Shown here: one piece after another, positions 1 through 64,000 of the stretch
Numbering within the stretch: the stretch's first letter is position 1
Layout of the letters: every line of letters begins with the position of its first letter
Virus record (IMG/VR): IMGVR_UViG_3300005826_000294
Coordinates: 237,684-301,683 of that record
Strand: one strand, 5' to 3'
DNA length: 64,000 nucleotides
Program-made: the position numbers and the translations under genes
Notes under the pieces: model-generated
What the model was told of the DNA's origin: nothing
Seen by the model: only the letters and a program-made list of their open reading frames with translations
Database searches by the model: none

Positions 1-1475
1 CCTTTACCTTCAAGTTCTCCCATTTCTATATTTGGAGGATTAGTTTTACTTTCTTCTTCATCCTCCTTTAATCCACCTTTTAATTTGTTAATAACCTTCT
101 CAATTCTCGAACCAACATAAATATTTAATTCCAAAGCTTTAGCCTGTGCTTCTCCCAATTCTGGAAAATGAGATGCTATATTCAATGCATCAAGCATCAT
201 ATCTGCTTTTGATAATCCACGAATAAATTCTCTTTCACGAAATTTTTGTGATAATGGATTTAAAATATCTAATACATCTTGTACTGTTGCTGAAGAAAAT
301 GGATTTTCTTGTGAAACTTTTTCTGGTTCAGGATTTGGTAATGGTTCTTCTGGAGGTAAAGGTTCTTCAACACCAGCTGGAGGAGCACCTAGTTCTTCTG
401 AAGATGGGCCAATTTCAGGCATCTCAGCCATTTCAGTATTAGGCATTTCATTTGTATCTGTAGATGGAGGCATCATTTCTGATGATACATCCCCTTTCGG
501 AACATCCTCAGATACAGGTTTATCATAATCTTCAAACTCTCTACCAGTAAGCGCTTTTTCAATTTCCGAGGTTATATCTCCTGGAGGTGCAGCGATTTTT
601 CTTAACTCATTAGCACCTTCAATAAATCCATTATATTCCCATATAGATGCTGTTCGTATAATAACATCCTGCATCGAAGCAGTTGTTCTCATCATTGTTA
701 TTTCTCGTTTTAAATCCGATAATCCTTGATGAAGTCTATTATATACTTGATCAGGCCAAACATGAACAAAATTATAAAGCAATCTCTCTGCCGAATTTAA
801 TCTACTTAATAAAGTTTTTTTATAATCATCCAAAGTTTTCTCTTTTTTAATAATTGGAGGATCTGGTTGTTCAATTTCTTCCTGATTATCATTTAGAAGT
901 TGTTGAAGATCTAAATAAGAAGCATTCTTAATATTATATTTTTCATAATCACCTTTTTCATAATATCGTGCCCATGCTTCAAAATCATTTTTTTCCATAG
1001 GACTCCATTCCTCCGTTATTCGTTCAACAGCATTTTTACGATTTTCTCCACTTTTAGTTGCTATATATATCTGGGCAAGTGCTTGAACCCACTTTGAAAT
1101 ATCTCTTTTTGGTTTTAAGTTACTTTCCCCAACCCCTGATATATTTGGATAAGCGACCTTTTTCCTGTTCAATTCTCTCAAAGATTTAAGAACGGCCGCA
1201 CGAATTTTAGTTAAATCAATATCATCTAAACCTTTTAAATAATTAAAAGATTTTACTATAACTGGTTTTTTATCTTTAATGTTATACCCAAATTCCTTAC
1301 ATATATCATCACAAAAATGATCAAGATAAAATGCAAGATTTCGTTCTTGATCATTACTAACATTAAGATCAGATAAAAATTGAGTATCATTATCAAGTAA
1401 ATCTTTTAATTCTTGAGTAAAACCATTATCGGATAAGTCCTGTATTAAATCATCTACATAATTAATCTCACTCAT
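1..1475 (-). CDS. Hypothetical protein, >=491 aa, runs off the window edge; absent from the ORF track
   Basis: ATG at 1475 overlaps the end of the upstream gene and gives MSEINYVDDLIQDLSDNG. The same frame is open at the three points I spot-checked (ITEEWSPMEKNDFEAWARYY ~1019, SDLKREITMMRTT ~719, IEMGELEGK at the edge); not every codon was checked. Confidence 0.8.
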   Translation of the reverse strand, partial: MSEINYVDDLIQDLSDNGFTQELKDLLDNDTQFLSDLNVSNDQERNLAFYLDHFCDDICKEFGYNIKDKKPVIVKSFNYLKGLDDIDLTKIRAAVLKSLRELNRKKVAYPNISGVGESNLKPKRDISKWVQALAQIYIATKSGENRKNAVERITEEWSPMEKNDFEAWARYYEKGDYEKYNIKNASYLDLQQLLNDNQEEIEQPDPPIIKKEKTLDDYKKTLLSRLNSAERLLYNFVHVWPDQVYNRLHQGLSDLKREITMMRTTASMQDVIIRTASIWEYNGFIEGANELRKIAAPPGDITSEIEKALTGREFEDYDKPVSEDVPKGDVSSEMMPPSTDTNEMPNTEMAEMPEIGPSSEELGAPPAGVEEPLPPEEPLPNPEPEKVSQENPFSSATVQDVLDILNPLSQKFREREFIRGLSKADMMLDALNIASHFPELGEAQAKALELNIYVGSRIEKVINKLKGGLKEDEEESKTNPPNIEMGELEGK

Positions 1476-2229
1476 CTTCTGCCTCAACATCTTGTATTTT
1501 TTCTGCCAATGCCTGAGTATTGTTATGCATCTCAGATATACTCTCATGATTTTTCTTTCTATATGATAATTCAGCAATTTTATTACTTAATCTATGCATG
1601 AATCTAGTTGCTGTTTCATGGTCCATTTCTTCTTCTATAGTTTCCCTTACAGCACTACGTATTGCGGCCATTTGATCTTCAATTATGGTAATATTAACAT
1701 TTGTTTCTATTGTTTTATCAGCAATCTTATCAACATATTTTGCCCATTGTTGTATTGTTGTTGTCCATCCAGCAAAATATTTATGTAAATTTGCTTCTTC
1801 ATTTACAGAAAGTGTTCCCTCTGCTGCTCTGTCAAATAGATCTTCAACTCTCATTTTCACTGTTACTAAAAGTTCTTGTAATTCTTGGCGAATATCTACA
1901 TGAAGATTTGCCGCCTTTTCAACAGCTTGACGAAAAGCAGGAATTCTACGTAATTTGCTTTCTTCTTTCTTTTTATCTTTAATTTCTTTTTTCTCTCTTG
2001 TTGCTTGCTTTACAGAATCTAAAACATCTCCTTCTAAATTTAAATGCTGTTTTCTAAATTTTTGTAAAGTTGTTGGAGTAACATGTAATTTTTTATCTTT
2101 GGGATGTAGATTTTTAAGTTCTTTAGCTACAGCTCTAACCCCATGCCCATTTGTAAGCATGCGAACAATAAGATTTTTATTTGGATGACCTAAAATTTTA
2201 GAAAAAGATGACATAATTCTCCATTTCAT
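1468..2229 (-). CDS. Hypothetical protein with N-terminal HTH-like segment and coiled-coil; possibly small-terminase-like
   Basis: 253-aa ORF containing GHGVRAVAKEL...VTPTTLQKFRK. The terminase idea is a weak resemblance only. Confidence 0.6.
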   Translation of the reverse strand: MKWRIMSSFSKILGHPNKNLIVRMLTNGHGVRAVAKELKNLHPKDKKLHVTPTTLQKFRKQHLNLEGDVLDSVKQATREKKEIKDKKKEESKLRRIPAFRQAVEKAANLHVDIRQELQELLVTVKMRVEDLFDRAAEGTLSVNEEANLHKYFAGWTTTIQQWAKYVDKIADKTIETNVNITIIEDQMAAIRSAVRETIEEEMDHETATRFMHRLSNKIAELSYRKKNHESISEMHNNTQALAEKIQDVEAEDE

Positions 2230-2281
2230 AAAAAACGCCCAATAGTGGCTCGTCTAGAATAAATACGAGTTCTATCGGGCG
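2230..2281 (-). terminator. Long hairpin plus U-tract ending directly at the ATG of the next gene
   Basis: Minus strand CGCCCGATAG-A-ACTCGT-(11 nt)-ACGAGC-CA-CTATTGGGCG-TTTTTT: 10-bp outer stem with one G-U pair. Confidence 0.65.
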
Positions 2282-2289
2282 AGAATGAC

Positions 2290-3165
2290 TTAATTAATTC
2301 TATTTAATATACTTTGACGACTATCATAAACTCTCATAGGAATACCACCATAATTACTAGTTGTTGGTGTTTGTGCCGATATACTCCCGCCAGGAACTCT
2401 CTGTCCTTGATAATTTTTATAACCTATTTCATAATTATAAACTTTTCCATCTATTGGACATTGATATATTCTTTCAGAAACTCTTGTAGCTTGTGTTCCA
2501 TTATGATCTGGACAATATCTTGTAGATAAATGCCCTTCATTAGGAGGTTGAATCGGATTACTATTTAATTCTTCTTCTGCTATAATATCTAATTCATTAG
2601 CTAAAAGATGAGCCCCTAATGTATCTGAAAATTCAGCTAATTTTATAATATCCATAATACGTTCTGACTTTTTTTGCTGAATTTGCTCCATTCTATTTGT
2701 TCTTTCAATAAGTCCAAATACTAATTTTCTTAAATCCATTAATTCTGCGTTTAATCCCTCAAGAGTTAATTCAGAAGCATTCTTTAGAAAATTATCAATC
2801 TTATTTGCAAGACCTTTATAACCTTGTTTATCTAAAGCATCAGCTAATTTAATAAGATCATTAGTTAAAATTTGAGCTTTTGCCCGTGTTGGATAAGATT
2901 GTAATTGAGCAATAAATTTTGGTCCTATTTGCTTATTAAACTTATTTACAAAATTTCCAAAATAAGTATTATAATTAATAAGATCTTCAAATAAGTTATA
3001 TATTTGTGATTTTATCGCAAAATACTCATCTTTAGTTATTCTTCCATTTACCATACTAGAATATAAACCAGATAATTTACGTGTATATTGTTGATAAGAA
3101 TAAGCAGCCTGAGATAATGTATTAAATACATTTTCCATTTCATTAACTAATTGAGTATTAACCAT
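2290..3165 (-). CDS. Hypothetical protein with two KLA-D motifs and a C-terminal Cys/His (Zn-ribbon-like) segment
   Basis: LIKLADALDKQGYKGLANKID and IIKLAEFSDTLGAHLLANELD; YCPDH...YQCPIDGK. Confidence 0.75.
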   Translation of the reverse strand: MVNTQLVNEMENVFNTLSQAAYSYQQYTRKLSGLYSSMVNGRITKDEYFAIKSQIYNLFEDLINYNTYFGNFVNKFNKQIGPKFIAQLQSYPTRAKAQILTNDLIKLADALDKQGYKGLANKIDNFLKNASELTLEGLNAELMDLRKLVFGLIERTNRMEQIQQKKSERIMDIIKLAEFSDTLGAHLLANELDIIAEEELNSNPIQPPNEGHLSTRYCPDHNGTQATRVSERIYQCPIDGKVYNYEIGYKNYQGQRVPGGSISAQTPTTSNYGGIPMRVYDSRQSILNRIN

Positions 3166-3167
3166 AA

Positions 3168-4841
3168 TTAATCACCTACTAATACTTTTGCTGTACTAAA
3201 AAATGCTTCGATATGTTTCTTAGCATCTTGAGCAGCATACGTTGATCGCTTATGCCAAATACCATTATCATCTCTAATTAATTCATGAGCAGGCAAACCA
3301 AGTTTTTTATGAATTGGATACATTGAATTTGGAGTTTTAACAAACTGATCACTATCTTCATATGCCTGAACCATTATATCTTTAGCAGATCCCAATTTAG
3401 ATAAAAATCCATGATAATCTGCTACAACAGAACGATATGTATTTTCATCATATTGTTGAGAAATAATCTCTAAAACTTCATCACAAGTATCAAAATCCCC
3501 TTTGGCAGCTGATTTACTCATAATATCTCTAAGATTACCTAAATTCATAGAATATAATTGATTGTCTAATCTTATTGCTCCATCTGTTTTTCCGGCCTCT
3601 TTCATCGCGAGTGCCTGAAGATTTGGTGCAGTAAAATCAGCAATATAATCATTTTTAGCAAATACAGAAGGAAGTAATGGGGAATTTCCATTCATTTCAA
3701 TTGGAACTTCAATTTTTAATTTTCCTTGTGGAGTATTAAGAATTGCTTCACAAATAAAACCATCATTAGTAGAAGAAGAAATTCTAACCTGAGAATTCTT
3801 AAAACCCATTGAACCAAGTTCAGAAATAATCATACGCTTTGCCATTCTAACAGATGCTTGTGGATAACCAACAGATGCTTCTAATACACTTTCTTCAATA
3901 TCTGTTGCTAAAGTTTTTAATTCTGATGGGACTGGAGTTTTTGGAATTTCGACATCTTTAAGAATATTATAATCTTTTAATTCAGCAAAAGATCCTGGAG
4001 CAGATAATCCTTCACTACCATTTGATTGTGGAAGACTATTAAATAGTTGAGCAAATTCTTCTTTTGCTGTTAACTTTGGAGCAGCCCCAAGTGCGTGATC
4101 TAATGTGTTAAGAATATTAGAAACTTCTGGAAGATGTCCCCTATTATTAGAAGCGGAATTTAAATATTCAGATAATTTAGCAGTAGTTAATTGTTCAAAA
4201 GTATTTGACCCAACAAAAACACTTGGAAGTTTGTCTCCATTTGATTCCGCAGGAATATAAACTGGAATAGAACCACGATTAGTATCTAAATTGGTAGCAA
4301 AAACTAAAAATCTTGAATTTCCTCCTGCTAAACGAACACGAGGATTTGTGAAACCCATTGACCTTAATTCTAATTCTACTTTTTCTTTTGCTTTAGAAGC
4401 ATTCTGTGGATCATATCTATTAGATGCTTGACTAAAAAGATTATCAAACCCATCTTTGACTTTATTATCAACATCATACTCTAGAAAACCTTCTACTGGA
4501 TCTCTCATTGATTCAATATAATTATTATTTTCAGAGTTTTTAATGTTTTTATCAGAAATTAACAGATCTCCTAAAACTTCTCTAAATCGTGTATTTGTAT
4601 TTAATCCTACAAGTTGTTGATATATTTCTTCTAATTGCCCTTGAGTTATTAACCCTTGTGGATCTTTAGAACATAATTTTTCGACAACACTTGCTACAGA
4701 TTTAATTACAATGTCGCCAGGATTTTCATCCGCCGCTTGACGTAGTCTTTGACTTAAATCACCAATATGAAATCCCTTTCCATGCTCAAGTTTGGCCAGC
4801 AAGTATTCTGCTTGATTTTTCAGAGCATTAAAATTAGCCAT
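3168..4841 (-). CDS. Hypothetical protein with an internally duplicated ~75-aa domain (probable start MANFNALK at 4841)
   Basis: ELRSMGFTNPRVRL...IPAESNGDKLPSVF is repeated as ELGSMGFKNSQVRI...VPIEMNGNSPLLPSVF. Confidence 0.75.
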   Translation of the reverse strand: MANFNALKNQAEYLLAKLEHGKGFHIGDLSQRLRQAADENPGDIVIKSVASVVEKLCSKDPQGLITQGQLEEIYQQLVGLNTNTRFREVLGDLLISDKNIKNSENNNYIESMRDPVEGFLEYDVDNKVKDGFDNLFSQASNRYDPQNASKAKEKVELELRSMGFTNPRVRLAGGNSRFLVFATNLDTNRGSIPVYIPAESNGDKLPSVFVGSNTFEQLTTAKLSEYLNSASNNRGHLPEVSNILNTLDHALGAAPKLTAKEEFAQLFNSLPQSNGSEGLSAPGSFAELKDYNILKDVEIPKTPVPSELKTLATDIEESVLEASVGYPQASVRMAKRMIISELGSMGFKNSQVRISSSTNDGFICEAILNTPQGKLKIEVPIEMNGNSPLLPSVFAKNDYIADFTAPNLQALAMKEAGKTDGAIRLDNQLYSMNLGNLRDIMSKSAAKGDFDTCDEVLEIISQQYDENTYRSVVADYHGFLSKLGSAKDIMVQAYEDSDQFVKTPNSMYPIHKKLGLPAHELIRDDNGIWHKRSTYAAQDAKKHIEAFFSTAKVLVGD

Positions 4842-6255
4842 TTGTTTTTGCCTCCAAATAATTTTCAAGCGCCTGCTGATCTACTGGCGCCAATGTTTTT
4901 ATATCTTTAAGAATTCTTTTCAATTCTTCAGGACTTACCAATTTAGTACCTAATTCTTCTATGTCTGAATCTGTTAATTCTATTTCTTCTGGAGCCCATT
5001 GACCTTCATCAGAATTAACATCAGTAAAATCAAATTTATCTTCATTATCTTGCTCTGCGTATTTATTTTCAATATCAAAAATAAGTTTTTCAAGTTCATC
5101 ACCACTATCCATCTCTGGATATTTTTCATTCTGTAAATCAGAAATCAATGTTTCAACTTTTTCAATTTCATCTAAATCTAATGGATATTCACTTATTAAA
5201 TTTTCTGCTTTATCTATTAAATATTCTCTATCTGCTTCAACACCTTCCGATGATTGAGAACCAGGACCATAGGTTTCCATTCCGGAATCCCAAAAAGCCT
5301 TATCTTCTTCATCTAATTCAGCACGAACCATAAGTTTCATTTCTAAAGCTGCTAAAGCATCATTTTCATAAGGCCATGCTTCTTCTAACTCTTTAAATAG
5401 TTTAGAAATTTCTTTTTTTGGAAGATCCCCAATTGTTTCAACATTATTTTTCTCAAGATATTTTGAACGAATTTCATCAAAAACTTTATTATATTTTACA
5501 CCATTATTATTTGAATCATATTCATCTCCAAACATATCTTTTACATCATTTATACCACATTTTCCACAATGAGCTTCTTTATTCAGGTGAAGATTAAAAA
5601 ATGCCAAACTCCATTCTTTATCATTATTAGCAAGATTACCAAATGGAACGGCTGGTTCTTTTTTTAAATCAACTGCTTCCTGCTCATCTTCAGTCTCTTC
5701 AATTTCAGAATCATTTTTATCAACAATTTCTTTGATCTCTTCAATAATTGGATCAGTAATATCTTTAGCTGTAATCCAATTTTTTATATCTTCTAATAAA
5801 CCAGATTGCTTTATAGCAACAAATTTTTCACTAGGAAGTTCAGATAATAGTTTTAAAGCAAATTTTCCATCTGAAGATAATTTTTTATACACAACTCCTT
5901 GAAGAGATTTTCCATCATATGGAGTTTCAGCTCCAAAATCTTTACTAGCAAGACGTATTAGCGGAACATTATTAAAAGAAATTGTAAGATTAGCATACTT
6001 TTTATCAGCCATTACTGACCAATTAGATGCCTCTACTTTATCTTCATCTAAAGAATATGTGCGAACTAAAAATTCATTCCCATCATCATCCGCTTGTAAT
6101 TGCCATAAATCATCTGATTCATCTCCATCTATACGAAACATATCAAATGCGACTTTAACAAGTCTATGCTCATTTCCCTTTAAAGGAATTCGATTCGAAT
6201 CAAGCATTTTTGCTATTTTTGTAAAGTCCACGTGGTACTTTTCCATTAATTTCAC
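4834..6255 (-). CDS. Hypothetical protein, highly acidic C-terminal half
   Basis: 473-aa ORF; no recognisable enzyme motif. Confidence 0.75.
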   Translation of the reverse strand: MKLMEKYHVDFTKIAKMLDSNRIPLKGNEHRLVKVAFDMFRIDGDESDDLWQLQADDDGNEFLVRTYSLDEDKVEASNWSVMADKKYANLTISFNNVPLIRLASKDFGAETPYDGKSLQGVVYKKLSSDGKFALKLLSELPSEKFVAIKQSGLLEDIKNWITAKDITDPIIEEIKEIVDKNDSEIEETEDEQEAVDLKKEPAVPFGNLANNDKEWSLAFFNLHLNKEAHCGKCGINDVKDMFGDEYDSNNNGVKYNKVFDEIRSKYLEKNNVETIGDLPKKEISKLFKELEEAWPYENDALAALEMKLMVRAELDEEDKAFWDSGMETYGPGSQSSEGVEADREYLIDKAENLISEYPLDLDEIEKVETLISDLQNEKYPEMDSGDELEKLIFDIENKYAEQDNEDKFDFTDVNSDEGQWAPEEIELTDSDIEELGTKLVSPEELKRILKDIKTLAPVDQQALENYLEAKTNG

Positions 6256-6593
6256 CCTCCAACTATGTGTATAAAAAATAGTTTCTCTCTGTAATATCTG
6301 TGTATTGATAGAAACTTACAAGTGAAATGTGGACAAGTTATAACGAAATATAATCTAAGTTTAACAAAATAGCATTATATTTTAATCAATATATAACATT
6401 TTTAATATATAATTATTATAAGTTCTTAAAATTATTGTAAAAAAATAAATATATACTATTAATAAATAAATCTAAAAACCTCCAACAACCTAATTATATT
6501 GATGAAAAATATTTTTCCTAATTATAGAAATTTGACGCATTGAGTCGTCCTAAAATCTAGACGCACTACTCCTTCGATTTTTATAATACAAAT

Positions 6594-6630
6594 AAAAAAA
6601 GGGCCGGAGAAATCTCCGGCCCAAAAAAAA
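6594..6630. terminator. Bidirectional intrinsic terminator
   Basis: GGGCCGGAG-AAAT-CTCCGGCCC (6601-6622) flanked by A7 and A8 tracts, right after the stop of 6631..6939. Confidence 0.9.
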
Positions 6631-6939
6631 CTAAAACTTAATTCCTTCTTCTTTTATATAAAAATCTATTGCTTCTGTCAACTCTTCCATAGGATTATGA
6701 GAAATAAAATAATAATAAAATTCCATTGAATCAATAGACTCTTTTGTTAAAGAAATTGTAATGCTAAGAAAATCAGGATCCCTAGACTTAATACTTATCC
6801 ACATTTCTTTATTACCTTTCCAACAAGCAAAATAATGATTTTTCTTATTTATGATTTCCAATGGAAGTTTTGTAGTAAAATTTTTAACAACATTATTAGT
6901 TAATGATTTTAGCAAATGTCTATGATTTAATAGTTTCAT
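6631..6939 (-). CDS. Hypothetical protein
   Basis: 102-aa ORF in the operon, overlapping the cysC stop. Confidence 0.6.
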   Translation of the reverse strand: MKLLNHRHLLKSLTNNVVKNFTTKLPLEIINKKNHYFACWKGNKEMWISIKSRDPDFLSITISLTKESIDSMEFYYYFISHNPMEELTEAIDFYIKEEGIKF

Positions 6940-7447
6940 TTTTTATTATAAACTCCTCTAGTATATTAGAAGCCTCTTCTATAGTTAAATTCTCAGTATT
7001 AATAATCAAATCTGGAGCTGAAGGTTCCTCAAAAGGATCTGAAATTCCTGTAAAATTAGAAATATGATTAATATGATCTTCAGGAAGTAATGCTCTATAA
7101 TAAAGACCCTTCGGGTCTCTGTTTTTCAATACGGATAAAGGACATTGAATATAAACTAACTTTGTACAATCATATGAATTTAATTCGTTTCTTATATCAT
7201 CATAAGGATTAATAGCAGACATTATACTAATTATACCATTTCTAGCTAATATTCTTCCAACAAAACCTAAACGACGAACATTTGTATTTCTATCTTTTTT
7301 TGAAAATCCTAAATCATTACATAAGTTTAAACGATATTCATCTCCATCGATAATCTCAACTTTAAATTTTGTTCTTAATTTTTGAGAAACAAAATTAGCA
7401 ATAGTACTTTTTCCAGCCCCACTCATACCAGTTAATTGATAAAACAT
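6920..7447 (-). CDS. cysC: Adenylyl-sulfate (APS) kinase
   Basis: P-loop TGMSGAGKST, LDGD-like IDGDEYR, LGFSKKDRNTNVRR, RDPKGLY, FTGISDPFEEP. Confidence 0.93.
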   Translation of the reverse strand: MFYQLTGMSGAGKSTIANFVSQKLRTKFKVEIIDGDEYRLNLCNDLGFSKKDRNTNVRRLGFVGRILARNGIISIMSAINPYDDIRNELNSYDCTKLVYIQCPLSVLKNRDPKGLYYRALLPEDHINHISNFTGISDPFEEPSAPDLIINTENLTIEEASNILEEFIIKNETIKS

Positions 7448-7713
7448 TATATTTTTCTAGTATCAACATATACACCTTCTATAGATGAATATGCCCATCT
7501 TTCTCCATTATTTAATTTAACAACTGATATTAGTTTTTCATCATAACCATATATATCAGGATTCCATAAATGTAAGATTGTAGCATTTTCCTTTATTTCT
7601 AAAGTATAATCGTTTGATTTTCCTGGGTGTAAAAGAGTTCCATGGAAAAATATTAAATGAGGACAATCAATCATATCCGAAGGAACAATACAACTATAAT
7701 AAGATTTCTTCAT
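7447..7713 (-). CDS. Hypothetical protein
   Basis: 88-aa ORF coupled to both neighbours. Confidence 0.6.
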   Translation of the reverse strand: MKKSYYSCIVPSDMIDCPHLIFFHGTLLHPGKSNDYTLEIKENATILHLWNPDIYGYDEKLISVVKLNNGERWAYSSIEGVYVDTRKI

Positions 7714-8996
7714 TACCCATCTCCATATGTATATATAATAAAATATCCACTATTAATTATTGCTTCTCTTCTCTTTAAAGTTCTTTCATATAATTTTTTA
7801 TACTTTATCCCACTTATAGGATGCTTTTTATTTAAATCCATATCATCTTTACCATGCCAAAAAAAATGGTCATATTCATAAACAATTTTTTTCTTCTTAT
7901 CTAGAGCATCAACTCTGACCATTTTTCCATTTTTTAATCTTATTGATTTTTCCCTATATTCTTTTGGAACTCCAAGCATATCTAACCATTCTTGACTTGC
8001 TTTAGAAACCGTATGATTACATTTAACACATCCTCTTCCAATTAAATGATCATGAGGGGCTTGAGAAAATTCCCCATGTTTCTCACATATTATAATAACT
8101 TCAATTCTATTATTCTTATATTCTACTTTTGAATAATCATATTTATTACCATGAATTTTCCTAGATTTTTTAATAAATTCTTTTGTGTTAGATTTCTTGG
8201 TTCCCTTACATTCAAAACATTCATGTCCATTAAAATGATTCTTTGCGTTTTGTTCAAATTCTCCATGAATAGGACATATTATAATAACCTTTAATTCACC
8301 ATTAATATATTTTACTTTCGAATAATCATATTTATCACCATGTGCTTCTCGTGATCTTCTAATAAATTCATCTTTTCCTATTCTTTTTTTACGATTTCTG
8401 GATGTTTTTCCACATTTAGGACAACCACTACCATTTAAATGACTTTTAAAATTTTGAGAAAACTCTCCATGATTCCTACATATAATAGTTATTTTAGATT
8501 TATTACAATCTGTTTTAGAATAATCATATCTATTTTTATGAACCTTTCTTGCTTCTTTTATAAACATATCATTATCTATTTTTATCTTACCATGTTTTCT
8601 AGAATATATATTAAGTTTTCTCATACACATAGGGCAACCATGATTCCCAAGATGATTTTCCGCTTTTTGAGAAAATTCTCCATGTTCTCTACATATAATA
8701 GTTATTTTTGTTTTATTATTCTTATATTCTATTTTTGAATAATCATATTTATTACCATGGATTTTTATAGCATCTTGTATAAACTCTTTATTTGTTTTTC
8801 TTTTATTACCAAAACACTTAAAACATCCATGACCATATAAATGACTTTTAGGATTCTGAAAAAACTCTCCATGTTCACTACATATGATGATTATTTTTGT
8901 TTTATTATTTTTATATTTTGTTTTTGAATAATCATATCTATTACCATGAACTTGTTTTGCTTGAAATATAAATTCATCTATAGTTTTTCTAACCAT
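7713..8996 (-). CDS. Homing-endonuclease-like protein: 5 Zn-binding repeats (DUF723-like) plus a C-terminal PD-(D/E)XK/Vsr-like domain
   Basis: Five units of EFI..A..HG.KYDYSK..Y....K..IIC..HGEF.Q....HL...GC..C; C-terminal VDALDKKKKIVYEYDHFFWHG. Confidence 0.8.
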   Translation of the reverse strand: MVRKTIDEFIFQAKQVHGNRYDYSKTKYKNNKTKIIIICSEHGEFFQNPKSHLYGHGCFKCFGNKRKTNKEFIQDAIKIHGNKYDYSKIEYKNNKTKITIICREHGEFSQKAENHLGNHGCPMCMRKLNIYSRKHGKIKIDNDMFIKEARKVHKNRYDYSKTDCNKSKITIICRNHGEFSQNFKSHLNGSGCPKCGKTSRNRKKRIGKDEFIRRSREAHGDKYDYSKVKYINGELKVIIICPIHGEFEQNAKNHFNGHECFECKGTKKSNTKEFIKKSRKIHGNKYDYSKVEYKNNRIEVIIICEKHGEFSQAPHDHLIGRGCVKCNHTVSKASQEWLDMLGVPKEYREKSIRLKNGKMVRVDALDKKKKIVYEYDHFFWHGKDDMDLNKKHPISGIKYKKLYERTLKRREAIINSGYFIIYTYGDG

Positions 8997-9444
8997 CTTC
9001 TTCGCCAGATAATTTATTTCTCAAAAGATCCATTTTTTGTAATATCTCTAAAACATTTTCATCCTTAAAACATATTTTCTTCATTTTTTTTAATAACCCA
9101 CCATATCTCTTTTTTTTATTGTTATAGTCAATATTTCCGCGAAAAAGTTTATGAACCGTAGTTTGATGAATACCCAATTCTTTTCCTATCTCAATCTGAG
9201 TTTTTCCTTCTAAATATAAAGTAGCAACTTCACATTGTCTTTTAGTTAATTGAGTATTTATTATTCTAACAACCTCAACCATAAGTTGTCTTTGTAATTC
9301 ATAGAATTCCTCAGAATACTTAGATAAATTTAGTTGAGATCCAAGTCCATTGGCAGCAGAAACATCATTTAAAACATTTGGATCTACTGCTATTTCAACT
9401 ATTTTATATTGATATGAGTCTGATTTATTTTTTTTACGAGCCAT
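8989..9444 (-). CDS. Sigma-70 region 4 / LuxR-like HTH DNA-binding protein
   Basis: LTKRQCEVATLYLEGKTQIEIGKELGIHQTTVHKL. Confidence 0.75.
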   Translation of the reverse strand: MARKKNKSDSYQYKIVEIAVDPNVLNDVSAANGLGSQLNLSKYSEEFYELQRQLMVEVVRIINTQLTKRQCEVATLYLEGKTQIEIGKELGIHQTTVHKLFRGNIDYNNKKKRYGGLLKKMKKICFKDENVLEILQKMDLLRNKLSGEEDG

Positions 9445-9445
9445 A

Positions 9446-10198
9446 TTACCTCGAATTTAAGGTTTTAGATATGTGGGTTTTTAAAATAGATACAAAATCT
9501 TTTATTGTATATTTAGATAAAAATTCATCTACATCTTTCGAATCTGTATTTTTTAAAGGATTTGCAGCAATAATTTTAACATTTTCATATTGTTTTTTCA
9601 ATGCGATTTGATTTGCTCTAAATTGAGCATCTTCTTCATTATCAAATAATAATACTATTCTATTTGTATATCTTGCTAATAATGCTATATGTCTTATAGA
9701 TAAATATTTTCCACAGACTGCTACTACATTATCTAAACCTTTTTGGTGTGGAGTAATAACATCAAAATATCCTTCAACCACAAACACTATATTTTTTTTC
9801 AAAATACTTCGTTTTGCGTAATTCAATCCAAAAAGGTGTTTGCTTTTTGAATATTTTGAATTCATATATTTTAATATTCTATTTTTATTTCTTTCTTTCT
9901 CTGATAACCGAGTTCTTCCAGCAATAGCAATATAATTATTATATACATCTTTAATTGGAAAAATTAAATCTTGGTTTTTAAATTTACTATAAGAAGCATT
10001 TTGTATAATATCTGCTTCTCTTAGATCTTTAGGATTTAAAGTAAATAAATCTCTTAAATCTTGAGGGAAAATTCCTATTTCAAACTTTGTAATAGATTCA
10101 TCTGTCAAACCTCTATTTTTAAGATATGTAATAACTTCTTGGTCTTTCAGTAGCCTTTTATGACAGAACTTAGCTACTTTACTATATACATTACTCAC
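9446..10198 (-). CDS. dnaG: DnaG-type primase catalytic core (Toprim), lacking the N-terminal zinc-binding domain
   Basis: YLKNRGL, FPIKD...IAGR, KYMNS, VVEGYFDVI, FDNEED, KDVDE. Confidence 0.88.
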   Translation of the reverse strand: MSNVYSKVAKFCHKRLLKDQEVITYLKNRGLTDESITKFEIGIFPQDLRDLFTLNPKDLREADIIQNASYSKFKNQDLIFPIKDVYNNYIAIAGRTRLSEKERNKNRILKYMNSKYSKSKHLFGLNYAKRSILKKNIVFVVEGYFDVITPHQKGLDNVVAVCGKYLSIRHIALLARYTNRIVLLFDNEEDAQFRANQIALKKQYENVKIIAANPLKNTDSKDVDEFLSKYTIKDFVSILKTHISKTLNSR

Positions 10199-10529
10199 TC
10201 TTTTCCTTTTCCTGTCTTTCTAGATGTAATGCCAATCCATGAAGAAATGCTGGTGCTACTGGAACATGAGAACCACACTTTTCACAATAAGCCTTATTAT
10301 CTTTTATAAATAATGATCTATGAGTATTACATGTATTACAATGGGCCTGAAAAGGTTTTTTCTCAACATTTCTAAGGACTTGTCCTATACTATTAAGTGC
10401 TTTTTTTGTAAATTGTGTAATATTTAGGATAGGATTCCCACAATTATCACAAATAACTTCTCCTGATATTCTATTTAATTTTGCTTCAGTTTGCTGTAAA
10501 CAACCTTTTGTGGTACAAGAAATAAGCAT
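10191..10529 (-). CDS. Small protein with four Cys pairs (Zn fingers)
   Basis: CTTKGC, CDNC, CNTC, CEKC; overlaps the primase start. Confidence 0.75.
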   Translation of the reverse strand: MLISCTTKGCLQQTEAKLNRISGEVICDNCGNPILNITQFTKKALNSIGQVLRNVEKKPFQAHCNTCNTHRSLFIKDNKAYCEKCGSHVPVAPAFLHGLALHLERQEKEKSE

Positions 10530-10541
10530 TTTAAAAACCTC

Positions 10542-11642
10542 CTAGTTTTCATCAATATCTGCTTCATCAATAATAACTTCTTCTACTCCTCGACTTTTAG
10601 CTTCTTTTATTTTTTCTAACAATTCTTTTTGTGGAATTTTATTATTTAATACTGCTTCATAATAATTTTCTTTTCCAGAAATTTTTTCTTCATTATAAAT
10701 ATATGATCTATTATTTGGTCTCTCAACAACTCCATATTTAGTTGCTAAATTCGCTATTTCAACATGTTGATTCGCTATTCCTTCTACATATTTAATATCA
10801 AATTCACATATTCTTTTAGGAGGACCAATTCTATTTTTATCTATTCTTGCTCTTAAAGAATGACCTATTTGCTCTCCATTATCATTAAATATCTTACTAT
10901 CTTTACTTTCAGACATAAGGAAATGAACCATAATCGAACAAAAATGCTTCCAAGCTGATCCACCAGGTGTAGAAGTAGGGTCTCCATACATTTTACCAGG
11001 ATCAGTTCTAACTTGATTAATAGCAATAAACATTACACATGTTTGGCTAAGTAATGGTGTTAATTTTCTAAGTTCTGGTGGTAAAAATCTTGCTATTAAA
11101 GCCATATTACTTTTACCCGATTCGCTAGATATTTCTAATGGAGGTGCTATTGCTGCAACACTATCAAGAACAATAACTCCTAATCCTGAGGTATCAGAAC
11201 CTCCTGCTTCTTTAACAAGATCTAATAAACCCTTCTTTGATTTTGCTTTTTTTGGATCTTTATTAGGAACACCACATAGTTTTTCAAATATTTCTGCTCC
11301 ATTATTAGATCTCAATATCTTAATTCTACTTAAATCTAAACCAAGTGTTTTTGCCCAATCAAGATTAAAACCACATTCAGCATCAATAAAATATGCCCAA
11401 TTATGAGAAGCTAAATTTTGCCAATGTTTAATTGCCATTAGACTCATAAATGTTTTTCCGCTACTTTCTCTTCCAGCATATTGAATAATTCTTCCTCTTG
11501 GATTCCCCCAAGGACCAATAGCATCATCTAAAGCATAACTTCCAGTTGATAATGTCTCAACTTCTTTTACACCATCAAGACCATCATCTCCATATAATTT
11601 CTCCATTTGGTCCCATATTTGTACCATACTTGGTTTAGTCAT
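10542..11642 (-). CDS. recA: RecA/UvsX-like recombinase
   Basis: Walker [43 protein letters not shown]. Confidence 0.93.
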
Positions 11643-12597
11643 TCTTTTCCTCCAGATTCTGTATCTTTTGTAATAAACCCTTTTGCTCTTCTGTAAGACT
11701 TGTTGGTAGTTTTACTTTTACCTGTAATAAATGATCTCCATATCTTTCACTTAATCTCATTCCAGCTTCTTTAATTCTTAATATAGTTTCTGGCTGACAA
11801 CTTGCTGGAATTTTTACTTTTTTAACTCCTCCTAATGTATTAACAGAAATACTTCCACCCAATAATGCTGTAAATAAATCTATTTCTTTTTGACTAATAA
11901 TATTTAAAGAATTTTGGATTGTTTTATATTCTTTATGAGGAGCATATAATATTTGAATTTGTAAATTATTAGATGGCTTCAGTTTCGCACCATTCAGTAT
12001 TCCTGGTGGAATGTTAATGGTAATCTCTTCATTTGACTCTTTTTTTCCTTTACCATTACATTCTTTACATCTATTACCTATTTGTTTTCCTAAACCCTTA
12101 CAACTATTACAGGAAGAAATCATAGATATAGCTCCCTGAGAAACTCGTCGTTGCCCAGTTCCACCACAAGTAGAACAATTTTTATCACTAAGATTGTATC
12201 CTAATCCTTTACAAGAATTACAATTTTCGGTCTCTCCAACATTAATTTTTTTCGTACATCCATTATATGCTTCTTCAAGAGTAATAGACATTCTTCCTTT
12301 TTTTACTCTGTTTGCATTTCTAAATGGATTTTGTCCGAAAGCTTGATTAAAAATATCATCAAAACTAAATCCAAAACCTGGAAACCCATTAAAATCAAAT
12401 GAATTTTGATGTTGTTGCCAATTATTATTTTTTAAAGCCTCGTAGGCTCCACTAATTTCTTTAAACTTTTCTTCAGCATTTTTATCTTCTGGATGTCTAT
12501 CAGGATGATGTTCTAATGCTAATTTTTTATAAGCCTTTTTTATCTCTTCTTCCGATGCTCCAGGATTTAATCCTAAAATTTTAAATGGATCATTCAT
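11635..12597 (-). CDS. dnaJ: DnaJ co-chaperone (J domain, Zn finger, CTD)
   Basis: HPD motif (HHPDRH), four CxxCxGxG repeats, C-terminal LGGSISV...IPASCQP. Confidence 0.95.
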
Positions 12598-13219
12598 TTT
12601 TCTTACCTAATTGTATACTATATGCCCAAGAAGCAATAATTCCATCTGCTTCATCATATGTTTCGTTTGATATATTATTGTTTTTATTAATTATATTTGA
12701 AAATTTTGGTTCAAAATATGTTCTTATAATATTAGGAATATCTTCTTTCTTAAATTTTGGGTCGATATTAGAATTTACTTCTCTAATAAGTTTTCTTATC
12801 GTCCCAACAGAAAATAATTCTGGTTCAATTCCTGTATTCATATAAACACTTAATCCAACCGTCCTATTAAAAATAGCTAATGTAGTAATGGTTTTTGCAC
12901 TTGATTTTCCTTTCATATGTAAAAGAATATCCTCTATCACAACATGAGTAGGGTTTACCTCCTCACACAAAAATCTAATTTTTTCATGAACATCCTTTAA
13001 TCGTTCAAACATATTATGTTTAGAATTTAATGGTTTTATATGACCATAGGCAGCTAATATAGGATTATTATTTAATGTACAAAGTCCCCAACCAATTGTG
13101 CTAGAACTACAATCTAAACCTAATATTCTAAATTTTGAAGTTTTATATCTTCTTTTTGGAAATGATATAAAACGTGTTTTTGGCTTAGTTCGTCTCATTT
13201 TCTGTATGTGTTTCTTCAA
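12590..13219 (-). CDS. ruvC: RuvC-like Holliday junction resolvase
   Basis: [26 protein letters not shown]. Confidence 0.75.
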
Positions 13220-13796
13220 ATAAATGAAGCATGTATCCTAATTTATGACCAACTAGACCAATATCTTTATTATTTGTCTCTTCAAATTCCATACAACATT
13301 GAATTAGTTCAGCATCATCATTCCTTTCTTCTGAAATCATTGCTTCATAAAAATTGTCCCATGACCCATTATAATGTTGATCTTTAAGGGCTGATAAATG
13401 TTCTGGATAAAATCCCGCAAGATCAACTTTTCCAAACATAGATATATCTAGTCTAGTAAAATCAAGTTGTTCAGAAAATTTATCAGCAAAAACTTTAATT
13501 TCTGTTAAGCAATCTTTTATCTTTTTAAGGTATTTATTTAAAGATTTTATAGTTGGAAGAACAGTTCCTATAAGAAAAGTCATACTTGGGTCATCTAATC
13601 CTCCAAAGTGAGGAGGAGAACAACCAAATCCATGTTCATGTGATATTTCCATTAAAGTAAAAATTAATTTTTGGCTAATATGATCACGATCAAATATCAC
13701 CTTTGCTTCAATTCTTTGAGGCTTTGAACAAATATATAAAATTTTAAATCCATCTAAATCAATTAATTCAATCTTATATTTTTCATCTATAAGCAT
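13185..13796 (-). CDS. Hypothetical protein
   Basis: 203-aa ORF in the operon. Confidence 0.7.
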   Translation of the reverse strand: MLIDEKYKIELIDLDGFKILYICSKPQRIEAKVIFDRDHISQKLIFTLMEISHEHGFGCSPPHFGGLDDPSMTFLIGTVLPTIKSLNKYLKKIKDCLTEIKVFADKFSEQLDFTRLDISMFGKVDLAGFYPEHLSALKDQHYNGSWDNFYEAMISEERNDDAELIQCCMEFEETNNKDIGLVGHKLGYMLHLFEETHTENETN

Positions 13797-13804
13797 TTAT
13801 TCAC

Positions 13805-13857
13805 CTAAAAAAATGCCAGTGGGTCCCACAGCCGCATTAATTTTGGGACCCACTGGC
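13805..13857 (-). terminator. Intrinsic terminator after the SSB gene
   Basis: Perfect 14-bp inverted repeat GCCAGTGGGTCCCA (13815-13828) / TGGGACCCACTGGC (13844-13857), 15-nt loop, followed on the minus strand by ATTTTTTT. Confidence 0.85.
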
Positions 13858-13864
13858 TAAAATA

Positions 13865-14566
13865 TTATTCGTCGTCTTCTAGTTCTTCATCTCCAAATTC
13901 AAACTCATCATCTCCAACTGTTGGCTTTACACCAGCTTCTGTATTCTTAGCTGTTTTTGTTCCCACTGCATACTTTTGACCAGCTGGTGTTGCTGTATCA
14001 CTACTATACATACCCATTTTCTCTGCAACCTCTTCAGGTGTCGAAGGTTGAGTAAACTTACTAATATCAATCTTATTTAAAAAACCCTCAACAAGACTTG
14101 TTTCTTCTTCAGTAATATCTTTCATCTTTGGACTAGGTTTTACCTGATATAGAGGTTGAGTTCCCTTTGGTCCTCTAGTAATATTAACATCATAAGCTAA
14201 TATATTTCCCCAAGGCTTCTTAAAAGTTTCATTCCAATCTGGATCATTAACATAAGCCCGAATTCCTCTAAAAATCTGACTTCCAATTTCAAGAATCTTA
14301 GGTCTTCCACTCTTATAATCTAAAACTCCAAGATACCAACGAGTTTGAGAATCAGCTCCTTGACGACAAAGTGGGCAGTTTTTAATAGCACAACGGATCT
14401 TACGATTTTGACCGCTTGCATCTCTTGCCCAATGAACTACAAATTGATAAGGATTCGTCACAATTCTTACCTTATTATCACCTTCTATGAGATTCATAAA
14501 ATCACTAGGACCAGATACATCTCCTTCATTCCAATCAGATAATTCTCCATACTTTACTTCAGACAT
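13865..14566 (-). CDS. T4 gp32-like single-stranded DNA-binding protein
   Basis: KVRIV, H..C...CPLC Zn motif, KILEIG..IF, strongly acidic tail (DDEFEFGDEELEDDE); strong SD AAGGAG. Confidence 0.75.
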   Translation of the reverse strand: MSEVKYGELSDWNEGDVSGPSDFMNLIEGDNKVRIVTNPYQFVVHWARDASGQNRKIRCAIKNCPLCRQGADSQTRWYLGVLDYKSGRPKILEIGSQIFRGIRAYVNDPDWNETFKKPWGNILAYDVNITRGPKGTQPLYQVKPSPKMKDITEEETSLVEGFLNKIDISKFTQPSTPEEVAEKMGMYSSDTATPAGQKYAVGTKTAKNTEAGVKPTVGDDEFEFGDEELEDDE

Positions 14567-14665
14567 ATTTTTCTCCTTTGTTTAAGTGCCCTGGTACTCC
14601 ATGTACATATTGGGCTGTTTAATATTTGGATGTTTTGTCATTATGACGGCACCCTTTAACGCGGC

Positions 14666-14968
14666 TTATCTCTTAATATACACCAAACTTTTGATGTAGT
14701 CAATATTTTCATAAGGAATCCAAACTTCTTCATATTGTTGACTATCTAAATATTGTTGAGTTACAGTCATATTAGGATCTAAATTTGGGACATCTTCTGA
14801 CCAAAATCCAACACCGTTAAAAGTTGTAGATAGAAAATGTTCTTTTTTCTTTACTACAATAAATATTCTATTCATTTCTTTTATAGTTTTCTTTTTTAAA
14901 AAAACAGCAAATGTTGGTTTATCAATTTGAACTTTTTTAACATGCATATCTATATCAAAATCTACCAT
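14666..14968 (-). CDS. Hypothetical protein
   Basis: 100-aa ORF. Confidence 0.65.
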   Translation of the reverse strand: MVDFDIDMHVKKVQIDKPTFAVFLKKKTIKEMNRIFIVVKKKEHFLSTTFNGVGFWSEDVPNLDPNMTVTQQYLDSQQYEEVWIPYENIDYIKSLVYIKR

Positions 14969-14978
14969 ATTTTATCTC

Positions 14979-15500
14979 CTAAGTCCAAGTTTTTTCTCCC
15001 CAAGATTTTTCATTTGCTTCACCAGAAGTCTCAGAAAATCCAGAAGCATTTTGGTGCCTGTATTCTCCACGAAGTCTTTGCTTCATTAAATGATGAGCTT
15101 CAACAAACCATTTTTGCTTTAAATCAAAAAATCTACGAGCACCATGCATCTCATTAAAAGCATCAACAGCACTTATATAATCTTCATGGCTTTCGGAGTA
15201 TGCTTCTCGTTCTTTAACTGTTTTATGTCCTTCTTCAGCTGCCTGTAAATATAATCTTCCTTTTACAGAACTCATTAAAGATTTTGCTTTACCTTCCGCT
15301 AAAATTAATGTTGATAATATTTCACTACATCTATCAGCCGCCTTAAGAAATTTTGCAGCAAGATTTTCCGCAATTGATATATCTATATTCGCATCTTTCG
15401 GCATAGCATCTGATAATTCTTTAAACTCTGATATTTCAATATCTAATGGATTAAAATTTTCAAGGTTTAAATGATTTCTAACTGTTATTCTTTCTATCAT
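14979..15500 (-). CDS. Helical protein, possibly UvsY-like recombination mediator
   Basis: KTVKEREAY...EDY helix pattern, close to the SSB and recA genes; resemblance only. Confidence 0.45.
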   Translation of the reverse strand: MIERITVRNHLNLENFNPLDIEISEFKELSDAMPKDANIDISIAENLAAKFLKAADRCSEILSTLILAEGKAKSLMSSVKGRLYLQAAEEGHKTVKEREAYSESHEDYISAVDAFNEMHGARRFFDLKQKWFVEAHHLMKQRLRGEYRHQNASGFSETSGEANEKSWGEKTWT

Positions 15501-15771
15501 TAATAAACTCCATAACCCATCGTTCCATACGTCTCATTCTTTGATTAATCATTAAATTTTGTAAAAAACAAAGAACAACCCACGCTATTTGTTTTTTTAT
15601 AGGTGGTTTTACTAAAACAATGCAAGCATCATCATCAACTTCAAATGTATCACGAAACTGCTCTTTTCCTGAATAAGATCCATCAGAAAATTCATTTACA
15701 ATTTGTTGATAATATTTATATTCTTCATCAATCATATCAACTTCTTTATAATCTATAATTCTAATAGACAT
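15478..15771 (-). CDS. Hypothetical protein
   Basis: 97-aa ORF. Confidence 0.65.
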   Translation of the reverse strand: MSIRIIDYKEVDMIDEEYKYYQQIVNEFSDGSYSGKEQFRDTFEVDDDACIVLVKPPIKKQIAWVVLCFLQNLMINQRMRRMERWVMEFINDRKNNS

Positions 15772-16367
15772 TAACTACTCCTACGAAAAGCCCCAGCACC
15801 ACCACCATTCATGGCTCTCTGTTGTTTTGCTAACCTAGCAACACGATCTTGCTCTAAAATAGGAACACTTGATCCCTCTGAAAAAATAGAATCAGATGCT
15901 ACAATATCTACTTGAGATTCATCAATATCATTCGTCATTATATCGCTCTGAATTTGATCAACAGTTTGGTATTTCTTTCTCACCGCTTCTTCAAAAATCT
16001 TATCACGTTCTCTATCTGATATTCCTTCTGGAATTTCTGGAACTTGAACAACATCCGATTCACGTTTAATAGCTTGTTTTATACTACTTGGAGGAGCTAT
16101 TTTATAAGGAACAGATTTCGGATTTTGTTTTATAGGAAGTTCAGAATTTATAAGAGAAATATCATATTTTGCTACTAAAGTCATAGCAAGATGATGAGCT
16201 GTTTCATCACGAACAGATGCCTCTTCTTTTATTAAATTTTCTATATTTTCAATTAATGCTAATGACTCTTCATCCATTATTTGACTACCACATGCTGGGC
16301 ATTCATTTTTAGATATTGCATGCTTAAACGATGCTAATATTGGAGTTCCACAAGATCTACACTGCAT
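15771..16367 (-). CDS. Hypothetical protein with N-terminal Zn ribbon
   Basis: CRSC...CPAC; SD GAGGTG. Confidence 0.7.
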   Translation of the reverse strand: MQCRSCGTPILASFKHAISKNECPACGSQIMDEESLALIENIENLIKEEASVRDETAHHLAMTLVAKYDISLINSELPIKQNPKSVPYKIAPPSSIKQAIKRESDVVQVPEIPEGISDRERDKIFEEAVRKKYQTVDQIQSDIMTNDIDESQVDIVASDSIFSEGSSVPILEQDRVARLAKQQRAMNGGGAGAFRRSS

Positions 16368-16425
16368 ATAATTTCACCTCTCTATACTAATTTAAACCTT
16401 ATTAATAGATAGTCAATAAAAAATA

Positions 16426-19400
16426 TCAATTCTCATAAATATTTATTACTTCTTTTAATATCAATGTTTTAGTTCCATTGTAATCACTAACTTCACATGA
16501 AATTCTAGCAGGTTTTCCAATCTTCATATGATTTTTATATTTAGCATAATCCTCTGGCCAAAGAGTTAGTTCCACATCAGAACCCATAACATCTTCAATT
16601 AAATATTTACCCATTAATTTTCCAGCAGATCTTCCATTTTTAATTTTAAATTCACGAAGAAATGCTTTTATTATTACTTCAATTAATATTACATGGCGAT
16701 TGGGAAGATTTTTTAATCTAGAAATATAAGTTATATTATTTTTTGTAAAAAAATTTGGAAAAAGGTCATTTATATTACCCGAAACTAATTCTCCAAGAAC
16801 TTCCTGTTCATATCTTAATTTTTCCTGTTTTGACCATTCATTACCAGATAATTTAAAAGGAAACTCATCAATAACCATATCAACATCATATCCATCTTTT
16901 ATCTTTTTTCTAAGAAAAGTATTCATTTTATCACGAACCTTTTTTCCTTCATCATGAATATCTTTTCTATTTACATCTAATGAATCAAAACATCCAGCTT
17001 TTGATAATGCTTCAATTTTACTTTTATTTATAATTCTACCATCTACTCTATATAGAAAATCAACAAAAGAAGAAAAAGGTTGCTTTTTTATTATTTCATC
17101 TAAAGCCTTATCTCCCATCCCTTTTATGGCCGCCAATCCCATTACAATAGTTTTTTCATCTAAAACTTCATATCCAGATTTACTTTTATTTATATCTGGG
17201 GGAATAATTGTAACTCCTAATCTTCTACATTCTGCCTTTGCTCCATTTATTTCGTCATCTCTGCTAATTCCTCCTTTTGCTGTTTTAACTTTTAAATAAG
17301 CCGCTAAAAAAGCGGCCGGATAATGACATTTTAAATATGCGGTAATATATCCATTTATTGAATAGAATACAGCATGAGACTTATTAAATCCGTAACCTCC
17401 GAACCCAGAAACATATTTATCCCATACTTCTTTCGCCAATTCATATTCTACCTTATGAGTTTGCATCATTCCTTCTATAAATTCTGCTTCTAATTTTAAA
17501 GCAAAATCTGGATCTTTACCTTTAATTTTAGTAAATTTTCTCAGTTTATCAGCCTTATTTAGATCCCATCCCGCTACTTCACCAGCAATGCTCATTAATT
17601 GCTCTTCTGTTATTGCTAAACCATATGTTTCTCCAAGAGGACCTGATAAAGATTCATGAGGATAAGTAATATCTTTTTTCCCTATTCTTCGATCAATATA
17701 TTCATCTCTAGTTCCTTTTATACCGTCTTTAGCGGCAGCAGCCGGTCTTCCAAGAGCATTGATTATAGCAATATCTAAAATATTATTAGGTTTAATTTTT
17801 TTACATAAAATAGCCATAATCCCAGACTTACCTAATTGAAAAACACATTTGGTTTGACCTTTTTGAATCATATTATAAGTATCAATATCATTAATAGGAA
17901 TATCTTCCATTTGACTTGGAGCATTTTCTATACCAAGATTTCGTATATTCTTAAATGATTCATCTATAATATCTAATGTTGAAATAGCGAGAAAATCCAT
18001 TTTCACTAATCCTTCCTCTTCACATCTGTTTTTCTCATATTGAACTGCTATTTCATTATTTTTATCAATTCTTAATGGAGCAAAATCAAAAATAGGAATA
18101 TCAGAAACAACCATCCCAGCGGCATGTGTAGAATATTCTTTAGGCATTCCAACAATTTTATCAGCATATTCCATAAGTTCTGGGCATCTATCAGCAAAAT
18201 TTTTAAGAATTGGAGATAGTTCCATAGCTCTCTCCAAAGTTTTTACTTTCTTACCATCTTTATCTTGTTCAGGAATGGCCGCTTTAATTGCTTCAGCTAC
18301 TTTTACATAGTTGGTTCCTTCAGGAATTAATCCAGGCATTACATTTCTCATAGATTTTACGAGATCTGGAATTACATTTTTAGGCGTATATGTATTAATA
18401 TTAGAAACTTGGGCACAATGATCTCTTCCATATTTTTCCCTTACATATTCCTGTACTTTATCCCTACCGCTTGATGTAAAATCTGTATCAATATCTGGAA
18501 GATCTTTCTTATGAGCATTTTGAAATCTTTCAAATAATAATCCATAGTCTAATGGATCTACTCCATGAATTCCTAATAAATACGCAATCATAGAACCACC
18601 AACACTATTATGAGATGCATAATTTTGAGTAATATAAGAAAAATCATCTTCAACACTTATATCAAATACCTTATTTGGTTTTACATTAGAAACTTGTAGG
18701 ACTTTTGAGAAAAATCCATCTTTTCTAATATTCCTTTTTCTTACATTTGAAATTAAATTGAGAGAAAACTCTATACTATATGCATCTTTTCTATTATAGA
18801 TTTTATCATCAACTTTCCATTCTCCCCCTTTTCTAAAAATAACAGAAGAAGGTGTATTTAAGTAAATCAAAGCCTCTCTAATTTCAAACATTAATCTATT
18901 ACTACTAGTTATAATAGTACTTGTTTTTCCACGTCTATACCCATCAGAATCAATTAATCCTTCTATTAATGATCTTAATAGTGTATTTGGAAGACATCTA
19001 AAAAATCCTAAATATTTAGTATCACTCGTTTTCTTATATTCTGGAAATAAAGAATTAAATAAATTTACTAATATTTTATCATAAATACATATCTCCACAC
19101 AATTTCCTTTAATATACTTTTTACAAACAAATCCAAGATTATCAAAGAAATTATGTATCCTATCAATCCCGCTATCTTTTATATTACAGGAAAAAGAAAT
19201 ATAATATGAATAATTTTTATCACTTTTATAAGTCCCGTCTCCTATCCACCTTCCAAGAATATAATAAAAATCTTTATTTGCTGGAATAAATCTTTTATAT
19301 TTTACAATATCTTTTTCTTTAGTCCAATTTTCATAAGATATTCCTAATGTTTGTAAATACGAATATATTTTTTCATTACGAATAGAGCTTCTCTTATATT

Positions 19401-21132
19401 TTGCTATAGTTTTGAGAGATAATTTAGTATTTTTAGATATATTAATATTAGAAACAGACCTATTTTTATAATACTCTTTACTTATATATCTACTTCTAAT
19501 TGTATACTTATCATTAGCAAATTGACTTAAATCAATAGATTTTGGTTTAATAATTGTTCTTTTAATGGCTGGAGTAAAAAGAAAATCTCCTGCCTCAATT
19601 TCTCCAGCACCAATCCATTTTAAATTATCTCCTCTAATATGATGTGTATAATTTTTATGGGATCCATATAATCTATGAAGTTTTCCCTCCTTTGTTTCCA
19701 TCTTTTTAGAAACCAATAATCTATGATTTTTTGTAAAAACTAATTGCCCACAAGAATATTGGGTAGAAATAGAAACACAATCTTCATCTATATCATATTT
19801 AAATACATCTAATACTTCTTTAATATTTCCAGTATGAGTATATACTTTTTCTCCTATATTAACTTCATTTATATTCTTAAATCCATTTTGAGTTAAAACT
19901 TTTGTTTCTTTTGTTGTACAACCTCTTCCTATTCCAACTAAAATATTATTATTTTTAGCCCAATTAATCATATCTTCTGTAATAAGCATATAAGATGAGA
20001 AATTATTTCCTTCCAAAATCTTTAACTCTTTCTTAATTCTATTCCATCTTTTAGTTCTTTCTTCTTTATTAAAATGACCAAATTTTTTCTTGAACCCCTT
20101 AATAATATGAAATCGCATATATGCTTTATCTTGAGATAAATCTTCTGGTATATTAGATTTTCTCCTCCATTTCATAAATTCTTCAAAATCCTTTTCTTTG
20201 CTGGGATCAAAGATTGGAAGATGATTTTCTTTGGATTCTAAATAATCAGGATTATCACATCTATCAACTATTTTAATAGTATTTAAAACAGCCTCTTCAG
20301 CAACTTCTATACCATGATGTTTTAAAAGAAAATCATAAACCTCATCTCCATCTTTTACATAAAACTCATCAATTCCATATCTATGACGATCTGGATCATC
20401 AACAGGTTTTTTAGAATTTATAGCCATTAACACATCATGAACTTTAGCATCTTCTTTTGTTAAGTAATGAGCATCTGTCGCCACAACTAATGGTAATTCC
20501 AACTCCTTAGACATTTTAATTAAATTATTATTTAATTTTATTTGACTAAAATAATCATCTTTAAGATCATGAGGTTGAATTTCTAAATAAAACCTATCTT
20601 TAAAAATATTTGCTAATTTTGTAGCATACTTTACTGCTTCATCATATTTATCTTCAAATATAAACTTAGCCAGAATTCCATTACCACACGCAGAAGTAGC
20701 GATAATACCTTCATTATATTCTTCCAATACTTCCCAACTTATTCTTGGAAAAACTCTACCCATACTCACAACAAAATGCTGAAATCCAATATAATTAATT
20801 TTTAATAAATTTTTATATCCTTTTTCATTTTGAGATAATAAAACAATATGCTTTCTTTTTTCGGTTCTTTTTCTACCCTTCTTTCCTGCTTCTGGTTCTA
20901 TAATATCATATGAATGAACGAAATATTGTTCGCACCCAGGAATAAACTTAATTCCTGTTCTCTTATATGCCTTATACGCATCAAAATGAGCCGCTAAAGT
21001 CCCATGATCTGTAACTGCTAATGCTTTTTGTCCCTTTAGTTTTACTAAATCAAATAAATCATCTACACTTTGTAAGGCATCAAGCATACTCCCAAAATTA
21101 TTATGAGTATGTAAATGTGCGAAGTCTTTCAT
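16426..21132 (-). CDS. dnaE: DNA polymerase III alpha subunit containing an intein
   Basis: PHP motifs HLHTH, TDHG, ATDAHY; GRG|S; catalytic PDIDTDF; KMDFL; GFNKSHA; C-terminal OB fold. Confidence 0.97.
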   Translation of the reverse strand: MKDFAHLHTHNNFGSMLDALQSVDDLFDLVKLKGQKALAVTDHGTLAAHFDAYKAYKRTGIKFIPGCEQYFVHSYDIIEPEAGKKGRKRTEKRKHIVLLSQNEKGYKNLLKINYIGFQHFVVSMGRVFPRISWEVLEEYNEGIIATSACGNGILAKFIFEDKYDEAVKYATKLANIFKDRFYLEIQPHDLKDDYFSQIKLNNNLIKMSKELELPLVVATDAHYLTKEDAKVHDVLMAINSKKPVDDPDRHRYGIDEFYVKDGDEVYDFLLKHHGIEVAEEAVLNTIKIVDRCDNPDYLESKENHLPIFDPSKEKDFEEFMKWRRKSNIPEDLSQDKAYMRFHIIKGFKKKFGHFNKEERTKRWNRIKKELKILEGNNFSSYMLITEDMINWAKNNNILVGIGRGCTTKETKVLTQNGFKNINEVNIGEKVYTHTGNIKEVLDVFKYDIDEDCVSISTQYSCGQLVFTKNHRLLVSKKMETKEGKLHRLYGSHKNYTHHIRGDNLKWIGAGEIEAGDFLFTPAIKRTIIKPKSIDLSQFANDKYTIRSRYISKEYYKNRSVSNINISKNTKLSLKTIAKYKRSSIRNEKIYSYLQTLGISYENWTKEKDIVKYKRFIPANKDFYYILGRWIGDGTYKSDKNYSYYISFSCNIKDSGIDRIHNFFDNLGFVCKKYIKGNCVEICIYDKILVNLFNSLFPEYKKTSDTKYLGFFRCLPNTLLRSLIEGLIDSDGYRRGKTSTIITSSNRLMFEIREALIYLNTPSSVIFRKGGEWKVDDKIYNRKDAYSIEFSLNLISNVRKRNIRKDGFFSKVLQVSNVKPNKVFDISVEDDFSYITQNYASHNSVGGSMIAYLLGIHGVDPLDYGLLFERFQNAHKKDLPDIDTDFTSSGRDKVQEYVREKYGRDHCAQVSNINTYTPKNVIPDLVKSMRNVMPGLIPEGTNYVKVAEAIKAAIPEQDKDGKKVKTLERAMELSPILKNFADRCPELMEYADKIVGMPKEYSTHAAGMVVSDIPIFDFAPLRIDKNNEIAVQYEKNRCEEEGLVKMDFLAISTLDIIDESFKNIRNLGIENAPSQMEDIPINDIDTYNMIQKGQTKCVFQLGKSGIMAILCKKIKPNNILDIAIINALGRPAAAAKDGIKGTRDEYIDRRIGKKDITYPHESLSGPLGETYGLAITEEQLMSIAGEVAGWDLNKADKLRKFTKIKGKDPDFALKLEAEFIEGMMQTHKVEYELAKEVWDKYVSGFGGYGFNKSHAVFYSINGYITAYLKCHYPAAFLAAYLKVKTAKGGISRDDEINGAKAECRRLGVTIIPPDINKSKSGYEVLDEKTIVMGLAAIKGMGDKALDEIIKKQPFSSFVDFLYRVDGRIINKSKIEALSKAGCFDSLDVNRKDIHDEGKKVRDKMNTFLRKKIKDGYDVDMVIDEFPFKLSGNEWSKQEKLRYEQEVLGELVSGNINDLFPNFFTKNNITYISRLKNLPNRHVILIEVIIKAFLREFKIKNGRSAGKLMGKYLIEDVMGSDVELTLWPEDYAKYKNHMKIGKPARISCEVSDYNGTKTLILKEVINIYEN
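18607..19920 (-). mobile_element. Intein (438 aa) with LAGLIDADG homing endonuclease
   Basis: Extein GIGRG then C1 (CTTKETKVLT); ends YASHN followed by +1 Ser (SVGGS); motifs LGRWIGDGT and IEGLIDSDG; 1314 nt in frame. Confidence 0.95.
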
Positions 21133-21443
21133 TATTTTCCCCTTAAACTTTCTAAATATTGAATTAAAGCGTCTTCAAATATGTTAAGAATTTCTTTTGA
21201 TTCTTTTTTAATAGTAAATCTAATTTCTTTTAATCTTCTAACTCCTGTTATTGAGAAATTTTCATTTTCAATTCTTAATATTGATGTTTGTTTGAAATTA
21301 AATGCAGGCTCACCCATAGAACTAAGAAACTGAATTATTGTTTCATCTAACCTATTTGGAATAGTATAAATAAAAGCTTTTTGCCCACATTTACAATTTT
21401 GGGTTTGCCTGCATTTAACATCATATTGCTGAAGTTTATTCAT
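21132..21443 (-). CDS. Hypothetical protein
   Basis: 103-aa ORF coupled to dnaE. Confidence 0.65.
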   Translation of the reverse strand: MNKLQQYDVKCRQTQNCKCGQKAFIYTIPNRLDETIIQFLSSMGEPAFNFKQTSILRIENENFSITGVRRLKEIRFTIKKESKEILNIFEDALIQYLESLRGK

Positions 21444-21829
21444 TAATCAGGTCTCTGCATCGTTAATTCTACAAGACTTTGCTCTCCTTCAGCGGCAGCA
21501 TGCGTTCCTAGTGCTCCAAGAACAGCAATTCCTACATCAGAGGTTAAAGCCTCCAAAACAAGTTTGATTTTATCCTGCTTTACAACAAAATTAGATACAG
21601 TGAATTCATATGATGTTGATTGTTCCGCATCTTCCGAATTTCGCAAAGCAACCCCAACAGATGATGTGTCGGCCGCCGTTGAATGTAATTCCAATGATTC
21701 TAAAACATCAGCTATATCTCCATCACCAGCTCTAATATCATCCTTATCTCCAGATAAAACTACTTTTACACTATCATTTTTACCAGTAAAACTTACTACT
21801 CCAAATCCTTGAACTACTCTTACTGTCAT
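21443..21829 (-). CDS. Hypothetical protein
   Basis: 128-aa ORF. Confidence 0.7.
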   Translation of the reverse strand: MTVRVVQGFGVVSFTGKNDSVKVVLSGDKDDIRAGDGDIADVLESLELHSTAADTSSVGVALRNSEDAEQSTSYEFTVSNFVVKQDKIKLVLEALTSDVGIAVLGALGTHAAAEGEQSLVELTMQRPD

Positions 21830-21830
21830 C

Positions 21831-23159
21831 TTATTCTCCTTCTTCTAATGGATTCTCTGGAATCTCATATGTTTCATTTATCTGCTCTTCTACTTCTTCT
21901 GTAATTTGAGCTTGACTAATAATAAAATCTAATACTTTTCTATGTTTAACTAAACCTAAAACTCCATCAAGCATATTTTTTTCTTTTAAATCTTTCTTTA
22001 ATACTAATGGGCTTACTTGTTTGATCTTTGCTTCTCTCGCCAACCAATCTTCAAACTCTTCTTTAGTTACTTTAAGATTAGGTTCAGCATCATATATAGC
22101 TTCAAGCATAAATGTTCTTCTAACATTTCTTTCTGCCATGTCATGAATATGTGCTTTTATTCCCTCATCAATATTTCCCTGAAGACCTAATTGAGATGTA
22201 AGATACTTTGCCTCATCTAAAACCCAATCAGAAGGAACTTCAAAACTATGTGATTCTAATAATTTAGAAATTATTTCTTCTTCAATAGATTGTTGTTCTT
22301 TTGTTGAAGCCTCATAATCCGCTCTTTTTGTAAAAGCATTCATAAGATCTTCAAGAGACGGTGCCTGCATAGCAACAACCAGATCTTCTTCTGTTGGATG
22401 AACTCTTTCAAAAATAGATTTAATAGTAGCCTCTACACGAGCAGATTTTCCACCATAAGTTTCATTATTTTCTGGAAGAACAATATTTTCTACAAAACTA
22501 TCACCTACTTTTTTCCCAACAAGATTCTCCCCAAATGGAGGTTCTTGATCTTTATTAATAATAAAACTATTATCTTTTCCCTCCGAAATTTTCTCTTCAT
22601 CCTCTCCTATCGCAATAAAATCTAAATTTACTAGAGATCCAATTTTTACCTCATCTGTTGGAATTTCTAACATATGCTCATGTTTAGCATTTTCAATCAA
22701 TCTCTCTCGTATCTCATCTCTATTAATATTTGGTTTTTTAAGTTTTAAACCCACATATCCTGAAGCCTCAATGGTAGGTCTAACCTCTAAAGTAATATCA
22801 CAAGTAAATGTTCCATCAAAATGAAATTCCGCATTGTCTGGTTTTGGTTCTCCAAGTGGTTGTATTTTTTGCTCAAAACAACCATGTAAAAAACCTTCTT
22901 GAACTAACATAGAAGATGCTGATTTTTCAATTTCTTCAGCACAATAATTTTGTACTAATTGTTTTGGAGCTTTTCCTCTTCTAAATCCTTTAATATGTGC
23001 TCTTTTCCCAACCAATTCACAAGATTTTTCTAAAGCCATTTGAACTGCTATAGTATCATATGTAACATGAAGTTTTCGTTTTAGATCTCCTAAATCTTCC
23101 ATTGTTACAATATGATGCCATTCTTCTTTTACATCTTGTTCAATATTTTTTTCTACCAT
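21831..23159 (-). CDS. tig: Trigger factor (ribosome-associated chaperone/PPIase)
   Basis: Ribosome-binding signature GFRRGKAP, FKBP-like middle domain, helical C-terminus; 442 aa, full length. Confidence 0.9.
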   Translation of the reverse strand: MVEKNIEQDVKEEWHHIVTMEDLGDLKRKLHVTYDTIAVQMALEKSCELVGKRAHIKGFRRGKAPKQLVQNYCAEEIEKSASSMLVQEGFLHGCFEQKIQPLGEPKPDNAEFHFDGTFTCDITLEVRPTIEASGYVGLKLKKPNINRDEIRERLIENAKHEHMLEIPTDEVKIGSLVNLDFIAIGEDEEKISEGKDNSFIINKDQEPPFGENLVGKKVGDSFVENIVLPENNETYGGKSARVEATIKSIFERVHPTEEDLVVAMQAPSLEDLMNAFTKRADYEASTKEQQSIEEEIISKLLESHSFEVPSDWVLDEAKYLTSQLGLQGNIDEGIKAHIHDMAERNVRRTFMLEAIYDAEPNLKVTKEEFEDWLAREAKIKQVSPLVLKKDLKEKNMLDGVLGLVKHRKVLDFIISQAQITEEVEEQINETYEIPENPLEEGE

Positions 23160-23168
23160 TATAACTCC

Positions 23169-24998
23169 CTATAATAAAACGGTAATACCAGTTTCTTTTC
23201 TGGCTTTTTTAACTTTTTGTTTCCAAAATTTCCAAAATGCTTGATCTGAGTTTCCTGTTTCTTCTTCCTCTAAAATCTTATCTATAATATTAAGACTAGA
23301 TCTTAAACGTAAGATCCTTTGTATTGGTGAATGTGTATGATGCCCAGACATTACTATTGCTTCTACAAATACTTCATCTCCAACTTTTAAATTTGTTTGT
23401 TTCAATTTTATCGCATTCCATTCAATATAATCTACATCATTTATAAATTCAACTCCATTTTTTTTAATTGAATAAACTCTAACCAATCTTGGTTTGTTTT
23501 TAGAATTTTTTTGTTTAATTGATGTATTATTCAATATTGTATATTTCTCATCAACAATAGAATAAAATTCCGTTTTTGGACCATCGGTAAATTTCGGTTT
23601 ACGGCAAAACCACCCGAAATCTTTAAGAAATTTTATTTTTGGATCTAATTTTGTAAATTCTTTAATATTATTCTCTAATAATCTCATCCATTCATAAAAT
23701 ATCGTTTGATGAACGGAAACTTCTTCTCCTCTTGTATTTTTGTCTGTCTTATAATTAAAAAAATAATTATTAGCGTCTTGATTATATTTAATTATCCAAT
23801 TTATAACACTAATTAGAAAATACCAATAAACTAAACCAGATGTGTTTTTTTGTGTTTTAGATAATTGTATTATAATTTCATCAATTAATAAATTTAATTT
23901 TTGTTTTATATAAATATCATCAAAATATGGTTTATCTACGATTTGATTTTTTAATGTATCATTTGATCTAAATATATTGTCATCTAATATTAAATCTTCT
24001 TTAATAGTCCATATCCTAACTGAAGGTAATCCTGTAAACAATCCGGACTTTTCTTTAAATCCTGATTGTTTTTTAATTGCCATTCTTGGCGTAAATTTAG
24101 TTTCGCAATATGGACAGGTCAAGTATAAATCCAACATAGAATTTGGAGGTTTTTTAAAAGATTGAATACTTTTAGGAACAAACAAATTTATTGAACAATG
24201 TTTTTCAAAACAAGATATAGGAATAAACTTTCCTAAACAATTGTTAGATGGACAAATACAAGTTATTCCTATAAAACTTTCAAAAATCTTTCTTTTTTTA
24301 TAAAGTTTATAAATTTTTATATCTTTTAATGCTTCTTTTTCAAGATTTTCTGTTGCTATTTTACATCTGGGACAAGAATAAATATTATTAGAATATTTCA
24401 ATAACCGAACTTTAACTGATGGTTTTAATGATAAACAATAAGGACAGGCTAATATATTTTTAGATTTATAACCCATATCTAATCCCACTTCTCTAATAAA
24501 TTCATTTTTAAGAGAATTAACTATATATCCACTTAATTGTTTTATTTCTCCATCACACCAATCTCTTTTAAAATATTTATATAGAACTATATATGTTTTT
24601 TCTACAATTTTAGCAATTCTGGATTTTCCATAAGAAGTGGATTCAATATTATTTTTTTCAACATCATAAAATAATGGAAAGGGAGCCCCTCGTGAAATAG
24701 AATTACTATATTTTACTCTATCAAACCATGTTTTTCCAAAAAATATTACAGCATGAGGAAGAATCCATTGTTCAAAAAGATCATTTCTATTTAATATTTC
24801 ATTCCAATTTTCAGGATTTCCAACAATATTATTAAAAGATATTGAATCTTTTATATTAGAAAAAACCCCTAGATTTTCCACTTCTTGGGGTTCAGGCCAA
24901 CTTCCATTAAACAATTTTTGTTTTGAATTCTCAGAAATTAGTTCTAAAGGACTTATTTGATTGGAATGTTCAGCGAACTTTCTTGTTTCATATTTCAT
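23169..24998 (-). CDS. Unknown 609-aa protein with several Cys clusters
   Basis: CPYC, CPRC, CICPSNNC, CPYC. Confidence 0.7.
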   Translation of the reverse strand: MKYETRKFAEHSNQISPLELISENSKQKLFNGSWPEPQEVENLGVFSNIKDSISFNNIVGNPENWNEILNRNDLFEQWILPHAVIFFGKTWFDRVKYSNSISRGAPFPLFYDVEKNNIESTSYGKSRIAKIVEKTYIVLYKYFKRDWCDGEIKQLSGYIVNSLKNEFIREVGLDMGYKSKNILACPYCLSLKPSVKVRLLKYSNNIYSCPRCKIATENLEKEALKDIKIYKLYKKRKIFESFIGITCICPSNNCLGKFIPISCFEKHCSINLFVPKSIQSFKKPPNSMLDLYLTCPYCETKFTPRMAIKKQSGFKEKSGLFTGLPSVRIWTIKEDLILDDNIFRSNDTLKNQIVDKPYFDDIYIKQKLNLLIDEIIIQLSKTQKNTSGLVYWYFLISVINWIIKYNQDANNYFFNYKTDKNTRGEEVSVHQTIFYEWMRLLENNIKEFTKLDPKIKFLKDFGWFCRKPKFTDGPKTEFYSIVDEKYTILNNTSIKQKNSKNKPRLVRVYSIKKNGVEFINDVDYIEWNAIKLKQTNLKVGDEVFVEAIVMSGHHTHSPIQRILRLRSSLNIIDKILEEEETGNSDQAFWKFWKQKVKKARKETGITVLL

Positions 24999-25001
24999 GT
25001 C

Positions 25002-25544
25002 TTACCTTAATTCTTTAGCCTTCAACAGTTTTTTACGAATAGCTCTGGTCAAACCCCATGGCGTCATTCCCTCATCTTTCGCAACATCGGAAATTTTATC
25101 TCCACCTATAAAAACCCTAAATATAGCACGACGCCATTTATTATCCCAATTTTGTATTCTTTTAAGAAGATCTATTTTTTCTATAGGATCATAATAAAAA
25201 TCACGATAATCATTATATGAGATATATTTATTTTTTAAAGGATCTTTTTTACGATAATTATCTATTAAACGATTTTTAACAGATCTATATAAAAAAGTAG
25301 ATAACGATGCCCCTTTATTAGGATTATATTTTGATATTCCTTCCAAAATATAAACATATATATCTTGTTTTATGTCTTCTTTATTATAACAAGAGCTAAA
25401 ACGCATTAATATATTAATATACGATTCCATTAGTTCAATAACTTTATGAAACCCTGTTCCATCGGCAGTGTCTATAAATACATTCTGATTTTTTACAACA
25501 ACAAAACCAGAAAATCTTTTTTTCTTACTATTAATCGTTCTCAT
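25002..25544 (-). CDS. Sigma-70 family (ECF-like) RNA polymerase sigma factor
   Basis: Region 2 EDIKQDIY...KYNPNKGASLSTFLYRSVKNRLIDNYRK; C-terminal HTH ISDVAKDEG. Confidence 0.8.
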   Translation of the reverse strand: MRTINSKKKRFSGFVVVKNQNVFIDTADGTGFHKVIELMESYINILMRFSSCYNKEDIKQDIYVYILEGISKYNPNKGASLSTFLYRSVKNRLIDNYRKKDPLKNKYISYNDYRDFYYDPIEKIDLLKRIQNWDNKWRRAIFRVFIGGDKISDVAKDEGMTPWGLTRAIRKKLLKAKELR

Positions 25545-25552
25545 TCATTCCC

Positions 25553-26302
25553 CTACCAAGTGGTTAAACAGGGATCCTTAAAATCACACCAATCACATAA
25601 TTTAGAATATTTAGGAATCCACTTTCCTTCTTCTATGATACTATCGGCATATCTTATAAGTTTTTTCTTACATTTTTCCACATCATCTTTATTAAGATCA
25701 TATGGAACAAGTTTTCCACCGAAACGCATCATAATATAAGATGCACGAAAACGATCTATGTCTTTATATTTATTTAATAAATGAATACCATATACTTGAA
25801 GTTGAAATGGTTCCATATATTTAAGACTTTTATTTGTCTTATAATCTTTAATATGATATAATCCATCTTCATCTAAATCCAATCTATCAACAAAACCTTT
25901 AATATTATATTTATCATTTAAAGAAATATCAAAATCTTCTTCTAAACAGATTACTTCAGAACCAATTCCTTCTGTTTCCATTCTGTTTAAATATTCTATA
26001 AGTAAATCTCTGGCTTCTAATAACACTGAATTAGCAAGAGGTTTGTTTTTTTCCATATCTTTTCTTTGAGTTTTAAAAGATTTTTTCATTAATTTTTTAA
26101 GATTTTTATCTTCTCCATCTTTCTTAAATCCTTTATGAAAATATTCTAAAGCTCCATGGACGAGAGTTCCCAAATCAAAATGTGCCCATTCTTTTCTAGG
26201 CAATTTCTCAACATAATTATAATAATATTTTCTTGGACATTGTTGGTAGGTCTTCACTCTAGACGCAGAAAGGGTTAATATACTATCTTTTTTTTCTATC
26301 AT
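25553..26302 (-). CDS. PD-(D/E)XK RecB/Cas4-like exonuclease with probable Fe-S cysteines
   Basis: LSASRV...CPRKY, GFVDRLD, IKDYKT, CDWCDFKDPC. Confidence 0.88.
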   Translation of the reverse strand: MIEKKDSILTLSASRVKTYQQCPRKYYYNYVEKLPRKEWAHFDLGTLVHGALEYFHKGFKKDGEDKNLKKLMKKSFKTQRKDMEKNKPLANSVLLEARDLLIEYLNRMETEGIGSEVICLEEDFDISLNDKYNIKGFVDRLDLDEDGLYHIKDYKTNKSLKYMEPFQLQVYGIHLLNKYKDIDRFRASYIMMRFGGKLVPYDLNKDDVEKCKKKLIRYADSIIEEGKWIPKYSKLCDWCDFKDPCLTTW

Positions 26303-26309
26303 AATTATC

Positions 26310-27206
26310 CTAAATCATTGATCTTTTATTATATATCCATTTAAATACCAAAGGCGGACCGAATTCTCTTCTATCACCAATTCCTTTAGGTATTATATTT
26401 GGATCAAATCTTTGAACACTTTTAATCCATCTCGTTTCATTATGATCAAAATAATAAGCACATGCCAAACCATATCCATCTTTTATTGTATAAAAGGTCC
26501 TAACATGACCCCCAGATATATATGGAGTTGGTTCATAAAGAGATTTTCCATTAAGATATTTAGTCATATCCATTGTATTACCATATGGTCTATTAATAAT
26601 ATAAACAGACTGATCTTCATATCCTTCTTTTCCATCTATTACAATATATAATGATCTTGGATTAAAATATACATTTTTATTATTTGGAGAACTTGCTTGA
26701 TGACTTATTTCAGGTCTTCCTCCAATTACTAAACCATTTATAATTGCTGTTCCTCTTCCTTCACCATTTGGACCACTTCTTGAATCTTGTATTTCTAAAT
26801 CATTAAGTTCATAATCAGAATATCTTGCTGGAACATCTACAACTAAATTATTATTTGGTTTATATCCATCTAAAAGAACAGATGCTACATTATAAGCATC
26901 AACAGCAATACCAAGTCCATAACCATCTATTCTTCTAGGATATGTTAAATCTGAAGAATCTGTGCTAAAAGTTATATCTAAATTTCCATAATCTGTCCCA
27001 CTGATTGCCCAAACTCTTAATCTTGTAGATGTTTCAGTCGGCATAAGTATAGCAGACGTATATACTCTAGATAAAACACTTGGAGCACTACCATCTAATG
27101 TATAAAATATTGTAGCAGGAATATTGGTAGACAAAGATACTTGGAATGGAATTCCAGAAATCAGTTGAGGCCCAAGTCCTGTAGCGGTGATGGTAATTAC
27201 AGCCAT
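26310..27206 (-). CDS. Putative structural protein with N-terminal Fn3-associated/chitobiase-C-like domain
   Basis: ATIFYTLDGSAPS...YTSAI motif. Confidence 0.65.
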   Translation of the reverse strand: MAVITITATGLGPQLISGIPFQVSLSTNIPATIFYTLDGSAPSVLSRVYTSAILMPTETSTRLRVWAISGTDYGNLDITFSTDSSDLTYPRRIDGYGLGIAVDAYNVASVLLDGYKPNNNLVVDVPARYSDYELNDLEIQDSRSGPNGEGRGTAIINGLVIGGRPEISHQASSPNNKNVYFNPRSLYIVIDGKEGYEDQSVYIINRPYGNTMDMTKYLNGKSLYEPTPYISGGHVRTFYTIKDGYGLACAYYFDHNETRWIKSVQRFDPNIIPKGIGDRREFGPPLVFKWIYNKRSMI

Positions 27207-27256
27207 TATTTATCCTTTGGAGCAGATCTATAAAGTAAATCTACTAAAAAATTTTA

Positions 27257-27808
27257 TTACGTATTAAATCGTTCATAAAATTCTTTAAAGCCTTCTCTAG
27301 CGTTTTCCAATGTATCAAAAACATTATCAAATTTAAAAAATGTTCTTCTATATATCTGTAAACAATTATGTATTTTTCTATTAAGAATTCTTGTTTCTGG
27401 AAAATATTTATCAAAGTCTTTATAATAAAGTTTATGATTTCTTGAAACTATTATTATTTTAGGTTTTGTTGCTATAATAGAATCTAATTCATCTTCCGTC
27501 CTAATATCTGTAATCACTGAATTTTCATATTTATTAGCTTTATCTAAAACTTTATTAATAAAATATAAATTACCTTTTTTTTCCTTGACTTTATCGCTAA
27601 ATTCCCATAATTCTTTACGAATTCTATTTTCTTCTGGTGTTCCTCTACAAGATTTAAAATATTCCTCAGTAATACCAGACTCAGAATAATAACATCTTTT
27701 TATTTCATCAGCAAAAGCAAATCTAATAAAACCATATTTAGTTATTAAAACATGCGATACAACATCATCTTTTCCAGCTTCTGGTTCTCCTATTAATCCT
27801 ATCTTCAC
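27257..27808 (-). CDS. Deoxynucleoside monophosphate kinase (T4 gp1-like)
   Basis: IGLIGEPEAGKD, FAFADEIKR, VITDIR. Confidence 0.8.
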   Translation of the reverse strand: MKIGLIGEPEAGKDDVVSHVLITKYGFIRFAFADEIKRCYYSESGITEEYFKSCRGTPEENRIRKELWEFSDKVKEKKGNLYFINKVLDKANKYENSVITDIRTEDELDSIIATKPKIIIVSRNHKLYYKDFDKYFPETRILNRKIHNCLQIYRRTFFKFDNVFDTLENAREGFKEFYERFNT

Positions 27809-27845
27809 AACAAACTCCTTTAAATATGGTAAAATTGATAGTTTT

Positions 27846-30029
27846 TTACTGGCTTAAAATACTTCCAGCCGAACCTTTTTGAATTGTAATTATGTTTTCA
27901 AACTTTTCTTTCATTCCTTCATTATGCGTAATTACCAATATTTTCAACTTCTTAGATAATAATAAAATTGCTGATGCTAAAGCATCAATTCCCTGTCGGT
28001 CAAGAGCCTGATCAACTTCATCTAAAAGAAGGAATTTAACATTGCTTCCCACACGCCTCATTAAAAGTTGACTTATTGCTAATCTAAGAGCAATTGATAC
28101 TCTAACTTGTTCTCCACCACTTAAATCATCAAAATCTAAATCACTACTACCAACTGAAATCTTTATCTCAAATTGCTCTTTCCAAGAACCAGTCACAGTT
28201 TGAGATTGAGTAATAAAATCTATACTCATTGGATCACTACAAATCTGTTTTAAAACAGCATTAGTATATTTTCTAAGATCTTCAGTTACATTTTCCATAA
28301 TAATTGCTTGAATACCATCTTTACTAAAGGCTTTTGATAAATTTTTATAAACATCTATTTCTTGTGAAATTATTTTAAGTTGATTTTCTATAACTATTCT
28401 TTCAGAATTACGTCTTTCTAATTCTTCTCCATATCCTTTGATCATTCCATATTGAACACTTAAATCTAATAAATCTTTTTTACATTTTTCCACATTATTA
28501 GAAATTTCATCTAATACTAATTTTGATCTTTCTAATTCAGTATGAATGTCTTCATCTTTTTTAACATTATTCAAAATATTATTTATTTTATTATATTCTT
28601 CTTTTAACTTTTCCAACGCCATACCAAGATTTTTACGCTCTAATTGAAATATTTCATTACAATGGATTGCTTCTGAATACGCCGACATTCTTTTAGTTAT
28701 AACAATTTCCGTTCTTTCCATTTCTATAAGAGCATCTTTAGCATTATTTATAGCATTTTGTTCCTTCTTTACTTCTTCAAATAATTGTTCAATAATTTTC
28801 TCTTCCTGACTTATTCTAGATTTAATAAATTTTTTCTTTTCTTTACGACGTTTTTCTATATCTTGAAGATTATCTATATTAGATAAACATGTAGGACACT
28901 CATTTCCAGGCCTCACAGCATTAAGATTTCCAAAATCCTGCTTTAAAGAATTAAGAATTTTATTATGATCATTAAGATCTTTTATATTTTTGTCTAAAGA
29001 TGCTTGACTATATTGATTTTTTGGTGGTTCAAATTTAGAACATATCTCTTTATTTTCAAATCCAGATACTTTCATTACTTTTTTAGAAAGTTTAACAAGT
29101 TTTTCTTCTAAATTATTACAATCATTATTAGAATTAGCTATTATAGAATTATTATCTTTAATTTTATCTGCAAGTTCATTTAACTTATTTTTAATTTCAG
29201 ATGCCCTTACAGAAATGCTTTTTTTCTCTTCTTTAAGTTTAGAAAAATTAAATCCACCTTTTTGAGAAATTATCGTTTCAAGATTACTTACCAATTGTTT
29301 TTGTTTATAAAACTCTGCTTCTAAATCTTTAATTTCTTTATTAGATTTCTCTATTTCTAATTGTAAAAATTTTAATTTTTCTTTATTTTCATTTTTTTGA
29401 GATTCAACATTACCAATAATTTTTAATCGATCATTTAAATTATTACGTTGTGTTTCATATTGTTTAACATTATCTTTTGCTATTTGTTGATATACATCCC
29501 AAATACCAATTTGTAATATTTCTTTTAAAATTTCTTTTCTTTTTGAAGTTGTTGCCGAAGCAAAACCAGAAACATCATTTTGTTTAAAATATACAGAATT
29601 AACAAATGTATCATCGCTCATTTTAATAATTTCAACAATTTTTTTATTAGTCATTGTTGATGTATCACAAGTTAAACCTTCATTTTCCCATTTTCCTCCA
29701 ATTTTTTTAGAAAAAACCACATCTATAATATTTGAACGCTTGCTAAGTTTGCGAACAATTCTATAAATATCATTTTCAATCTTAAACTCAAAAACAACTT
29801 TACAAAACTCTTTTCCGCGTTTTACAACTTTATCTTTTTTACTAAAACGACTTTTTCCTGTAAGAGCCCATCTCATTCCATTGAAAATTGAAGTTTTTCC
29901 AACTCCATTTGAAATATAAGGATTTCCACTATGTGATCCAACTAATAAGGCAGCATCAAATTTTGTAAAATCTAATTCTGAACGAACATGTGAAATAAAA
30001 TTTTCTAAAACAAGTCTTAATGGGATCAT
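27846..30029 (-). CDS. sbcC: SbcC/Rad50/gp46-like SMC ATPase
   Basis: Walker A NGVGKTS, coiled coils with CPTC hook, LSGGE signature, Walker B LLLDE. Confidence 0.93.
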   Translation of the reverse strand: MIPLRLVLENFISHVRSELDFTKFDAALLVGSHSGNPYISNGVGKTSIFNGMRWALTGKSRFSKKDKVVKRGKEFCKVVFEFKIENDIYRIVRKLSKRSNIIDVVFSKKIGGKWENEGLTCDTSTMTNKKIVEIIKMSDDTFVNSVYFKQNDVSGFASATTSKRKEILKEILQIGIWDVYQQIAKDNVKQYETQRNNLNDRLKIIGNVESQKNENKEKLKFLQLEIEKSNKEIKDLEAEFYKQKQLVSNLETIISQKGGFNFSKLKEEKKSISVRASEIKNKLNELADKIKDNNSIIANSNNDCNNLEEKLVKLSKKVMKVSGFENKEICSKFEPPKNQYSQASLDKNIKDLNDHNKILNSLKQDFGNLNAVRPGNECPTCLSNIDNLQDIEKRRKEKKKFIKSRISQEEKIIEQLFEEVKKEQNAINNAKDALIEMERTEIVITKRMSAYSEAIHCNEIFQLERKNLGMALEKLKEEYNKINNILNNVKKDEDIHTELERSKLVLDEISNNVEKCKKDLLDLSVQYGMIKGYGEELERRNSERIVIENQLKIISQEIDVYKNLSKAFSKDGIQAIIMENVTEDLRKYTNAVLKQICSDPMSIDFITQSQTVTGSWKEQFEIKISVGSSDLDFDDLSGGEQVRVSIALRLAISQLLMRRVGSNVKFLLLDEVDQALDRQGIDALASAILLLSKKLKILVITHNEGMKEKFENIITIQKGSAGSILSQ

Positions 30030-31228
30030 TCATTACTCCTACTATTAATAATTCTATTGCCTCTTATTCTCATAAGTTCTCTCATTTCTTCATCATCTAT
30101 AAGAGTAAGATATTCTTCAAATGATTTTAATGGATCTATACGCTCTGTAATTGTAGATTTTCTAAGTTGTCTTTTAGATACAATTTGAGTATGAATGCCT
30201 ACACAATGATGAATTTGTAATTCTTTTTTAAGATAATTACGAATTTTATCTTTTCTTAAATCATACATATTATGCTCATTAACAAAAATACATAATCTTA
30301 TAATACTTTCATTCATTTTGTGTTTTTTAGAAAAACTAGTTAATTGCTCAATACATTTTTCAGTAGCAATTTTTCCATCAAGAATAGAAGATTGGTCTAA
30401 TTCAATATCATAAATAGGTCTAACAGGGAGTTTTTCAAATTGATAAATTAATTTTTCTTTATTCTTATTAACTACAAGAAAATATTTCAAATGCCCACTA
30501 TCTCCAAAATCTTTTCTCTCCATAGAACCTATATAAGCAATAAGAGGACTTTTTTGTATTACACAATGTGGATGAACATGTCCCATAATAGTTCCATCTA
30601 AATCTTTAAACATATCTTGAGGTAATGATATTTCTCCTGCTTGATTTTCAGCAACATTATCTCCCAATATTGTTCCCTGTAACATAAAATGTCCAACTAA
30701 TATTTTCGGTCCTTTTCCAATTCCACGAATTTCATATTGTAATCTATCAGATAATCTTTGAACAGCATCTTCATTATTAGAACAACCCAACATCTGTCTT
30801 GTTCTAAATGGAAAAAATATAAGATTAATAATATCATCTGTATTATCTTTACAAACAACACTATCTATGTCTGTATAAATATGAACCATCGAAAGCTTAA
30901 GACGCCTTAATACATCTATCGTAGTCGTACATTGATCTCTTATCATATCATGATTTCCAATAACAATATAAGTATGTACTCCTATTTCTGATAATCTTTG
31001 TAATTTTTCCGAAAATAAACTAAGTTCAGATGCGTGGGGCCTTCTATATTCAAAGATATCTCCTGTAATAATAAAATGCTTAATATCATTTGCTTTTATA
31101 TAATCAATAACATAATCAAATGTGTTAGAAAAATCTATAAGCCTACTATTAAGTTGTCTATACGAATTTATAGTTCCTAAAGAAAAACCTCCTCCAAAAT
31201 GTGTATCTCCTAAAATTAATATCTTCAT
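30026..31228 (-). CDS. sbcD: SbcD/Mre11/gp47-like nuclease
   Basis: GDTH, GDIF, GNHD, GH, GHVH phosphoesterase motifs. Confidence 0.93.
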   Translation of the reverse strand: MKILILGDTHFGGGFSLGTINSYRQLNSRLIDFSNTFDYVIDYIKANDIKHFIITGDIFEYRRPHASELSLFSEKLQRLSEIGVHTYIVIGNHDMIRDQCTTTIDVLRRLKLSMVHIYTDIDSVVCKDNTDDIINLIFFPFRTRQMLGCSNNEDAVQRLSDRLQYEIRGIGKGPKILVGHFMLQGTILGDNVAENQAGEISLPQDMFKDLDGTIMGHVHPHCVIQKSPLIAYIGSMERKDFGDSGHLKYFLVVNKNKEKLIYQFEKLPVRPIYDIELDQSSILDGKIATEKCIEQLTSFSKKHKMNESIIRLCIFVNEHNMYDLRKDKIRNYLKKELQIHHCVGIHTQIVSKRQLRKSTITERIDPLKSFEEYLTLIDDEEMRELMRIRGNRIINSRSNE

Positions 31229-31845
31229 TTATTGACTCTACTTTTAATTATCTTAGAAAGATTATCTCTCAATTTTATAGCATCTTCCCAATCTTCATTA
31301 GTAATATTATCAAGATAATTATCAAGTTTTTTACATATTTTTTCTACCCATCTTAACTCTTTTTCAAAATTATCTGACTTAATAAACTTTTTAATATATC
31401 TCCTAATAATATCACTCATTTCTATTATATATGGTTCAGAAATTTTTGTTGGATCAAATGGAACTATAAATTCAGTATCTAATTGTAAATCATCCCACTT
31501 TCCATCTTTTATTAAACCTATTGATTTTGCTAGTTGATGTAAAGCTACTATTGGAGGACAACCTTCCATAATACTAACAAAATCAATAAGACTTCCTGTT
31601 GAATTACATCCATAACAACAAAAAGAATTTGTTTTTTCTGAAACAAAAAAAGATGGAGTTCTTTCTTGTCCTCCATTTTTTCCACTATGGAATGGGCAAT
31701 ATGCTCTATGACTAAATGTTCCCGTATTTTTTTCTTCTAATTTAACACCATATTTTTTCATTAACTCTACAATAGAAATTTTTGAGTCAATTATAGGTTT
31801 AAACTCCCAACCTTTATTTAGATCTTCATTTTTTAAGAAATTCAT
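31225..31845 (-). CDS. Stand-alone CHC2 zinc-finger protein (primase zinc-binding domain)
   Basis: CPFH...ERTPSFFV...FCCYGC...GSLIDFV..MEG. Confidence 0.88.
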   Translation of the reverse strand: MNFLKNEDLNKGWEFKPIIDSKISIVELMKKYGVKLEEKNTGTFSHRAYCPFHSGKNGGQERTPSFFVSEKTNSFCCYGCNSTGSLIDFVSIMEGCPPIVALHQLAKSIGLIKDGKWDDLQLDTEFIVPFDPTKISEPYIIEMSDIIRRYIKKFIKSDNFEKELRWVEKICKKLDNYLDNITNEDWEDAIKLRDNLSKIIKSRVNK

Positions 31846-31848
31846 ATT

Positions 31849-33309
31849 TTATCCTTTAAATTCACTCTCCCATATGGAAATAACATCATAACCATCATTC
31901 ATAAGATTTTGTTCTTTCTCCAAAGTTTTTTTATATAATTCCATAAAAGTTGTTTTTGTTATAGGATTAATATCATTTGGATTAAACATGTTTGGATTCC
32001 CATGAAAAAAATCACCATTAAACTCATAAATAATATTATTTATAGGATCAAAAGCATCAACTATATATTTTTGATTACAAGATCTTATTATCTTTTCCCT
32101 AAATTCTTCAGAAACACCACAATCATCTAACCATAATTGAGATATTTTGGAAATATTATTAGTACAATAACCACAACCTCCACCATTTAAATGATTATTA
32201 GGAATTTGTTTAAACTCTCCATGTTTTGGACAAATTATTATTATTTTAGTACAATTATTTTTATATTTAACCTTATCATAATTATATTTATCTCCATGTA
32301 TCTTTCTTGCCTTCTCTATAAATTCTTTTGTATTACTTCTACTATTTCTAATACTACACTTTCTACATCCACTTCCTCCTAAATGATTTATTGGAATTTG
32401 TAGAAAATCTCCGTCCTCTGGGCATGTTATAATAATTTTTGTAGAAGCATTTGTATATTTAACCTTATCATAATTATATTTATTTCCATGGATCTTTCTT
32501 GCTCTTTTTATAAAAATATTTGTTCCAAGAGATTGATCTTCATTAACACATTTTAAACAACCATGTCCTCCTAAATGATTTGCTGGATTTTGTTTAAACT
32601 CTCCATGTCTAGGACAAATTATAGTTATTTTTGTATAACTATTAATATAATCTACTTTTGAATAATCAAACTTATCATTATGAACTTTTCTAAACTCTTT
32701 AATAAGTTTATCTTGATCCTTTGTCATTCTTTCATTTACACACTTAACACATCCACTTCTAGAATGCGTTGTGGGAGTTTGTAAAAACTCCCCATGTTTA
32801 GGACATATTATTATTACTTTTTTACGATAATTAATATAATTAACTTTTGAGTAATCATATTTATTTCCATGTATTTTATTAGATTTATCTATAAATTCAT
32901 CTTTAGATAATCTAAATAACTTTGATGTAAATTCATTAGCACAAGAACGACAACCATGTCCTTTTAAATGATGATATGGTCTTTGTAAAAATTCTCCATG
33001 AATTGAACATATTATTATAATCTTTGTGGAGTTATTCTTATATTCTACTTTGGAATAATCATATCTACCATTATGTACTTTTTTTGCTTTCTTTACAAAC
33101 TCTTCTGTATTTCCTCTTTTATTATTACATTTTTTACAACCACCTCCTCCTAAATGATTATTAGGAAACTTTATAAATTCTCCATGTCTTGGACAAATTA
33201 TTATTATTCTTGTAATAGCATCAACATAATTTACTTTAGAATAATCATATTTATTTCCATGTATTTTTCTTGCCTGTTTTATAAATTCTTCTGTAATTTT
33301 CTTTTTCAT
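31849..33309 (-). CDS. Homing-endonuclease-like protein: 6 Zn-binding repeats plus C-terminal nuclease domain
   Basis: Six HG.KYDYSKV...IIC..HGEF...HL.G.GC..C units; VDAFDPINNIIYEFNGDFFHGNP. Confidence 0.8.
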   Translation of the reverse strand: MKKKITEEFIKQARKIHGNKYDYSKVNYVDAITRIIIICPRHGEFIKFPNNHLGGGGCKKCNNKRGNTEEFVKKAKKVHNGRYDYSKVEYKNNSTKIIIICSIHGEFLQRPYHHLKGHGCRSCANEFTSKLFRLSKDEFIDKSNKIHGNKYDYSKVNYINYRKKVIIICPKHGEFLQTPTTHSRSGCVKCVNERMTKDQDKLIKEFRKVHNDKFDYSKVDYINSYTKITIICPRHGEFKQNPANHLGGHGCLKCVNEDQSLGTNIFIKRARKIHGNKYNYDKVKYTNASTKIIITCPEDGDFLQIPINHLGGSGCRKCSIRNSRSNTKEFIEKARKIHGDKYNYDKVKYKNNCTKIIIICPKHGEFKQIPNNHLNGGGCGYCTNNISKISQLWLDDCGVSEEFREKIIRSCNQKYIVDAFDPINNIIYEFNGDFFHGNPNMFNPNDINPITKTTFMELYKKTLEKEQNLMNDGYDVISIWESEFKG

Positions 33310-33310
33310 A

Positions 33311-34372
33311 TTAAGAATTCCAAATTCTACTAAACCAAGATTTCTTATTTTTAATATTCAAAAATATTTCTTTCTCTGATATAAATGATCCTTTAAATCT
33401 AACAAACTTATGCTCATTACAATTAAGAATAGCATCACCCTTTCCAGAAAGGCGTTCTGCCCCATTTCTATCCAATAAAATTCTACTATCAATTGGAGAA
33501 CTTACTTGACAACTCAATCTAGAAGACAAATTTGCTTTGATAATTCCAGTAATAATTGACGCCGTTGGTCTTTGAGTAGATACAATAAGATGAATCCCAC
33601 AAGCTCTCGCCTTTTGTGCTATACGACAAATATATTCTTGTGTATTCTTCTTTGAAACCATCATTAAATCTGCAAGTTCATCTATTATTACTACAATATA
33701 TGGCATCTTTCCTTTATATGTACTTATATCTCTAGCACCTGACTTTTCAAGTCTAGAAAATCTTTTTTCCATTTCTTTTACAAGTTCTTTTAATAACTCC
33801 ACAGCACTTTCGGGTTCTCTGGCTACAGGACCATATAATTGCGAAAGAGAATTATAACATGAAAACTCTACTCTTTTAGGATCAATAAGAGCAAAATTAA
33901 TGAACTGCTTTTCATTAAGCAATAAACTATTTATTATTACTTGAAGCATTATAGATTTTCCAGACCCAGTTGCACCTCCTAGCAACAGATGAGGCATTGT
34001 TGATAAATCAGCTATAAGTGGAGTTCCATTATGACTTTTTCCTAATGCTAATGGTAATATTGCCTTTGAAGTTTTATAAACATTAGAATTTATTATATCT
34101 TTAAAATACACATCTACTGGTTCGGAAATTGTAATTTCCATACGAATAATTCCTTCTCTTGTTATTGGATAAATTAAAGGTTCGGATAGTGCTTTTAAAG
34201 ACAAAGCAATCTCTGTTGAATATTGCTCTAGTTTGCGGAATGTTCCACCTGGTTTCAATAAAATATCAAATACCAGAAAATTCTCCTCTTTTATACATTG
34301 TTTAATATCTGCCTTAATCTTGAGTTGCTCAAAAAGTTTTATAAGGGCTTTTGTAGCAACACTTTTATTCAT
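33311..34372 (-). CDS. ftsK: FtsK/SpoIIIE motor domain (no recognisable membrane anchor or gamma domain)
   Basis: PHLLLGGATGSGKS, LIDPKRVE, IDELADLM, RACGIHLIVSTQRP, DSRILLD. Confidence 0.9.
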   Translation of the reverse strand: MNKSVATKALIKLFEQLKIKADIKQCIKEENFLVFDILLKPGGTFRKLEQYSTEIALSLKALSEPLIYPITREGIIRMEITISEPVDVYFKDIINSNVYKTSKAILPLALGKSHNGTPLIADLSTMPHLLLGGATGSGKSIMLQVIINSLLLNEKQFINFALIDPKRVEFSCYNSLSQLYGPVAREPESAVELLKELVKEMEKRFSRLEKSGARDISTYKGKMPYIVVIIDELADLMMVSKKNTQEYICRIAQKARACGIHLIVSTQRPTASIITGIIKANLSSRLSCQVSSPIDSRILLDRNGAERLSGKGDAILNCNEHKFVRFKGSFISEKEIFLNIKNKKSWFSRIWNS

Positions 34373-34572
34373 TATTTCCTTTGTTTTATTTCATCTCTTA
34401 TTCTCTCACAGAGTTCTACCATACGTCTGTGTGCGTGTTTAGCATTAAGATCTTTTACTTCATTTATTTTTTGAAACAATCTTTGATATTCCGAATGTTC
34501 TTTATTTAATTCCATAAGAATATTAGAGATTATCTCATCTATAACATCAAATTTAATCATTTTATTCCTCAA
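34372..34572 (-). CDS. Hypothetical protein
   Basis: 66-aa coupled ORF. Confidence 0.55.
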   Translation of the reverse strand: MRNKMIKFDVIDEIISNILMELNKEHSEYQRLFQKINEVKDLNAKHAHRRMVELCERIRDEIKQRK

Positions 34573-35146
34573 TATTTATTTTTAACCCCAACTTTTCTGC
34601 TTGTTCAATAAGAAATTGTTTTTCTCTTGCTTTTGGATCCTCTTTTGGTGGTTCAACACCAATTGCTTTTTCAAGTTGTTCCACTCTTTTTTCTAAAAGA
34701 AAACTCTTATGTGATAATTTATTATTTACATTCCTTAATAGTAAAGAAAGTCGTGTAGAAAAAACACATAAACTCATTGTTCCTTCTCCAGGTTCTAATC
34801 TTTCCACTTCCTGAACGGCTGAAATAAGTTTATTAATAATTGTTGTTTCTTCTTGTTTTTCTTTTTCTGATCTATTTTCCAATAGTTTAGAATCACTTAA
34901 TAATTTACTAAAATCCCTCATTGTGTCAATTAAAGCATTTTTAGCATTATTAATCTTTGTTATAATTTTGGCCGCCTCTTCTGTTGGAGGTTCAAGGTCT
35001 TCCATTGGAATTTCTGGAGGTTGAACATTTCTTATAACCTTTGTATTTTGTTGAGATCTTTGTTCTATTTTATTCTTTATTTTTACTCCCCCCGCTGGTC
35101 TTATATCTTTTAGATCTTTGTTTTTTAACATTTTTGGCTTGTCCAT
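34562..35146 (-). CDS. Hypothetical coiled-coil protein
   Basis: 194-aa ORF. Confidence 0.7.
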   Translation of the reverse strand: MDKPKMLKNKDLKDIRPAGGVKIKNKIEQRSQQNTKVIRNVQPPEIPMEDLEPPTEEAAKIITKINNAKNALIDTMRDFSKLLSDSKLLENRSEKEKQEETTIINKLISAVQEVERLEPGEGTMSLCVFSTRLSLLLRNVNNKLSHKSFLLEKRVEQLEKAIGVEPPKEDPKAREKQFLIEQAEKLGLKINIEE

Positions 35147-35684
35147 TAACTATCTCCTCTAAAACTGGAATATGCTTATTCATTCTTTTACATTTATCAC
35201 AACAACTTCCAAATGAAAAATCATTAAATATACGAAAAATACATGAAATATTATTTACATATTGGTGAGTGTCTGGGCAGAAAAAAAATTCTTTTGATAC
35301 TTTTTCTTTTATTTGATCAACTAGAAGAATATCTATATTTTTTGATATTAATGTTTTCTTTTTCTTATGAGCTTGTTTTTTAAGCTTTTCTTCTTTCCTT
35401 ATAATTCTTTCTTCTCTCTTCTTTTCTCTCTCTCTTATTTTTCGTTCTTTTTCTATTTTTTTATCCAATTTTTCTTTTTCTATTAAATTATTTTGCCTCG
35501 TCGTCCATTTTAACCATTTTGTATCAGTTTTAGCCATCTTACGCATAACTTTCAATGCTGTTAAAGTAGAAACTTTAGGCATTTTTTCTTCTATTAAAGA
35601 AAGTCTTTCTTTTGTATTTATCCCTTCTTTCCAACATTCATATAAAATATCTAATTGTTTTTTTGTTAGTTTTGCTTTCATCAT
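35070..35684 (-). CDS. Hypothetical basic protein with C-terminal Cys cluster (probable start 35684)
   Basis: ATGA overlap with the upstream stop; FCPDTH..C...CCDKC. Confidence 0.65.
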   Translation of the reverse strand: MMKAKLTKKQLDILYECWKEGINTKERLSLIEEKMPKVSTLTALKVMRKMAKTDTKWLKWTTRQNNLIEKEKLDKKIEKERKIREREKKREERIIRKEEKLKKQAHKKKKTLISKNIDILLVDQIKEKVSKEFFFCPDTHQYVNNISCIFRIFNDFSFGSCCDKCKRMNKHIPVLEEIVNGQAKNVKKQRSKRYKTSGGSKNKE

Positions 35685-36058
35685 AATATCTTTGAAATAT
35701 AACAACCTGCTTTATTTACATCAGCAGATCCTTTACTTAATCCTTTAATTAAAAAAGTAGCATCATTACGCTTATTAATAGTCTTAGTCTGCGTTCCGAA
35801 TATATCATTTATATCTTTATAATTACATTGAACAACAACCTTTACATTTCTATATTTTTTATTAATTACTCTAATTGTAATACTACGCCATGGAGAATTA
35901 CAGTTTCCATATGATGGAAAACTTTTTACTGGACAGTTATTTTCCCATGAATAATATGGGTCAATATATACTGATCCTTCAGGCATTTTAGAATGAAACG
36001 CTGGTTTTGTAAAACTACATCCCATAACCATAAAAATTAAAACATATAACTTTCTCAT
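35681..36058 (-). CDS. Putative lipoprotein / secreted protein
   Basis: MRK plus hydrophobic stretch plus lipobox-like VMGC. Confidence 0.55.
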   Translation of the reverse strand: MRKLYVLIFMVMGCSFTKPAFHSKMPEGSVYIDPYYSWENNCPVKSFPSYGNCNSPWRSITIRVINKKYRNVKVVVQCNYKDINDIFGTQTKTINKRNDATFLIKGLSKGSADVNKAGCYISKIL

Positions 36059-37161
36059 TTTCTTTCCTCCGAATTAACAATCTTCACAGCGTCAGAAATA
36101 ATTTGTGCGGCCTCTCGCACTTCATCCAACGTATTAAATCTTCCAGTACATAATCTTATAGATCGTTTTATCTCTTTAGGTCCTAATATTTTTGCTAAGA
36201 CTTGTGATGGTTCATTATTAATAGACATACAGGCACTTGCTGTTGAAATTGCTACTTTATTTCCAATTAACGCTAATAATTTCGTCATATTATCACAAGG
36301 TAAAGCAAGATGTAGACTTCCTGGTACTTTTGGATGAAAATCATGAAATTGTAAATCTGGAATAAGATTTAGAAGTTTTTCTAAAAGTAAATCTCTTGTT
36401 AATGATAATTGAGATCTTATTTGATATATTTCATTCTTGATAATTTCACATGCTTTTCCAAAACCAACAATAGCAGGAACATTTAATGTTCCTGATCGTA
36501 TTTCATCTTCTTGTCCTCCACCATGTAATAATGGTTCAATTGAACCACTTTTTATATAAAGGGCTCCAATACCTTTTGGTCCATACATTTTATGAGCAGA
36601 AAATGAAGCAAAATCTACATTCAACTTTTTAACATTAACTAATATTTTTCCAACAGCCTGAGCCATGTCTGAATGTATAAGCGTTCCATTTTCTCTTAAT
36701 TCATTTAATCTAAAAACAGGTTGAATTGTTCCAATTTCATTATTAACTAACATTAAAGAAATTAAATCTGGCTTTGGAAGGATCTTTAATCTATTAATAT
36801 CACAAACTCCATTTTTATTGGGTTTTAAAAAAGCAATATGTTTTTTACCATCAAAATAATCACAGATTTTTGAAATAGAACTATGTTCTATTTTGCTTGT
36901 AATTATTGATTTAAATGAATTTTGTTTTAGAATTGTATTATTTGATTCTGTTGCTCCACTAGTAAACACAATTTGATAAGGAGAACATGATATTAATGTA
37001 GCAACTTGTTCTCTTGCTGTTTCTACAGCATCTTCAGCATCCCAACCATATTTATGTGTCCTACTTGAAGCATTACCATAATATTCTTTAAGGTAAGGCA
37101 ACATCACCTCTAAAACACGTGGATCTAGAGGTGTAGTTGCGTGGTGATCTAAATATATCAT
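36055..37161 (-). CDS. iscS: Cysteine desulfurase (IscS/NifS class)
   Basis: IYLDHHATTP, FTSGATESNN, HSDMAQ, PLP lysine in SAHKMYGPKG, RSGT, catalytic Cys in STASAC. Confidence 0.93.
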   Translation of the reverse strand: MIYLDHHATTPLDPRVLEVMLPYLKEYYGNASSRTHKYGWDAEDAVETAREQVATLISCSPYQIVFTSGATESNNTILKQNSFKSIITSKIEHSSISKICDYFDGKKHIAFLKPNKNGVCDINRLKILPKPDLISLMLVNNEIGTIQPVFRLNELRENGTLIHSDMAQAVGKILVNVKKLNVDFASFSAHKMYGPKGIGALYIKSGSIEPLLHGGGQEDEIRSGTLNVPAIVGFGKACEIIKNEIYQIRSQLSLTRDLLLEKLLNLIPDLQFHDFHPKVPGSLHLALPCDNMTKLLALIGNKVAISTASACMSINNEPSQVLAKILGPKEIKRSIRLCTGRFNTLDEVREAAQIISDAVKIVNSEERK

Positions 37162-37170
37162 TATCTTTCC

Positions 37171-40100
37171 TTATGATACTACTGTTCTATCTGTTGTCCT
37201 ACGCCAATCTGTTCCATCAGAAAAAGCTGTTACTGATCCTCCAGTTTCATCTGGAACATAAATAATTTGTCCCGCTGGAGATGCAGAAGGAAGTTGTAAG
37301 ACATTATATTCTGGTAATAAAGTATATAAACTCCCTCTACTAGTAAGTTGTGTTATATTACCATAATTATCCATTATATGAAGTTCCGCATATCCATCTA
37401 TCTGTTCTGCATATGCTATACTGGAATTAAAAATTGAATTTACACCAGATGTATTACCAAAAGTAATGTAACCATCTAATTCTACAGCATTATCTCCATT
37501 AGCATTAATAAAAATCGGCCCAGAATCTGCTAAAATAGTCCTTCCATCTCCAGAACCTTCAGCGTCATAAACTTGATCTAAAGAAGTACTATGAGGATTA
37601 TTTGTATTACTTGTATGTATGTTTAAATTAGAATTAATGCTTGTTAATTCACCATCCTGATAAGCGTCATCATTTGTAATACTTTGAAACTGATTCGGAA
37701 GATTATAACCATCTACAGTCCCAACATTTATAATATTATTATTTCCAATATCAAGATTTCCAGACATAGAATTAGAACCATCAAGAGCCATGTATGAATC
37801 AAGTAACACTCCATCTATTAAAGTAGCATCTATTATTATAGAATTAAGTTCAGAGAGTGTTCCGTTTCCTAAATTTCCAACATCAGTGCTATGTGGATTG
37901 CTAATATTATTCTCATGACTTGTTAAATTCATAGCCGTAGCATAATTATCTAGTAAAGAAATATCAAATAAAGTAGCATCAGAAATTTTTGTATTAAAGT
38001 TTTCTAATGTATCTGCTGTATGTTCTTCTCCTCCAACTAAATGTGCGTTTATCTCATCAGAATTAAGTGTCCCATCTTTTGTTATTTGAACAGAATTTCC
38101 AGAGGCATCTTTATAAAACAATTCTGTATCACCAGAATCATCCATAACATAAATAAGACCTTTATCTAATAAAGATGTTGGATCAGATATTTCTTGTAAA
38201 CCAATATATCCATCTAGTCGTAATGCTTCATTTCCAGAAGCACTCAACAAAATAGCTCCAGAATCTACTATAATTTCTCTTCCAGCACCAGAACCGTTTT
38301 CATCATAAGATTGATCTAATGTATTATGGATCACAATTTCATCAGCATTAAGAGTTCCATCTTTTGTTATTTGAATAATATTATTATAATTATCCATATA
38401 GAATAATTCAATATCTCCACCGTCAGATTTTACATAAACAAACCCCTTATCAGTAGCAACCATAGGATGATCTAATACTCCGTCAAAACCAACATATCCA
38501 TCAATACTTAATGCTTCATATGAATCATAAGCATCTGTTGCTAAAATAGTTACTGGTAAATTATCTTCTACACTAATAATTCTTCCTGCTCCTAAACCAC
38601 CTTGATTATATGCTTGACCAAGTTTGTTTCCAGCACCAGAAGCATTAACTACTCCATCTTCTGTAATTTTAACAATTCTTCCTAAATTATCTATGTAATA
38701 TAATTCCGTATCACCAGCATCATCTTTTGTATATAAAGAACCTATATTTGATAAAGAACCTGGATCAGTTATTTCTTTTAATGCTAAATACCCATCATTT
38801 AAACGAATAAATCCAGATTCAGCATATAAAGAAATATCCCAATTAGAACCTATTAGTTTTGTTCCTATCTGTCTACCAGAAGAAACACCACTTTCACTAC
38901 CACGAAATGCTACAATATCAGATCCAGATAAAGCAGATGTTCCATTAATAATTCCTGATACCGCCGAAACTTCATAACCACTTGCTGTCGCTCCAGAAAC
39001 AATATTTCCCTGTATAGCTTTCCCATTATTAAATCCATCAGCATCGAATTCTACTAAAACTCCTTCAACACCAGCAACACCACCCTTCGCATCAACATAA
39101 ATAGCATTAGAAGAATACCCAGCATATCCAGTAGCAGAAATCTCTAATCCATGATTATCTGCTCCAACATTAATTAAAACAGATCCAGCATCAGCAACAA
39201 TAGTTCTTCCGACACCACTCCCACCCTCATCATATGCTTCATTTAATGTATTAGCTGATAAAGAAACATCAATGCTTCCATCTTTTGTAATCTGAACAGC
39301 GTTTCCAGAATTATCCATATAAAATAATTCCGTATCACCAGCATCATCTTTTACATAAATAAAACCTTTATTTAATTCCGCAGTTGGATTTGTTATTTCA
39401 TTTAAACTTATATAACCATCTAATTCAATAGCATTATCTCCACCAGCATCAATAAATACTGCCCCAGAATCTGCTAAAATACTTCTTCCAGATCCAGAAC
39501 CTCCTTCATCATATGCTTGATCCAATGTATTACTACTTAAAGAAATAGATGTTGGAGTCCAAACTCCACCCGTAAATACCAAAACATCATTTGGACTTGG
39601 ACCATTATTAGATACATTTTGTCCTTGAATTTTAACAACATATGGACTTGGATATGTACCAGCCAAATCTCCAGTCGCCGATCCAGAAGGAGATCTAGAA
39701 GCACTGGAACTATCTAATGTAGCATCAGATATTTTATTGTTAAGATCAGAAAGAGTTGTAGTACTATGTTTAGAACCACTTAAACTGTGTGTTAAAGGTG
39801 TCCTAGAATTACTACTATTATCTAAAGTAGCATCGGAAATTTTAGAATTAAGTTGTGCTAATGTAGAGGGTGTATGTGTTGAACCACCAATAGTATGTGT
39901 GCTTCCAGCAAATGTATCTAAAGCAACCATAGCATTATATATTGCTTCAGCCCATCCTTGTAAAGGGTCAAACTCACTTTGTTCCTGAGAAGCTGGAATT
40001 CTAATACCTAAAGATGTAAGAACAGCTCCAATAACAGTATCTGTATCACTATCAGAACTTCCAATAACAGTTAATCTAATTAAATATGATCCAACAACAT

Positions 40101-40308
40101 CTGGAACAAAAGATGCTGTAGATGAAGATGGTGTTAAAATAGTTGCTGTAGATACAGGTGGCTTAGATATAAATTGCCAAGACCAAGATGTGACTCCAGT
40201 ATTATTAGAATTTGATAAAGCAACGGAAACACCAGTATTTAAACTATCGTTACTTCCCTGAACACCATTTATTTTTATAGAAGCAGTTACCATTAAATTC
40301 CTCCACAT
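37171..40308 (-). CDS. Large repeat-rich virion/fibre-like protein (start may be MVTASI at 40293)
   Basis: N-terminal PKD-like domain (SWSWQFISKP..S...F.PD..GSY), five ~90-aa repeats, four His-containing ISDATL-type repeats, C-terminal AFSDGTDWRR. Confidence 0.75.
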   Translation of the reverse strand: MWRNLMVTASIKINGVQGSNDSLNTGVSVALSNSNNTGVTSWSWQFISKPPVSTATILTPSSSTASFVPDVVGSYLIRLTVIGSSDSDTDTVIGAVLTSLGIRIPASQEQSEFDPLQGWAEAIYNAMVALDTFAGSTHTIGGSTHTPSTLAQLNSKISDATLDNSSNSRTPLTHSLSGSKHSTTTLSDLNNKISDATLDSSSASRSPSGSATGDLAGTYPSPYVVKIQGQNVSNNGPSPNDVLVFTGGVWTPTSISLSSNTLDQAYDEGGSGSGRSILADSGAVFIDAGGDNAIELDGYISLNEITNPTAELNKGFIYVKDDAGDTELFYMDNSGNAVQITKDGSIDVSLSANTLNEAYDEGGSGVGRTIVADAGSVLINVGADNHGLEISATGYAGYSSNAIYVDAKGGVAGVEGVLVEFDADGFNNGKAIQGNIVSGATASGYEVSAVSGIINGTSALSGSDIVAFRGSESGVSSGRQIGTKLIGSNWDISLYAESGFIRLNDGYLALKEITDPGSLSNIGSLYTKDDAGDTELYYIDNLGRIVKITEDGVVNASGAGNKLGQAYNQGGLGAGRIISVEDNLPVTILATDAYDSYEALSIDGYVGFDGVLDHPMVATDKGFVYVKSDGGDIELFYMDNYNNIIQITKDGTLNADEIVIHNTLDQSYDENGSGAGREIIVDSGAILLSASGNEALRLDGYIGLQEISDPTSLLDKGLIYVMDDSGDTELFYKDASGNSVQITKDGTLNSDEINAHLVGGEEHTADTLENFNTKISDATLFDISLLDNYATAMNLTSHENNISNPHSTDVGNLGNGTLSELNSIIIDATLIDGVLLDSYMALDGSNSMSGNLDIGNNNIINVGTVDGYNLPNQFQSITNDDAYQDGELTSINSNLNIHTSNTNNPHSTSLDQVYDAEGSGDGRTILADSGPIFINANGDNAVELDGYITFGNTSGVNSIFNSSIAYAEQIDGYAELHIMDNYGNITQLTSRGSLYTLLPEYNVLQLPSASPAGQIIYVPDETGGSVTAFSDGTDWRRTTDRTVVS

Positions 40309-40368
40309 AATATACTAATACATTAAATTACTAATATATTAATAGATATTAGAGAAGGAAGTTTTTGT

Positions 40369-42291
40369 CTAAATATCTAAATTCTTTACATTGATAGCAT
40401 TTTCTACAATAAAGTCTTTTCTTGGTTCTACTTGATTTCCCATAAGAATACTAAATATTTTATCTGCTTCAACATAATTCTCAATAGTTACTTTCAAAAG
40501 TGTTCTTCTTTCTGGATCTAAAGTGGTGTTCCATAACTGTTCTGGACTCATTTCTCCAAGTCCTTTAAATCTTTGAAGTTTAAATGAACCCGTTTTTAAA
40601 TTATTATCTTCAACAAAGGTTTTAAGTTCTCTCTCATTTTTAATATAAAAATGATTTCTTCTATAAGTTATTCTATATAAAGGTGGCTGAGCTATATATA
40701 TATTATCATTAATAATTAATTGGGGCATTTGTCTAAAAATAAATGTTAATAATAAAGTTCGTATATGACTTCCATCAACATCTGAATCACATAGAATTAT
40801 AATTTTTCCATATCTTAATTTATTTAAATTAAACCCTTTCCCAATTCCAACACCAGATGCTGTTATAAGATTATTTAATTCTTCATTTGCCATCATCTTT
40901 TGGAATTCACATTTTTCAACATTTAGAACTTTTCCTCTAAGAGGTAGAACTGCTTGATATCGTCTATCACGACCTTGTTTTGTTGAACCTCCGGCACTAT
41001 TTCCTTCTACCACAAATAATTCACATTCATCAGGATCACGAGAACTACAATCTGCTAATTTGCCAGGCAAAATACTTCCACCATCCTTAAATACAGATTT
41101 TCTTGTTGCCTCTCTTGCTTTTTTGGCCGCTTCTCTTGCTTTATGAGCATTAATACATTGGGTTACAATTTTTTTAGCAGTTGGAGGATTTTGTTCTAAA
41201 TACCTCATAACATTATGAGAAACAATTGACTCAACAGCATTTCTTGCATCTTCCGAAACGAGTTTTTCTTTTGTTTGAGAACTAAATTTTGGATCTGGAT
41301 GTCTTATACTTACAACAGATATTAAACCTTCACGAATATCATCTCCAGAAAGAGAAACTTTTAATGTCTTTGGAAGATCAGAAGAACTAATATAATTATT
41401 TATTGTCCTTGTTAAAGCTGATTTAAAACCAAAAGAATGAGACCCTCCATCTGGATTAGGGATGTTATTTGTAAAATATCTAGCAATTTCTATCTCTGAA
41501 CCTCCTTCCAACCATTGAAGTCCAACATCAATAGTTATATCATTACTAATATCAGTAAAAACAATCGGTTTATCTAATAAAGAAGAAGGAGCAAGATGCT
41601 CAATAAATCCTGAAATATCGTTATCTCCGCCAAATATTTTTTTGGTTTTACTTAATTCATTAATAAATTCAATTTCTAACCCTCTACAAAGATATGATAA
41701 TTCTCTTAATTTTCGTTCTATAATATTTGAATCAAAATCTATAACATTGGTAAAAATTGTTGTATCTGGTACAAAACGGATAAATGTTCCTGTTTCTTTT
41801 GATTTTATTGACTTTTCTGAGAATTCTTCTATCTTTTTCCCTTTTTCAAAAGCCATCGTATATTCTTTACCATCTTTTTTAACTATTACTCTAAGACGAC
41901 TTGAAAGAGCAACCGAGACACTAATGCCAACTCCGTGTAATCCTCCACTTATCTTATAATTATTATTATTTTTAAATTTCCCTCCTGCGTGTAGTGTAGT
42001 CATAACTACTTCTAAAGCACTCATTTTCTTTTCAGGCATATAATATGTTGGAATACCTCTTCCATTATCTAAAACTGATATTGAACCATCTTTATATAAT
42101 GTAATAGATATTTTATTACAATGACCAGCAAGATATTCATCTACAGAATTATCTAAAATTTCAAAAAACAAGTGGTGTAATCCCGTTCCATCCTGAGTAT
42201 TTCCTATATACATTCCACTTACTTCTCTAACTGCTTCAAGATTTTCCAATGCTTGAATTTTATATTCATTCTTCATTAAATTTTTCTCCAA
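40369..42291 (-). CDS. gyrB: DNA gyrase subunit B (short form, 640 aa)
   Basis: EILDNSVDE, DNGRGIP, GGLHGVG, EGNSAGG, PLRGK, DSDVDGSHI, RFKGLGEM, LMG..V.PR. Confidence 0.93.
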   Translation of the reverse strand: MEKNLMKNEYKIQALENLEAVREVSGMYIGNTQDGTGLHHLFFEILDNSVDEYLAGHCNKISITLYKDGSISVLDNGRGIPTYYMPEKKMSALEVVMTTLHAGGKFKNNNNYKISGGLHGVGISVSVALSSRLRVIVKKDGKEYTMAFEKGKKIEEFSEKSIKSKETGTFIRFVPDTTIFTNVIDFDSNIIERKLRELSYLCRGLEIEFINELSKTKKIFGGDNDISGFIEHLAPSSLLDKPIVFTDISNDITIDVGLQWLEGGSEIEIARYFTNNIPNPDGGSHSFGFKSALTRTINNYISSSDLPKTLKVSLSGDDIREGLISVVSIRHPDPKFSSQTKEKLVSEDARNAVESIVSHNVMRYLEQNPPTAKKIVTQCINAHKAREAAKKAREATRKSVFKDGGSILPGKLADCSSRDPDECELFVVEGNSAGGSTKQGRDRRYQAVLPLRGKVLNVEKCEFQKMMANEELNNLITASGVGIGKGFNLNKLRYGKIIILCDSDVDGSHIRTLLLTFIFRQMPQLIINDNIYIAQPPLYRITYRRNHFYIKNERELKTFVEDNNLKTGSFKLQRFKGLGEMSPEQLWNTTLDPERRTLLKVTIENYVEADKIFSILMGNQVEPRKDFIVENAINVKNLDI

Positions 42292-42991
42292 CTTTCATAT
42301 CGTGATCTGTTTCCCATTTATATATTAAACTATATCCTTCATTAATTAAAATCTTTGCTCTTTCTATTGTTTTATTATATAATTCACCAAATTTTATTTT
42401 AAGCCTTTTATTTAATTCATTTGATTTATAAAGTTTAGGGTTCCCATGCCAGAAATCTCCATAGTATTCATATATTGTATTTGTTCTTTTATTAAAACCA
42501 TCAACCAAAAATTTATTTTCTTTAATATATATTATCTTTTCTTGTTCTATATTGTTAATATTACTTAACCATTCATCTGCTTGTTTAGATTTATTAGAGT
42601 AGGCACATCTTGGACATCCATTTTTTCTCATATGGCAATTCGGGATTTGATAAAACTCACCATGATCTGGACAAATTATTATTACTTTCCTATGAGCATT
42701 AATATAATTTACTTTTGAATAATCATATTTATTATTATGGGTTTTATTTGATCTCTTTAAAAATTCTTCTTTTGATAGTTGAAACTTTTTTCTTAACTTG
42801 TATTTCATACATTTTCTACAATCTTGCCCAATTAAATGTTTTGATGGTTTTTGTTGAAACTCTCCATGTCTTGGACAAATTATTGTAATTTTTGTATTTA
42901 AATTCACATATTCTATTTTCTCATAATTATATTTATTTCCATGAACTTCTTTTGCTCTTCTTAAAAACCATTCTTTTTTATATGCCTTCAT
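42266..42991 (-). CDS. Homing-endonuclease-like protein: 2 Zn-binding repeats plus nuclease domain; overlaps the gyrB start
   Basis: Two repeat units; LVDGFNKRTNTIYEYYGDFWHGNP. Confidence 0.8.
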   Translation of the reverse strand: MKAYKKEWFLRRAKEVHGNKYNYEKIEYVNLNTKITIICPRHGEFQQKPSKHLIGQDCRKCMKYKLRKKFQLSKEEFLKRSNKTHNNKYDYSKVNYINAHRKVIIICPDHGEFYQIPNCHMRKNGCPRCAYSNKSKQADEWLSNINNIEQEKIIYIKENKFLVDGFNKRTNTIYEYYGDFWHGNPKLYKSNELNKRLKIKFGELYNKTIERAKILINEGYSLIYKWETDHDMKVGEKFNEE

Positions 42992-43392
42992 TCTTTATTT
43001 TCATATTTTGCCCATAATTCTTCTTGCTTTTTTAGTTTATTTTTTACTCTTTTTAGCATTTCATAAATATTTAATTCTTCAATATTTCCCAAAGCAAGTG
43101 TGATTACAAGAACATCAATTATTTCTTCCTGAAGTTTTTCTTTTGATGTTGCTATATCCTTAAATTTATTCATTTTATTTGGAGAACCATGATTGTATTC
43201 AATTGCTTCTGAATATTCTCCAACTTCTTCTACCAACTTTCTAAATAATCTTTCTCTATCATCATATCCATTTACTTTAAAATTAGATATAAGTTTTTCA
43301 ATATCTTTTATTAACATATCATTAGGCATAGATAATAAAGATCTAAATATACTTTGTAAATCTATATGAATATCAGACATTAATTCCTCCAA
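42988..43392 (-). CDS. MazG-like nucleotide pyrophosphohydrolase
   Basis: KLVEEVGEYSEAI...LQEEIIDVL. Confidence 0.85.
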   Translation of the reverse strand: MEELMSDIHIDLQSIFRSLLSMPNDMLIKDIEKLISNFKVNGYDDRERLFRKLVEEVGEYSEAIEYNHGSPNKMNKFKDIATSKEKLQEEIIDVLVITLALGNIEELNIYEMLKRVKNKLKKQEELWAKYENKE

Positions 43393-43574
43393 AATGGATC
43401 TGGTTTTTCTGTATTTTCATCTACATTTGGAACTGGTTCTGATATAACATATTCTTCAGAAAACCATCCCCATAAATCTATCATTTGACATCTCTCTGAA
43501 CAAAATGGATAATATCTATTATTTTCTAATATATCTCTTTCTGATTCGCATATTATACATTTTCCAAATTTCAT
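43380..43574 (-). CDS. yacG: YacG-family DNA gyrase inhibitor
   Basis: CIIC...YPFCSERCQMIDLWGWFSEEYVI matches the YacG pattern CxxC...PFCSxRCxxIDLxxW..E. Confidence 0.88.
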   Translation of the reverse strand: MKFGKCIICESERDILENNRYYPFCSERCQMIDLWGWFSEEYVISEPVPNVDENTEKPDPFWRN

Positions 43575-44053
43575 TAACTACAATCCTCCACTATTATAAT
43601 AGATCCATCTTTAACTCCTTGATCTAATATAGTATTTGTATAAACGTCATTATTACTTATACTTATTTTACATATATTTCCTTCTATTTTAGAAATTTGT
43701 TCTTGCTTTTTTTGAAAATTATCAATTTCTTCTTTTAAATATTGAATAAGTTTTCCAGCTGTAATGTTATATCCAAATCCTCTATATTTAGGTGGAACTT
43801 CATTTAAATTAAAGATTTCTAATGATTTTATATTTTTCATAGTAACATCAATATCATGTTGAATATTATCTAATATCTGCTTTTTAGAATCACTTTCTAT
43901 TCTTGTCTCATTATCATAAAATCCATTATTTTTAATATGATCTATTATATTTAGAGATTTTCTACCACATGTTGGGCATGGATCTATATTTTCAATCTTG
44001 ATTGTAAAACTTGAAGAACTACTATTACTTACAAATCCATTTCTAATCTTCAT
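43574..44053 (-). CDS. Hypothetical protein with MKIRNGFVSNSSSSSF N-terminus (downstream copy)
   Basis: Shared leader; CPTC motif. Confidence 0.8.
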   Translation of the reverse strand: MKIRNGFVSNSSSSSFTIKIENIDPCPTCGRKSLNIIDHIKNNGFYDNETRIESDSKKQILDNIQHDIDVTMKNIKSLEIFNLNEVPPKYRGFGYNITAGKLIQYLKEEIDNFQKKQEQISKIEGNICKISISNNDVYTNTILDQGVKDGSIIIVEDCS

Positions 44054-44061
44054 GTTATCAC

Positions 44062-44382
44062 CTACATATCTATAGAATATGAAAAAACTTCTTCTTTGTT
44101 TTTATTAACCATAACTTTATATTTATCCCATATTGAATAAATTTTGTCTTCTTCAATATCAATATTTAATTCACATAAAGTATAAAAATCTTCACTTGAA
44201 ACACATTCTCCAACAATTAAATCAAATCCACAAAATTTACTTTTTTGGTTCATAATAGCATTTACTACAGACTTTTCTATTTCATTAAGTTGGTCCATTA
44301 CTTTTTGATGATTTTGAATAGTAGTTGCTATAATAAAACTTGAAGAACTACTGTTGCTTACAAATCCATTTCTAATCTTCAT
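44062..44382 (-). CDS. Hypothetical protein with MKIRNGFVSNSSSSSF N-terminus (middle copy; probable start 44382)
   Basis: ATGA overlap with the upstream stop; SD GGGAGG. Confidence 0.8.
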   Translation of the reverse strand: MKIRNGFVSNSSSSSFIIATTIQNHQKVMDQLNEIEKSVVNAIMNQKSKFCGFDLIVGECVSSEDFYTLCELNIDIEEDKIYSIWDKYKVMVNKNKEEVFSYSIDM

Positions 44383-44843
44383 TTCTTTTTCTCCTCCCAT
44401 CCTTTTAGATTTTTAAATTTCTCTCTAATTTCCTGATGAATTTTATCACGATTTTGAGAAAACTTTTCTAACAAAAAATCTGCTTCTAAATTTTTAGAAA
44501 TATAAGTTAAATTACAAATAGGGCAAACTTCTTCATGTAATCTAAAACCATTATATTTCTTAATCCACCTTATTTTATCTTCAGTTTCAAGAAAATCATT
44601 AACTTGACTATCTATAAGATTTAATTTTTCAATTACTTTATTAATATCAGAAGATAATTCATTTATAGATTTATCTATCCATTTTTCACAATCCTGACAA
44701 ATCTCATGATCACGACAACAATAATATACATCTATCTCATATTGATTATCATATCCTTCATATACCTCATATACCTCATTACAAACATTACAAACAAAAC
44801 TTGAAGAACTACTATTGCTTACAAATCCATTTCTAATCTTCAT
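44379..44843 (-). CDS. Hypothetical Cys-rich protein with MKIRNGFVSNSSSSSF N-terminus (upstream copy)
   Basis: CNVC, CCRDHEICQDC, CPIC; ATGA overlap with rnhB. Confidence 0.8.
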   Translation of the reverse strand: MKIRNGFVSNSSSSSFVCNVCNEVYEVYEGYDNQYEIDVYYCCRDHEICQDCEKWIDKSINELSSDINKVIEKLNLIDSQVNDFLETEDKIRWIKKYNGFRLHEEVCPICNLTYISKNLEADFLLEKFSQNRDKIHQEIREKFKNLKGWEEKKK

Positions 44844-45571
44844 TCAATCTCCATATTAGGTAATATTGGTTTCCAAATCTTTTTTGACTCTTTCCATATA
44901 ATATAATCGGATTTCTTTTTCCCATTTACTACATTATCTTTAAAAAAATCATCTATTCCAATTTTATCTTTAATTGCTTGATATTCTTTATATCTTTCCA
45001 TACAATATTTAAAATACATAAATTGTGTACGATGAATATCGCATGGTCCATGTAAAACTATTCCCAATCTATGAGTTGGAGAATAATAACCCGCATTGTT
45101 TTCAAATCCATAATAACTATATATATCTGTTTTTGATAATTCCTCCATCATATTATCTCTATGAACTTTGGCAATAATAGAGGCTGCCCCAGTTTGCCAA
45201 AACTTTGCGTCTGCCTTTATAACAGCTTCTTGTTCTATATCTAAATCTGGAATTATGAATTTTCCATCAACAATTACCTTTTTTATTTTTATACCTCTAT
45301 TTATAAAATCTAAAACCGCTTCCTTCATCGCTAAAAAACGAGCATAAAAAACATTATAATCTAATATGTTTTTTACAGATCCAGACTTTATAGAATGAGG
45401 AAGTTTCATCAACTCAACCGATAATTTCTCTCTCGTTTTTTTAGTAAGTTTTTTACTATCTCGAATTCCAGATATAGGTGGTTTCTCATTTTCATCTACA
45501 GCAACAGCTCCAACTATCAAATCTCCTGCTATACTTGACATTCCAACTTCATCTACATAAACATTAACCAT
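44840..45571 (-). CDS. rnhB: Ribonuclease HII
   Basis: VDEVG, RDSKKL, VDGK, KADAK, AASIIAKVHRD. Confidence 0.88.
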   Translation of the reverse strand: MVNVYVDEVGMSSIAGDLIVGAVAVDENEKPPISGIRDSKKLTKKTREKLSVELMKLPHSIKSGSVKNILDYNVFYARFLAMKEAVLDFINRGIKIKKVIVDGKFIIPDLDIEQEAVIKADAKFWQTGAASIIAKVHRDNMMEELSKTDIYSYYGFENNAGYYSPTHRLGIVLHGPCDIHRTQFMYFKYCMERYKEYQAIKDKIGIDDFFKDNVVNGKKKSDYIIWKESKKIWKPILPNMEIE

Positions 45572-45642
45572 TTGTCTATCCTATTACACAAATCTATCCT
45601 ATACTATAATATATAGTTTTTTTAACCAATTTATTGTTTGAA

Positions 45643-45855
45643 TTAAACTCCGTAGGCAGGTGCTGATCTTCCTAAATTACTATATGGATCTCTTGGATCA
45701 CGTGTTCCAGAAAATAAATAATTAAAATCCAATTTTCCTTGCTCTAAAAGTTCCAAAAACTCTTCAAAATCTTTATCTATAATATCGGCCAATTGATGGT
45801 TCCCCTCTTCATCCAACTGATCTGCCAATTTAACAAGAAATTCTCTATAATTCAA
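45643..45855 (-). CDS. Small protein with KLA-D motif (TTG start, SD GAGGTG)
   Basis: LVKLADQLDEEGNHQLADIID. Confidence 0.75.
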   Translation of the reverse strand: MNYREFLVKLADQLDEEGNHQLADIIDKDFEEFLELLEQGKLDFNYLFSGTRDPRDPYSNLGRSAPAYGV

Positions 45856-45885
45856 TTTATCACCTCGCTAGAATATAAAGAAATA

Positions 45886-46341
45886 TTAATAGCGTCCATA
45901 CTTACTATAAGAAAATATAGTATTTTCAACACGTTTTCTTGTTTTCTCATGTAATTTTATATTCTTTTTATTTTCTTTATACCATTTTGCCACTCCAAAC
46001 CATCCATCATTTTTTTGAGCCATTCTTGCTCCATACCAATCACATATCATTTCAAACATAGCATCATAACTCATCTCCATAGCTATTATATTTCCATAAT
46101 CTTCATTAAGTAACCACCACTGCCAATGATGATCATTATTATTTTGATGATGAAGCCAAGCATAATTAAAATTCTTTTCATCATTTCCATAAAAATAACT
46201 TACATATGGAAACCATTCAATAGAAGAGAATTTTGATATATCATGAAAAATTCCACGAAAATATATCCCATGTTTAAAGCATTCTTTCATAACAAACCAC
46301 TTATGTTTTAGAACATATTTTAAATATTTTAAATGTCTCAT
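45886..46341 (-). CDS. HD-like protein (DUF5662-like)
   Basis: HK..V...HDISK, WLHH...NDHHWQ, EMICDW. Confidence 0.7.
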   Translation of the reverse strand: MRHLKYLKYVLKHKWFVMKECFKHGIYFRGIFHDISKFSSIEWFPYVSYFYGNDEKNFNYAWLHHQNNNDHHWQWWLLNEDYGNIIAMEMSYDAMFEMICDWYGARMAQKNDGWFGVAKWYKENKKNIKLHEKTRKRVENTIFSYSKYGRY

Positions 46342-46779
46342 TTACCTACCAGATGATCCAAATCCACCACGGCTTTTCCCAGCAAAATTCCTATTATCTT
46401 GTTCTATCCAATGAATTGTATTGTTTTTTTCAAGAATAAGTTGGCCTACGCGATCACCTTTTGAAATAGAATTTCCATAATCTCTTATATTCTCAAGCAT
46501 AATTTTCATTTCATCCTTTTCTCCACAAAAACTAAAATCAATTATTCCAACAGAATTTGCTATTCTAAACCCTTTTTTTAAAGCCATTGAAGATCTTAGA
46601 CAAAGCTTAAAATGATATCCAAATGGTGCTTCAGCAATAATTCCAAGAGGAACAAGCTTTGTTTCATATGACTCAAAAATTACATCTTCCGATGCATATA
46701 CATCATATCCGGCATCACCTTTATTCGCTTGGTTTGGTAAAGGATTATCTTTACAAATTCTATAGATTCTTACATCCAT
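46342..46779 (-). CDS. dut: dUTPase (trimeric)
   Basis: AGYDV, RSSMA, GIIDFSF, RVGQL, RGGFGSSG. Confidence 0.93.
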   Translation of the reverse strand: MDVRIYRICKDNPLPNQANKGDAGYDVYASEDVIFESYETKLVPLGIIAEAPFGYHFKLCLRSSMALKKGFRIANSVGIIDFSFCGEKDEMKIMLENIRDYGNSISKGDRVGQLILEKNNTIHWIEQDNRNFAGKSRGGFGSSGR

Positions 46780-46781
46780 TA

Positions 46782-46952
46782 TTATTTCTCCTGTTTTTTA
46801 TTTGAATAATCAAATATATCAAGTAAAGCATCCAAAGCTTTTTTTACTAATTCTTCTCCTTTTTTATCATATAAAATTTCAAATTTTATATTATTAACAT
46901 ATTCATATGCTTTTACAGATTGTTCATTTATAAACTTATAATTAGGTTTCAT
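46782..46952 (-). CDS. Small hypothetical protein (56 aa) below the ORF-track cutoff
   Basis: MKPNYKFINEQSVKAYEY...KKQEK* fills the gap between neighbours. Confidence 0.55.
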   Translation of the reverse strand: MKPNYKFINEQSVKAYEYVNNIKFEILYDKKGEELVKKALDALLDIFDYSNKKQEK

Positions 46953-47415
46953 TATTATCCTTTAAATATCTTACTAATTCATTCAAATTATAGAATCTTT
47001 TGGTAAAACAAGCAAGAAACCATCCTAAAATATTTTCATTACTTAATGAAGAAACTAAATAAGTAGGTTTACCTATTTCATATGCATGTCCAACTTCATG
47101 AAAAGTTCCAGAACTTCTTTCTCCATTCCATTTTACTATAACCATATCTGAATTATCAATAAATTTTAAATCTTGCTTAATAAATTCTCTAATAATTTTA
47201 ATATATTTGTTAATATCTGTTTTTTTAAGTTCCTTAATATCTGTTTTTTTAAGTTCCTTAATATTTAAGTTTTTTATTATATTATCTTCTTCGTCATTTG
47301 GTATAATACAAGATATATCAAGGTCTTTAAGAATTTTTTGATATTCTCTTCTCCATTTTAATCCCGCATCTCCTTTTGATTCCATTGCTCCCGCTAAATA
47401 ACAAACTTTTTTCAT
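46942..47415 (-). CDS. Nucleoside 2-deoxyribosyltransferase-like protein (probable start 47415)
   Basis: CYLAG, DLKFIDNSD, SSGTFHEVGHA; TAATG overlap with the upstream stop. Confidence 0.75.
   Translation of the reverse strand: MKKVCYLAGAMESKGDAGLKWRREYQKILKDLDISCIIPNDEEDNIIKNLNIKELKKTDIKELKKTDINKYIKIIREFIKQDLKFIDNSDMVIVKWNGERSSGTFHEVGHAYEIGKPTYLVSSLSNENILGWFLACFTKRFYNLNELVRYLKDNNET
47211..47258. repeat. Exact 24-nt tandem duplication (IKELKKTD x2)
   Basis: taatatctgtttttttaagttcct at 47211-47234 and 47235-47258. Confidence 0.95.
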
Positions 47416-47741
47416 TACACAACCTCTTTTAATTCTAGGCGAAGATATAAACCACACCTAGCGTGATCAACACAAAACTCTTCCATATATTTAAATTTTA
47501 TCTTTTGAATTACAGGTTTTCCAATTTCGCTGAATTTATCTTGAACATTCCAAATTGCTGTATGGACATTATTATATAAAGGACGATCAAACAATCTAAA
47601 ATTTGAATCTAAATAATCTTTAATTTTAACATTAATAGAACTGTTTTTTGTAAGATCAAGAATTTCATTTGATATTCCAGAACAAGAAATAAAACCATCT
47701 CTTTCTCGTCCCCAACATCCAAGAATAAGAACTATTTTCAT
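47415..47741 (-). CDS. Hypothetical protein
   Basis: 108-aa coupled ORF. Confidence 0.65.
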   Translation of the reverse strand: MKIVLILGCWGRERDGFISCSGISNEILDLTKNSSINVKIKDYLDSNFRLFDRPLYNNVHTAIWNVQDKFSEIGKPVIQKIKFKYMEEFCVDHARCGLYLRLELKEVV

Positions 47742-48229
47742 TAATCATCTTCTATAAAATTCAGTTTAAGATAAGACCTAGAAGGTTCAAATTTTACATA
47801 AGTAATTCCAGCTAAATCAAATAATTTACGAGATGCTATACATGAATTAGTATTATGATATTTATCATTTAAATATATAACTTTTTTAATTCCTGATTGA
47901 ATTATATCCTGAGCACAAAAATTACATGGAAAAAGAGTAACATATATAGTAGCTCCTTCAAGATTATCTGTTGAATTATGAATAGCATTTTTTTCACTAT
48001 GACAAACATAAAAATATTTTGTATCTAATTCATTTCCAACTTTTCCCCATGGTAAATCATCATCACTACATCCATTTGGAAATCCATTGTATCCTATACC
48101 AATTACTCTTTTTTTATTATTAATTATACATGAACCAACCTGGGTTGACGGATCCTTTGACCTTTTAGAGGCTGTAATAGCTAAAGCCATAAAACATTCA
48201 TCCCAACTTATATAATCCGCTCTCTTCAT
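47741..48229 (-). CDS. dCMP deaminase
   Basis: RSKDPSTQVG, GYNGFP, HSEKNA, PCNFC. Confidence 0.92.
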   Translation of the reverse strand: MKRADYISWDECFMALAITASKRSKDPSTQVGSCIINNKKRVIGIGYNGFPNGCSDDDLPWGKVGNELDTKYFYVCHSEKNAIHNSTDNLEGATIYVTLFPCNFCAQDIIQSGIKKVIYLNDKYHNTNSCIASRKLFDLAGITYVKFEPSRSYLKLNFIEDD

Positions 48230-48231
48230 AT

Positions 48232-48642
48232 TTACTCCAATAATCTTAATTTTTTTAAGTATTTAGGAACATTATCACAATGAATTGGAATAATACCCAT
48301 ACAAGTTAAAGTTGTTCCATCTTTTTCTTCAGGATCCAACATTGTTAAACAACTATCATAAATCAATTTATATCTCAACTCGTCGGAGTCAAGTTTTTTA
48401 ACAATATTAAGCAATTTCTCCTTACTTTTTACATAAACCACAAGTTTGGTAAATTTACCCATTAACCATTTTTCAACATTAATATGATATCTATAATATT
48501 TACTTATATTACAATCGTTTAATCTACTATCTACTACTATACCTAATGAGGCGTGAGCTACTTGTGATGAGGTTTTTCCAATTCCCATTTTTGATACTAA
48601 ATCTTTTCTAACAATAATGTATTGTAAATAACTCATGCCCAA
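48232..48642 (-). CDS. pth2: Peptidyl-tRNA hydrolase type 2
   Basis: IIVRKDL, MGIGK..QVAHA, W...K.V, D(SCL)T, T..GI.P. Confidence 0.85.
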   Translation of the reverse strand: MGMSYLQYIIVRKDLVSKMGIGKTSSQVAHASLGIVVDSRLNDCNISKYYRYHINVEKWLMGKFTKLVVYVKSKEKLLNIVKKLDSDELRYKLIYDSCLTMLDPEEKDGTTLTCMGIIPIHCDNVPKYLKKLRLLE

Positions 48643-49721
48643 TCTCCTACTATATCTTTGATTTTTTGATTTTCGTTTAAATTATACAAAATTCCATTTA
48701 ATATCCTAACAGGAGTTCTTGGACCATGAATAACAAAACCGGTATATAACTGAACCAATGAAGCTCCACATTTAATATATGTTAAAGCATCAACATCCTT
48801 TTCAATTCCCCCTACACCAATTATAGGAAGGTTTCCCCCAGTATGTTTATAAGCAGCTTGTACAGATCTAATACCATATTCTTTAAGAAAATGACCGCTT
48901 CTTCCCCCCCGTGTCCTAATACCATTAATATTTATAACATCAGGAAAAGTATTTACTAAAATAACACCAGACATTTCATATTTTAATAATAAATCTAATC
49001 GTTTTTTTAATATATCAAAATCAAATGTTGGCTTAAAATTAGGTTCAGGATAAGTTAAACTTGGCCCCATTTTCATAAAAAACGGAATATCCTTCATGCC
49101 CATACTATTAAAAAACTTTCTATTTTTTAAAATACTACATAGAATTCTTTCTTCATCGTAAAGTCCATCTTCTCTTACATTTGGACATGATAGATTTATT
49201 GTTATATAATCTACATAACTAGTTAATGCATTATATATTCTAAATAAAGTATCTTCATCTGTTCTTCCTATGTTAAATTCTAATTCTGGTGATATACTTG
49301 CTCCAATTATTCCATCAAACTTATATGATGATATATTTTTACAAATTTTTAAATATCCTGAATTAGGAAGTCCCATACAATTAAAAAGTTCTCTATTATC
49401 TAATCTCCAAACTCGTGGTTTTTGTTTTCCATTTCTTGGATGAAAAGTCATAGTTCCAACTTCAACATGACCAAAACCAAGAGAAAAAAGACTAGGAAAA
49501 ACATAACCTTCTTTATCAAATCCGGCAGCCATTCCAATTGGATTATTAAACCTAATACCAGCAACATCAATATTAAGTCTATCATCTTTAGGCACTTTTC
49601 TATTCATTAATTTAGAAATAGTTTCACTTCTAGAAGATTTTCTTAAAAACCATAAAGCCATATTATGAGCTTTTTCAGCATCCATTTTTGAAAGAAAATT
49701 TTTATATAACCATCTATACAT
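48633..49721 (-). CDS. pyrD: Dihydroorotate dehydrogenase, class-2-like scaffold
   Basis: AEKAH, GMAAGFDK, GHVEVGT, NCMG, NLSCPN, NT, GGRSG, IIGVGGI, GASLVQLYT. Confidence 0.9.
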   Translation of the reverse strand: MYRWLYKNFLSKMDAEKAHNMALWFLRKSSRSETISKLMNRKVPKDDRLNIDVAGIRFNNPIGMAAGFDKEGYVFPSLFSLGFGHVEVGTMTFHPRNGKQKPRVWRLDNRELFNCMGLPNSGYLKICKNISSYKFDGIIGASISPELEFNIGRTDEDTLFRIYNALTSYVDYITINLSCPNVREDGLYDEERILCSILKNRKFFNSMGMKDIPFFMKMGPSLTYPEPNFKPTFDFDILKKRLDLLLKYEMSGVILVNTFPDVININGIRTRGGRSGHFLKEYGIRSVQAAYKHTGGNLPIIGVGGIEKDVDALTYIKCGASLVQLYTGFVIHGPRTPVRILNGILYNLNENQKIKDIVGDWA

Positions 49722-50173
49722 TATATTTTTCCATAAAGTTTTTTTACTACTGCAGTTTTTACTAAAGATCCGTCCAATTTATTATTCTTCATAATATATC
49801 CTATTACTGTTCCAACATTATATCCTACATTCTTTATTGCATCATCTACAATTTTATCTAAATCTTTTAATTTATTTTCCTCATTTGGTAAAAATTGATT
49901 ACAATATTTAATTTCGTCTTTATATTCTTCAACAAGTTTAATAGATATATCTCCTCCACTTTTTAATTGTTTAATTGCTTTTTCTAAAGATTTTTTATGA
50001 GAATTTATAACAAATAAAACACATTCATCACTAGGAATTTTATCTCTATTTAAACCATGTAATATTTCATATTCCGTAATTTTTGATTTAATTGATCTAA
50101 TATAATTTTTTCTTGCTTCATTCTTGGCAAACATTGCTTCTTTTAATTGTTTATTTAGTTCATCAAATATCAT
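49721..50173 (-). CDS. GatB/YqeY domain protein
   Basis: LKEAMFAKN...RSIKS...EEYKDEIKY...FLP. Confidence 0.8.
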   Translation of the reverse strand: MIFDELNKQLKEAMFAKNEARKNYIRSIKSKITEYEILHGLNRDKIPSDECVLFVINSHKKSLEKAIKQLKSGGDISIKLVEEYKDEIKYCNQFLPNEENKLKDLDKIVDDAIKNVGYNVGTVIGYIMKNNKLDGSLVKTAVVKKLYGKI

Positions 50174-50174
50174 T

Positions 50175-50930
50175 TTAATTTTCCTTTATTTCTTTATAAC
50201 ATCGAAAACACATATTTTCAGGTTTTCCAAAGTCTTTAGAACGTGAATCATCTCCACACACATAGCATGGTTTTTTTGTTTTTTTAAGATTATTATTAAA
50301 TTTATTTTCTAATTCTTCTATAGAAAGTAATACTTCAGGTTCATCAGATTTTTTTGATATTTCGGATCTAGCAAACTCTCTAATATCAGGAGGACCCATA
50401 TATGATAATTCATCTATAACTCCTCGTAATAAATCAATAAGTTTAAAATCTTTACTTGACTTAAATTTCTCTTCTTCTTTTTCTCCAACTATTATATATT
50501 CTTCATCTAATATTAAAGGATAAAACACTAATTCATTTATTGGAGTAAATTCTAATGAATAACTATCATTTCCCATCCCATAAAATCTTAGACATTCATA
50601 TATTTTATCTTGTTCAATAAATGAAAACCAAGATAGTTTTAAAACCACCATTCCAATTTTATCTCTAGATTTTACTGGAGATGATAAAGCCTCTTCAACC
50701 AAGTCATCTAAAAATGGACATCCAACAATAAGAGATAAAGCATCAACATGTTTTTTTACTAATAAAAACAAATCTTTTAATGTAATCCCCCTTTCCAAAC
50801 ATATTGAATCATAAAAATGAAACATAAGTTCTTCATTAATCATTTCTTTTTCAATGAAATCGTTATAATCTTTATCCCATTCTTTAATAAATAATCTTCC
50901 GCCTTTTTTAAGCTGTAAGTCTTTTGACAA
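50175..50930 (-). CDS. Hypothetical protein with C-terminal Zn ribbon
   Basis: 251 aa; CYVC...CFRC. Confidence 0.7.
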   Translation of the reverse strand: MSKDLQLKKGGRLFIKEWDKDYNDFIEKEMINEELMFHFYDSICLERGITLKDLFLLVKKHVDALSLIVGCPFLDDLVEEALSSPVKSRDKIGMVVLKLSWFSFIEQDKIYECLRFYGMGNDSYSLEFTPINELVFYPLILDEEYIIVGEKEEEKFKSSKDFKLIDLLRGVIDELSYMGPPDIREFARSEISKKSDEPEVLLSIEELENKFNNNLKKTKKPCYVCGDDSRSKDFGKPENMCFRCYKEIKEN

Positions 50931-51146
50931 TTTATACTCCTTTAATCTACTATTAATAAAATATACTAATTTATTTTGTTTTTCTATATGAAAATTAGGA
51001 ATATTTTTAAAAATCTTTTAATTTCAATGAGTTTTGTATATTTATTTACAATATTATTTTAAATAATCTATTTTTTTATAACTATAAAAGTTCTATTAAT
51101 ACAATGATATAATAAAGATAGTTTAAAAATACGGGAGAAATGCATA

Positions 51147-54100
51147 ATGAAAAGACATGATTATATAAAATCTATTTTTAGTCAAGTAGTTCTTGAAGAT
51201 TTAATTATCTCTTTATCCTCAGATAAAGAAATGACTAATGAAGAAATAGAAGAACTTAAAAAAAATATTCGTGAAATGCAAGAAGAGCAACTTAAACTTA
51301 AAAAAGAACAAGAAGAATTTGATCTTGGAGAATCAGATGAGGTGTTTGATGAAGAAACACCAGAAAAACCACAGGAACAACAGGAACCAGAAGAAATAGT
51401 CCCAGATGAAGAAAAAATAGAAATGCCTGGGCAATTAGAAAAAGGTCAACTTGAATGGGCTGAAACTGGTGCTGGTGTCGGTGCTCTTAAAAAATATTCT
51501 CCAAATGCTGTCCTAGCAAAAGTATGTCCTGTTTGTACTTTTGAAAATAGACCTATCTATGTAAAAGAATGCTCAAATTGTAAAAAAATATATCAAAATA
51601 TAAAAAGATTTTATAATAATAAGAAAAGACAAAATAAAAACTATACTCCCGAAATGGCGTTTGAAGAACTTGCTCCTCGTTACAGATATGTTGGACCACG
51701 TGCTTTAAGAGAGATTTTTGAAACAAAAGGAATAACAAAACTTAATGAAATTAACGAGATAAACTCTTCTCCTCGTAAAGAATTAGATGATATGTTATGG
51801 TATAGATTAAATGTTAAAAAAGATCCAAAAACAAATGAACCTATACTTGATAATAAAGGAATGCCTATCCCTCTTGATAATAAAAAATATTTTTCTACCG
51901 AAGAAATGACTGAAGCACTACATATCTCTCCAGAAAAATTAAGAGAAATGGTGGCTAAATATAATGGAAATATAATTCAAAGTCTTCCAGAAAATATACA
52001 AAAAACTATTAGAAAAGATGAAAATGGAGAAATACTACCATCTTCAGCAAGACAACTGTCCCAATATGGTTTTATAGCACCTGCAGTCGTTATGGGAACT
52101 GGAATGGCTGATGTTCGTCGTCGTTTAACACATGATCAAGAAGAAAAACTTTCTCCAGAACAAGTAGAAGGTTTAAAAGGATCAGACTTTAAGAGTGTTG
52201 ATATTGCTGCTTGGGATTGGGATAAACTAAAAACTGTATTTGGTTGGGATGAAAAAACCCAATCATTTAATCATGGTTGGATGAAATATCTGCGAGAAGA
52301 ATTTCTTCCAGCAATTGAAAAAGATAAATTGGAACGTAAAATAGGATCTCTTCAAAGAGTTGTCGATAAATATAAGCGTATTGCTCAATCACAAGAAGAA
52401 GATTGGGACAATATTTGGCATTCCCCTAAAAATATTGGAGCCAGACTTCATGGTTATTTAGAAAAACATGGAATGACCGTAAAACAATTTAAAAAAGAAT
52501 GGGAAGATGAATATGATAATGAATATAAACCAGAATATAAAAAAGTTATTAGAAAGAAAAAATTCGATGCCCAATTAGAAAAAACTCATCCAGAAATTCT
52601 ACAAACTCTTCGTAAATATGATGAAAGAGAAGAACCTATTGGATATGAGGAACGTAAGGGATTAATTGAAGGTATTGCCTCAGCCCTTAATGTTGATCCA
52701 GAAAAAATAGAAGCACATTTTGATCTTAGAGATGATGCCGATCAAATAGAAAAAGAAAGTGCTCCAGAATTAGAATTTATGAGATTTCTAGAAGCAAATC
52801 CAAAAGAAACCAGACAGAGTCTTAAAAAATTCCGAGGTCGCTTAAAAAGATTAAGCAATATATATGCTAAAAAAATGGAAGCTGCCAAACAATTTAAAAC
52901 AAAAGCAGAAAAATTAGAAGAAAAACTTCCAGAATTAAAGATAGAACTAGAAGAAATAAATACTCTTCCAGAAAACTTTGATCTAGCAGAATCTCTTAGA
53001 AAATATCAAGAATCAGAGGGTTTCAAAGATGTAGATCCAGAAACAGAAAAAGATCTAGAACAAGCAGAAGCTGAAATAGCAAAAGAACATCCAACTCCAC
53101 AACCAAAAAGTCCAGAACAAATAAATGAAAAAACAAGTTCTAGATTAAGTTATATTACTCGTTTAGCAGTTGGAGGACAACTTGGTTTATTCGGTCCAGA
53201 ACCAGAGGAAAAAAAAGAGGAAAAAAAAGAAATAGACCCTCATGATGTCTCCGTATGGATGAACCCACCTAAAAAAAAATTCTCTAGAGAACCAAATACA
53301 AAATATTCTAAAGTTGTGTCTTGGTTAAATAATTCAACTAATCAAATTGAAAACCAAGAAAGTCCGTTTACTTTTCAAGGCCCAGAAACATTAGAAAAAG
53401 CTTTAACTAATGATGTGAAAAATAATGAATACAACAATTTAGGAGTTATTCCTGGTGATGAACTATTTGTAACCCTTACTGATCCAAATAATTTACAACA
53501 AGTATATAAATTTATGCTTGATGATAATAATGATATTATCTATAAGGGAGCCGTTCATCGTGTTGGAGATATTATTCCCATTCCAGAAACCGAAGAACTT
53601 CCTGAACCAGAAGTTAATCAACAAGAAAAAGCTGAAGAAGCTCCTGTCGAAAATTTTGGTAAAATAAAAGGTAAATATTTTGTATTTTTCGAGTGGAACC
53701 CAGATTATCCAGGACAACCAAATTCATATAAAGCATTTTTTAAGTATACTCCATCAAAAAATACAGATTTTGAAGAACTTCTCCAATCAAAAATCGGCAA
53801 AAGATTTGGACCAAAACTTATCCAATTAATGAAGAGTGATGATGTAGAAGATAAAACATCTAAAAAGTATATCCATATTACCGTTATTGAACCAGAAACA
53901 GAAAGACGTAGAAGATTTGGAGCAACAATTAATAAAGACACAGGATATATAAGATGGATAGGAACAGGTGGTGTCGTAAAACGTAAAGAAAAAGAACGAC
54001 GACTTAATTTAGAACAATATAAAGATCTTAAAAAAGAAGTAAATCTCGGTATTACAAAACTAGAAGATATTAAATTAGTAGGAGATAATGATCTTGAATT

Positions 54101-55328
54101 AACACAAAAAGAAAAAGGCGGAACCTATGTTAAACCAAAAACTCCACCCAAACCAGTCACCGATGAAGAACGAAGATTAAGATTAGAAAGAGAACATAAA
54201 AGAAAACTGCGTAAAGAAAAATTACAAAAAGAAGAAAATCCTACTTTTGAAGAAGAAGAAGAAGAAACTATATTTCCTGGAATGAAAGAAAGAACTGAGA
54301 CTCCAGAAGGAACTCCAGAATCAGAAGCTCCTATTAGAAAAGTAGTCATCAAACGCAGTTTTTTCAAGGAAATAATGTCTATTCCTGTTAAAAATCCTGC
54401 AACAAATCGTCCAGAAGTAAATAATTCTGGTAAAATAATTAAGAAAAAGAAAGAAATCATTATTCCTCAAGTTGAAAGTACATTAGTAACCATTAGAGTA
54501 AAAAACAATGGAGAACCTGCTTATGCTTCTGCCGAAAAAATAGGAGTATCTTTTAAAAATACAGGAGAAACTTACGAAAAAAGAGCATACCCAAAAATCT
54601 TCAAAAATGTTCGCACAGAAATTGACAAAGAAAACCCAAATATGAGAAAAGAAAAACTCTGGGACGAACGAAGAACTTTAATGGAAAATAAATATATTGA
54701 AAATGTTAAAAAACTTGAAGGAGAAAATGCTAAACCGTTTATTAAAGCAAGGAAACAAGAACCATATGTAACAGAACATTCTGCTGATATGAGTGCAAGA
54801 CCTCACGATAAATGTCCTCCTGTGCATGCTCCTTTTAAAACAGCATGCCCAGAAATTAAAGCTGCTTTAGCTTCGTTAAAAGGTGAAGCAATTCCAAAAT
54901 ATTATGAAGTATATGATTGGGACACAATTAAAAGAAAACCAGGATTAGAAACATCACAAGAAAAAGCAGAAAGAAGAAGACGACATGATGTAACAGACTT
55001 CTTTGCGGATGATAAAACAGCAAATAATAAATATAATTTACAAAAAATATCTGCTGAATATCAAGGTAAAAATGTAACCCTAAATGATCCTATTAGAAAT
55101 CCTCCGGGAAGTAAAAAGAAATTTCATGTATTTGTAAAAGATAAGTCAAATAATATTAAGAAAGTTCAGTTTGGCGATCCAAATATGGAAATTAAACGGG
55201 ATGACCCAGAAAGAAGAAGATCATTTAGAGCAAGACATAAATGTGATAGTGAAGAAGCAAAAGATAAAACAAAAGGTAAATATTGGTCTTGCTATCAATG
55301 GAGAGCAAATAAAAAAGTAGATGACTAA
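51147..55328 (+). CDS. 1393-aa charged protein; only long plus-strand gene; C-terminal ~90-aa basic domain
   Basis: Acidic N-terminus, CPVC..CSNC, K/E-rich coils; SD GGGAG; C-terminal AEYQGKNV...FGDPNMEIKRDDPERRRSFRARHKC...YWSC. Confidence 0.85.
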   Translation: MKRHDYIKSIFSQVVLEDLIISLSSDKEMTNEEIEELKKNIREMQEEQLKLKKEQEEFDLGESDEVFDEETPEKPQEQQEPEEIVPDEEKIEMPGQLEKGQLEWAETGAGVGALKKYSPNAVLAKVCPVCTFENRPIYVKECSNCKKIYQNIKRFYNNKKRQNKNYTPEMAFEELAPRYRYVGPRALREIFETKGITKLNEINEINSSPRKELDDMLWYRLNVKKDPKTNEPILDNKGMPIPLDNKKYFSTEEMTEALHISPEKLREMVAKYNGNIIQSLPENIQKTIRKDENGEILPSSARQLSQYGFIAPAVVMGTGMADVRRRLTHDQEEKLSPEQVEGLKGSDFKSVDIAAWDWDKLKTVFGWDEKTQSFNHGWMKYLREEFLPAIEKDKLERKIGSLQRVVDKYKRIAQSQEEDWDNIWHSPKNIGARLHGYLEKHGMTVKQFKKEWEDEYDNEYKPEYKKVIRKKKFDAQLEKTHPEILQTLRKYDEREEPIGYEERKGLIEGIASALNVDPEKIEAHFDLRDDADQIEKESAPELEFMRFLEANPKETRQSLKKFRGRLKRLSNIYAKKMEAAKQFKTKAEKLEEKLPELKIELEEINTLPENFDLAESLRKYQESEGFKDVDPETEKDLEQAEAEIAKEHPTPQPKSPEQINEKTSSRLSYITRLAVGGQLGLFGPEPEEKKEEKKEIDPHDVSVWMNPPKKKFSREPNTKYSKVVSWLNNSTNQIENQESPFTFQGPETLEKALTNDVKNNEYNNLGVIPGDELFVTLTDPNNLQQVYKFMLDDNNDIIYKGAVHRVGDIIPIPETEELPEPEVNQQEKAEEAPVENFGKIKGKYFVFFEWNPDYPGQPNSYKAFFKYTPSKNTDFEELLQSKIGKRFGPKLIQLMKSDDVEDKTSKKYIHITVIEPETERRRRFGATINKDTGYIRWIGTGGVVKRKEKERRLNLEQYKDLKKEVNLGITKLEDIKLVGDNDLELTQKEKGGTYVKPKTPPKPVTDEERRLRLEREHKRKLRKEKLQKEENPTFEEEEEETIFPGMKERTETPEGTPESEAPIRKVVIKRSFFKEIMSIPVKNPATNRPEVNNSGKIIKKKKEIIIPQVESTLVTIRVKNNGEPAYASAEKIGVSFKNTGETYEKRAYPKIFKNVRTEIDKENPNMRKEKLWDERRTLMENKYIENVKKLEGENAKPFIKARKQEPYVTEHSADMSARPHDKCPPVHAPFKTACPEIKAALASLKGEAIPKYYEVYDWDTIKRKPGLETSQEKAERRRRHDVTDFFADDKTANNKYNLQKISAEYQGKNVTLNDPIRNPPGSKKKFHVFVKDKSNNIKKVQFGDPNMEIKRDDPERRRSFRARHKCDSEEAKDKTKGKYWSCYQWRANKKVDD

Positions 55329-55358
55329 TAATTCAATAACTTTTCTTCCTAACTATAA

Positions 55359-55844
55359 TTATCCTATTTCAATTAATTGACGATTACCTTCTTTCCATTC
55401 ATTATAATATTTTAATGAAGATAAACAAGTTGATATTAACTTGGGATGTAATTCTTTATCATTTATATCAACCCAATTAGCAGATAAAGCATCATCATTT
55501 GCTTTTGGTTCTTTTTCATCATTAATTTTCATAACAACATTAATAATAACAACATGCCAACGTGGATCTGAATCAGGAGAAGATATTATATTAAGAATAC
55601 CAATAGGATTTGCTGATATTCCTGTCTCTTCATATACTTCTCTAATTGCTGTTTCATCAATCGTTTCTCCTAATTCCATCATACCTCCAGGCCAAGCAAA
55701 CCCATAAGGAGGGTATTTTCTCTTAATTATAAGAAGTTTATTATTAGGTGATTCAACAATACCTACGACAGCAACTTTTGGAGTAACTATCTTATTCTTC
55801 CATTCATTTTCGGGTATTCTAGAACTAAAATTGAAGTGTATCAT
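55359..55844 (-). CDS. Nudix hydrolase
   Basis: Nudix box GGMMELGETIDETAIREVYEETG. Confidence 0.9.
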   Translation of the reverse strand: MIHFNFSSRIPENEWKNKIVTPKVAVVGIVESPNNKLLIIKRKYPPYGFAWPGGMMELGETIDETAIREVYEETGISANPIGILNIISSPDSDPRWHVVIINVVMKINDEKEPKANDDALSANWVDINDKELHPKLISTCLSSLKYYNEWKEGNRQLIEIG

Positions 55845-55903
55845 TAGAACCTCTATAGAAGATTATATAATATATAAATATTTCTCCTTGACGTTCAATT
55901 ACT

Positions 55904-55932
55904 AACTTAAATTACGAAATCAAAAGCGTCAA
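55904..55932 (-). promoter_or_regulatory. Candidate sigma70-type promoter for the Nudix gene
   Basis: Minus strand TTGACG-N17-TAAGTT in the intergenic gap. Confidence 0.4.
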
Positions 55933-55946
55933 GAAAAAATTAAAAA

Positions 55947-56465
55947 TTATTTTAAGTAGCAGAAATCTTTCCACATTTCGGGAATTTCTTTTCTTGAAAG
56001 GGTTTTTGAGAAAATCGGGATCCAATCAGGAATTGTAGGCTGTTTTCTTAATCTCATTCCAGCTTCCTGAGGTGTTCTATTACCTTTCTTGCTATTACAT
56101 TCAGAACAACAAGTTATAATATTCAACCAAGTAGTCTTTCCGCCTTTTGATCGTGGAATTAAATGATCAAATGTAAGTTCATTAGTATTAAATGGTTGGT
56201 GGCAATATTGACAATGCCAACTATCTCTCGCTAGAACATTTAGTTTATTGAACTTTACTTTTTTACGAGGTCTGCGGAAAGTATTTAGAAGCCTAATAAC
56301 TGCTGGCATTTTAAATATAAGAAATTTTGAACGAATACTCTTATCATATTCCCTAAGTATCTCTACTTTGTTTAAAATTACTAGACGAATTGCTTTTTGC
56401 CAACTAAGTATAGATATAGGCTCATATGATTGGTTCAACAACAAAACTCTTTCCATAAAAACCAC
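55947..56465 (-). CDS. HNH endonuclease
   Basis: VLLLNQSYEP N-terminus; CQYC, TFDHLIPRSKGG, CSECNSKKG. Confidence 0.9.
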   Translation of the reverse strand: MVFMERVLLLNQSYEPISILSWQKAIRLVILNKVEILREYDKSIRSKFLIFKMPAVIRLLNTFRRPRKKVKFNKLNVLARDSWHCQYCHQPFNTNELTFDHLIPRSKGGKTTWLNIITCCSECNSKKGNRTPQEAGMRLRKQPTIPDWIPIFSKTLSRKEIPEMWKDFCYLK

Positions 56466-56512
56466 CTTCTATTTTAACTGATAAATCTCCTTATAATACT
56501 TTATTATTAGTA

Positions 56513-57856
56513 TTACTTAAATTTTGGAAGAACAGGATAATTACCAGAAAAACAAGCATCACAATAACAATTCATACGATTTTCATCAATCCCAGATTTC
56601 ATTCCATTAAGACTTATATATTCTAATGAATCTGCTTCTATATATATTTTTATTTCTTCTTTGAGTTTACTATTAGCAATTAATTCATTTTTACTAGGAA
56701 TATCAATTCCGTAATAACAAGGAAACTTTACAGGAGGAGAACTTATTCTTAAATGAACCTCTTTTGCCCCAACATCTCTTAACATAGAAACAATCTTTTT
56801 AGAAGTTGTTCCACGAACTAATGAATCATCTACTACAACAACTCTCTTATTCTTAATTAAACTATAAACTGGTGAAAGTTTTAATCTAACCTTTAAACCA
56901 CGAGTAGATTTCTCTGGTTCAATAAATGTTCTTCCAATATAATGGTTCCTAACCAATCCCATTCCAAATGGAATTTTTGATTCCTCAGAATAACCAAGAG
57001 CAGATGTAGTCCCAGAATCTGGAACAGAAATAATAATATCTGCTGGAACAAAATGCTCTTTTGCTAATATTTGACCTAATTTATATCTTGATTCATATAC
57101 ACTAAATGGACCAAGTTGTGAGTCTGGTCTGGCAAAATATACATGCTCAAATATACAAAACTTTGGAGTAATTGATTTATTAGAATGAAATTCTACTCCA
57201 TCTTTATTTACTACAACAATTTCTCCAGGTTTTATTGATCTAATAAGTTTAGCTCCTATAAGATCAAATGCTGATGTTTCAGAAGAAAATATCCATGAAT
57301 TAGAAAGTTTCCCAATACTAAGTGGTCTGAAACCATGAGGATCTCTAATAGCAATCATTTCATTTTCGGTCATAAATAATAATGAATATGCTCCTTTAAT
57401 GCGATCCATTATATTTATAACTCTATCTAAGATATTTAATTTACTATTAGCAAATAAATGAACTATAACTTCTCCATCCACAGAAGAAAAAAATAAAGCT
57501 CCATTTCCTTCTAATTCTTCCCTAAGTTCTCTAAAATTAACGAGATTTCCATTATGTGCTAAGGAAAATTGACCATTAGAATAATCAACCATAAATGGCT
57601 GAGCATTTGATCTATTTGACTCTCCTGCTGTTGAATATCTAACATGTCCAATTGCCATTGTTCCTTTAAGATTATTTATAGATGATTTATTGAATACATT
57701 CGTCACCAATCCCATATTATTATATGAATATAATTGATTTTTATCACTAGAAACAATTCCGGCACTTTCTTGACCACGATGTTGTAATGCTTGTAATCCT
57801 AAATATACTATATTAGCGGCTTCAGGATGATCGTAAATTCCAAAAATTCCGCACAT
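56513..57856 (-). CDS. purF: Amidophosphoribosyltransferase (Fe-S type)
   Basis: N-terminal catalytic MCGIFG, QHRGQES, GHVRYST, HNGNL, VDDSLVRGTT; Fe-S cysteines FCIFE, PCYYG, CDAC. Confidence 0.96.
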   Translation of the reverse strand: MCGIFGIYDHPEAANIVYLGLQALQHRGQESAGIVSSDKNQLYSYNNMGLVTNVFNKSSINNLKGTMAIGHVRYSTAGESNRSNAQPFMVDYSNGQFSLAHNGNLVNFRELREELEGNGALFFSSVDGEVIVHLFANSKLNILDRVINIMDRIKGAYSLLFMTENEMIAIRDPHGFRPLSIGKLSNSWIFSSETSAFDLIGAKLIRSIKPGEIVVVNKDGVEFHSNKSITPKFCIFEHVYFARPDSQLGPFSVYESRYKLGQILAKEHFVPADIIISVPDSGTTSALGYSEESKIPFGMGLVRNHYIGRTFIEPEKSTRGLKVRLKLSPVYSLIKNKRVVVVDDSLVRGTTSKKIVSMLRDVGAKEVHLRISSPPVKFPCYYGIDIPSKNELIANSKLKEEIKIYIEADSLEYISLNGMKSGIDENRMNCYCDACFSGNYPVLPKFK

Positions 57857-57866
57857 TTAAGCTCCT

Positions 57867-58061
57867 TTAAATTAAGTTTATATTTTTTACAAAGTCATAT
57901 AGTCTATCCCTTGCTTCTTCCGCAATAGATACTGGGTTTGGTGGTTTATCTATAATTCCAAATAAAAAATCTTTATATCCTTGTTTTTCAATATCCTTCA
58001 TAAGAAGTTTATAATATTCTTTAAATAAAAAATTAATTTGTTGTTCAATTTCATTAATCAT
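57867..58061 (-). CDS. Hypothetical protein
   Basis: 64-aa ORF between tmRNA and purF. Confidence 0.5.
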   Translation of the reverse strand: MINEIEQQINFLFKEYYKLLMKDIEKQGYKDFLFGIIDKPPNPVSIAEEARDRLYDFVKNINLI

Positions 58062-58080
58062 TAATTTGCTCCATATAATT

Positions 58081-58426
58081 TGGTGGAGATGCCGGGCATC
58101 GACTCCCGGGTCCAGACTTGATCAAATAAAGACATTTACAGGTTTAGCCAGCGTTTATAGCAACTTTTAAGCCCACTGGCAGGCTCGCAGTTGCTTGTTG
58201 CTCTATATCTCGCTTATAATCCGAACAACAAAATTATAAACCAACCTATTCATCGGCGCCTCTCTCAATCATCATAGGTAGGAGTTTTGAGGAGACGGGC
58301 TGCTAGGCAGCCATTGCGTATTCTTGTTCGCCAACTATTGTTTTGCCTAAGCTTTTAAAGAGTTCATAGACACACTCTACATGAAGTCTTTACCCAATTC
58401 AAACCTGTCGAATCCAATTCATCCCC
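58081..58426 (-). ncRNA. ssrA: tmRNA, tag peptide (A)GEQEYAMAA
   Basis: 5' GGGGAUG...GGAUUCGAC and 3' CAUCUCC-ACCA form the acceptor stem with the G3-U alanine determinant. Helix 2 CAGGUUUGA/UCAAGUCUG; pk1-like UUCAU/AUGAA plus AGAG/CUCU. AUAGUU precedes the resume codon; tag ORF 58332-58303. Confidence 0.95.
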
Positions 58427-58432
58427 AATATT

Positions 58433-59395
58433 TTATACTAATAACTCTACACATTCAGGCATCATATTTTCAAAAATATTTCTTCCATATGGAACCATAT
58501 TTAACTTTTTAAAATGAGTAATTAATGTTACAGATGAAGAATGACTTTCTATTATTGAATTTCTTATTTCATTACGTAAAATATCTCTTGTAAAATAAAT
58601 TATATCATCTGATAAATTAATCGAATCCAGTTCCTTTACCATACTATGATTAGAAGAAAGAATTATTCTATGTGAAAATCGTTCTGAAGTATCCCAAGAA
58701 ATAAATTTATTAAATTTTCCTATTAAAGAAGATGCTTTTTTAAGTTCCTTTATAGAAAACCATAATAATAATTTCTTTTGTTTTAAACTGCTTCTATATA
58801 TTGTTCCAGTTCTATCCAATCTATTAATTACCCAATGTGGAGTAAAAAATAAAGTTGAAATGAAACCTAAAAATAATTGAGGAGATCCTGTTTTGCTACA
58901 ATAAATAGATCCAACTTTAAGATCTTTATTTAAAATAATACTTAATCCATGATAATTAGATTTAAAACTATTATATAATTGAGAATTTGTTCGTATTAAC
59001 TTCATTTGACTATGATTCAAAAACCAAACAAAATCTCCATTTATTTTACCACCAATATCTATTCCACAATTATATATTATATCTAAAAGAACATCTTCTC
59101 GTAAATCTACAAGATAATTAGGAGGATATATAACTTTATATGCTCTACCTCCTCCAATTCTTTTATCAAGTCCCACTATTCTTAAATTAGATATAGGTTC
59201 ATTTTCTATTATAAAAGATGATCCTGTTTGCCATTTTTTAGCAGTTTTAATAAATCTATCACTATCTGCTGGTACGATAAATACTGGAATTACTTCTACC
59301 GGTTTTTCTTCTGGTTTTAATATAACTGTTTTAGTATTTTCTTTTAAAATAATGAATAGTTTTTCTGGAATACATATTAATTTCCTATCTCCCAT
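58433..59395 (-). CDS. Hypothetical protein
   Basis: 320-aa ORF. Confidence 0.7.
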   Translation of the reverse strand: MGDRKLICIPEKLFIILKENTKTVILKPEEKPVEVIPVFIVPADSDRFIKTAKKWQTGSSFIIENEPISNLRIVGLDKRIGGGRAYKVIYPPNYLVDLREDVLLDIIYNCGIDIGGKINGDFVWFLNHSQMKLIRTNSQLYNSFKSNYHGLSIILNKDLKVGSIYCSKTGSPQLFLGFISTLFFTPHWVINRLDRTGTIYRSSLKQKKLLLWFSIKELKKASSLIGKFNKFISWDTSERFSHRIILSSNHSMVKELDSINLSDDIIYFTRDILRNEIRNSIIESHSSSVTLITHFKKLNMVPYGRNIFENMMPECVELLV

Positions 59396-59934
59396 CGTAT
59401 AAACCTTTTTATTCTACATGATTCATTAACTTTATTAATCAATTCCGCCAAAAGTTCTTTTATAATTTTAGAATTATCTTTTATATATGTCTGTTCTAAT
59501 AAACAAACCTCAGAAAACCATTGAACTAATTCCGCTTCAGGATTTGAATTATTTGATCGCCTATCATATTCCTTTAAATAATCTTCTTCTGGAACATCAT
59601 CTCGTGATATATATTTTGGTTTCATTGATGCTATTTGTAAAGCAATCTCTCTCGCAAATCTTTGGAACTCTTCAGTTTTGGCAACAAAATCCGTATCACA
59701 ATGAAGTTCTACGAGAACTCCAATTCTATTTCCTGGATGAATATAAGAATGAACAATACCAATCTCAGATTCATTTGTTGGAGCAGAATTAATTATTCTT
59801 AATCCTCTCTTCATTAAAATATTTTCCGCTTCTTTTATGTCCTGATTTGCTTCTTTCAATGCTTTTTTACATTCAGCATAACTCGCTTGGGTTATTTTTC
59901 TTAAATTTTTAATATTTTCTATATTCATTCTCAT
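59377..59934 (-). CDS. tsf: Elongation factor Ts (short form)
   Basis: IKNLR...ECKKAL, GIVHSYIH, ELHCDTDFVAK, LLEQTYIKD, RFIRWEIG. Confidence 0.93.
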   Translation of the reverse strand: MRMNIENIKNLRKITQASYAECKKALKEANQDIKEAENILMKRGLRIINSAPTNESEIGIVHSYIHPGNRIGVLVELHCDTDFVAKTEEFQRFAREIALQIASMKPKYISRDDVPEEDYLKEYDRRSNNSNPEAELVQWFSEVCLLEQTYIKDNSKIIKELLAELINKVNESCRIKRFIRWEIGN

Positions 59935-59939
59935 TTCCT

Positions 59940-60509
59940 TTAATTAATTATATTTAAATCTTTTTGAATAACAATTGTACCATATGGTTTAGCATTTTTT
60001 TCAAGATGAATATTAACTAACTCCCAAACAGCTTTTAATTGGGTTAAATAAATTGCTCTTCCTGCTACTCTAAAATGATATCTACTTTTTACATGATCGA
60101 CGCCTACAAGTAGAGTAGTATGATTTGGACCAACTTCATCCGCAAATGAAACAATTGAATTGGCAATAGGTGCCTCCACACCATTCTTCGCCATCTCAGA
60201 ATATATAGCAATACTATCAATTAACTCTTCATCATATCCACTAAAATATTCTATGGATTTATTTACTTTATCAATCAATTCTTTATGAGAATTTAATACT
60301 TCTATTTTTCCTTTTAATACTTCTATTTTGATTTTAATATATAATCTACTTATTATATATAATAAAATTCCAGATAAAATCCATCCAGAAAAACATAATC
60401 CTTTAATTAATATAGGAGAATAAATAAAATCTATCAAACAAAAACCAGTGAAAAATCCAACAACTGGCAAAAATAATAAATACCAAAATTTATGTATAAA
60501 TTTTCTCAT
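59940..60509 (-). CDS. Hypothetical membrane protein (two N-terminal TM helices)
   Basis: Two hydrophobic stretches followed by a coiled coil. Confidence 0.65.
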   Translation of the reverse strand: MRKFIHKFWYLLFLPVVGFFTGFCLIDFIYSPILIKGLCFSGWILSGILLYIISRLYIKIKIEVLKGKIEVLNSHKELIDKVNKSIEYFSGYDEELIDSIAIYSEMAKNGVEAPIANSIVSFADEVGPNHTTLLVGVDHVKSRYHFRVAGRAIYLTQLKAVWELVNIHLEKNAKPYGTIVIQKDLNIIN

Positions 60510-60710
60510 CTAAAATAACTCCATTTTAACTATATGATTAGGATTTATAGCCCTACAATATGATTCAATTTCATAAAATGTATTTTTTCTTAAACATTTT
60601 TCAACTTCTAACTTTACAACATTAAAAGCATTATAACTACTATCCGCCTCTTTTTTTATAAATTCTATTTTTCCTATTGATAAATACAACATAATCTTAT
60701 ATTTCTTCAT
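60510..60710 (-). CDS. Hypothetical protein
   Basis: 66-aa coupled ORF. Confidence 0.55.
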   Translation of the reverse strand: MKKYKIMLYLSIGKIEFIKKEADSSYNAFNVVKLEVEKCLRKNTFYEIESYCRAINPNHIVKMELF

Positions 60711-61006
60711 CAGTTTTTTACCTTATTCTTCTTATTAAGAACTTTTCTTCTAAAAGATTTTATTTCCTCCTCCGACATTCCTAGTGCCTCTTCTATCATT
60801 TTCTCTCTATCTTTTAACAAATTAGAGATCTTTATAGCAACTTCTCGCATTTCCTTATACCATATTTGTCTTGTTGATTTATCTGAATATGCGAGAGCCA
60901 TAATTGTAGTAGCAATAGTATGAATCTCTTCTTCCGACATTTTATGCTCGTTCTCAAATTCATTTAATAAAACCTGCAATTTTACTCTTAAATCTTCTTT
61001 TCCCAT
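60710..61006 (-). CDS. Hypothetical protein
   Basis: 98-aa coupled ORF. Confidence 0.6.
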   Translation of the reverse strand: MGKEDLRVKLQVLLNEFENEHKMSEEEIHTIATTIMALAYSDKSTRQIWYKEMREVAIKISNLLKDREKMIEEALGMSEEEIKSFRRKVLNKKNKVKN

Positions 61007-61007
61007 A

Positions 61008-61307
61008 TTACCTCTCTTTTAAATCACCAAATAATTTCATATCTATCGGCCATATTTCACATTTCTTTAACCCCATAGGCGCCCTAATTGTTATTCCTGA
61101 GCGCCTCTTAATTATAATGGTCTTATAAAATCTATATTTTTTGGTTCTATAATCGTGATCGCATTTTATTAATAGTTTTATAGAAACAGATGAATACGGA
61201 TTGAAAACTTTTAGCTCCGTATATTTAGGTGATACATGTGGAAGAAAACAAAAAACTATTAACCCTAATACTTTCTTATCCATAATGGAACTTCCCTCTT
61301 TTTCCAT
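61008..61307 (-). CDS. Hypothetical, possibly secreted small protein
   Basis: MDKKVLGLIVFCFLP is signal-like if the second Met is the start. Confidence 0.55.
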   Translation of the reverse strand: MEKEGSSIMDKKVLGLIVFCFLPHVSPKYTELKVFNPYSSVSIKLLIKCDHDYRTKKYRFYKTIIIKRRSGITIRAPMGLKKCEIWPIDMKLFGDLKER

Positions 61308-61735
61308 GAAAATAAATGCTTCTTATCTCTAATATAATAATTTCTATATGCCTTAATGGGATCTTTATCTTTTAGATCATCAGGAAGTGCCTGAGCAAAT
61401 GGTGTTAAACCTATATCTGGAATCTCTGGAAGATTATCTTTACACCATTCTACAACTCTTTGGGATTTATGTATCTTTTCATATCTATAAGTGTATTCAT
61501 AACATATTTCCATAGTATAATCACATAACCATAAATAATTAGATAGAGATGCTCTGCTCCATTTGGCAGATGGATGGTTTTTATGAGTAAGTTTATATGG
61601 AATATCTTTACCTCCTGAAATGTGATGAACTCCACATAATAATTGGCTCTGTTCTAATATCATTTTTACTACATGGCGATCTACATTATATTGGGCAGAA
61701 AGTTTCTTGTTCTCATCTAAAATAAATATATTCAT
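61265..61735 (-). CDS. Pyrimidine-dimer glycosylase / endonuclease V-like family protein
   Basis: MNIFILD...DRHVVKMILEQSQLL...YKLTHKNHPSAKW...NYLWL...TPFAQALP...AYRNYY; family recalled from phage annotations. Confidence 0.65.
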   Translation of the reverse strand: MNIFILDENKKLSAQYNVDRHVVKMILEQSQLLCGVHHISGGKDIPYKLTHKNHPSAKWSRASLSNYLWLCDYTMEICYEYTYRYEKIHKSQRVVEWCKDNLPEIPDIGLTPFAQALPDDLKDKDPIKAYRNYYIRDKKHLFSWKKREVPLWIRKY

Positions 61736-61736
61736 A

Positions 61737-62153
61737 TTATTTTCCGCAGTTTACGCAAACATTATAGTTTTGCGAAAACCCTTTAATTTCCTTTGTTGGA
61801 GAATTACACCAATAACATATATCTCTTCCATTATTATTTTCAGGCTCTTCGTCAAAATTAAAAGTAGTTTGATCAAGTATTGGCCTTTTTCTTGATGAAC
61901 TTTCTGATATACAACTCCATAGATTTTTTCCTACATATTTATATATAACTTTCTGTATTCCATCTTCTAATAAAATAATTTGAACAATATATCCAAAGTT
62001 TATTTTATTAAAAAACTCTATTGCTCCACTTTGTATTATATAATCTCCCGATGTTCCCTGTACTTGTAAAACACCATTAACATATACATTTAAATTAAAT
62101 GGGTCTATCATAGAATTAAATATTTTTTTTGGTATTGGTAATCTCATATTCAT
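61737..62153 (-). CDS. Hypothetical protein with C-terminal Zn ribbon
   Basis: CYWC...CVNC. Confidence 0.6.
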   Translation of the reverse strand: MNMRLPIPKKIFNSMIDPFNLNVYVNGVLQVQGTSGDYIIQSGAIEFFNKINFGYIVQIILLEDGIQKVIYKYVGKNLWSCISESSSRKRPILDQTTFNFDEEPENNNGRDICYWCNSPTKEIKGFSQNYNVCVNCGK

Positions 62154-62163
62154 TTCTTCTCCT

Positions 62164-62346
62164 TTATTTAAGCTTTATTGGCTCTATCCATTTATTACAT
62201 TGTAAACAACCGACTCTTGATAAAAAAACTTCATCTGAAGGAATTCGTATCAATCTTACGCTTCCACAAAATAGACATTCTTTTTCATCAAAAATGCCTA
62301 CTCTTTTATATATATGACCATCTTTTATTATATATTTTTTTTCCAT
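62164..62346 (-). CDS. Small Zn-ribbon protein
   Basis: CLFC...CLQC. Confidence 0.55.
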   Translation of the reverse strand: MEKKYIIKDGHIYKRVGIFDEKECLFCGSVRLIRIPSDEVFLSRVGCLQCNKWIEPIKLK

Positions 62347-62400
62347 TTTTTTTACCTTATATTTATTAATTATTGGATGATTTTTTTTTCTTTACACTTA

Positions 62401-62768
62401 GCACACCATACCTTAAACTTGGACATTTTTACCAAGTCTTTTGGGTTTGTACGAGGCACCGTAGGGACCTCGAAGAAATCGCTGACATATATTAGTGGCA
62501 GCATTTTAACCAATCTTGCTTGTTATCTATCCAAATCACCTTTCTGTTTCTATTCATGGCTGGATACTCTACAATAAATTGCTATGTCGTCTGTTTGCTC
62601 TTCGTCTTCAAATCCCTACATTGCTTCTATTTCGGAGAGCAAATATCTACGATACCCGCCAATTGTTTTTTGAGGAGAGATCTTACCATCAGACTCTCAT
62701 CTGCGAAGCGTTTTGGGATCTACACCCAATAGTTCTGTGGCTTCTTTTATGATGATGAGTTTATTCAT
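62401..62768 (-). mobile_element. Degenerate, internally deleted IS607-family element: tnpA 5' pseudogene joined to the tnpB 3' tip and right-end hairpins
   Basis: From ATG 62768: MNKLIIIKEATELLGVDPKTLRR*ESDGKISPQKTIGGYRRYLLSEIEAM*GFEDEEQTDDIAIYCRVSSHE*KQKGDLDR*QARLV (MerR-like HTH plus serine-recombinase YxRVS). Then, in another frame from 62505, NAATNI...* (TnpB-like C-terminal motif). Confidence 0.85.
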
Positions 62769-63081
62769 TGAACTCACTATATGGCAAATTGAATATAAAA
62801 TTTATTTCTTCTTCTGATAAATTAGGAGAAATATCAATTAAACTATCTCCAACCTTAACTTTAATACTATATGTAGAGTATCTCTGTCCATCAAGAACAT
62901 ATTTGGGTGCTCGACTCATCAATAGAATAATTTTTTGCCTGATTTTTTGTGAATAATTTTCTTCGATGGATTTACGGAATTGTTCGTAATTGTTATGCTT
63001 GATAGCAAATTTTCTAATGTAGTTTAATATATTTTCTATTGAGATATTATCACTCATGTTTAACTCCACCGATGGCTTCAA
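62761..63081 (-). CDS. Hypothetical protein; 3' end may be the IS left end
   Basis: 106-aa ORF whose stop overlaps the tnpA ATG. Confidence 0.55.
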   Translation of the reverse strand: MKPSVELNMSDNISIENILNYIRKFAIKHNNYEQFRKSIEENYSQKIRQKIILLMSRAPKYVLDGQRYSTYSIKVKVGDSLIDISPNLSEEEINFIFNLPYSEFNE

Positions 63082-64000
63082 ATATTTTAACAGCGATTTG
63101 CTTTATAACAGGAACACATACAGAATTACCAAATTGTTTATATGCTTGTGTGTCACTTACTGGAATTACGAATGACTCTGGAAATCCCTGAAGTCGAGCA
63201 CATTCTCTAGGTGTCAATTTTCTAGGAGTATGTTTATGAGGAACTTTTACTAAAATTTCAGAACCATCTTTATAGTACCTAGCGGATAATGTGGCAGTGT
63301 AATTACTATCTTTAGTAACAATCTGATATCCAAAACCCTTCCCATTTTGTTTGTTGCGTTCCTTTCGTTCCTTGTGAGATGTCCATAACCGTTTCGATAT
63401 ACGATATTTTTTATCTACATTTTTATCTAAAATATCACCAACAACTGTTTGTGTTTCAAACGAATCCGGAAAAACAAAATTATTATATCTCTCTTGGTCT
63501 AAAAAACCAACTATATAAAGACGCCTTCTGTTTTGGGGAACACCAAAATCTTTGCCACTAAGTATTTCATACTTAACATGGTATCCAAGATTGTTAAGAG
63601 TATCTAAAATTACTTTAAATGTATTTCCACCATCATGATTTTTCAATCCAACCACATTCTCTAAAAACACAACTTTTGGTTTTTTATTTTCTATAATTTT
63701 GGCTACATCGAAAAATAACGTGCCCCTTGTATCTTCAAATCCTAATTTTTTTCCAGCGTGAGAAAACGCTTGACAAGGAAACCCAGCACATAAAATATCA
63801 TGATCTGGCACATCACTAGCATTTATTTTTGTTATATCTCCATATGGATTATCACCAAAATTCTTTTCATAAGTTTTAACAGCAAATTTGTCCCACTCAG
63901 ATGAAAATACATATTTCGTCTCTAAAGACATTTGTTGAGCCGCCAAATGAAAACCAAGCCTAATTCCACCAATGCCAGCAAATAAATCTATTAACCTCAT
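63050..64000 (-). CDS. C5 cytosine DNA methyltransferase, probably CCNGG/CCWGG family
   Basis: Motif I DLFAGIGG, IV GFPCQAFS, VI ENV, VIII QNRRR, X FGNSV; TRD segment GKGFGY...TLSARYYKDGSEIL, which I recall from SsoII/Dcm-type enzymes. Confidence 0.92.
   Translation of the reverse strand: MRLIDLFAGIGGIRLGFHLAAQQMSLETKYVFSSEWDKFAVKTYEKNFGDNPYGDITKINASDVPDHDILCAGFPCQAFSHAGKKLGFEDTRGTLFFDVAKIIENKKPKVVFLENVVGLKNHDGGNTFKVILDTLNNLGYHVKYEILSGKDFGVPQNRRRLYIVGFLDQERYNNFVFPDSFETQTVVGDILDKNVDKKYRISKRLWTSHKERKERNKQNGKGFGYQIVTKDSNYTATLSARYYKDGSEILVKVPHKHTPRKLTPRECARLQGFPESFVIPVSDTQAYKQFGNSVCVPVIKQIAVKIFEAIGGVKHE

Follow-up and report, generated by a model that had tools for sequence, protein, structure and literature searches.

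Three neighbouring genes of a phage genome encode proteins whose bodies cannot be aligned, and yet each protein begins with the same 16 amino acids, MKIRNGFVSNSSSSSF. If the bodies are unrelated, what is the role of the shared N-terminus? The genes lie within a 64,000-nucleotide stretch of IMG/VR record IMGVR_UViG_3300005826_000294 that was analysed as a whole (hereafter the window). A first-pass annotation, made from the sequence alone, described a near-identical 48-nt 5' cassette in the three genes and proposed that it encodes a portable N-terminal module grafted onto different payloads. The observation was confirmed by our analysis, while its interpretation is supported only in part. Across hundreds of other phages the same "head" is found on hundreds of different small proteins lined up behind one radical-SAM enzyme. 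It is therefore most likely a portable tag that this enzyme recognises and chemically modifies, although this role is inferred from gene neighbourhood alone.

Three tandem genes with a common head

The three genes (A, B and C; Table 1) are carried in tandem on the minus strand. From ATG to TTT the 48 nt are identical except at two silent positions (AGC/AGT at Ser9 and AAT/AAC at Asn10). Identity begins exactly at the ATG and ends exactly at codon 16, the flanks are unrelated, and after Phe16 the proteins do not align. A degenerate back-translated pattern finds exactly these three sites in the 64 kb, against none in 100 shuffles, and a six-frame pattern search finds no other copy. The gene order given in the first-pass annotation (rnhB, the three head-bearing genes, yacG, mazG, gyrB) was confirmed by Pfam, with the addition of an HNH/DUF723-type endonuclease that it did not mention. 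The rnhB/A and A/B junctions are 4-nt ATGA overlaps, B and C are separated by an 8-nt gap, and the stop of C overlaps the start of yacG (TAATG).

Table 1. Coordinates in the window of the head-bearing genes, their head cassettes and the surrounding genes.
Feature	Coordinates	Strand	Description
RNase HII (rnhB)	44840-45571		Pfam assignment
Gene A	44379-44843	-	154 aa: head, Cys/His cross-brace zinc-finger region (CxxC...C..H..C..C...CPIC), helical C-terminal part
Head cassette of A	44796-44843	-	48 nt, encoding MKIRNGFVSNSSSSSF
Gene B	44062-44382	-	106 aa from the MKIRNG start: head and small acidic body
Head cassette of B	44335-44382	-	48 nt; AAC instead of AAT at Asn10
Gene C	43574-44053	-	159 aa: head, CPTCG zinc knuckle, α/β core with long helical hairpin
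Head cassette of C	44006-44053	-	48 nt; AGT instead of AGC at Ser9
YacG	43380-43574		Pfam assignment
MazG	42988-43392		Pfam assignment
HNH/DUF723-type endonuclease	42266-42991		Pfam assignment
GyrB	40369-42291		Pfam assignment

For gene B a longer reading frame from 44400 is probably not the real start, as a GGAGG Shine-Dalgarno sequence precedes the MKIRNG start, which overlaps the stop of gene A. Homologues of A keep the head invariant at 26-56% body identity, and the family of C has a conserved ISYHD-like motif near the C-terminus. AlphaFold2 predicts different folds for A and C. The model of A (pLDDT 87.4) has residues 1-11 below 50, a strand at residues 14-17, zinc-ribbon strands and then six helices, whereas in that of C (pLDDT 91.9, pTM 0.82) residues 1-10 average 51 and the first strand spans residues 13-20. 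Foldseek against the PDB returned only weak RING/PHD/AN1-like hits for A and helical-hairpin look-alikes for C (OSCA/TMEM63, TM about 0.3), both judged uninformative, and the ESM Atlas returned only clusters of viral hypothetical proteins, including those nearest to B. Pfam, NCBIfam and PADLOC gave nothing above threshold for A, B, C or 20 other payloads, apart from one STAS-like DUF4325. A tblastn search of 50,697 GenBank phages with A, C and one large payload found no match, although the low-complexity filter may mask the head.

Distribution and conservation of the head

The head is not a local feature. A 32-position profile finds 20,117 protein clusters, nearly always matching from residue 1, and the consensus is M-K-x-R-x-G-F-V-S-N-S-S-S-S-S-F followed by two hydrophobic residues. 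Among 647 distinct heads, R4 is conserved in 99.7%, G6, F7, V8 and S9 in 96-98% and S11 in 100%, N10 and S12 having been fixed by the search pattern. The bodies are as diverse as the head is constant. There are 57 BLAST body clusters among 141 proteins, HHalign finds no homology among 10 body families (probability ≤10.6%, against 100% for the positive control), and one payload carries a separate Pfam domain, the STAS-like domain. The proposal of a portable module on different payloads is supported by these data. In cellular organisms only 26 such stretches occur in 185,579 species genomes, and the head is thus a simple and highly specific marker of phage DNA for genome annotation.

Could these proteins instead be ordinary paralogues, members of one old family whose N-terminal strand is constrained while the rest has diverged beyond recognition? 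A structural β-strand lies within residues 13-20 in both models, hydrophobic residues always follow Phe16, and tandem arrays suggest duplication. However, the lack of body homology by HHalign, the different predicted folds of A and C, the STAS-like payload and the abrupt end of DNA identity at codon 16 all speak against this reading, as does the fact that the most conserved part (residues 1-12) is the least structured. We consider it improbable.

The first-pass annotation took the retained silent sites to suggest DNA-level constraint or recent conversion. Recent conversion is supported, but a general DNA-level constraint is not. Across 153 copies every synonymous position varies, and Ser uses both AGY and TCN codons at all positions, such that the constraint is on the protein. 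Within the window the silent-site identity is nevertheless far beyond chance. Under the window's own codon usage two independent heads would differ at 10.95 nt on average, the probability that a pair differs at ≤2 nt is 9e-4, and all three pairs at ≤2 occurred 0 times in 200,000 simulations (P<5e-6). The window's exact DNA version occurs in no other viral contig. Near-identity at silent sites is seen within about a third of multi-copy loci, but many within-genome pairs differ at 8-19 nt. A nucleic-acid element, such as a translational operator or a recombination site, is therefore effectively refuted as a general explanation, and the suggested recombination cassette for swapping payloads is plausible only as a by-product of the 48-nt homology. 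Of the two conditions that had been named beforehand as telling against a grafted module, free variation of silent sites among homologues was found, whereas a single shared fold was not.

Asn-Ser autoproteolysis, another of the proposed functions, found no support. Asn-Ser and Asn-Gly are chemically labile pairs, and cleavage at Asn10-Ser11 (or Asn5-Gly6) could expose an N-terminal Ser as a nucleophile or pyruvoyl precursor. N10 and S11 are invariant, with the reservation on N10 given above. However, the bodies share no fold, motif or catalytic residues that could drive cleavage, as a self-cleaving protein of the Ntn, pyruvoyl or intein-like kind would require, there is no His or other general base next to the Asn, and the linkage to a radical-SAM enzyme described below would remain unexplained. 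This reading is very unlikely. A secretion signal was also dropped, since the head is not hydrophobic and has no twin Arg, and so was an amyloid signalling motif paired with a STAND protein, because the neighbouring STAND protein starts with a protease domain rather than a matching motif.

Linkage to a radical-SAM enzyme

Of 146 loci fetched only through the head, 56 contain a homologue of one radical-SAM family within loci of 15 kb or less. The nearest head is on the same strand in 56 of 57 cases, with a median gap of 221 nt and a first quartile of 5 nt. The link is reciprocal. Of 80 loci fetched only through the enzyme (80 of 137 confirmed hits were kept), 71 hold at least one head within ±6 kb. 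These loci contain 283 heads, all on the enzyme's strand, usually starting just after its stop and with up to 12 in a row. In one compact cassette, for example, the enzyme occupies positions 422-1498 of the locus and the heads begin at 1498. No third gene is conserved, the enzyme being present in 75 of 75 non-redundant loci and the next non-head family in 5 or fewer. Body homologues of A (13 of 20 loci), B (6 of 6 other loci) and C (1 of 2) lie in loci that contain the enzyme.

The enzyme has a CxxxCxxC cluster plus four conserved downstream Cys (DSC, EPCES, PCSF and RxCP). All members hit Pfam Radical_SAM, while SPASM is clear in the bacterial clade (E=3e-8) and weak in phage (7e-5 in one phage member). 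It reaches no NCBIfam cut-off, but its best NCBIfam and PDB relatives are peptide and protein maturases (MftC, WgkB, SuiB, SkfB and PqqE), the nearest solved relatives being SuiB, SkfB, BtrN and PqqE. The divergent bacterial enzyme clade pairs with the head variant VTNSSSTSF and the phage clade with VSNSSSSSF, although this co-variation rests on only two clades. In bacteria, a head protein plus enzyme pair sits at the end of Avs1-like defence operons, including those of the culturable Veillonella parvula and Acetatifactor muris (DSM 23669), which points to a role in phage-host conflict and offers an experimental entry point.

In the phage of the window, no such enzyme was detected. A tblastn search gave 0 hits in 149 kb of the 312.6-kb JGI contig Ga0074477_1264118, window included, with 160 kb left out. 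Three DNA-motif scans and one profile scan of viral contigs never list this contig, although together their patterns match 29 of 36 independently found enzymes (real sensitivity is somewhat lower, as one scan kept only the 80 of 137 confirmed hits). Scans with the exact head DNA and with a codon-restricted head pattern were likewise negative for this contig. By a manual tally, about 16 of ~36 large head-bearing contigs also lack a detected enzyme. The head can therefore exist without a cis-encoded partner, and A, B and C may be orphans.

Taken together, the motif, its ubiquity, the diversity of the bodies, the constraint at protein level, the local homogenisation and the gene-neighbourhood link are established by the analysis. 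That the enzyme binds and modifies the head, by which chemistry, and to what effect is inferred, in the absence of biochemical evidence. Of the functions listed in the first-pass annotation, a recognition leader for a processing/modifying enzyme is the one favoured, and we hold it with moderate confidence; the radical-SAM enzyme itself had not been anticipated. In this view, a dedicated phage enzyme of the SPASM/twitch peptide-maturase branch would be followed, in the typical arrangement, by 1-12 small same-strand genes for unrelated folded proteins that all carry the tag. The first ~10 residues would form a flexible tail accessible to the enzyme, and residues 13-16 would begin the first β-strand of whatever body follows. 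One common modification would be installed on many accessory proteins, candidates being a cross-link or cyclophane around F7-x-S9/N10, oxidation of a Ser, or epimerisation. The window would hold three such genes, translationally coupled inside the rnhB-yacG-mazG replication operon and away from any maturase gene, with their near-identical DNA arising from local gene conversion across the 48-nt homology rather than from selection on the nucleotide sequence. Two features fit less well. The N-terminal extension of the enzyme (~50 aa) is too short for a canonical RiPP recognition element, and the predicted strand at residues 13-16 means that the head is not a fully detachable leader.

The same neighbourhood could also be explained if the head were a docking peptide rather than a substrate. 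The tagged proteins would then be interchangeable adaptors or regulators that bring the enzyme different targets, such as host or defence proteins, or switch it on and off. The bodies do look like binding modules (zinc fingers, a coiled-coil hairpin, a STAS-like domain), and the Avs1-like operons are in keeping with this. However, no precedent is known to us among SPASM/twitch enzymes, whose conserved partner sequences are substrates, 16 nearly invariant consecutive residues rich in Ser fit a reaction site better than a simple anchor, and heads also occur in genomes with no detected enzyme. This alternative is unlikely. Equally unlikely is that the head acts independently of the enzyme, as a short linear motif bound by a conserved host or phage hub (strand augmentation, targeting, assembly or timed degradation), the enzyme being only an optional modifier or a co-resident of the same accessory island. 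The enzyme-less contigs, the predicted flexibility of the tail and the alternating K2-x-R4-x-G6 conservation, which suggests that one face of an extended peptide is read, favour this view, and the targeting and assembly roles raised in the first-pass annotation are not excluded. Against it, the reciprocal, same-strand and often abutting linkage is hard to explain without a direct functional link, no candidate hub was found, and a motif read by host machinery would be expected in cellular proteins too, yet only the 26 stretches noted above occur in cellular species genomes. Furthermore, in one enzyme-less genome a paralogue has lost the head, which hints that the head decays without the enzyme.

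A broader reading is possible but tentative. Phages would carry a general protein-tagging system in which a single virus-encoded radical-SAM enzyme installs one covalent modification on a tag shared by dozens of unrelated accessory proteins per genome, marking them for a common fate such as stability, localisation or activity. The tag would also move between genes by recombination across its 48-nt coding sequence, and bacteria would have co-opted the pair into Avs-type defence operons, which would place the system on both sides of the phage-host conflict.

Comparison with known systems

No family model or paper describing the system was found, including in full-text literature searches on the motif, on phrog_7397 and on phage radical-SAM, SPASM and RiPP systems. 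The three window proteins match PHROG family phrog_7397, of unknown function, at E = 1.1e-4 to 1.6e-4. The match is essentially to the head, B and C covering only the first 32-46 profile positions and A the first 84 of 170.

The capsid-targeting sequence of T4-type internal proteins is likewise a short conserved N-terminal peptide shared by very different phage proteins in a hypervariable locus, and its shared 5' sequence can mediate recombination. However, the head contains no Glu and hence no L/I-x-E prohead-protease site, it is invariant across very different phages, the window genes sit in a replication operon rather than a head-gene module, and the partner is a radical-SAM enzyme, not a prohead protease. 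A glycyl-radical site was also dropped. The head has R4-x-G6-F7, with one residue between R and G, at the N-terminus of small unrelated proteins instead of R-V-x-G-[FYW] in a C-terminal domain, and the best relatives of the enzyme are SPASM/twitch maturases, not PflA.

The anaerobic sulfatase-maturating enzymes (anSME/AtsB) and QhpD, which acts on QhpC, are radical-SAM/SPASM enzymes that modify a short consensus motif, including Ser in AtsB substrates, in whole proteins rather than exported peptides, and no leader is removed. The sulfatase motif C/S-x-P/A-x-R is absent from the head, which has no Pro/Ala-x-Arg after any Ser, one tag here serves hundreds of unrelated proteins instead of one enzyme family, and no specific sequence relationship to anSME was found. 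By analogy only, FxSxx-COOH peptides of NTP-dependent conflict systems (Kaur, Burroughs, Iyer and Aravind 2020, PMC7159879) also pair a short F-x-S motif on otherwise variable precursors with a radical-SAM/SPASM gene in biological-conflict loci. The head contains F7-V8-S9-N10-S11, and a variant of the pair lies in Avs1-like operons. That motif, however, is C-terminal and is released by a peptidase within vWA-MoxR/STAND systems, whereas the head is N-terminal, mostly on phages and has no peptidase.

A close parallel is with RiPP systems in which one maturase serves many precursors that share a leader (for example prochlorosins/ProcM and Nif11/NHLP leaders), and with the radical-SAM/SPASM peptide maturases SuiB, SkfB, MftC, PqqE and the sactipeptide and ranthipeptide enzymes. 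In the related loci, though not in the examined part of the window's contig, one enzyme of the SPASM/twitch branch is encoded next to multiple genes that share a highly conserved recognition sequence and differ completely elsewhere, on the same strand and often abutting. Here, however, the partners are folded proteins of 80-300 aa, the conserved element is only 16 residues at the extreme N-terminus and runs straight into the first β-strand, no protease, exporter, immunity gene or separate recognition protein is conserved, and the system is almost exclusively viral. If the head is a radical-SAM substrate tag, more than 20,000 clusters of viral proteins of unknown function would gain a shared, testable biochemical handle, new radical chemistry on a Ser/Asn/Phe motif could be revealed, and a short, autonomous, enzyme-addressable tag could be useful in protein engineering. 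It would also extend the RiPP logic of a conserved recognition sequence, variable cargo and one maturase from exported peptides to intracellular folded proteins, and from bacteria to viruses.

Three tandem head-bearing genes in a jumbo phage replication module

The window is AT-rich (29% GC), packed with minus-strand genes, and corresponds to positions 237,685-301,684 of a 312,596-bp metagenomic contig, JGI Ga0074477_1264118, of which the first 301,683 bp are IMG/VR UViG 3300005826_000294. PHROG and Pfam hits show the replication and nucleotide-metabolism module of a jumbo phage, with a DnaE-type polymerase, SbcC, GyrB, RNase HII, dUTPase-like and dCMP-deaminase-like ORFs, MazG and many homing endonucleases. 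Three tandem genes, A, B and C, each begin MKIRNGFVSNSSSSSF (hereafter the head). The 48 nt encoding it differ at two silent sites, similarity starts at the ATG and ends at codon 16, and each gene has its own Shine-Dalgarno sequence. Exactly three copies are present in 64 kb and none in shuffled sequence. The genes are translationally coupled in the order rnhB-A-B-C-yacG-mazG through ATGA, ATGA and TAATG overlaps. The shared 5' sequence described in the first-pass annotation is confirmed.

Other features of this genome are collected in the table. The phage encodes a YacG-like protein in the same operon as its own GyrB-like subunit, and an HNH/DUF723-type endonuclease ORF lies between mazG and gyrB. 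The DNA polymerase matches phrog_405 in two stretches, while an internal segment (about residues 617-843) matches an unrelated ribonucleotide-reductase PHROG, which suggests an intein or another insertion. An EF-Ts-like product is an unusual translation-factor-like gene for a phage. The JGI contig continues about 10.9 kb past the end of the IMG/VR viral contig, and the genes there may represent host flank (a provirus boundary) or phage accessory genes.

Coordinates of features in the window, in flanking stretches of the same contig and in other loci (L numbers denote fetched loci)
Feature	Location	Strand	Details
Gene A	window 44379-44843		Head-bearing
Gene B	window 44062-44382		Head-bearing
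Gene C	window 43574-44053		Head-bearing
YacG-like protein	window 43380-43574	-	Pfam "DNA gyrase inhibitor YacG", E=7.5e-17
HNH/DUF723-type endonuclease ORF	window 42266-42991
GyrB-like subunit	window 40369-42291	-
DNA polymerase	window 16426-21132	-	1568 aa
EF-Ts-like product	window 59377-59928 (= L227:12226-12777)	-	183 aa; precomputed Pfam hits EF_TS, EF-Ts_N
Genes beyond window coordinate 62,700	L227:1-9400 (contig about 300,400-309,837)		Hits to PDZ, Peptidase_M42, Metallophos, OmpA, EcoRII-C and DNA methylase
Region left of the window	L281-L288 (contig 160,685-241,893)		2851-aa gene with DNA-ligase, DJ-1/PfpI and LigD_N hits; 1402-aa gene with intein and LAGLIDADG hits next to a GpA-type terminase ATPase; 1013-aa topoisomerase I/2'-5' RNA ligase fusion; run of at least eight LAGLIDADG or HNH-repeat homing-endonuclease genes
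Head-bearing gene	L005:6676-7074
Paralogue with decayed head	L005:7080-7556		Begins MKIEPSSFVV
Bacterial operon, Acetatifactor muris DSM 23669	L121:1061-7997
Bacterial operon, Veillonella parvula	L127:2423-8000, L130, L139
Bacterial operon, further loci	L128, L131, L134

Distribution of the head and diversity of its bodies

Homologs of A and C with only 26-56% body identity retain the head letter for letter. A profile of the first 32 residues, searched against 1.84 billion representatives, finds 20,117 clusters at E<=1e-3, and the match almost always starts at residue 1. A degenerate DNA pattern hits at least 120 stretches of viral contigs, a list that a later restricted scan suggests is nearly complete. 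The same pattern hits only 26 stretches in one genome each of 185,579 bacterial and archaeal species, mostly in MAG contigs. The 160 complete head-bearing ORFs have a median length of 133 aa, and 141 distinct proteins fall into 57 BLAST clusters once the head is removed. Over all fetched loci there are 647 distinct heads with the consensus M1 K2(98%) x R4(99.7%) x G6 F7 V8 S9 (96-98%) N10 S11 S12 S13(93%) S14(84%) S15(97%) F16(96%), followed by two hydrophobic residues, although N10 and S12 were fixed by the search pattern. Pfam and NCBIfam do not model the head, whereas PHROGs appears to include it as phrog_7397, a family without functional annotation. Some single predicted proteins in the protein database (P0056, P0057, P0058, P0059, P0060, P0098 and P0170) contain two complete heads, the second internal and preceded by Met. 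These could be true fusions of two tagged modules or read-through of tandem genes, for example through stop-codon recoding or assembly errors.

Is the head a separable module, or are these simply divergent paralogs? Profile-profile comparison of ten body families without the head gives probabilities of 10.6% or less, against 100% for the positive control (family A against its IMG/VR counterpart). AlphaFold2 predicts two different architectures. Protein C (148-sequence alignment, pLDDT 91.9) is predicted to have an alpha/beta core with a long helical hairpin, and protein A (22 sequences, pLDDT 87.4) to have zinc-ribbon strands followed by six helices. In both models residues 1-10 or 1-11 are the least confident part (mean pLDDT 51 and 46), while residues 13-17 or 13-20 form the first strand. 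One payload carries a STAS-like Pfam domain, and 32 of 33 long payload representatives carry none. In locus L005 a head-bearing gene is followed directly by a paralog with a clearly homologous body but a decayed head. This occurs in a clade of phages of about 215 kb (L005, L040, L108 and L111) in which no radical-SAM partner was detected. Together these data support a separable module on different payloads, and the single shared fold that had been named beforehand as refuting this view was not found.

The silent-site identity in the window raises the alternative of constraint on the nucleic acid. However, across 153 exact-peptide copies every synonymous site varies, Arg uses AGA and CGN, and each Ser uses both AGY and TCN. 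The general constraint is therefore on the peptide. Within genomes the picture is bimodal, in that pairs of heads in the same locus differ either at 0-5 nt or at 8-19 nt, while pairs between genomes of similar GC content differ at 12 nt on average. In this window the pairs differ at 1, 1 and 2 nt, whereas its own codon usage predicts 10.95 differences. All three pairs at 2 or fewer never occurred in 200,000 simulations, the heads use rare codons (AAG, AGC), and this exact DNA version exists in no other viral contig. The simplest reading is local gene conversion, or a very recent copy, confined to the 48-nt homology. Heads on unrelated bodies are homogenized at the DNA level in several other phages (L062, with three heads at 0 differences; L009/L046/L102, L025, L097, L084 and L096), but other genomes keep heads that differ at 8-19 nt, so concerted evolution of the cassette is common but not universal.

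Linkage to a radical-SAM enzyme family

Scanning the head-fetched loci for CxxxCxxC motifs, followed by BLAST, revealed one radical-SAM family of about 330-400 aa with the N-terminal signature YNY.F...TG.FARWG....DDP..SP.GPEILDIE..T.C...C.FCYKSN. The family is present in 56 of 146 loci, many of which are only a few kb long, and the nearest head is on the same strand in 56 of 57 cases, at a median gap of 221 nt. In the reverse direction, 80 loci fetched through the enzyme alone contain 283 heads in 71 loci. Every head is on the strand of the enzyme, typically starting right after its stop, with up to 12 in a row. Nothing else is conserved in the cassette. The enzyme has the radical-SAM cluster and four more conserved Cys. 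It hits Pfam Radical_SAM and, clearly in the bacterial clade and weakly in phage, SPASM. Its NCBIfam hits, to peptide and protein maturases, are all sub-threshold, and its closest solved relatives by profile are SuiB, SkfB, BtrN, PqqE and a GDGT synthase. In the enzyme tree the bacterial clade pairs with the head variant VTNSSSTSF and the phage clade with VSNSSSSSF. Body homologs of A, B and C occur in enzyme-containing loci of other phages.

A conserved bacterial operon places the head-enzyme pair inside an antiviral STAND system. It comprises an MBL-fold protein (PADLOC LmuA/Avs1a-like, E=3e-62), a 925-984-aa trypsin-like protease fused to a STAND/NACHT NTPase (Avs2-like), a 136-142-aa protein, a 137-aa head-bearing protein (MKIRNGFVTNSSSTSF) and a radical-SAM/SPASM gene that overlaps the stop of the latter by 4 nt. 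In A. muris an integron-cassette-like protein follows.

The enzyme is not in the window. The JGI contig was followed with exact-protein matches from position 309,837 down to 160,685 (stretches L227 and L280-L288), and tblastn with 22 family members found no hit and no further head there. Three DNA-motif scans and one profile scan of the viral collection never returned this contig, although the union of their patterns matches 29 of 36 independently ascertained enzymes. By a manual tally of the locus table, about 16 of ~36 head-bearing contigs of 150 kb or more also lack a detected enzyme. As a rough estimate, it is possible, though somewhat less likely than not, that the enzyme lies in the remaining 160 kb or in an unassembled part of the genome. 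Otherwise these are orphan heads, and this is the main weakness in explaining how the three genes work here.

Proposed mechanism and comparison with known systems

In the best-supported model, the head is the recognition and reaction site of the radical-SAM enzyme. The flexible N-terminal tail, which emerges first from the ribosome, would enter the enzyme, where the K2/R4/G6-F7-V8 face and the S9-N10-S11-S12-S13 run would be read residue by residue, and a hydrogen-atom abstraction would lead to a common modification of a type that cannot be named on present evidence. Since neither a protease nor an exporter is conserved, the modified proteins would act inside the infected cell. The analysis itself establishes the gene-neighborhood link, the constraint on the peptide and the variety of bodies behind it, whereas recognition and modification of the head by the enzyme are inferred. 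Arrays of small, fast-evolving, mostly unannotatable proteins are typical of host-takeover and anti-defense regions, but that role is likewise inferred rather than shown.

The interpretation in the first-pass annotation is partly supported. The proposals of a portable N-terminal module and of recent conversion are upheld and that of a leader for a modifying enzyme is favored by the evidence, but a DNA-level constraint is not supported. The finding opens a very large, coherent and directly testable class of viral proteins, although its weight is tempered by the purely genomic nature of the evidence and by the missing enzyme in this particular phage.

No Pfam or NCBIfam model covers the system, the PHROG family is unannotated and literature searches found nothing on it; it is therefore not assigned to any named family, although its general logic is already known. 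That logic matches RiPP systems in which one maturase serves many leader-sharing precursors, and also protein-modifying SPASM enzymes such as anSME and QhpD. The F-x-S core recalls the FxSxx peptides paired with radical-SAM/SPASM genes in conflict systems (PMC7159879). What differs is the position of the tag at the extreme N-terminus and its length of 16 residues, the folded protein cargo in place of peptides, the lack of processing or export genes, and an almost exclusively viral distribution.

What the first reader, a model, noticed from the sequence alone, without database searches (positions are those of the whole stretch)
62401..62768. Hidden miniature IS607: dead tnpA stump spliced to the TnpB tail and a possible guide-RNA scaffold
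Seen: a tnpA-like frame with four stops at TGA 62699, TAG 62618, TAG 62552 and TAA 62525, none visible in the ORF track. It is followed abruptly by NAATNI in another frame and by two hairpins (CGAGG..CCTCG 62452-62472; ACTTGG..CCAAGT 62417-62437). Established: IS607 carries serine-recombinase tnpA plus tnpB, and the TnpB omega/reRNA overlaps the tnpB 3' end and right end, taking its guide from flanking DNA. Inference: more than 1 kb was deleted but the RNA-scaffold end was kept. It could still make a guide RNA whose spacer is the flank just below ~62400, usable by a TnpB in trans.
Basis: partly seen in the sequence, partly recalled or inferred. Interest (0 to 1): 0.65.

Follow-up and report, generated by a model that had tools for sequence, protein, structure and literature searches.

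The report
Decayed IS607 end with restriction-modification cargo
The flagged 364 bases are the broken remains of a transposase gene and an RNA-guided nuclease gene at the right end of a 2.5-kb mobile element that carries a restriction-modification system in a giant phage genome. They are a real relic that has probably lost the ability to make a working guide RNA.

Summary
On the minus strand, 62768-62505 is the first 87 codons of an IS607 tnpA with four in-frame stops. From 62506 to 62406 it is joined to the last 30 codons of tnpB and the right end (RE).

An intact sister copy (tnpA 205 aa, tnpB 367 aa) lies in the same phage contig. It is 89% identical and shows that 1,360 bp were deleted at an AAA microhomology.

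The interpretation needs two corrections.
- **Not a miniature IS.** The longer source contig shows the matching left end and a conserved small gene, orfX, about 2.1 kb upstream of the stump and outside the window. An EcoRII-like endonuclease, a C5 methyltransferase and ORF106 sit between orfX and the stump. The stump is therefore the gutted transposition module of a ~2.48-kb cargo-bearing IS607-family element.
- **The guide-RNA scaffold is incomplete.** Relatives from 29 loci define a covarying six-helix RNA of about 155 nt that ends at ...GGAACGG. The relic keeps helices 4-6 and has lost helix 2 and the 5' strands of helices 1 and 3. Its near-invariant tip is also mutated.

It is most likely an inert relic. 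One feature is unexplained: half of the non-synonymous changes in the stump are stop codons.

The parts
62385..62405 (-). Right flank of the element. This is the position where a TnpB guide would be read (5'-TGTGCTAAGTGTAAAG...).
   Evidence: Homology to every relative stops after the GG core. The 16-mer occurs only here in the window. A 19-nt match in an unrelated viral contig (L040) has no other similarity and is taken as chance.
62406..62414 (-). Right-end tip, AAGGTATGG, with the GG core at 62407-62406. It is a degenerate copy of the family consensus AGGAACGG.
   Evidence: 22 related loci end in ...AAGTTTRWAGGAACGG|T, after which their flanks diverge. Relative to the parent's AGGGAACGG, the window has two substitutions and a 1-nt deletion.
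62417..62437 (-). Hairpin 2 (helix 6 of the omega-RNA-like structure). Its 3' strand TGTCCAAGTT is the reverse complement of the left-end repeat AACTTGGACA.
   Evidence: All 7 pairs of this helix show two-sided changes across 29 sequences. It carries no substitution relative to the parent. It is the only exact AACTTGGACA in the window.
62452..62472 (-). Hairpin 1 (helix 4), CGAGG...CCTCG.
   Evidence: All 5 pairs covary, every cell is paired and none is broken, on both the MAFFT and the model-fitted alignments. The amino acids encoded on the two strands change together (RG..AS, QG..AL, SG..SR, TG..SC).
62413..62505 (-). Last 30 codons plus the stop of tnpB (NAATNICQRFLRGPYGASYKPKRLGKNVQV*). 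The RuvC-III Asp lies just upstream of the junction and is deleted.
   Evidence: 89.6% nt identity to L003 4576-4671, and 26 of 30 residues identical to the parent's C-terminus.
62505..62506 (-). Deletion junction. Parent positions L003 3216-4575 (1,360 bp) are missing, and the two alignments overlap by AA(A) microhomology.
62505..62768 (-). tnpA stump: codons 1-87, covering the MerR-type HTH and the first strand of the serine-recombinase domain with the SS motif. Stops are at 62697-62699, 62616-62618, 62550-62552 and 62523-62525.
62761..63081 (-). ORF106, the last cargo gene. Its stop codon lies inside the tnpA start (ATGAATAA). No family match.
   Evidence: It is unrelated to the cargo ORFs of the sister copy.
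63050..64000 (-). Cargo C5 cytosine DNA methyltransferase (316 aa). The EcoRII-C-like endonuclease, orfX and the left end follow beyond the window edge (L166 533-1153, 311-520 and 272-323).
   Evidence: Pfam PF00145 at 5e-109 and PF09019 at 3.1e-08. L166 272-507 is 89% identical to the parent's left end plus orfX. L166 is identical to the window over the 5,264 nt they share.

Best explanation
The segment is the decayed transposition and guide module at the right end of a ~2.48-kb IS607-family element in a jumbo-phage genome.

Shown:
- The layout is left end, orfX, cargo (EcoRII-like endonuclease, Dcm-type methyltransferase, ORF106), then the first 87 codons of tnpA with four nonsense codons, a 1,360-bp microhomology deletion, the last 30 codons of tnpB, and the right end with its GG core.
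- A sister copy in the same genome is 89% identical in all shared parts. It has intact tnpA and tnpB and different cargo.
- In this family the last ~155 nt before the right end fold into a six-helix RNA that covaries although it lies inside the tnpB reading frame. This is where a TnpB omega RNA is found.

Inferred:
- The copy was a working element for most of its divergence, because 21 of 29 differences are at third codon positions. It was then inactivated.
- What remains of the RNA is helices 4-6 and a mutated tip. That is too little to load TnpB, so the segment now does nothing except travel with the cargo. It also supplies the stop codon of ORF106.
For: Identity and anatomy.

Left end, orfX and cargo.

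Family ends and GG core: RE consensus in 22 loci. LE junctions read RAAGG|GTTR in 7 loci. In L006 a tnpB-only copy sits in a dUTPase gene, which reads in frame again once everything between the two GG cores is removed.

RNA structure: RNAalifold on a MAFFT alignment finds helices 1, 3 and 4 with two-sided changes. On 29 model-aligned sequences 91.5% of cells pair, 26 of 37 pairs show two-sided changes, 0 of 500 shuffles reach this, and slid controls give 37-49%.

Loss in the relic: the junction falls at column 58 of alignment A3, downstream of helix 2 and of the 5' strands of helices 1 and 3. The relic scores 59.8 bits against 126.4 for the parent, with non-canonical marks all through helices 1-3.

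Tip and left end: the RE tip is mutated, and the second left-end repeat has an 8-bp deletion.

By analogy, in another IS607 TnpB the scaffold is 187 nt long and disrupting a distal pseudoknot abolishes cleavage (PMC11061315).
Against: Hairpins 1 and 2 and the GG core are untouched: there is no substitution in 62415-62437 or 62444-62477, while the rest of the tail differs by about 10%. The retained 102 nt fold as in the relatives, with z = -2.7. An apparently intact TnpB with D, E and D in the RuvC motifs is encoded in the same genome. No experiment defines the minimal scaffold for this subfamily, so residual guide activity cannot be excluded. Both ends are present, so mobilisation in trans by the sister TnpA cannot be excluded either.
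Confidence: 0.8

Rival explanations
1. The retained tnpB tail and right end still give a guide RNA whose spacer is the flank below 62406. The TnpB of the sister copy loads it in trans, for example to cut related phages that lack the element and so copy the restriction-modification cargo into them.
For: Helices 4-6 and the GG core are intact and carry no substitutions. An intact TnpB is in the same genome. All neighbouring genes are on the same strand, so read-through transcription is plausible.
Against: The relic has lost helix 2 and the 5' strands of helices 1 and 3, which covary and so are under selection. The near-invariant tip next to the guide has two substitutions and a deletion. The model score is halved. 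There is no enrichment of promoter-like sites. The hairpin conservation can be explained by the long period when the copy was intact.
Confidence: 0.12
2. A non-autonomous cargo transposon. The unit keeps both ends and can still be excised and inserted by the serine recombinase TnpA of the sister copy, moving the restriction-modification genes. This is compatible with the best explanation for the RNA part.
For: The left end with its first AACTTGGACA repeat, and the right end with the inverted repeat and GG core, are both present and 89-96% identical to the sister's ends. In a tested IS607-family element, about 40 bp of LE and 60 bp of RE suffice for excision (bioRxiv 10.1101/2023.11.20.567912).
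Against: The second left-end repeat has an 8-bp deletion and the RE tip is mutated. Only one such copy is seen: a search for the hairpin-1 24-mer finds two places in the contig, the relic and the intact copy, and the RNA model finds one match in the window.
Confidence: 0.2
3. The stops are not lesions. TGA is read as Trp and TAG/TAA as Gln (recoding), and a TnpA-derived protein is still made.
For: All four stops sit exactly at W or Q codons of the parent.
Against: No bacterial or phage genetic code reassigns all three stop codons. Neighbouring genes, including ORFs of 1,568 and 1,393 aa, read through in code 11. The sister copy in the same genome uses TGG, CAG and CAA at those positions. After codon 87 the frame runs into out-of-frame tnpB sequence, so no recombinase domain could be made. 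W and Q codons are also the ones a single transition turns into stops.
Confidence: 0.01

Closest known systems
IS607-family insertion sequences (IS607, IS1535, CboIStron): serine-recombinase TnpA plus TnpB
   Same: The TnpA has an N-terminal MerR-type HTH followed by a resolvase domain, with tnpB downstream. There are no terminal inverted repeats or target duplication. A GG core lies at both junctions, and short repeats lie near the ends. The RE ends ...ACGG, as CboIStron's ends ...UCGG, and the LE flank ends in ...AGG(G), like its TGGG TAM.
   Different: This subfamily has an extra conserved small gene (orfX) between the LE and tnpA. It also has a slot between orfX and tnpA that holds different cargo in different copies: restriction-modification genes here, ORF205+ORF62 in the sister copy, and a 98-aa ORF in L018. 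The host is a jumbo phage. In the window copy both tnpA and tnpB are destroyed.
TnpB omega RNA / reRNA (ISDra2; IS607 ISFba1 with the RAGATH-18 motif)
   Same: It is a structured RNA that overlaps the 3' end of tnpB and ends at the transposon right end, so the flank would be read as the guide. It has multiple stem-loops that are needed as a whole in the tested systems.
   Different: No Rfam family, RAGATH-18 included, matches this RNA. Here the whole scaffold lies inside the reading frame, with the stop codon 0-60 nt from the end. The window copy has only the 3' two-thirds.
Non-autonomous deletion derivatives of IS200/IS605/IS607 elements (MITE/PATE-like elements, tnpA-less IStrons)
   Same: An internal deletion removed the transposition genes while keeping the ends. 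A second, independent tnpA-tnpB deletion fusion exists in this family (L031).
   Different: It is single-copy and not miniature, because it carries 1.9 kb of cargo. The deletion cut into the RNA scaffold, whereas L031 keeps all of it (156.6 bits).
Mobile type II restriction-modification units (EcoRII/Dcm-like)
   Same: An adjacent C5 methyltransferase and an endonuclease with an EcoRII-C domain lie inside a mobile element.
   Different: The endonuclease is short (206 aa) and matches only part of the catalytic-domain profile. I found no paper reporting carriage inside an IS607-family element in the library searched.

Membership tests
IS607 family | TnpA is a small serine recombinase with an N-terminal MerR-type HTH | tested here: met
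   Stump: NF033518 at E 5.8e-14, covering profile 1-77 of 187, and Pfam MerR at 2.9e-10. Sister copy: MerR plus a full Resolvase domain, at 2.2e-24.
IS607 family | tnpB (OrfB) downstream of tnpA on the same strand | tested here: met
   Sister copy: 367 aa, Pfam Cas12f1-like_TNB at 9.6e-16 and OrfB_IS605 at 5.7e-05 (below its curated cut-off: 23.7 bits against 30.5). Relic: the last 30 codons, 89.6% nt identity.
IS607 family | GG core dinucleotide at both junctions and no target-site duplication | tested here: met
   The RE ends ...AACGG|T in 22 loci. The LE junction is ...AGG|GTT in 7 loci. In the window element the junctions are ...TATTGG-GG-TAACC (L166) and ...TAT-GG-TGTG (62407-62406). In L006 the dUTPase frame is restored by joining the flanks at a single GG.
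IS607 family | Short sub-terminal repeats instead of terminal inverted repeats | tested here: met
   AACTTGGACA occurs twice at the LE of the sister copy, and there is one inverted copy in RE hairpin 2. The window element has one full and one truncated LE repeat.
IS607 family | Transposition catalysed by TnpA | not testable with these tools
   This needs an excision or integration assay. The relic's own tnpA is dead.
TnpB omega RNA | Conserved secondary structure overlapping the tnpB 3' end and ending at the RE | tested here: met
   For the family: six helices, 91.5% of cells paired, 26 of 37 pairs with two-sided changes, and 0 of 500 shuffles as high. RNAalifold on an unfitted MAFFT alignment also finds helices 1, 3 and 4.
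TnpB omega RNA | Complete scaffold present in this copy | tested here: not met
   The junction is at A3 column 58, so helix 2 and the 5' strands of helices 1 and 3 are replaced by tnpA sequence. The score is 59.8 bits against 126.4 for the parent, and the tip GGAACGG reads GGTATGG.
TnpB omega RNA | The RNA is expressed, processed and bound by TnpB, and its guide directs cleavage next to a TAM | not testable with these tools
   No expression data are available. The promoter scan is not enriched.
Rfam-curated omega/reRNA motifs (e.g. RAGATH-18) | Match to a curated covariance model | tested here: not met
   Nothing but a tmRNA in the window at gathering threshold. No match at the tnpB 3' ends of L003, L006, L009 or L014 at E <= 1.
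Miniature non-autonomous element (MITE-like) | Both ends close together, no cargo, several copies | tested here: not met
   The LE is 2.1 kb upstream of the stump with 1.9 kb of cargo between. The RNA model finds one match in the window and the hairpin-1 24-mer finds two places in the contig, the relic and the intact copy.
Type II restriction-modification system | Cognate methyltransferase and endonuclease genes side by side | tested here: inconclusive
   The methyltransferase is clear: PF00145 at 5e-109, full length. The endonuclease matches PF09019 EcoRII-C at 3.1e-08 but only over profile positions 88-150 of 165. Activity and specificity were not tested.

The most novel reading that the evidence does not exclude
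The gutted module is not junk. The remaining helices 4-6 plus the flank still form a minimal guide RNA (or the two ends still serve as TnpA substrates). The intact sister copy's TnpB/TnpA would then drive a restriction-modification cassette into related phage genomes, making this a two-component, RNA-guided homing system for a defence cargo in a jumbo phage. The concentration of lesions on tnpA (four stops among eight non-synonymous changes) would then reflect selection to silence the redundant transposase while keeping the ends.
Probability: 0.1. Interest if true: 0.65.

Novelty: new variant of a known kind. Interest (0 to 1): 0.35.

Why it matters
As a relic the segment is ordinary, because decayed IS copies are common. 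The work around it gives four more useful things.

- **A phage-borne IS607/TnpB subfamily.** It has sharply defined ends (LE ...AGG|GTT, RE ...AACGG|T), an extra conserved gene (orfX) and a cargo slot. In this genome the slot holds a restriction-modification pair. I found no report of such cargo in IS607 elements in the searchable literature.
- **An omega-RNA-like structure not in Rfam.** It is written entirely inside the tnpB reading frame, and the amino acids on the two strands of a stem change together. This is a clean natural example of dual coding.
- **A natural pair for experiments.** The same genome holds an intact copy and a truncated copy. This could be used to ask how much scaffold a TnpB needs.
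- **An unexplained excess of nonsense mutations in the stump.**

Tried and rejected
- Nucleotide searches of the region and of 24 kb of the window against GenBank phages found nothing. A protein search found only TnpA homologues with identity below 50%.
- I looked for an empty site in related phages. ORF106 and the 138-aa neighbour have no relatives in IMG/VR other than the contig itself. ORF106 is not on record as a called gene. The 19-nt flank match in L040 is an unrelated zinc-ribbon gene with no other similarity, so I take it as chance.
- I first concluded that the relic had no left end. Homology to the sister copy starts exactly at the tnpA ATG, there is no LE repeat in the window, no orfX in the window, and no second double repeat in the IMG/VR contig. 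That conclusion was wrong. The IMG/VR contig is trimmed at the methyltransferase start, and the longer JGI contig holds the LE and orfX.
- A scan of viral contigs with the degenerate RE 17-mer gave mostly chance hits. Only 5 of the 79 loci scanned match the RNA model.
- orfX has no Pfam or PHROG match. An AlphaFold model (pLDDT 76.6: three strands plus a helix) has no Foldseek match in the PDB at E <= 0.001.
- I considered 5-methylcytosine deamination at Dcm sites as the source of the C>T stops. None of the four sites lies in a CCWGG context (sequence).
- I considered an alternative genetic code and rejected it (see rival explanations).
- I considered joining ORF106 in frame to the right flank as an 'empty site' (sequence). 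This became irrelevant once the true left end was found.

Full report
**1. What is in the sequence**

The window is AT-rich (25-34% G+C), and nearly all long ORFs are on the minus strand. It equals the last 64 kb of IMG/VR contig UViG_3300005826_000294, which is 301,683 bp long. PHROG matches to a DNA polymerase and an SbcC-like protein confirm a large phage.

On the minus strand, the frame that opens with ATG at 62768 reads a MerR-type helix-turn-helix followed by the ...IYCRVSSHE... start of a serine-recombinase domain. With X at the stops it matches:
- NCBIfam NF033518 'IS607 family transposase' at E 5.8e-14, covering profile positions 1-77 of 187.
- Pfam MerR at 2.9e-10.

From 62505 another frame reads NAATNICQRFLRGPYGASYKPKRLGKNVQV, with its stop at 62413-62415. 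The two hairpins sit at the stated coordinates.

**2. The intact sister copy**

A 24-nt probe from hairpin 1 hit a second place in the same contig. Fetching it through the TnpB protein gave L003. L003 encodes an intact tnpA (205 aa: MerR plus a full Resolvase domain) and an intact tnpB (367 aa: Cas12f1-like TNB and OrfB_IS605, the latter below Pfam's own cut-off, with GVDTG, VEKL and NADINAA motifs).

The window matches it in two pieces:
- 62768-62505 aligns to L003 2952-3215 (264 nt, 89.0% identity).
- 62506-62411 aligns to L003 4576-4671 (96 nt, 89.6% identity).

The 1,360 bp in between are missing, and the two alignments overlap by AA(A), which points to a microhomology deletion. The deletion removed the rest of the recombinase, almost all of TnpB and the RuvC-III aspartate.

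The four stops replace W24 (TGG>TGA), Q51 (CAG>TAG), Q73 (CAA>TAG) and Q82 (CAA>TAA). W24, Q73 and Q82 are invariant in nine homologues.

**3. Ends of the family**

Thirty-one metagenome loci and three viral loci encode relatives of the TnpB at 50-81% identity. In 22 of them the sequence ends in ...AAGTTTRWAGGAACGG|T, after which the flanks are unrelated.

On the left, seven loci share flank-RAAGG|GTTR..., followed by short direct repeats.

L006 is a tnpB-only copy inside a dUTPase gene. Removing everything between the two GG dinucleotides restores the reading frame (...LPKG SRIAQLV...).

This is the IS607 pattern: a GG core and no target duplication (PMC6188088). The RE ends ...ACGG, as the tested CboIStron ends ...UCGG beside a TGGG TAM (bioRxiv 10.1101/2023.11.20.567912).

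In the window the right end reads ...CAAGTTTAAGGTATGG|TGTG. The GG core is at 62407-62406. Compared with the parent's AGGGAACGG, the tip has two substitutions and a 1-nt deletion.

**4. The element is not miniature**

Homology to L003 begins exactly at the tnpA ATG, and the window holds no left-end repeat or orfX. For a while the stump therefore looked end-less.

The IMG/VR contig is trimmed, however. The source JGI contig (312,596 bp), reached through an exact-protein look-up, continues past the window edge (L166). It is identical to the window over the 5,264 nt they share.

L166 272-507 is 89% identical to L003 1806-2050, which is the left end plus orfX. The sequence begins GGGTAACCAACAGTAGCCAATAAACTTGGACA..., and the second repeat is shortened by 8 bp. 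orfX scores HMM E 3e-25.

Between orfX and the tnpA stump lie three genes:
- a 206-aa protein with an EcoRII-C match (3.1e-08, partial coverage);
- the 316-aa C5 methyltransferase that fills window 63050-64000 (5e-109);
- ORF106 (62761-63081).

The unit therefore runs from L166 about 274 to 2748, roughly 2.48 kb. Its order is LE, orfX, restriction-modification cargo, gutted tnpA/tnpB, RE.

The sister copy has the same architecture with other cargo (ORF205, ORF62). It is inserted in a PIN-PhoH gene that carries a LAGLIDADG intein. In L008, L010, L014, L022 and L031 orfX abuts tnpA directly. L018 has a 98-aa ORF in the same slot. The orfX-tnpA boundary therefore behaves as a cargo slot.

**5. 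The RNA**

An unfitted MAFFT alignment of the last 200 nt of 23 copies already shows three features:
- hairpin 1 covarying at every pair with none broken;
- a GCNG...CNGC hairpin;
- a long-range helix.

A covariance model built from 11 copies was aligned to 29 copies. It gives six helices over about 155 nt. Of all cells, 91.5% are paired, 26 of 37 pairs show two-sided changes, 0 of 500 shuffles reach these values, and slid controls reach only 37-49%. That alignment is fitted to the model, so the unfitted result is the independent check.

The whole structure lies inside the tnpB frame. In hairpin 1 the codons on the two strands change together (RG..AS, QG..AL, TG..AG, SG..AA, SG..SR, TG..SC).

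No Rfam family matches it.

One caveat concerns helix 6. Its 3' strand is also the inverted copy of the left-end repeat, so part of its conservation may be DNA-level, from TnpA binding.

**6. What the relic keeps**

The deletion junction falls at column 58 of alignment A3. Helix 2 and the 5' strands of helices 1 and 3 are replaced by tnpA sequence. Helices 4, 5 and 6 remain.

The relic scores 59.8 bits, against 126.4 for the parent and 170-189 for the seed sequences. It is the only hit in the window.

The retained 102 nt fold into hairpins 1 and 2 (z = -2.7). In a 150-nt context, tnpA-derived sequence competes for the 3' strand of hairpin 2.

In another IS607 TnpB the scaffold is 187 nt long, and breaking a distal pseudoknot abolishes cleavage (PMC11061315). 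That is an analogy, not a test.

Taken together with the mutated tip and the shortened left-end repeat, I read the module as inert (about 0.8). Residual guide function stands at about 0.1, and trans-mobilisation by the sister TnpA at about 0.2.

**7. History, and an oddity**

Of the 29 differences in the stump, 21 are at third codon positions. The two copies therefore diverged mainly while both encoded working proteins.

Of the eight codons changed non-synonymously, four are stops. With L035 as outgroup for codons 42-88, the window branch has ten third-position changes and three first-position changes, and all three first-position changes are stops.

Under neutral models the chance that a non-synonymous change is nonsense is 0.05-0.11. 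That gives P(>=4 of 8) between 4e-4 and 8e-3.

The segment was flagged because it had many stops, so some ascertainment bias applies. Even so, the lesions cluster on function-critical sites: W24, the residues next to the catalytic serines, and the RE tip. I have no tested explanation. The candidates are repeated selection to silence the copy, perhaps to fix the cargo, or chance.

**8. Verdict**

The anatomy of the stump, the deletion and the RNA-bearing tail are right. The 'miniature IS' label and the working-guide idea are not supported.

The object is a degenerate member of a phage-borne IS607/TnpB subfamily with orfX and a cargo slot, here holding a restriction-modification pair. It is a new variant of a known kind and of moderate interest.

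Noticed in passing
window 58081-58426 (-): A full-length tmRNA gene (Rfam RF00023, 148 bits, E 3.7e-58) in a phage genome. ARAGORN did not call it.
   Followed up: no
window 59377-59934 (-): A phage-encoded elongation factor Ts homologue (Pfam EF_TS at 3.1e-23), about 1 kb from the tmRNA with one unannotated 320-aa ORF between them. The two form a small cluster of translation-related genes.
   Followed up: no
window 62505-62768 (-): Excess of nonsense over missense changes in the tnpA stump: 4 stops among 8 non-synonymous codon changes, and 3 of 3 on the polarised window branch. P is about 4e-4 to 8e-3 under neutral models.
   Followed up: partly
L003 1588-1821 and 4666-5475: The intact sister IS607 sits inside a PIN-PhoH gene that also carries a LAGLIDADG intein. 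The PIN profile stops at position 65 of 132, and the gene resumes inside the homing-endonuclease domain. More than the IS insertion has therefore happened there, and the gene is broken.
   Followed up: partly
L003 1893-2111; L166 311-520; L008, L010, L014, L018, L022, L031: orfX is a conserved ~60-aa gene inside the left end of this IS607 subfamily, usually with its stop overlapping the tnpA start. It has no Pfam or PHROG match. The AlphaFold model has three strands plus a helix and no PDB fold match. It could be a recombination accessory factor.
   Followed up: partly
L031 237-1139: An independent in-frame deletion fuses about 63 codons of tnpA (the HTH) to TnpB from about residue 141. This copy keeps the complete RNA scaffold (156.6 bits).
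   Followed up: partly
L006 2946-4113: A tnpB-only copy (LE, tnpB, RE; no orfX or tnpA; TnpB 81% identical) is inserted in a dUTPase gene. The frame is restored by joining the flanks at one GG, which gives a clean natural empty-site reconstruction.
   Followed up: yes
window 16426-21132 (-): A 1,568-aa DNA polymerase whose residues 617-843 match part of a ribonucleotide-reductase PHROG rather than polymerase. This looks like an inserted intein-type segment.
   Followed up: no
window 61265-61735 (-): A 156-aa ORF with a weak match to pyrimidine-dimer DNA glycosylase (Pfam Pyr_excise, E 6.9e-4, just under the cut-off).
   Followed up: no
window 64000 / L166 1154: The IMG/VR contig ends exactly at the methyltransferase start codon, inside the IS607 element. 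The JGI source contig runs 10.9 kb further. The trimming hides the left half of the element.
   Followed up: yes
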